A stretch of 23,688 bases of DNA from Chiloscyllium plagiosum. Taxonomy: Eukaryota. The notes under the pieces were generated by a model. That model searched no databases and was not told where the DNA came from. It saw only the letters and a program-made list of their open reading frames with translations. The stretch covers positions 23,068,618 to 23,092,305 of the forward strand of contig NC_057719.1 in NCBI RefSeq assembly GCF_004010195.1. The letters are read 5' to 3'. A program made the position numbers and the translations under genes. Positions 1-23,688 of the stretch are shown in pieces (the stretch's first letter is position 1; every line of letters begins with the position of its first letter).

Positions 1-230
1 CTAGCAACCCCATCATTGTTAGGTTTAATGGAAGAGAACAAGACAATGAAGAGTCAAAGATAAATTTGCCAGACTAGACAAAGGCAATATTCAGTATAAT
101 AAGGGAACTGGTTGAGGTTAGCTGGGGACAAAGTTAGATTAATGCAGACACAGATCAATAGAAGTGAATCTTCAACTATGAAATGGAAAGATAAAAAATA
201 GCAAACTTTTGTGCCCAAGCATTTGAACAA
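1..230 (+). mobile_element. Highly decayed CR1-type LINE ORF2 fragment (linker after the endonuclease)
   Basis: Purine-rich segment resembling the CR1 post-endonuclease region (e.g. AGGGAACTGGTTGAGGTTAGCTGG, R-E-L-x-x-V-x-W). No intact frame; recognised by eye only. Confidence 0.35.
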
Positions 231-364
231 TGAATTACTTTTCCGCTTGAATACAGCTATCAATGTGAGATAATAAAGTTTTCAGAGAGATAAGGACAGA
301 AGAGAAGCTGAATAACTGTTGATGAGAGCTAATAATAGGAGAAAATGGGTAAGTTGTGTAAATG

Positions 365-600
365 TCCTTTGAGAAATGAAAGTGGGTGACCACTTTGCAG
401 AATGCCTACATTCTGTCCACAAAGATGACCCTGTGTCTGTCACTTCAATACACCACCATGTTCCCTCAATAATATTTCTGTCACAGGCCTGCTGTAATCT
501 TCCAGCGAGCTTCAGCGCAAGCTTGAAGCACAACATCTCATTTTCCATGTGGGGGACCCTGCAGCCTCAACAGACTCAACACTGAATTCATTGACTTGAG
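365..600 (+). mobile_element. Old Penelope-like element fragment, GIY-YIG endonuclease C-terminus (frameshifted)
   Basis: Translating across frameshifts gives GDHFAECLHSV...CHFNTPPCSLNNISVTGLL*...QRKLEAQHLIFH..GTLQP..LNTEF. This parallels the fragment at 15690-15910 and the typical PLE endonuclease end. Confidence 0.7.
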
Positions 601-747
601 AACCTGGTCATGTCCTTCCATGTTTATTACCCATCCCCACTCCCTGTCCAATCATCAGGTGGGATACTTTCAGCACAGCTAACCCTTTCTCACCTACTCT
701 TAGTCTGATCATCACATTATATGGGTTGCTTCCAGCAAAGCCTACTA

Positions 748-920
748 CAGAGGAACCTCAATTATCTGGCATTTGATTATCCGAATGTCGGATTGACCGG
801 CAAGATCGCAAGGTCCGGATGCTTTGCTAAACTATGTTACCTGGCATTCGATTATCCGGAATTCAATTAACTGAAAAAAATACTCCCCACCCATGTCCTT
901 TGGATAATCGAGGTTCCTCT
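748..920. mobile_element. MITE with Tc1/mariner (pogo/Tigger-like) terminal inverted repeats
   Basis: Left end TA|CAGAGGAACCTCAATTATC (748-766) is inverted relative to GATAATCGAGGTTCCTCT (903-920). An internal motif TGGCATTYGATTATCCG is repeated. The terminal G and TA are missing at the right end. Confidence 0.75.
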
Positions 921-1074
921 CTTTTTTCTCTTCTGCTGCTCGAGTAGAGCCCTGCCACCAATCTTACTTTATTAGCTGATCCTAAAGGCTTGTCTTATTT
1001 AGCAGTGGTAAGTGTTGAACAACTATAGAGTTTCAAAAAAAAGAGATATTTGCTTTAATATAGTTAATTGTATG

Positions 1075-1261
1075 TGTTGAGAGTGTGTTGCTGGAAAAGC
1101 ACAGCAAGTCAGGCAGAATCTGAGGAGCTGGAAAATCGACGTTTCGGGCCGGAGCCCTTCAGGGTGATTTTCCTGCTCCTCGATTCTGCCTGACTTGCTG
1201 TGCTTTTCCAGCAATACACTCTCAACTATGATCTCCAGTATCTGCAGACCTCACTGTTTCC
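1075..1261. mobile_element. Short palindromic Penelope-like insertion (inverted pLTR end plus 3' tail)
   Basis: Inverted arms 1076-1137 and 1166-1226, then tail GATCTCCAGTATCTGCAGACCTCAC. TSD TAGTTAATTG(T/C)ATG at 1061-1074 and 1262-1275. Same family as 17075-17169, which is joined to a PLE reverse transcriptase. Confidence 0.8.
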
Positions 1262-2141
1262 TAGTTAATTGCATGACAGCAGTAAGTGTAGACTTAATTA
1301 CAAAGACTATCAGAGATGACACTAAAGTAAGTACAAGAAGAATTGGAGGAAGGTTGCAGAATGAGAGAGATTGAAAAGGTCACAGGTGTCACAGTAAAAC
1401 GTGTTCTGGACATGCCATATGTGCATTCAATGAACAGCTAAACCCAAACCAATCTAGAGTAAAGCTGAGCTGGGAAAATTGGCCATGCCTCTTTTATTGT
1501 ACAAGTGTTTTTTTTCAACTTTAAAGCCTTTTCAAGCAGATCAACCCCAGACATTTTGGAACTTGTGTCTTTATGACCTCCTGAAAATAAAACCAGGACA
1601 GCATAACTTTGTTAAAGGAGTAGCTTCATCATGCAAAGGGAGTGGTAATGTTATGTTTCTGTCCTCATGGATGCTGCCCAGACCTGCTGAGCTTCTCCAA
1701 TACTTTGTTTGTATCAGAGATTACACATTCGTTCCATCCGAACATCAGGCCAGATTGCTTCTTTCATATCCAAAGAGTGTGAGGCATCATCAGATTGAGT
1801 GGAGCTTTATGCAGCTTCTGCATTAACTCTTTTGGAACTATTACATTATGCAGCAGAAGATGATTGTTCAGGGAGCAGACAAACATTCATGTGACTAGAA
1901 ATAGCCAAGATGGCATATTGTTTTCCTGCTACCAGGTGGACAAGGTGAAAAGTCATTGGTATGGTCCATATCAGTATGAGATGAGGTCTTGCAGTGAGAA
2001 TATAGGGAGCAAGGATAACTTTAAATTTGGTCATCTTTAAATTGTCCCCAGTATTATGCATGAGTATATAGACAACAAGTGCATAAAGAAGTAACCTCAA
2101 TGCCTGGGACATTGGAACAGATTAAGGTGGAGGTGGGATCA

Positions 2142-2454
2142 TTAGATTAGATTCTCTACAGTGTGGAAACAGGCTATTTGGCTCAACAAGTCCACACTGA
2201 TCCCCTAAAGAGTAATCCACCCAGACCTATTCCCCTACATTTACCCCTGACACTATGGGCAATTTAGCATGGACAATTCACTTGACCTGCAGATCTTTGG
2301 ATTGTGGGAGAAAACCAGAGCACCCAGAGGAAACTCATGCAGCCACACAACGAATGTGCAAACTCCACACAGACAATGGCCCAAGGTGGAAATTGAACCA
2401 GGATCCCTCATGCTGTGAGGCAGAAGGGCTAACTACTGAGCCACCATGCCACCC
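2142..2454 (-). mobile_element. tRNA-derived SINE (HE1/V-SINE-like)
   Basis: The minus strand starts GGGTGGCATGGTGGCTCAGTAGTTAGC (box A), has a GGTTCAATT box B, the core TGTGTGGAGTTTGCACATT, and a CR1-like 3' tail CCTGTTTCCACACTGTAG followed by repeated TCTAA. Confidence 0.9.
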
Positions 2455-3338
2455 ATACTATGCCACCCAGTACAGGATGGAAGAATTGCACCTAAACTGA
2501 CCAACAGCCTTTCTTTTTTGGCGTGATTTGCTGCTATTTCGGGAGAAGATTTAAAATAACTTGGTTGGAGTCTGGGAAAGAAGCAAAATTAGTGAGGGAA
2601 AATCAAAATGCAGATTTGAGAGCCATGCAGTGTTAGAGTAGCGCTTTGTATGTTATTTGGCTGGATGAGAGTACAACATAATTGATAATATCTGAACGTA
2701 TGTTAACGAGCATCTATTGGAATCCACGGAGTGTGGTAAACAATGATGGTAAGCTGCAGGCATGTGGCTACATGGAGATATGACATAGTGATGATCATAG
2801 AGACCTGGCTGATAAACAGCATCATTGAATTATTACAGCACAGAAGAAGGCTAGTCAGCACAGTGTGTCTGCACAACTTCTCCAAAAGCATATCTTAGCT
2901 TATGCCACTCTTCGGTCTCCTATCTGAAACCCAGCAGATTATTCGTTTAAAAACAGCCATTGCTCTCTCTTTGAATGTCTTGATTGTACCTGCTTTCACC
3001 ACACTCTCAGGCAGTGCATTTCAGGCCACTGCATGTAAAACACTTTGTCTTATAATTCTTTATTTCTTTCACATATTTAATCTGTGCCCTCTCATTCAAG
3101 ATCCTTTCACAAGTGGGAGCCTTTTTAATTATTTAGGACATTTTCGTGAGACATCGATAGGAAACAAATTCACAAGGAAACTATAGAGAGGCTCAAGGGC
3201 TATGGACTAGTTATAATAGAACACTTTAACTAGGCTAATATAAACTGGGATAGTAATTATGTAAAAGGCAGAGAATGGGAAGGGTTAATGGAATGTGTAA
3301 CAGATACATTGATACATTAGTTGATACAATTAAAGTAT

Positions 3339-3642
3339 CAGCAGGAAGGCCCATCCCTAATTGCCACTTGATCTGAGAGGTTCACATGAGCCAATTCAGA
3401 GGGCAATTAAGAGTCAACCACATTGCTGTTGATCTGGAGTCACCTTTGGCCAGACCTGATGACACATCCCAATTTCTAAAGGACCTGAGCAAACCAGATA
3501 GGTTTTTGCAACAATCAAAAATGGCTACATAATCACCATTCGGCTAGTTTTTCTTTAACTTCCAAATTTCATTGATTTTCCTATTTGCCATCGTGGGATT
3601 CAAACTCATTTCCTCAGAACATTAGCCTGGCCCTCTGGATTA
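3339..3642 (-). mobile_element. SINE-like non-autonomous element of a second family
   Basis: Shares GGGCAATTAAGAGTCAACCACATTGCT...GGCCAGAC with 5630-5880, 6415-6485 and, in reverse, 8553-8654. A box-B-like TTTGAATCCC lies on the minus strand near 3595-3604. Confidence 0.65.
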
Positions 3643-3646
3643 CAAA

Positions 3647-3801
3647 GAGTCATAGTGTTATACAGCATGGAAACAGACCCTTTGGTCCAAATCGTCCATG
3701 CCAACCAATTATCCTAAACTGATCCAGCCCCATTTCCCAGCATTTGGTCCATATCCCTCTAAACTCTTCTATTCATGTCCCCATCAAAATGCCTTTTAAA
3801 C
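3647..3801 (-). mobile_element. CR1 (HER1-like) LINE 3' end fragment
   Basis: Near-colinear with the CR1 3' end at 11091-11245 (GAGTCATAG...CAGCAYGGAAACAGACC...CCAGCATTT...ATCCCTCTAA). Confidence 0.85.
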
Positions 3802-4351
3802 TGTGTAGTTTAGGACAACATGACTGTGCACAATCTCCCCATAAATTAAACTGTTGGGGCACATTATGGCATACTTCCATGTGACATTTCATCCTGATGT
3901 GCAAACTTGAACCGGGACCTTTTTACCCAGAGTTAGAACACTACCAACGCACCATGAGAACCCTTATCAAATAATCTAAGTGTCAGTAGGGGAGCAATTA
4001 GTGGGATAATTCTTTCATCAGGATTATGGAAAAGGACTGGGTGTAATACAAAATAAAGTGAAGCAATTAATTAATAGAGGAAAACCTCAAGAGTGAGAAC
4101 AGATCCATCCTAAGCAAATTGTAATTAGATTGACTGGAAAAATAAAAAGTAATGGAATAGCAGGCTGCCTTCAAAGAAAAAGTAGTTTGGGTACAGGTGA
4201 GATAATGTCCAGGAGGAAGAAAGGTTGTTCAAACACGCATAGAGCTGCCCAGATGAACACAGCAACAGATGATACAATAAAGCAGTAAAAGAGGGCATAT
4301 TACAGATATCAGTTGACTGACAATGTTGAGAACTAGGTTGAAAATAGGAAA

Positions 4352-4560
4352 TGGAAAAGCACAGCAGGTCAGGCAGCATCCAAGGAGCAGGAAAATTGAT
4401 GTGCCGGGCAAAAGCCCTTCATCAGGTCATTCCTGATGAATGGCTTTTGCCCGAAACATCAATTTTCCTGCTCCTCGGATGCAGCCTGACCTGCTGTACT
4501 TTTCCAGCACCACTCTAGTCCTGACTCTGATCTCCAGCATCTGCAGTCCTCACTTTCACC
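4352..4560. mobile_element. Short palindromic Penelope-like insertion with head-to-head hammerhead-like cores
   Basis: 75-bp inverted arms 4352-4426 and 4432-4506 around a 5-nt loop, then the 3' tail. TSD TTGAAAATAG(G/A)AAA at 4338-4351 and 4561-4574. Confidence 0.85.
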
Positions 4561-4799
4561 TTGAAAATAGAAAAAGTTTTTAAAAAGCGAGAATATGAGA
4601 AGTGACTGGAAGTTAACATAAATGAGAATCTATTCGTATGAATTTAGTGTGATTAAAAAAATTTGTTAATGTTTGTGGGTATGTTGATGTTAATTTTCTA
4701 AAATTTCCTAGATTTAGCGAAATGTACCATTGGACTGGAAAAGAGAACACAGAACCCATCTATTCAAGAGGGAGGCAGAAAATAGGAAACCATAGTCCA

Positions 4800-4942
4800 G
4801 AAATGAAAGCATAATACCGCAGATATTGTGAATCTGCAATACGAATTTAAACTGCTCGAGAAACTCAGCAGGTCTTTCAGCAACTTTAGAGAGAGATAAA
4901 CAGGGTCAATGTTTCGAGTCCAATACAACGCTTCTTTAAACT
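4800..4942 (-). mobile_element. Decayed 3' end of an older Penelope-like family
   Basis: The minus strand reads ..AAAGAAGCGTTGTATTGGACTCGAAACATTGACCCTG..GACCTGCTGAGTTTCTCGAGCAG.., the same layout as 17295-17390. Confidence 0.55.
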
Positions 4943-5043
4943 TGAGGCTAGTCAGCTTTAAGGCGGTTGTGGCAAAATGATTGTTGGCGTCAATCATTGA
5001 ACAGATTATAACTGCGCACATCAAAACAATCACAGTAATTGGA

Positions 5044-5101
5044 GTTAAAAAATCACACAGCACCAGGTTATAGTCCAACAGGTTTATTTGGAAGCACTAG
5101 C
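5044..5101. mobile_element. Terminal fragment of another repeat family (probably Penelope-like)
   Basis: GTTAAAAAATCACACAGCACCAGGTTATAGTCCAACAGG shares its start with the TSD-flanked insert at 19765-19808. Confidence 0.55.
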
Positions 5102-5629
5102 TCCGTCGTCTGGTGGTTTCTTCAAAGGGAAATAAATTTAAATAATTTATTGGCATTCTTTGAAGGATTAACATGAACTGTGGATAAAGGGGTGGGTGTG
5201 CACATACTGTACTGTCATTTCTAGAGGACATTGGATATGTTGTCTCATCAAAGGTAATTGCAGAAAGTTGAAACCTATTAGCATGGATAGAAGGAAGCTG
5301 CCTTGCAGAAAAATTGATCTTTGTCTGTACGGCAGAATGTGACAAGTGAGGTCTGTCCCACGTCTGTGCTGGGGTCTCAAATTTTTACAATTTATGTCAG
5401 TGACTTAGCTGAAGATATTGTCAATAAATTTACAGGCAACAGGAAGATAGGTAGGTTGACATGAACAAAATTGCAGATCAACTGAGACATCAGATTGAGT
5501 GAGTGGGCAAAAATCTGGCAGATGGAATATAAAGTAGACAAATGTAAAATTGTTCACTTTGATAGACAGTAGAAAAATTCAAAGCATTACTTACCAATTA
5601 ATATAGCTGAATGGCATGTTTGGTTATTT

Positions 5630-5880
5630 CAGAGGGCAATTGAATGTCCACCACATTGCTGTGGATCTAGAATCATATGTAGGCCAGACTAGGTAAGGAT
5701 GGCCCTTTTCTTTCCCTAAAGGGCCTTAGTGAAGAAGATGAGTTTTCATGGTCATTGTTAGACTTCTGGTTCCAATTCTTTTTGTTTTAAATTCCACCAT
5801 CTTCTGTGCAGAGATTCCAACCCAGAACACATGATCCTGAATGTCTAAGTTTACTAATCCTGCAACAATGCCACTATAAC
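5630..5880 (-). mobile_element. SINE-like element, same family as 3339-3642
   Basis: CAGAGGGCAATTGAATGTCCACCACATTGCTGTGGATCTAG...GGCCAGAC aligns by eye with 3397-3455. Confidence 0.6.
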
Positions 5881-6029
5881 ATCATCTCTCCTCAATTCCC
5901 TTTAGATGCATTCAACTTTGTGTGACATTCGTGAACTCAAACAAAATTAGTGTCAATGGGAATTCAGGGTAAAACTCTGCTGGTTAGAGTCTTACCTGGC
6001 ATAAAGGAAAATGATTTTGGTTCTTTTCC

Positions 6030-6487
6030 CATCAGGTTTGACCTGATGCTATGGGACGTCATGGGGTCTGCATTCAACATTGAGAACTCCCAGAACAACT
6101 CCCTCCTCATTGTAGACAATTGTGCTGCCACCTCTGCTGGGTCTGTCCTGCCAATGGGACAGGATAAACTCAGAAATGATGAAGATGTTGTCTGAAGCAT
6201 GGTTTGTAAGGTTTAATTCCTTGAGTATAAACATGTCAGACTGTTGTTTGATTAGTCTTCGACCTGAGTCTTCCAATTTTGTCAAAAGCCCTAAAGTGCA
6301 GGTGGACACAGAGGGCTGTGTTTAGCATTGCCATTTCTAGTACCAAGGTCAGTGGCAGGGACTTCATTCCTTCTTTGAAACATTTTTGCAGTTTGATCGA
6401 ACTCAGTGCTTTTTCAGAGGACAGTTAAGAGTCAACCACATTGCTCTGAGATACATGTAGATCAGATCAGGTAGGCACAGTAGATCG
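6030..6487 (-). mobile_element. 5' part of a non-LTR retrotransposon (apurinic-type endonuclease N-terminus plus upstream UTR), decayed
   Basis: ORF 6049-6309 reads LGLLTKL..RRLIKQQSDMFILKE..LSHWQDRPSRGGSTIVY, matching the APE-type D-x-x-x-L-x-E and DR..RGGG.V.Y motifs. Confidence 0.7.
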
Positions 6488-6810
6488 GGGTGACATGGTG
6501 GCTCAGTGGTTAGCACTGTGGCCTCACAGCTCCAGGGACCTGGGTTCAATTCCAGTTTCAGACAACTGTCTGTGTGGAGTTTGCACATTCTCCCTGTGTT
6601 AATGTGGGTGTCTTCCGGGTGCTCTGGTTTCCTCCCATGATCCAAAGGTGTGCAGTTTAGGTGAATTGGCCTAGTGTTCAGGAATGTGTAGGTTACTTGC
6701 ATTAGTCAGGGGTAATTGTAGAGTAATGGGTTTGGGTGGGATACTGTTCGGATGGACAGTATGGACTTGTTGGGCTGAAGGGCCTGTTTCCACACTGTAG
6801 GGATTCTAAT
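6488..6810 (+). mobile_element. tRNA-derived SINE (HE1/V-SINE-like), full length
   Basis: GGGTGACATGGTGGCTCAGTGGTTAGC (box A), GGGTTCAATTCC (box B), conserved core, and 3' tail GGGCCTGTTTCCACACTGTAGGGATTCTAAT. Confidence 0.92.
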
Positions 6811-6847
6811 TTCCTTTCCTACAGGGATGACCCCTTTTGTCTAGCTT

Positions 6848-6995
6848 ACTGGACTATCAAGCGATCCAGGTACTATTCTAGAAATTTGGTTTCAAATCCC
6901 ATCATAGCAGAGAGTGCAATTGGAACCAAAAAAAAAAATTAAAAATCAAATGATGACCACAAAACCATCAGCAATTGTCATAAAAACCCATCTGG
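6848..6995 (+). mobile_element. 5' half of the second SINE-like family
   Basis: Box-B-like GGTTTCAAATCCCATCATAGCAG, then AAAAACCCATCTGG. It is the reverse complement of the 3490-3640 layout. Confidence 0.5.
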
Positions 6996-7974
6996 ACAAA
7001 AAAAGAATCTTCTTGTTATTGAAGTTGTTTCTGTTTAACCAGTGGGAAATGCTTGGGCCAGAAACTAAACATTAAACTCTAATGCAAATAAATTGCTTCA
7101 GTGGGAATGGAATTATACAAAACAGCTCAGCGTTGTAAACAAAATTCAGCATAATTATGCGACTATCTCTGGAAAAAAAACTATGTGTAAAATGTACTTA
7201 TTGATCAAACTAAGAAAATTTGCAAATAGATCCTGGCACATAACACAGTAGCACAGAGAAATGGAAAAAAAATCATCTCATTTACAGACTGATTTAGGAT
7301 TTAATCCCTCTGTGTTGAAGCATAAGAAAATACTAATTATTGTGAGTCATTGCCTACCTAGATAATGGATGTTACTGAGCAGGTTGAAATTAGGACATTT
7401 TTTTCCTTGATAAACAAAGTTCCTGCTAGATCATGTTTTATGCACACAACAAAGCAATGCTTATTCATTAGCAGAGATATTTTCATTGTTCATTAAATTA
7501 TATATAATAAACAATACATTATATTAAATTAACATGCATTTTGAAAGATTTGCATATTAATCAGCTGCTTTATAATATGAAATATAGGTGTGGTGAACAG
7601 CCTGCTGAACAAATCTGTTAGACCCTGATAAGAAAGCATGACTGAATCATATTCCAATCCCTTACTTTCAAATAATAGGGTATTTAACAGTCTTTCAGGT
7701 GACTTTCCTGTCTGTAAGCTTAAAGAAAAATGGCAATTTAATGTAAACTGAATACTTCACCTTTCAACTTGGAGGGAAGCATACATTTTTATGAGAATAA
7801 ATGAATGCAGATAGCAAAGCCAGAACAAGAAACATTGATTTGAGGTGGAATATTTATGCCCCAACTATACTAAAAGATTTTATACAGTGAAAACCTCAGT
7901 TCTTTTTTTCTATCTGCATGCTACATTAACAATGTGGCCTAATCTTAAAATATGAGCTGTATCTTAACGAATGA

Positions 7975-8190
7975 AACCAAGAAGCACTTTCTCACACATC
8001 TCGGAATAGAAATTTGGATCCCTGCCCCAGATGGCTGTAGCTGTTGGGTTAAATGGAGCTTTCAAGACTGAAACTAATGGATCTGTGTTAGTTAAAGCAA
8101 AGGAAGGCAAATGTAGCTGAGGTACAGATCAGTCATGATAATAGGACAAGCTCGAGGAGTTGAACAGACTAATCCTGTTCCTATGTGTGG
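7975..8190 (+). mobile_element. Decayed CR1 3' end
   Basis: CR1-like terminal motifs TTTCAAGACTGAAACTAATGGATCT and CAGATCAGTCATGAT..GCTCGAGGAGTTGAACAGACTAATCCTGTTCCTATG. Confidence 0.55.
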
Positions 8191-8552
8191 GAGAATTGTA
8201 CGTGTTTTTGCACAAAGACTTCCCTATGAATATTTAGACCTCCTAAAGAGTCATATTATATGTTATGAAGCTTGTGAAAGTAATGATTTAAACAGTTACC
8301 ATTTCAAAGACCTAAACTAAAGGAATGTAAATTCTACAGAAATAAATGAAAGCAAACAGAGGAACTGTTAAGGCTGTTAATATATTTTTGATAAAGCAAA
8401 TCAATTTCTGGCAGCATTTTAAGGCTACTGATGAATTTATCATTCAGTTTGAAATATCAGAGATCATATGGCAATACTATTGGGACATCTACTCAAAACA
8501 TGCTCTGGCAGTTAATAAAGAGCTTTGCAATTCCTCCTGCATTAATGTTTAG

Positions 8553-8654
8553 CCCATCTGGTTCACTAATGACCTTTAGGGAATAAAGCCTGCCATCTTT
8601 TGCCTCATCTGGCTTGCATGTGACTCGAGACTCACAGGACAGTTGTTGACTCTT
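8553..8654 (+). mobile_element. Fragment of the second SINE-like family, split by the Penelope insertion
   Basis: CCCATCTGGTTCACTAATGACCTTTAGGGA..GTTGACTCTT resumes as AGCTGTCCTC at 9786-9795, after the TSD. Confidence 0.6.
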
Positions 8655-9771
8655 TCTGGATTAATGGTGCTGGAAGAGCACAGCAATTCAGGCAGCATCC
8701 GAGGAGCAGTAAAATCGACGTTTCGGGCAAAAGCCCTTCATCAGGAATAAAGGCAGAGAGCCTGAAGGGTGGAGAGATAAGCTAGGGGAGGGTGGGGATG
8801 GNNNNNNNNNNNNNNNNNNNNNNNNNNNNNNNNNNNNNNNNNNNNNNNNNNNNNNNNNNNNNNNNNNNNNNNNNNNNNNNNNNNNNNNNNNNNNNNNNNN
8901 NNNNNNNNNNNNNNNNNNNNNNNNNNNNNNNNNNNNNNNNNNNNNNNNNNNNNNNNNNNNNNNNNNNNNNNNNNNNNNNNNNNNNNNNNNNNNNNNNNNN
9001 NNNNNNNNNNNNNNNNNNNNNNNNNNNNNNNNNNNNNNNNNNNNNNNNNNNNNNNNNNNNNNNNNNNNNNNNNNNNNNNNNNNNNNNNNNNNNNNNNNNN
9101 NNNNNNNNNNNNNNNNNNNNNNNNNNNNNNNNNNNNNNNNNNNNNNNNNNNNNNNNNNNNNNNNNNNNNNNNNNNNNNNNNNNNNNNNNNNNNNNNNNNN
9201 NNNNNNNNNNNNNNNNNNNNNNNNNNNNNNNNNNNNNNNNNNNNNNNNNNNNNNNNNNNNNNNNNNNNNNNNNNNNNNNNNNNNNNNNNNNNNNNNNNNN
9301 NNNNNNNNNNNNNNNNNNNNNNNNNNNNNNNNNNNNNNNNNNNNNNNNNNNNNNNNNNNNNNNNNNNNNNNNNNNNNNNNNNNNNNNNNNNNNNNNNNNN
9401 NNNNNNNNNNNNNNNNNNNNNNNNNNNNNNNNNNNNNNNNNNNNNNNNNNNNNNNNNNNNNNNNNNNNNNNNNNNNNNNNNNNNNNNNNNNNNNNNNNNN
9501 NNNNNNNNNNNNNNNNNNNNNNNNNNNNNNNNNNNNNNNNNNNNNNNNNNNNNNNNNNNNNNNNNNNNNNNNNNNNNNNNNNNNNNNNNNNNNNNNNNNN
9601 CCTCTAGCTTATCTCTCCATGCTTCAGGCTCACTGCCTTTATTCCTGATGAAGGGCTTTTGCCCAAAACATCGATTTTGCTGCTCCTCTGATGCTGGCTG
9701 AATTGCTGTGCTCTTCCAGCACCACTAATCCAGAAACTGGTCTCCAGCATCTGCAGTCATTGTTTTTACCT
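8655..9771. mobile_element. Penelope-like insertion with inverted arms flanking an assembly gap
   Basis: The left arm 8655-8790 is the reverse complement of 9601-9736. Perfect 14-bp TSD AGTTGTTGACTCTT at 8641-8654 and 9772-9785. The interior 8802-9600 is N. Confidence 0.85.
8716..8748 (-). ncRNA. Minimal type I hammerhead ribozyme motif, intact core
   Basis: The minus strand reads CTGATGA-A-GGGC-TTTT-GCCC-GAAA-C-GTC: CUGANGA box, 4-bp stem II, GAAA box, palindromic ACGT stem III and GUC triplet. Confidence 0.7.
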
Positions 9772-10295
9772 AGTTGTTGACTCTTAGCTGTCCTCNNNNN
9801 NNNNNNNNNNNNNNNNNNNNNNNNNNNNNNNNNNNNNNNNNNNNNNNNNNNNNNNNNNNNNNNNNNNNNNNNNNNNNNNNNNNNNNNNNNNNNNNNNNNN
9901 NNNNNNNNNNNNNNNNNNNNNNNNNNNNNNNNNNNNNNNNNNNNNNNNNNNNNNNNNNNNNNNNNNNNNNNNNNNNNNNNNNNNNNNNNNNNNNNNNNNN
10001 NNNNNNNNNNNNNNNNNNNNNNNNNNNNNNNNNNNNNNNNNNNNNNNNNNNNNNNNNNNNNNNNNNNNNNNNNNNNNNNNNNNNNNNNNNNNNNNNNNNN
10101 NNNNNNNNNNNNNNNNNNNNNNNNNNNNNNNNNNNNNNNNNNNNNNNNNNNNNNNNNNNNNNNNNNNNNNNNNNNNNNNNNNNNNNNNNNNNNNNNNNNN
10201 NNNNNNNNNNNNNNNNNNNNNNNNNNNNNNNNNNNNNNNNNNNNNNNNNNNNNNNNNNNNNNNNNNNNNNNNNNNNNNNNNNNNNNNNNNNNNNN

Positions 10296-11090
10296 AAGAC
10301 AGAATACAGGAAACAGAGAGAGTGCCTGGTAGCATGGTATGAAGATAACAATTTCTCCCTTGACATCAGCAAAACTAAAGAGCTGATCATTAATATCAAG
10401 AAGGAAGGAGGAGGACACACCCCTATCTACATCAATGGTGCTGAAGTGGAGATGGTCATAAGCGTCAAGTTTCTCGGAGTGACGATCACCAGCAATCTGT
10501 CCTACACCACCCCCCATTGATACAACAGTCAAGAAGGCATAACAATGTCTATTTTTCCTCAGGAGGCTAAGGAAATTCAGCATGTCCATAAGGACTCTCA
10601 CTAACTTTTATACAATGCTTTCTATGATGCATCGATCTGGATGCATCACAGCTTGGTATGATAACTGCTCCACCCAGGACTGTAGGATACTACAGAAAGT
10701 TGTGAACACAGCTCAGATCATCACGCAAGCCAACCTTCCATCCATTGACTTCATCTACACTTCTTGCTGCCTCACAAAGACAGGCAACATTATCAAAGAC
10801 CCCTCCCAGTCTGGTTATAAACTCTAACAAACTCTTCCTTCAGGTAGAAGATACAAAGCTTAAACACACATACCAACAGCTTCATGAACAGCTTCTTCCC
10901 TGCTTCTGAGTGGACCTCTTAAAATTCAAACCTAATATTGATCTTGCTTTGTGGAGCCTTCTTTGCAGCCACAACTTTGTATTCCTTGCTCTGTTTATTC
11001 ACCCTCTGATTTTTGTACGTTTGATTTGTCTGTACTGTATAAAAAACAAAACTTTTCATTGCATTTCAGTACATGTGACAATAATAAATC
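10296..11090 (+). mobile_element. Rex1/Babar-type LINE, RT C-terminus (DUF1891-like) and 3' UTR, decayed
   Basis: Translates as LVAWYEDNNFSLDISKTKELII..KFLGVTITSNLS..KKA*QCLFFLRRLRKFSMSIRTLTNFY..GCITAWYDNCS. The 3' end is GTACATGTGACAATAATAAATC. Confidence 0.85.
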
Positions 11091-13620
11091 GAGTCATAGA
11101 GACCTTCAGCACGGAAACAGACCTCGCGGTCCAACTAGTCCATGCTGACCAGGTATCCAAAGTTAATCTCATCCTATTTGCCAGCATTTAGTTGGTATCC
11201 CTCTAAGCCCTTCCTATTCATATACCCATCCAGATGCCTCTTAAATATTGTAATTGTACCAGCCTCTACCACTTCGCCTGGCAGCTCATTCTATACACGC
11301 ACCACCTTTTGCATGAAAAATTTGCCTGAGTTCCCTTTAAAATCTGTTCCTTCTCACCGTAAAGCTATGCCCTCTAGTTCTGAACTCCCCCACCCCAGGG
11401 AAAAGACCTTGTCTATTTACCCTATCCATGTTCCTCAGCCTCCGACGCTCCAGGGAAAACAGCCTCAGCCTATTCAGTCCCTCCCTGGAGCTCAAATCCT
11501 CCAACCCTAGCAATATCCTTGTAAATCGTTTCTGAACACTTTCATGTTTCACAACATCCTTCTGGTAGGAGGGAGACCAGAATTGCACACAATATTCCAA
11601 AAGTGGCCTAACCAATGTCCTGTACAGCCATAACATGACCTCCCAACTCCTGTACTCAATGCATTGACCAACAAAGGAAAGCACACTATTCACTTTCTTC
11701 AATATCCTATCTGCTCGTGACTCCACTTTCAAGGAACTATGAACCTGCACTCCAGGGTCTCTTTTTTTTTTTTAGCAACACACTTTACTATTATATGTAT
11801 AATTCCTCTTCTGATTTGTTATTCCAAATGCAGCACATTGATCCAAATTGAACTCCATCTGCCATTCTCAGCACATTGGCCCTTCTGCTCAAGATCCCAT
11901 TGTAATCTGAGGTAACCTTCTTCACTGTCCACTACAACTCCAATTTTAGTGTCATCTGCAAACTTACTAACTATTCCTCCTATGTTTACATCCAAATTAT
12001 TTAGATAAATGACGAAAAGCAGTGGACCCAGCACCGATCTTTGTAGCACATCACTGGTCACAGGCCTCCAGTCTGAAAAGCAACCCTCCACCATTACACT
12101 CTGTCTTCTACCTTTGAGCCAGTTCTGTATCCGAATGGTTAGTTCTCCCTACATTCCATGCGATCTAGCCATGCTAACCAGTCTACCATGAGGAACCTTG
12201 TCAAATGTCTTACAGAAGTCAATATAAATCACATCGACCACTCTGTCCTCATCAATCCTCTTCATTACTACTTCAAAAACTCAATCAAGTCTGTGAGACA
12301 TATTTTCCCATGCACAAAGCCATGTTGACTATCCATAATCAGTCTTTACTTTTCCAAATACATGTAAATCCTGTCCCTCTGGATTCATTCCAACAACTTG
12401 CCCAACACTGATGTCAGTCTCACTGGTGTATCATTCCCTAGCTTTTCCTTATCACCTTCCCTAAATAGTAGCACCCCATGTTAGCCAACCTCCAGTCTTC
12501 TGGCACCTCACTTGTGACTATCGGTGATACAACTATCTCAACAAGGGGCCCAGCAATCACTTCCATAGCTTCCCCAGAGTTCTAGGGTACACCTGATCAG
12601 GTCCTGGGATTTATCCACCTTAATGTGTTTTCAGACATCCAGCACCTCCCCTCTGTAATATGGACATTTTTCAAGATGTCACAATCTATTTCTCCACGTT
12701 CTATGTCTTCCATGTCCTTCTCCACAGTAAACACTGATGTAAATTACTCATTTACTAACACCCCATCTCCTGCGGTTCCACACAAAGGCTGCCTTGCTGA
12801 TCTTTAAGGGCCCTATTCTTTCCCGAGTTACACTTTTGTCTTTAATGTATTCATAAAATCCCTTTGGATTCTCCTTAACCCTATTTGCCAAAGTTATCTC
12901 ATGTCCCCCTTTTGCCCTCCTGGGTACCCTCTTAAATATACTCTCCTGACATATGTTTCCTTCTTTATCTTGACCAAAACCGCAATTTCTCTAACCATCT
13001 AGCATTCCCTACACTTACCAGCCTTGCCTTTCACCCTAATAAGACATCCTGTCTCTGGACTCTCATTATCTCATTTTTGAAGGCTTCCTATTTTCCAGCC
13101 ATCTGGTTATCTGTGAACCGCTGCCCCAGTCAACATTTGAAAGTTCTTGCCTAATACTGACACAATTTGCCTTGCTCCAATTTAGTACTTCAACTTTTAG
13201 ATTAGGTTAGATTCCCTACAGTGTGGAAACAGACCCTTCGGCCCAAACAATCCACACCGACACTCCGAAGAGTAACCCACCCAGACCCATTTCTCTCTGA
13301 CTAATGCACCTAACACTATGAGCAATTTAGCATGGTCAATTCACCAAACTTGCACATCTTTGGACTGTGGAAGAAAACCGGAGTACCCGGAGGAAACCCA
13401 CGCAGACAAGGGGAGAACGTACAAACCCCACACAGACTGTCGCCCAAGGCTAGAATCGAACCTGTGAGGCAGCGTGCTAACCACTGAGCCACTGTGCAGC
13501 CAAAAGGTGCAGTCTAATCTTTTCCATCACTATTTTAAAACTAACAGAATTATGGTCGCTGTCACCAAAGTCCTCCCCCACTGACACCTCAGTCACTTGC
13601 TCTGCATTATTTCTCAAGAA
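11091..13620 (-). mobile_element. CR1 (HER1-like) LINE, 5'-truncated ORF2 pseudogene with 3' end at 11091, interrupted by a SINE
   Basis: Minus-strand translations WRPVTSDVLQRSVLGPLLFVIYLNNLD..SKFADDTKIG and LYRTLVRPLLEYCVQFWSP; endonuclease end VGEDFGDSDHNSVSF at ~13535-13580; multiple frameshifts and stops. Confidence 0.93.
13201..13501 (-). mobile_element. tRNA-derived SINE (HE1/V-SINE-like) nested in CR1
   Basis: Same sequence family as 2142-2454. CR1 sequence continues on both sides. Confidence 0.92.
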
Positions 13621-14329
13621 ACCACATGCCTTTTAGGACAACCCAAGCTTTCAAGTCACTCTTGTCATAAAATTAAACCTTGCACCCTAGCTGAACACAG
13701 CAGCATCCAACTGACAACATGAAATGAGTAACTAATTCAGCATTTTTTTTTCTTTACTGTTGCTGAGGGATTGCTGATGACCAGAAGAAATTTTCCATTC
13801 TTCCTACAGAGGTTGTTGTCAGATATCAGCATCTACCTGCCTCCCATCTCCCTGCAAGCTTACATTGTATTGCAGTGGTAATAATTGCACACATGACACA
13901 GTACTGTTTTACAACACTGGACAATCAACTGTAATTATGTGCCTAAGTCCAAAAGTGGGACTTGAACCCATGGGCTGCTAATATTCTCACTAAGCAAGTC
14001 TGACAGCTGAAAATGTAAAGATGTAGCTTGGGAATACTTCTGACATGCATTTTTTTTAATTAAATCTTCAGGCTCTGTAGATTTATGACAAATTAAAGCC
14101 ATGCTCTTGGACTTGAGCATCAAACGCAAGATAACACTGCAATGAATTCTGAAATGTGGGCTGCACTGCTGTGCAGTACATTTTTTTTCCTTTTCACACC
14201 TATCGTGTACACTTATCTGACACCTCTATCGGTCCTTTACCACCATTAGCACTCAATTTGTCTTTTACTTTGGGCACTGTCACCATCTGTTCCACTCACA
14301 CGTCCTCCCCCTCAGTTAACAGCACTAAA

Positions 14330-14470
14330 CTCAACACTTTCCAGTCATTTTGTCTCATGAGAATAAACTCATTTTTGGACTCAAACTTTTAACTCTGTTT
14401 CTCTACAGATGTTACGTTTCTCCTGCATTTCTATTTATTTTAGATTTCTAGCATTTGAAGTATTTAATTT
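14330..14470 (+). mobile_element. Very decayed Penelope-like 3' end
   Basis: TGGACTCAAACTTTTAACTCTGTTTCTCTACAGATG..AGATTTCTAGCATTTGAAG parallels 17310-17390. Confidence 0.4.
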
Positions 14471-14524
14471 TTTCCTCCGTTACTGAAGCAGACTACTTTT
14501 TAAAAGCATCAAGACTGGGACAAC

Positions 14525-14700
14525 ATTCAGGCTTTGGTTTCTAAGTGGTAAGTAAACGTTGTACGGACAATGATGAACACAAATGTTCTAACTGTCCCTC
14601 CCCTTGATCTTGAAATATTGCTGAGTCCCCACGGTCAACGTCCTGATGTTTACAATTGACTAGACGCAGAAATAGACCAGCCCTTATAAATACTGAAATG
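14525..14700 (+). mobile_element. Decayed LINE RT C-terminal fragment
   Basis: ATTGCTGAGTCCCCACGGTCAACGTCCTGATGTTTACAATTGAC reads as IAESP(T)VNVL.FTID with frameshifts. Confidence 0.45.
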
Positions 14701-14733
14701 ACAATTAGAAGTTGCAGCAAGAATTCACCTCCA

Positions 14734-14992
14734 GACTCATAGAATCCCTACAGTGTGAAAGCAGGCCATTTGGCTCATCGAGTCCACACTGACCCTCTGA
14801 AGCACTGCCCACCCAGACCCACCCCCCTACCCAATCCCTTTAACCCCGCATATCACATGGCTAATCAACCTAGCCTTCATATCTTTGGACTGTGGGAGGA
14901 AACTGGAGCACCAGGAGAAAACCCATGCAGACACGGGGAGAATGTGCAAATTCAACACAAACCATCGCCAATGATGGAATTGACCCCGGTGC
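14734..14992 (-). mobile_element. tRNA-derived SINE (HE1-like), 5'-truncated
   Basis: Tail GAATCCCTACAGTGTGAAAGCAGGCC and core CTTTGGACTGTGGGAGGAAACTGGAGCACC..GAGAATGTGCAAA match the other copies. Confidence 0.88.
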
Positions 14993-14994
14993 TA

Positions 14995-15680
14995 TGAGGG
15001 TTCTGAACACGCTTACAGTCGCAGCTGACAATATCAGACTTTTGATGGAGAAAAATCCAGTCCTGGCAAAGCTGAAACAGCTGGTAGTGATGGGGGAAAC
15101 TAAAGGTCCATCACAAATAGAACTGAAACATTTTTGGAGAGACCAGATCACAGTGGAGGGTGGGGGCAAGAGTGGTTATCCCAAGCACATGCCACTGCCA
15201 AATACTGGTGGCCAGGATTGGATGCAGACGTAGCTGCGTTGGTGGGGTAGTGCCCAGAGTGCCAACAAAGACAAAAATTACCACCAGCAGCTGCCCCACA
15301 CTTGTGGGAAGGGCTGGGTAAACCCTGGACTGGGTTACACGTTGACTATGTATTCCTTTAATGAACACAGTGTTCTTAGTCATTGTGAATGTTCACTCAA
15401 AGTGGTTGGATGTTCGTAGAGTTCATTCATCAAACACGTTGATAACATAGAAAGGCTGTGTGCATCTTCTGCAATACACAGGCTTAAGGAAGTATTGGGC
15501 ACAGATAACTGGTCATCATTTACCAGCAGGGAATTACAGTACTTCCTAAAATTGAATGGTAATCAAAATATACAGGCAGCTCCATGTAGTCCAAACTTTG
15601 ATGGCAGGCTTAAAGAAACAGCCTACAGCTTCACTAGATACCAAACTGTCCCAGTTCCTATTTGATTGTAGGTCACCTCC
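14995..15680 (+). mobile_element. Ty3/Gypsy LTR-retrotransposon pol remnant (integrase zinc finger and rve core)
   Basis: Translates as WWPGLDADVAALVG*CPECQQ..KPWTGLHVDY..FLVIVNVHSKWLDV..TDNWSSFTSRELQYFLKLNG, with frameshifts and deletions. Confidence 0.85.
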
Positions 15681-16003
15681 ATCAGATTACTAATGAAGTG
15701 AACATCTATATTCTGTCTGTAAAAACGAACCTGAGCTTCCCGTTGCCTGCCACTTCAACATGACACCGTGTTGCCATGCCAATGTTTCTGTATCAGGCTT
15801 GCTGCAGTGCTCCAGCAAGACTAAACAAATGCTAGAGGAACAACACCCCATCCTTTGATTGGGTGCCCTGCAGCCTTCAGGAATCAACATTGAGCTCAAT
15901 CATCTTAGAACATGAACACTTCTTTCTGTGTTGATTACCCACTCTGACCCCTTCAGGTCCTGTCATTCCATGTGTTGCTTTTGACTGAGCCAACCCATTA
16001 TCA

Positions 16004-17169
16004 TCTTCCACAACTACACTGGCCCCACCCTCCACCTTTTCCTCCGCTACATCGATGACTGTATCGGCGCCACCTCGTGCTCCCACGAAGAGGTTGAACA
16101 GTTCATCCACTTCACCAACACCTTCCACCCCGACCTCAAATTCACCTAGACCGTCTCAGATTCCTCCCTCCCCTTCCTCGACCTTTCTATTTCCATCTCA
16201 GGTGACCGAATCAACACGGATATCTACTACAAACCGACCGACTCCCACAGCTACCTGGACTACACCTCCTCCCATCCTGCCCCCTGTAAAAACGCCATCC
16301 CATTCTCCCAATTCCTTCGACTCCGCCGCATCTGCTCCCAGGAGGACCAGTTCCAAAAACGCACAACCCAGATGGCCTCCTTCTTCAAGGACCGCAATTT
16401 CCCCCCCGACGTCGTCGACGATGCCCTCCACCGCATCTCTTCCACATCCCGCTCCTCCGCCCTTGANNNNNNNNNNNNNNNNNNNNNNNNNNNNNNNNNN
16501 NNNNNNNNNNNNNNNNNNNNNNNNNNNNNNNNNNNNNNNNNNNNNNNNNNNNNNNNNNNNNNNNNNNNNNNNNNNNNNNNNNNNNNNNNNNNNNNNNNNN
16601 NNNNNNNNNNNNNNNNNNNNNNNNNNNNNNNNNNNNNNNNNNNNNNNNNNNNNNNNNNNNNNNNNNNNNNNNNNNNNNNNNNNNNNNNNNNNNNNNNNNN
16701 NNNNNNNNNNNNNNNNNNNNNNNNNNNNNNNNNNNNNNNNNNNNNNNNNNNNNNNNNNNNNNNNNNNNNNNNNNNNNNNNNNNNNNNNNNNNNNNNNNNN
16801 NNNNNNNNNNNNNNNNNNNNNNNNNNNNNNNNNNNNNNNNNNNNNNNNNNNNNNNNNNNNNNNNNNNNNNNNNNNNNNNNNNNNNNTCAGTCAAATCCAT
16901 CGAACTCAGCACCGCCTTCCTAACCTGCAATCTTCTTCCCGACCTCTCCGCCCCCACTCCCGTCTGACCTATCACCCTCACCTTGACCTCTTTCCACCTA
17001 TCACATTTCCGACGCCCCTCCCCCAAGTCCCTCCTCCCTAACTTTTATCTTAGCCTGCTGGACAAACTTTCCTCATTCCTGAAGAAGGGCTTATGTCCGA
17101 AACGTCGATTCTCCTGTTCCCTGGATGCTGCCTGACCTGCTGCGCTTTTCCAGCAACACATTTTCAGCT
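16004..17169 (+). mobile_element. Young 5'-truncated Penelope-like retroelement: RT core, gap, 3' pLTR
   Basis: Frame +1 reads FLRYIDDCIG..FHPDLKFT*TVSDSSLPFLDL..YYKPTDSHSYLDYTSSHP..IPFSQFLRLRRICS, with one stop at 16147-16149. TSD CCAACCCATTATCA at 15990-16003 and 17170-17183. Confidence 0.92.
17075..17110 (+). ncRNA. Minimal hammerhead ribozyme motif in PLE pLTR
   Basis: CTGAAGA-A-GGGC-TTAT-GTCC-GAAA-C-GTC, with one G-U pair in stem II. Confidence 0.65.
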
Positions 17170-18439
17170 CCAACCCATTATCAGTCACTCATAGCCCCCA
17201 TTAACATTGAGCTGGTTTTTCTTCTTTCCTCACTTCCTATCAACAGTGTCTTTAACAGGTCCCATCAACAGCATAAAAACCATCTACTCTCAGTTCTGGA
17301 AAAAGGCCACTGGACTTGAAATGTGAACTTTGCTTTCTCTCCACAGATGCTCCCAACCCTGCTGAGTTTCTCCAGCAATTCTTGTTTCAGCTCACTGCTG
17401 GAGTCTTGACAACTTGGCTAAGGGAGGTAGGTGCCACTGAGGTGGGTCATAGCCCCCTCCTTGAGGCATAGTCAGCATCCCTTGACTAATGTTCCTGCCA
17501 TTAGCCTGCTCCAGGCAGGCCACTTGCATGGTAAAGGCAGCTCCCAATCCCCCATCCCTTCCCCTACAGCCCACCCTGCTCTGGGATGGCAGTCTAACAG
17601 TGGAAAATAACAACAAATTTTATTTGTAATTGTCTTTATTCATGCCTACCTTTGTAATTCATGTAATTGATTGCTGTACCTCTCCTCCCATGGGAAGTAT
17701 TGCTGGTGATGGAAATACATCATTCTGACCCCCACCCCCCCACCTCACATCCCAGTTTTGGAAAACCTATGCCTCCATCTCAGAAGTGGGAAACACCAGC
17801 CCATTAATGCTGTTTTGTTCTCCATAGTTCTGTCAGACTTGCTGAACTAGTCAAGCAAATACTGTTTATGTTTTTAATTAAGTTTTCTAATCATAATTCA
17901 GAGCTTCCTGCACCAGTTGAGTCATGTATTGCTCCATGGCTTATTTTCCATATGTTCCACTTGTCTGCGTATATCCCCTAGATCGTTGTGCTCCTGACGT
18001 TCCCTATAATCTGCTTTCTTTGTTGGGACTGCACCTGTTATTTTCGACATCATTCTCCTGATTAATACTACACAAGGTGACTCTGTTATAATAAAATCTG
18101 TCAACATGAAGCTCACTATGGAAGCATATGAAAAACTCCCATGCATACTTTACTTGTAGAATGTAACTTTACACCTCCACTCATAAAACTGTGATAAAAT
18201 AAATTGTGGTTCATTTCGGAACACTCCATGTTTGATGAAATGCTCACCACATTTAATTTCATACTAGCTTTTATATATTAGAGAACCACAAACCTATTTT
18301 CAGCTGTCAGACAAAAATAATTTTCAGACTGTCTTGCAGCAATACAGTTACTGCTGAGCTAATTGCATATTGTCGTCAACTCCACTTGCATTATTTTTCT
18401 CTCTTATTCAATTTGGCAAATATTTCACATCCATCAAAA

Positions 18440-18497
18440 ATGAGAAATAGGAACAGAAGTAGGCCATTCAGCCCACTGATACTGTCCCACTATGATC
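18440..18497 (-). mobile_element. CR1 3' tail fragment
   Basis: GAAATAGGAACAGAAGTAGGCCATTCAGCCC is the reverse complement of a typical CR1 terminal motif. Confidence 0.55.
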
Positions 18498-18854
18498 AAG
18501 GCATTTGGTGAGGTTTAGGTTCAGTTTAGACTTTATTGTCACGTGTACTCAAGTTCACTGGAGTGTTCTGTAAGGAACCACTATTGACTATAACACAATT
18601 TCATGAGTGGAAGCGTAAAGGTATAAGAGAGTAGTGTACAATATTTCCACATCCAACACCATCTTAGATACAAAGGTACAAAATATTAGGTACAAATATA
18701 AATAAATAAGTTTAAAATTCATCACTACAGTTCTTCTTAGTATAAAGCAGAAAAATAAAGAAAGAAAAGTTAAAAGTTAAATGTTACAGTCCTTTCCTAA
18801 GCCCTCAGTCTGCAGACAGTCCATGCTGGGCTTTCCCAATGAGGGCTCACTCTT

Positions 18855-19458
18855 GCTTGCACACTTCTGCCCACAGTGGGCACACTTTCACCCACACTGA
18901 GCACACTTCCACCCACACTGGCCACATTTCCACCAGCACTGGGCACACTTTCACGCATGGTGAGCACACTGCCACCCATACTGGGCATGCTCCCACCTAG
19001 TCTGAGCACGCTTCCACCCACACTCAACACACTTCCTCCAGCACTAGTCACACTCCCAACCACGCTGGTCATGCTTTCACCTATGCTGAGCACACTTTCA
19101 CCTGCGCTGGGCACATTTCCACCCACACTGGGTACAGTTCCACCTGCATGTTCCACTACCCCCAACCCCCCACCCCGACCCCACCCCCCCCACTGGTACT
19201 GGGCATGCATCCAGACACACTTAGCATGCTTTCACACATACAGACACACTGGGCACAATACCATGCTCACTGAGCACTCTTCCACCTGTGCTGGGCACAC
19301 TTCCACCCACACTGGGTAAACTTCCACCCATACTGGGCATGCTCCCACCCAGTCTGAGCACACTTACACCGACACTATGCAAACTTGCACCAGTGCTGGG
19401 CACACTTGCACCCACACTGTGCACACTTCCACCCACATTGGGCACACTCCCACCCACA
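18855..19458. repeat. 21-bp minisatellite, consensus CTGGGCACACTTCCACCCACA, in two blocks separated by a C-rich spacer
   Basis: Tandem diverged 21-mers at ~18855-19150 and ~19270-19458. They produce the 7-aa periodic ORFs (LGTLPPT / VGGSVPS). Confidence 0.92.
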
Positions 19459-19764
19459 GATCTATCAGCAGATTGTGATTGTGGGGTTGCTTGAACACAG
19501 CGAGGATGAGTTGCATATGTCTCCATCAAAGCCAGAGCAACATCTACAAATTCAAGGTGAAGTCAAAAAAGTAGATACTTCCTAATTGTTTTCCATGCTG
19601 GGCATGCCTGAAATTTAAGGTCCCCAGATGGTATTATGGGGCAGCTGCCTCCATTACCAGCAAAGAGTTAATTGTAATGGAAACCAGGTAGATTAGCAAT
19701 TCTCCAGATAAGGTAATCGACTGACTACTGGGTTCAGCAATAGGAGTGACATCTTCTGCAAAGT

Positions 19765-19808
19765 TAAAAATCACACAACACCACAGTCCAACACCGGCAC
19801 CTCCACAT
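19765..19808. mobile_element. 44-bp mini-insertion flanked by a 15-bp TSD
   Basis: CATCTTCTGCAAAGT at 19750-19764 and 19809-19823. The insert begins like 5044-5066. Confidence 0.75.
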
Positions 19809-21532
19809 CATCTTCTGCAAAGTACATAGAAGAGAGAAAAGATCCTCCAGTAGAGAATTGATTTACAGAGAAACAGAATCAAGGTCCTCAAGACGAACCA
19901 ATCTTCCAAGTCAGAAAAGAACAGGATCTTGAAAAATTGTACAACCTTGATACAACCTACATTTGAGAAGTTAGACACTTAAGAGATGAGGTTGTGGTTA
20001 CTGTAAAAGTGGATACATAATGTAGTTGAATGTAGAATTGTTAATTATGGGGAAAAACGCTTGGGGAGATATCATTTCAGGGAAAAGTTCTAAAAGAGTT
20101 TAAGGTTAGAGGTGCATTAGCTTCACAAAAACATATGACGTTGCACTGTGCATCTTAAACAGAGATAGATAAACATATCTGGCATCTCATAGTTGAAATC
20201 ATGTCTTAACTTATTCCTGTTAATTGTACCTATTGCTATCATGCAATGACTTACACATTGTTATGTAAAACGAGTGCTTCTTATTGTTACATCTTTATTG
20301 AGGCCGATATTCGACAACTAATAATTAGATAAGTAATAATTTGGCATAAGAAGGATGATTGACAATAAATTAGCAAACCACAAGCCACCAGTGTTGGGTA
20401 ACCAATGCTGGCACTGATGGCATCTGAGAAGATGACACCTTCCACCTTTGACTTAACAGTAGCAGGAGGTTTTGGCCACCTATAGGAAACTAAGACAGAC
20501 CCTGTCAAACATACATGGCTTGAGTTGGAACGGGCTGCATTTAATTCAATCTAGCTCCAAAAGATGAGGATGAAAGGTAAATGGATATGAAAATGAAAAA
20601 CAAAACAGGGCAAAGACTTGGGACAGATTTGGGACAAATTAAAAATCTCTCAAGGAGCTAACATAGGCACAAAGGACCTATTTCAGCGCTGTTTGATACT
20701 ACGAATATTATCAGTCAGCCCAATCAGCACAAAGCAGCCTCATGGCTTATTGATAAAATCATAGACCAAATGGCAATGCTAGTGATTGAAGCCTCCTCCT
20801 GCCAGAACACACACACACACGCGCACATACACGCATGCACACATACACCCACACACATACAGTCCCCCACACACAAACCACATACACACGTGCATACCAG
20901 TATGCGTGTGTGTACATACACATGCACGTATACTCACATACAGGTACACACAAAAACATACACATACATATATGCACATGTACACACATACACACACGTA
21001 CACACACATACCTACACACACATGAACACGTCCACACGTACATGCACACATGTACGTACATACACAAGCACACATATACACACACATGCGCACATGTACA
21101 TTACACACATGTACACACACATACATGTACATACACACTCATACATGTACACACACATGTTCACATACACGGGACATGTACATGTGTAAATAAATACACA
21201 TGTACATATACACACATGTATGCACACACATACACGTACACATACCCATGTGTGTACACAAACACATTAATGTATATACGTACATACACATACATGTACA
21301 CACACATACACGTACACAAACAGACAAGCACATTTACAAGCACTCTCACACACACAAACATGTACACACGTACACACACACACATGCATATGTACTAACA
21401 CACATATATACACCCACATACACATGCACACTCACACATACACACACATGTCATACACAAACACTCACGTACACACATTCACATGTACACACACATACAT
21501 GTATACACACACATACATGTACACACATTCAT

Positions 21533-21570
21533 GATTCCTGAAGAAGGGCTTATGCCCGAAACGTCGATTC
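21533..21570 (+). ncRNA. Minimal hammerhead ribozyme motif, intact core
   Basis: GATTC-CTGAAGA-A-GGGC-TTAT-GCCC-GAAA-C-GTC-GATTC. Core at 21538-21544, GAAA at 21558-21561, GTC at 21563-21565. Confidence 0.7.
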
Positions 21571-21661
21571 TCCTGTTCCCTGGATGCTGCCTGACCTGCT
21601 GCGCTTTTCCAGCAACACATTTTCAGCTCTGATCTCCAGCATCTGCAGACCTCATTTTCTC
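21533..21661 (+). mobile_element. Solo Penelope pLTR 3' fragment with hammerhead core
   Basis: Nearly identical to 17075-17170 plus a 3' tail. TSD CACACATTCAT at 21522-21532 and 21662-21672. Confidence 0.85.
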
Positions 21662-22071
21662 CACACATTCATACACACACGAGCACATATATACACACAA
21701 GCACATGTACACACATGCACGCACATGTAATGCACATGTGCACACACATGTATGCACACACACCTATGCACACACATACACATACACATATTCACATGTA
21801 TACACACACGTACACATTCACACAGACAAATGTACATGTACACGATCACATACACATGTACATATGCACACACACATGTATACACACAGATGCAAACACC
21901 CACGTGTACCCACAAGTACATACATGCACACATGTACACATACGCAGACGGACATGCATATACATACACACACGTACACACAAGTACACAGAGGCACACA
22001 CATGTATACACGTACACAAACAAGTACACACATACACACACGTGCATGTACACAAACACACACACACACAC

Positions 22072-22739
22072 TGTTGGGCTTTGGCTCAATCTACCAATTT
22101 AAATTTACTTTCTTCTATGTGTGAGCCAAGTCCTGCGTGTTCTTTTAAATGAAGCAATAGGAGAAGATATTCGGTCTCACACTCTTAATTTTATTTTACA
22201 CAGTAAGTGAACAAAGCATTCAGAGCTCTGGGTCTAAACCTCTTTGTCCCTGACAAACTACAAAGTGTATCAGTTCAAAAAGTAAGACCTCGTTTTATCC
22301 CTGCCCCAGTCTTTTTTACAATAAAAAATGTCATATAAACACTGAGGTAGAATTATCTTCTGATTGGGTGTTGGTCTGACTCCATTCCCCGCCTCCTCGC
22401 ATTCCTAGCTATCTGACCCCACGTGACCTTCTTTTGTCCGCGAAATGGAGCATCACGTGACCTCCTCGACCCACTTCCGAGGCGTGAAACGGAACATCAC
22501 GTGATCGCCCGCCCTCTTCCGGGGCGCGAAACGGGACGTCACGTGACCGCCCCGCACTCTTCCGGGGCGCGAGACGTGGACGCCACGTGACCGCCCCGCA
22601 CTCTTCCGGGTGCGAGACGGGGACGTCACGTGACCATCCCCCCCTGCTTGGGTTACAGAGTCACCACAGGGTTTTGAGTGCTGAATCCATCCAGAGTCAC
22701 AGCCAGCCTTCTGTTTTTAAAGTAAGGGATATATTTACA
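22072..22739 (-). mobile_element. 3' LTR of an endogenous retrovirus (668 bp)
   Basis: The minus strand begins TGTAAATAT just after the PPT and ends CCCAACA at the microsatellite junction. CCAAT (22363-22367), GATAAAA TATA-like box (22293-22299) and AATAAA (22190-22195) occur in U3-R-U5 order. Confidence 0.85.
22415..22636. promoter_or_regulatory. U3 tandem enhancer-like repeats (~43 bp) with six CACGTG E-boxes
   Basis: CACGTG at 22420, 22454, 22498, 22540, 22584 and 22627. Most units also carry CTTCCG (ETS-like) and GCG(C/T)GA(A/G)A (E2F-like). Confidence 0.75.
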
Positions 22740-22741
22740 AG

Positions 22742-22751
22742 TCCCCCTTTT
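22742..22751 (-). other. Retroviral polypurine tract
   Basis: Minus-strand AAAAGGGGGA followed by CT and the LTR TGT, about 33 nt after the env stop. Confidence 0.85.
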
Positions 22752-22783
22752 GGTCTCATGAAAATGAGACCAACCAACCAGTT

Positions 22784-23688
22784 CTATACATCATATTCGC
22801 TCTCTGATGCATAGTCCTCCCTCCTTGCTAAAGCCATGGTTTCTGTCTCCATCTGTGACATCTGGTAAGACGGGGGAGCCTTCCCTTCAATTGCTGTAAT
22901 GATTACCCTGTTTAACAAAGATCTAATACAGGGAATATAACAACATCCGCACAACACTAACACAATAATCATACCTCCGAGGGACATAAACACAGAGGCA
23001 ATTAATCCCTTCCATTTCCCAAACCATGAATCGAACAGTCCTCCTAGAGGGTTGTAAATACCCGAGTGTTCATGCATTTCTTCAGACAAAATTCTTAGTC
23101 CTTCCAAGGCTCTGGTGACCGAACCATCAGGTGCCATATTGTTGGGGATGAACGTACAACATTGATCTCCAAACATAGAGCACACTCCCCCCTTTTCTGC
23201 TAACAACATATCTAAGGCCATTCTATTTTGAACTGTCATCAATGAGGTTGCTGCCAATTGTTCAGAAAGTCCCGCCACCGCATCTCTAGTTCTATTGGCG
23301 AGCCTAAGTACATTGTAATGTACATAATTAATTCGGTCAACGTTTTTATTCGGCGTAACTGGGAATAAAACCCCGATAATTGGGAGATTCTCAAACCCTG
23401 CTGCTATCTGGTCTGCTAATTTATATTCATCAGGTACACCACGGGGAACACCTATTGCATCTATGTAAGTGGTTGAGCCAGATGTAACATCAAACAAATC
23501 CCTACGAATTCGTGTATATGGATTTATTCCCTGTCGTCGTTCTCCGAAAAGGAATAAGGGTACCCCTAACCTAACCATTGCACAGGTTCCAGACCAATCT
23601 GGAGGTAGACTAATATGCAGTGTTCTATCTCCACACTACCAAAAAAGATCAGCTCTGGCCCAAACCATTGTGCTAGCGTTCTGCCAGC
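22784..23688 (-). pseudogene. env: Endogenous retrovirus envelope (SU C-terminus plus complete TM subunit) with an in-frame stop at 23636-23638; continues beyond the window
   Basis: Reads RADLFW*CGDRTLHISLPPDWSGTCAMVRL, then furin site RIRR (23501-23512), ISD QNRMALDMLLAEKGGVC, CX6CC (CSMFGDQCC), hydrophobic anchor LIASVFMSLGGMIIVLVLCGCC and a cytoplasmic tail. It is followed by PPT and LTR. Confidence 0.93.

Follow-up and report, generated by a model that had tools for sequence, protein, structure and literature searches.

A class I endogenous retrovirus of bamboo sharks with a gamma-type envelope that groups with envelopes of marine teleosts

The 3′ end of a class I endogenous retrovirus (ERV) with a gamma-type envelope gene (env) lies at the right-hand edge of the window, by which we mean the whole stretch of 23,688 nt of Chiloscyllium plagiosum DNA that was analyzed. 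The element belongs to a multi-copy family, and the reading that we consider probable is that it is the 3′ end of a dead class I provirus of that family, descended from a teleost-type virus that crossed between bony fish and bamboo sharks, likely from fish to shark, with repeated entry into the germ line. It is a new or at least unnamed member, whose interest resides in the cross-class link to the retroviruses of mackerel and soldierfish and not in its youth or in a lineage native to sharks. Since sharks and bony fishes split more than 400 million years ago, the high identity of the fusion domain between bamboo shark and mackerel (88%) points to a concrete jump between host classes through an entry route usable in both.

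The env 3′ end is encoded on the minus strand in a frame running from 23686 to 22784, which spans 301 codons, is interrupted by one internal stop (23638-23636), and is free of frameshifts, in agreement with the sequence-only reading, which had reported about 900 nt in frame throughout and bearing one nonsense codon. The 283 codons behind the internal stop form an open part whose occurrence by chance at the window composition is about 1e-8, and they match the Pfam family TLV_coat (PF00429) with an E value of 1.1e-7. The SU 3′ coding piece aligned without gaps with Chiloscyllium and teleost envelopes. Within TM, the RIRR cleavage site, the immunosuppressive domain (ISD), the motif CX6CC, as well as the membrane anchor were all found at the positions claimed for them on the minus strand (table 1). 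The ISD-CX6CC core matches syncytin-1 at E 3e-9, and is held in common with MLV p15E, syncytin-1/2, and filovirus GP2 at E values of 3e-9 to 1e-4. In contrast to the MLV-like gammaretroviral Env, a hydrophobic N-terminal fusion peptide is absent here: the first 11 residues after RIRR have a hydropathy score of −0.03, and the hydrophobic peak is internal, about 35-45 residues past the cleavage site, with a score of 2.14 at residue 84. The match with the Ravn/Marburg filovirus GP2 chain begins at this same internal segment. The CXXC motif of SU falls beyond the window edge and is carried by relatives of 85-94% identity (P0122, P0242, and P0243). The IDAIGVPRGVP segment had been proposed as typical of fish, epsilon-related envelopes; this proposal fails as a marker, given that 219 of 259 homologues carry GVPRGVP, among them envelopes from macaque, marsupial, bird, and frog. 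Among protein clusters, the ESM Atlas returned generic ENV clusters only.

Table 1. Features of the ERV 3′ end and its flank, in window coordinates
Feature	Position	Strand	Basis or remark
SU 3′ coding end	23513..23688	-	open at window edge; internal stop 23638-23636
SU/TM furin-type cleavage site RIRR	23512-23501	-	motif read
IDAIGVPRGVP	23464-23432	-	motif read
GVPRGVP segment and probable internal fusion peptide	23360..23464	-	hydropathy; fusion role inferred
Immunosuppressive domain (ISD)	23233-23186	-	PF00429 and syncytin matches
CX6CC of TM	23182-23156	-	motif read
Membrane anchor	23008-22940	-	19-residue hydropathy up to 2.6
Anchor, cysteine cluster, cytoplasmic tail, env stop (22786-22784)	22784..23008	-	frame and motifs
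10-bp perfect hairpin joined to PPT	22742..22774	-	stem seen in fold
Polypurine tract (PPT)	22751-22742	-	two bases, then LTR
3′ LTR, 668 bp, TGT...ACA	22072..22739	-	sequence read; similarity to L001 LTR
U3 enhancer-like array, 43 bp x 4.6, CpG-rich	22439..22635	-	tandem repeat
Core promoter: CCAAT at 22367, TATA-box position near 22320-22312	22310..22367	-	assignment inferred from position
AATAAA poly(A) signal at 22195-22190, with poly(A) sites ~22173/22170 (R/U5 border)	22170..22195	-	RNA reads
Host flank, degenerate CA-rich array abutting LTR end	20807..22071	.	sequence read

The polypurine tract followed by a complete TGT...ACA LTR, which had likewise been described from the letters of the window, was recovered as such. 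The U3 part of this LTR harbors a tandem array whose words we take to be E-box, ETS-, GC-box-, E2F-, and CRE-like motifs, and which may constitute a proliferation-type enhancer; CACGTG occurs six times in the LTR versus four times in the 20,352 nt elsewhere in the window. The number of repeats in the array differs among family copies, as contig and read joints skip 33-108 nt. The U3 had also been portrayed as still rich in CpG, which holds for the array (observed/expected ratio, o/e, of 1.37) and not for the remainder: 31 of the 37 CpG in the LTR lie inside the array, and the other LTR parts have ratios of 0.42 and 0, compared with 0.56 in env and 0.19-0.31 in the host background. CpG richness across the LTR was thus rejected as proof of youth, being confined mostly to a single array. 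No second copy of the element was found within the 23,688-nt window, Rfam gave 0 matches in the window, and, out of six flank frames submitted to Pfam, five had no match and one had a weak match below the cut-off.

Reads of the RNA run X21 provide direct evidence on the R region. From about 2% of this run, 106 family reads were aligned, and their loose poly(A) ends accumulate at 22173 (22 reads) and 22170 (14 reads), roughly 20 nt behind the AATAAA signal, which fixes the R/U5 border and reveals that LTRs of this family terminate transcripts. In the same share of the run, none of the 106 reads was at least 99% like the present copy, and the polyadenylated family reads may stem from solo LTRs. 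No loose ends were observed at the LTR 3′ end or at the PBS among the 20 of 79 loose-end rows listed, and none of the indexed runs listed as carrying the stretch is RNA.

Part of the stretch is present in 20 of the 24 listed runs, from four coded organisms, with the best run holding 53% of its words; the small-share runs X17-X20 were left out of the comparisons. In X1, 554 contigs were aligned, among which env contigs with one and three differences reached depths of 757 and 569, and variant contigs 12-27. These depths suggest some tens of near-identical copies, a rough figure given that read depth does not equal copy number. The internal stop is missing from all aligned contigs and reads over 23636 in X1, X9, and X21, as well as from most of the depth in X14. 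The Chiloscyllium RefSeq models of this env family (P0122, P0242, and P0243) include entries with several isoforms and frames of 412-570 residues, indicating that the family left long open env frames and probably also transcribed loci.

Comparison with named relatives places the env piece closest to bamboo sharks, with 97% identity (over 147 residues) and 85% to C. plagiosum proteins, 94%, 94%, and 90% to C. punctatum, and 87% to Hemiscyllium ocellatum. Next come teleosts, namely Myripristis (79%), Scomber (78%), Epinephelus (73%), and Echeneis (70%), followed by other sharks (Heterodontus, Mustelus, and a second C. punctatum family) at 52-53%. In the 163 columns of the TM ectodomain, Scomber reaches 88% and Myripristis 86%, with the other two teleosts at 81% each, as compared with 58-61% for the other sharks. 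Among the 240 matches listed, the named shark members belong to the Hemiscylliidae only, a distribution to be read with the many close proteins that bear no host name (e.g., P0135, 80%) and could come from other sharks. A search with the SU of P0243 yielded 34 matches, whose named members are restricted to hemiscylliid sharks and teleosts.

These relationships also bear on the idea of a co-opted, syncytin-like host env gene, or of teleost DNA contaminating the shark assembly, which we hold to be highly improbable. Co-option finds a hint in the RefSeq label “syncytin-B-like” given to relatives. Such labels are automatic, however, and a co-opted env would be expected as an intact frame at a single conserved locus; what was found is an SU interrupted by a stop, with PPT and LTR intact, in a multi-copy family. 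As for contamination, the best-matching sequences come from chromosome-scale records of three Chiloscyllium and Hemiscyllium species and not from teleosts.

Three trees were computed to position the env family. The quick tree has 82 rows (the window and 81 of the 240 matches listed); the careful tree, unrooted, has 31 rows, a subset of the named matches picked by hand; and the SU-only tree retains 24 of 29 rows, five without an anchor motif having been dropped, with relatives of 85-94% identity standing in for the window, which is absent there. In the careful tree, support of 98/88 unites the five hemiscylliid rows, whose sister is Scomber at the lower support of 84/80. Hemiscylliids and Scomber are joined by Myripristis, Epinephelus, and Echeneis with 99/93, then by Mola with 95/85, and then by further teleosts. 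The other sharks group with bird and primate envelopes, across a branch supported by 100/99. A single clade of all eight shark rows was rejected in this tree by the AU test (p=0.000119). One shark clade was also rejected in the SU-only tree (p=9e-39), which leaves the branching within the 11-row clade undecided, and the rejection in SU excludes that the pattern is a swap of TM only. The 82-row quick tree agrees with the careful one.

The sequence-only reading had attributed the element to a recent insertion from a chondrichthyan retroviral lineage, that is, a retrovirus native to cartilaginous fishes and inherited within sharks. The closest relatives are indeed all sharks, and the single stop, the lack of indels, and a CpG content above background would be consistent with a recent arrival. 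Against this origin, the env nests among teleost ERV envelopes and shark monophyly is rejected in TM plus SU and in SU alone. Furthermore, the 88% TM ectodomain identity to mackerel versus 58-61% to other sharks makes co-divergence since the shark/bony-fish split impossible, and the confinement of named shark members to a single family among the matches listed also argues against it, as does, for a recent insertion, the roughly 1-2% of sites at which this copy departs from its family. We therefore regard a native shark origin as quite improbable and, judging by the sequence comparisons, as largely refuted for env. The tree result concerns env alone, and it derives from a sampling in which teleost genomes are represented far more densely than sharks.

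The other sharks form a second env clade (P0092, P0096, and P0200), which groups with the pheasant and macaque envelopes in all three trees and constitutes another cross-class link, in this case between sharks and amniotes; marsupial envelopes also belong with it. Its TM ectodomain is 80-85% identical to the pheasant ERV env P0119 and 72-73% to the macaque P0118. With the bamboo-shark family, these envelopes (Heterodontus, Mustelus, and the C. punctatum P0096) share GVPRGVP, ISD, and CX6CC, whereas the TM ectodomain identity between both groups is just 58-61%. We presume this second clade to be a HERV-I-related group that probably includes the lemon-shark ERV.

Relatives lacking a host name extend the comparison beyond env. 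A metagenome scan retained four loci (L001-L004) from 44 candidates, with no usable pol in any of the four and just a weak integrase-end match on L001. In the quick tree, the env of L001 and L002 groups with Scomber. Relative to these two loci, env exhibits a pN of 0.16 against a pS of 0.79-0.81, which indicates strong purifying selection, as expected of an infectious virus. In its promoter-R-U5 part, the LTR shares 77% identity with the LTR of L001 over 291 nt (189 bits, versus 27 bits for the best of 50 shuffles), and since the host of L001 is unnamed, this LTR match alone does not demonstrate the teleost link. The 33-nt hairpin and PPT segment is identical in three of the four loci, L001 (2479-2511), L002 (2439-2471), and L004 (1686-1718), with no match in L003. 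Given this invariance, set against the saturation of synonymous env sites in the comparisons with L001 and L002, the hairpin preceding the PPT is probably a cis signal, a role that we predict from conservation. A viral contig collection contained 0 loci for env, and the hairpin-PPT pattern had 0 exact matches there. In L004, a LINE-type reverse-transcriptase frame (252-824, minus strand) adjoins the truncated env-PPT-LTR end. Regarding pol, the RNase H of the pol-bearing relative P0036 (63% env identity) comes nearest to MLV/XMRV, and MLVIN_C is matched weakly; this would fit class I, epsilon and gamma not being separated by these matches.

A different itinerary would also place shark and teleost envelopes side by side: the virus could have passed from sharks, or from an unsampled marine host, to several teleosts, or the env alone could have recombined onto a shark-type gag-pol. 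The trees are unrooted, few shark genomes are available, and Env/Pol incongruence is described as widespread in anamniote ERVs (10.1101/2021.11.23.469661, in its accessible part), all of which leaves room for such an itinerary. Nevertheless, successive branches containing only teleosts subtend the shark clade (99/93, 95/85, and 87/88), followed by the 100/99 branch to the outside group, and an exchange restricted to env is at odds with the PPT hairpin and R-U5 held in common with L001, whose env groups with Scomber, which suggests that more than env travelled together. On balance we consider this opposite or indirect route unlikely. Even so, the jump may have been limited to the envelope, recombination between env and pol being common in such ERVs.

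Turning back to the passage from teleost to shark that we favor, its steps can be outlined as follows. The parent virus would have entered cells by means of a covalently linked SU-TM gamma-type envelope, in which SU and TM would be separated by furin cleavage and held together by a disulfide link between CXXC (as known from the near relatives) and CX6CC. Its fusion peptide was probably internal, as the hydropathy profile and the start of the GP2 match suggest. Reverse transcription would have proceeded from a standard PPT, and transcription would have been governed by tandem enhancer repeats of E-box/ETS/GC/E2F-like type in U3 and terminated at the poly(A) site used in R. The env, and by way of one unnamed relative the LTR/PPT region, would belong to a retrovirus lineage of marine teleosts (Scomber, Myripristis, Epinephelus, and Echeneis), and the virus would have crossed between bony fishes and bamboo sharks, most likely into the sharks. 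Replication by infection presumably went on, so that the shark germ line was entered repeatedly and sublineages arose in Chiloscyllium and Hemiscyllium. This copy would then have decayed by about 1-2%, including the stop in SU and the change at the TATA position.

The extent of this decay was estimated in two ways. The best word share, 0.53, corresponds to a difference of about 2.0% from the family, and in X1 at least 21 of the 40 difference rows listed (with 189 more beyond them) have another letter at 75% or more of the depth, amounting to 1.3% of 1617 nt. Nineteen of these 21 differences were classed, all of them transitions, with seven representing CpG decay in this copy; the remaining two are the SU stop codon and a substitution at 22316 at the TATA-box position, both apparently private to this copy, the latter being absent from every aligned family contig and read. 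The copy is thus about 1-2% off its family and, with one stop and no frameshift, the low decay perceived in the sequence-only reading is upheld. Its age is another matter. An assumed shark rate of 2.2e-10 per site per year is given in PMC4422223 and a measured epaulette-shark rate of 7e-10 per generation in PMC10587355, both as read from the accessible parts of these sources. A divergence of 0.75-2% translates into 34-91 My at 2.2e-10 and into 7-20 My at our upper bracket of 1e-9, figures that are upper bounds because part of the divergence may already have been present in the infecting virus or may reflect a difference in species between organism A and the window. Synonymous sites against L001 and L002 are saturated, and dS yields no date. 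“Young” is consequently a relative term for this element: at shark rates, 1-2% could equal several to tens of millions of years, and low decay in a shark ERV should not be equated with a recent insertion.

A more far-reaching version of the teleost origin is possible, though we would not bet on it: the whole teleost virus (gag-pol, env, and LTR) may have crossed, radiated in bamboo sharks by reinfection into several sublineages, and be still multiplying or circulating, with the hairpin as an undescribed cis signal of this clade. The dozens of near-identical env copies, the long open Chiloscyllium env frames, and the polyadenylated transcripts would be the trace of such a virus if it were still active. 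If true, this would provide a datable jump from bony fish to shark whose descendant still lives in model sharks bred in the laboratory.

Regarding previous descriptions, fish genomes have been screened for gamma-type-Env ERVs (ERVs-GTE) in the work of Chen et al. (10.1101/2021.11.23.469661), who, in the part of that work accessible to us, report ERVs-GTE in six cartilaginous fish, three of them with more than 500 copies, together with 46 orthologous ERV groups in Chiloscyllium, named lineages (e.g., ERV-GA.a-Cpu), occasional cross-class Env sharing, and the Env/Pol incongruence cited above. Their elements are alike in the ISD, CX6CC, anchor, and lack of an MLV-like N-terminal fusion peptide, and come from a screen that covered the same host genus; the present family is probably already in their catalogue. 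Assignment to one of their lineages would call for 80% identity across more than 3 kb, and the window contains 1.6 kb of the element. A bamboo-shark clade nested among mackerel and soldierfish envelopes is not described in the accessible portion of their text, and our literature search, outside whose coverage most subscription journals fall, found no paper on this bamboo-shark/teleost env clade. The nearest known counterparts are the envelopes of Scomber scombrus (XP_062270617/XP_062294174), Myripristis murdjan (A0A667WGX6), Epinephelus fuscoguttatus, and Echeneis naucrates (A0A665TEN1), which fall in the same clade at 70-79% identity in the env piece and 81-88% in the TM ectodomain, and which have in common with the family, where the record covers it, an SU motif CVAC/CIAC. 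They reside in another host class, and the saturation of synonymous sites against the unnamed clade members L001 and L002 implies separate viruses instead of copies of a single element. By description only, and from partial sources, ZFERV, SSSV, and further fish ERVs that are epsilon-like and bear a gamma-type env (PMC4977317), as well as the elephant-shark CmiERV II/III (PMC4422223), are class I elements and likely of the same broad kind; none of the names ZFERV, SSSV, and CmiERV occurs among the 240 matches listed. The accessible part of PMC4422223 also mentions that an ERV of the lemon shark is close to a human one. Jumps between host classes are known in aggregate, and the principle is not new: the available part of Xu et al. 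(PMC6001957) reports cartilaginous-fish ERVs scattered over the tree, with ray-finned fishes as transmission hubs and frequent host switching centered on fish. What the bamboo-shark family offers is a clear-cut case, in sharks that are bred in captivity and have sequenced genomes, that could be dated through orthologous insertions.

The remainder of the window contains further repeats. A SINE-like repeat of about 260 nt is present in four diverged copies (65-79%) at 2141-2399, 6488-6810, 13201-13462, and 14733-14987. The frames at 11337-12148 (minus), 16150-16466 (plus), and 14874-15665 (plus) resemble, in our assumption, CR1-type RT, Penelope-type, and gypsy-type remnants, respectively, and gave no Pfam match at E 0.01. 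A 21-bp minisatellite in two blocks at 18839-19517 produces long pseudo-ORFs. Finally, a short repeat of about 80-140 nt, often in inverted pairs, is found at 8653-8788, 9601-9736, 4352-4506, 17075-17166, and 21531-21660; one inverted pair (93%, 136 nt) brackets the N gap at 8802-9600, and a copy also breaks the CA array beside the LTR.
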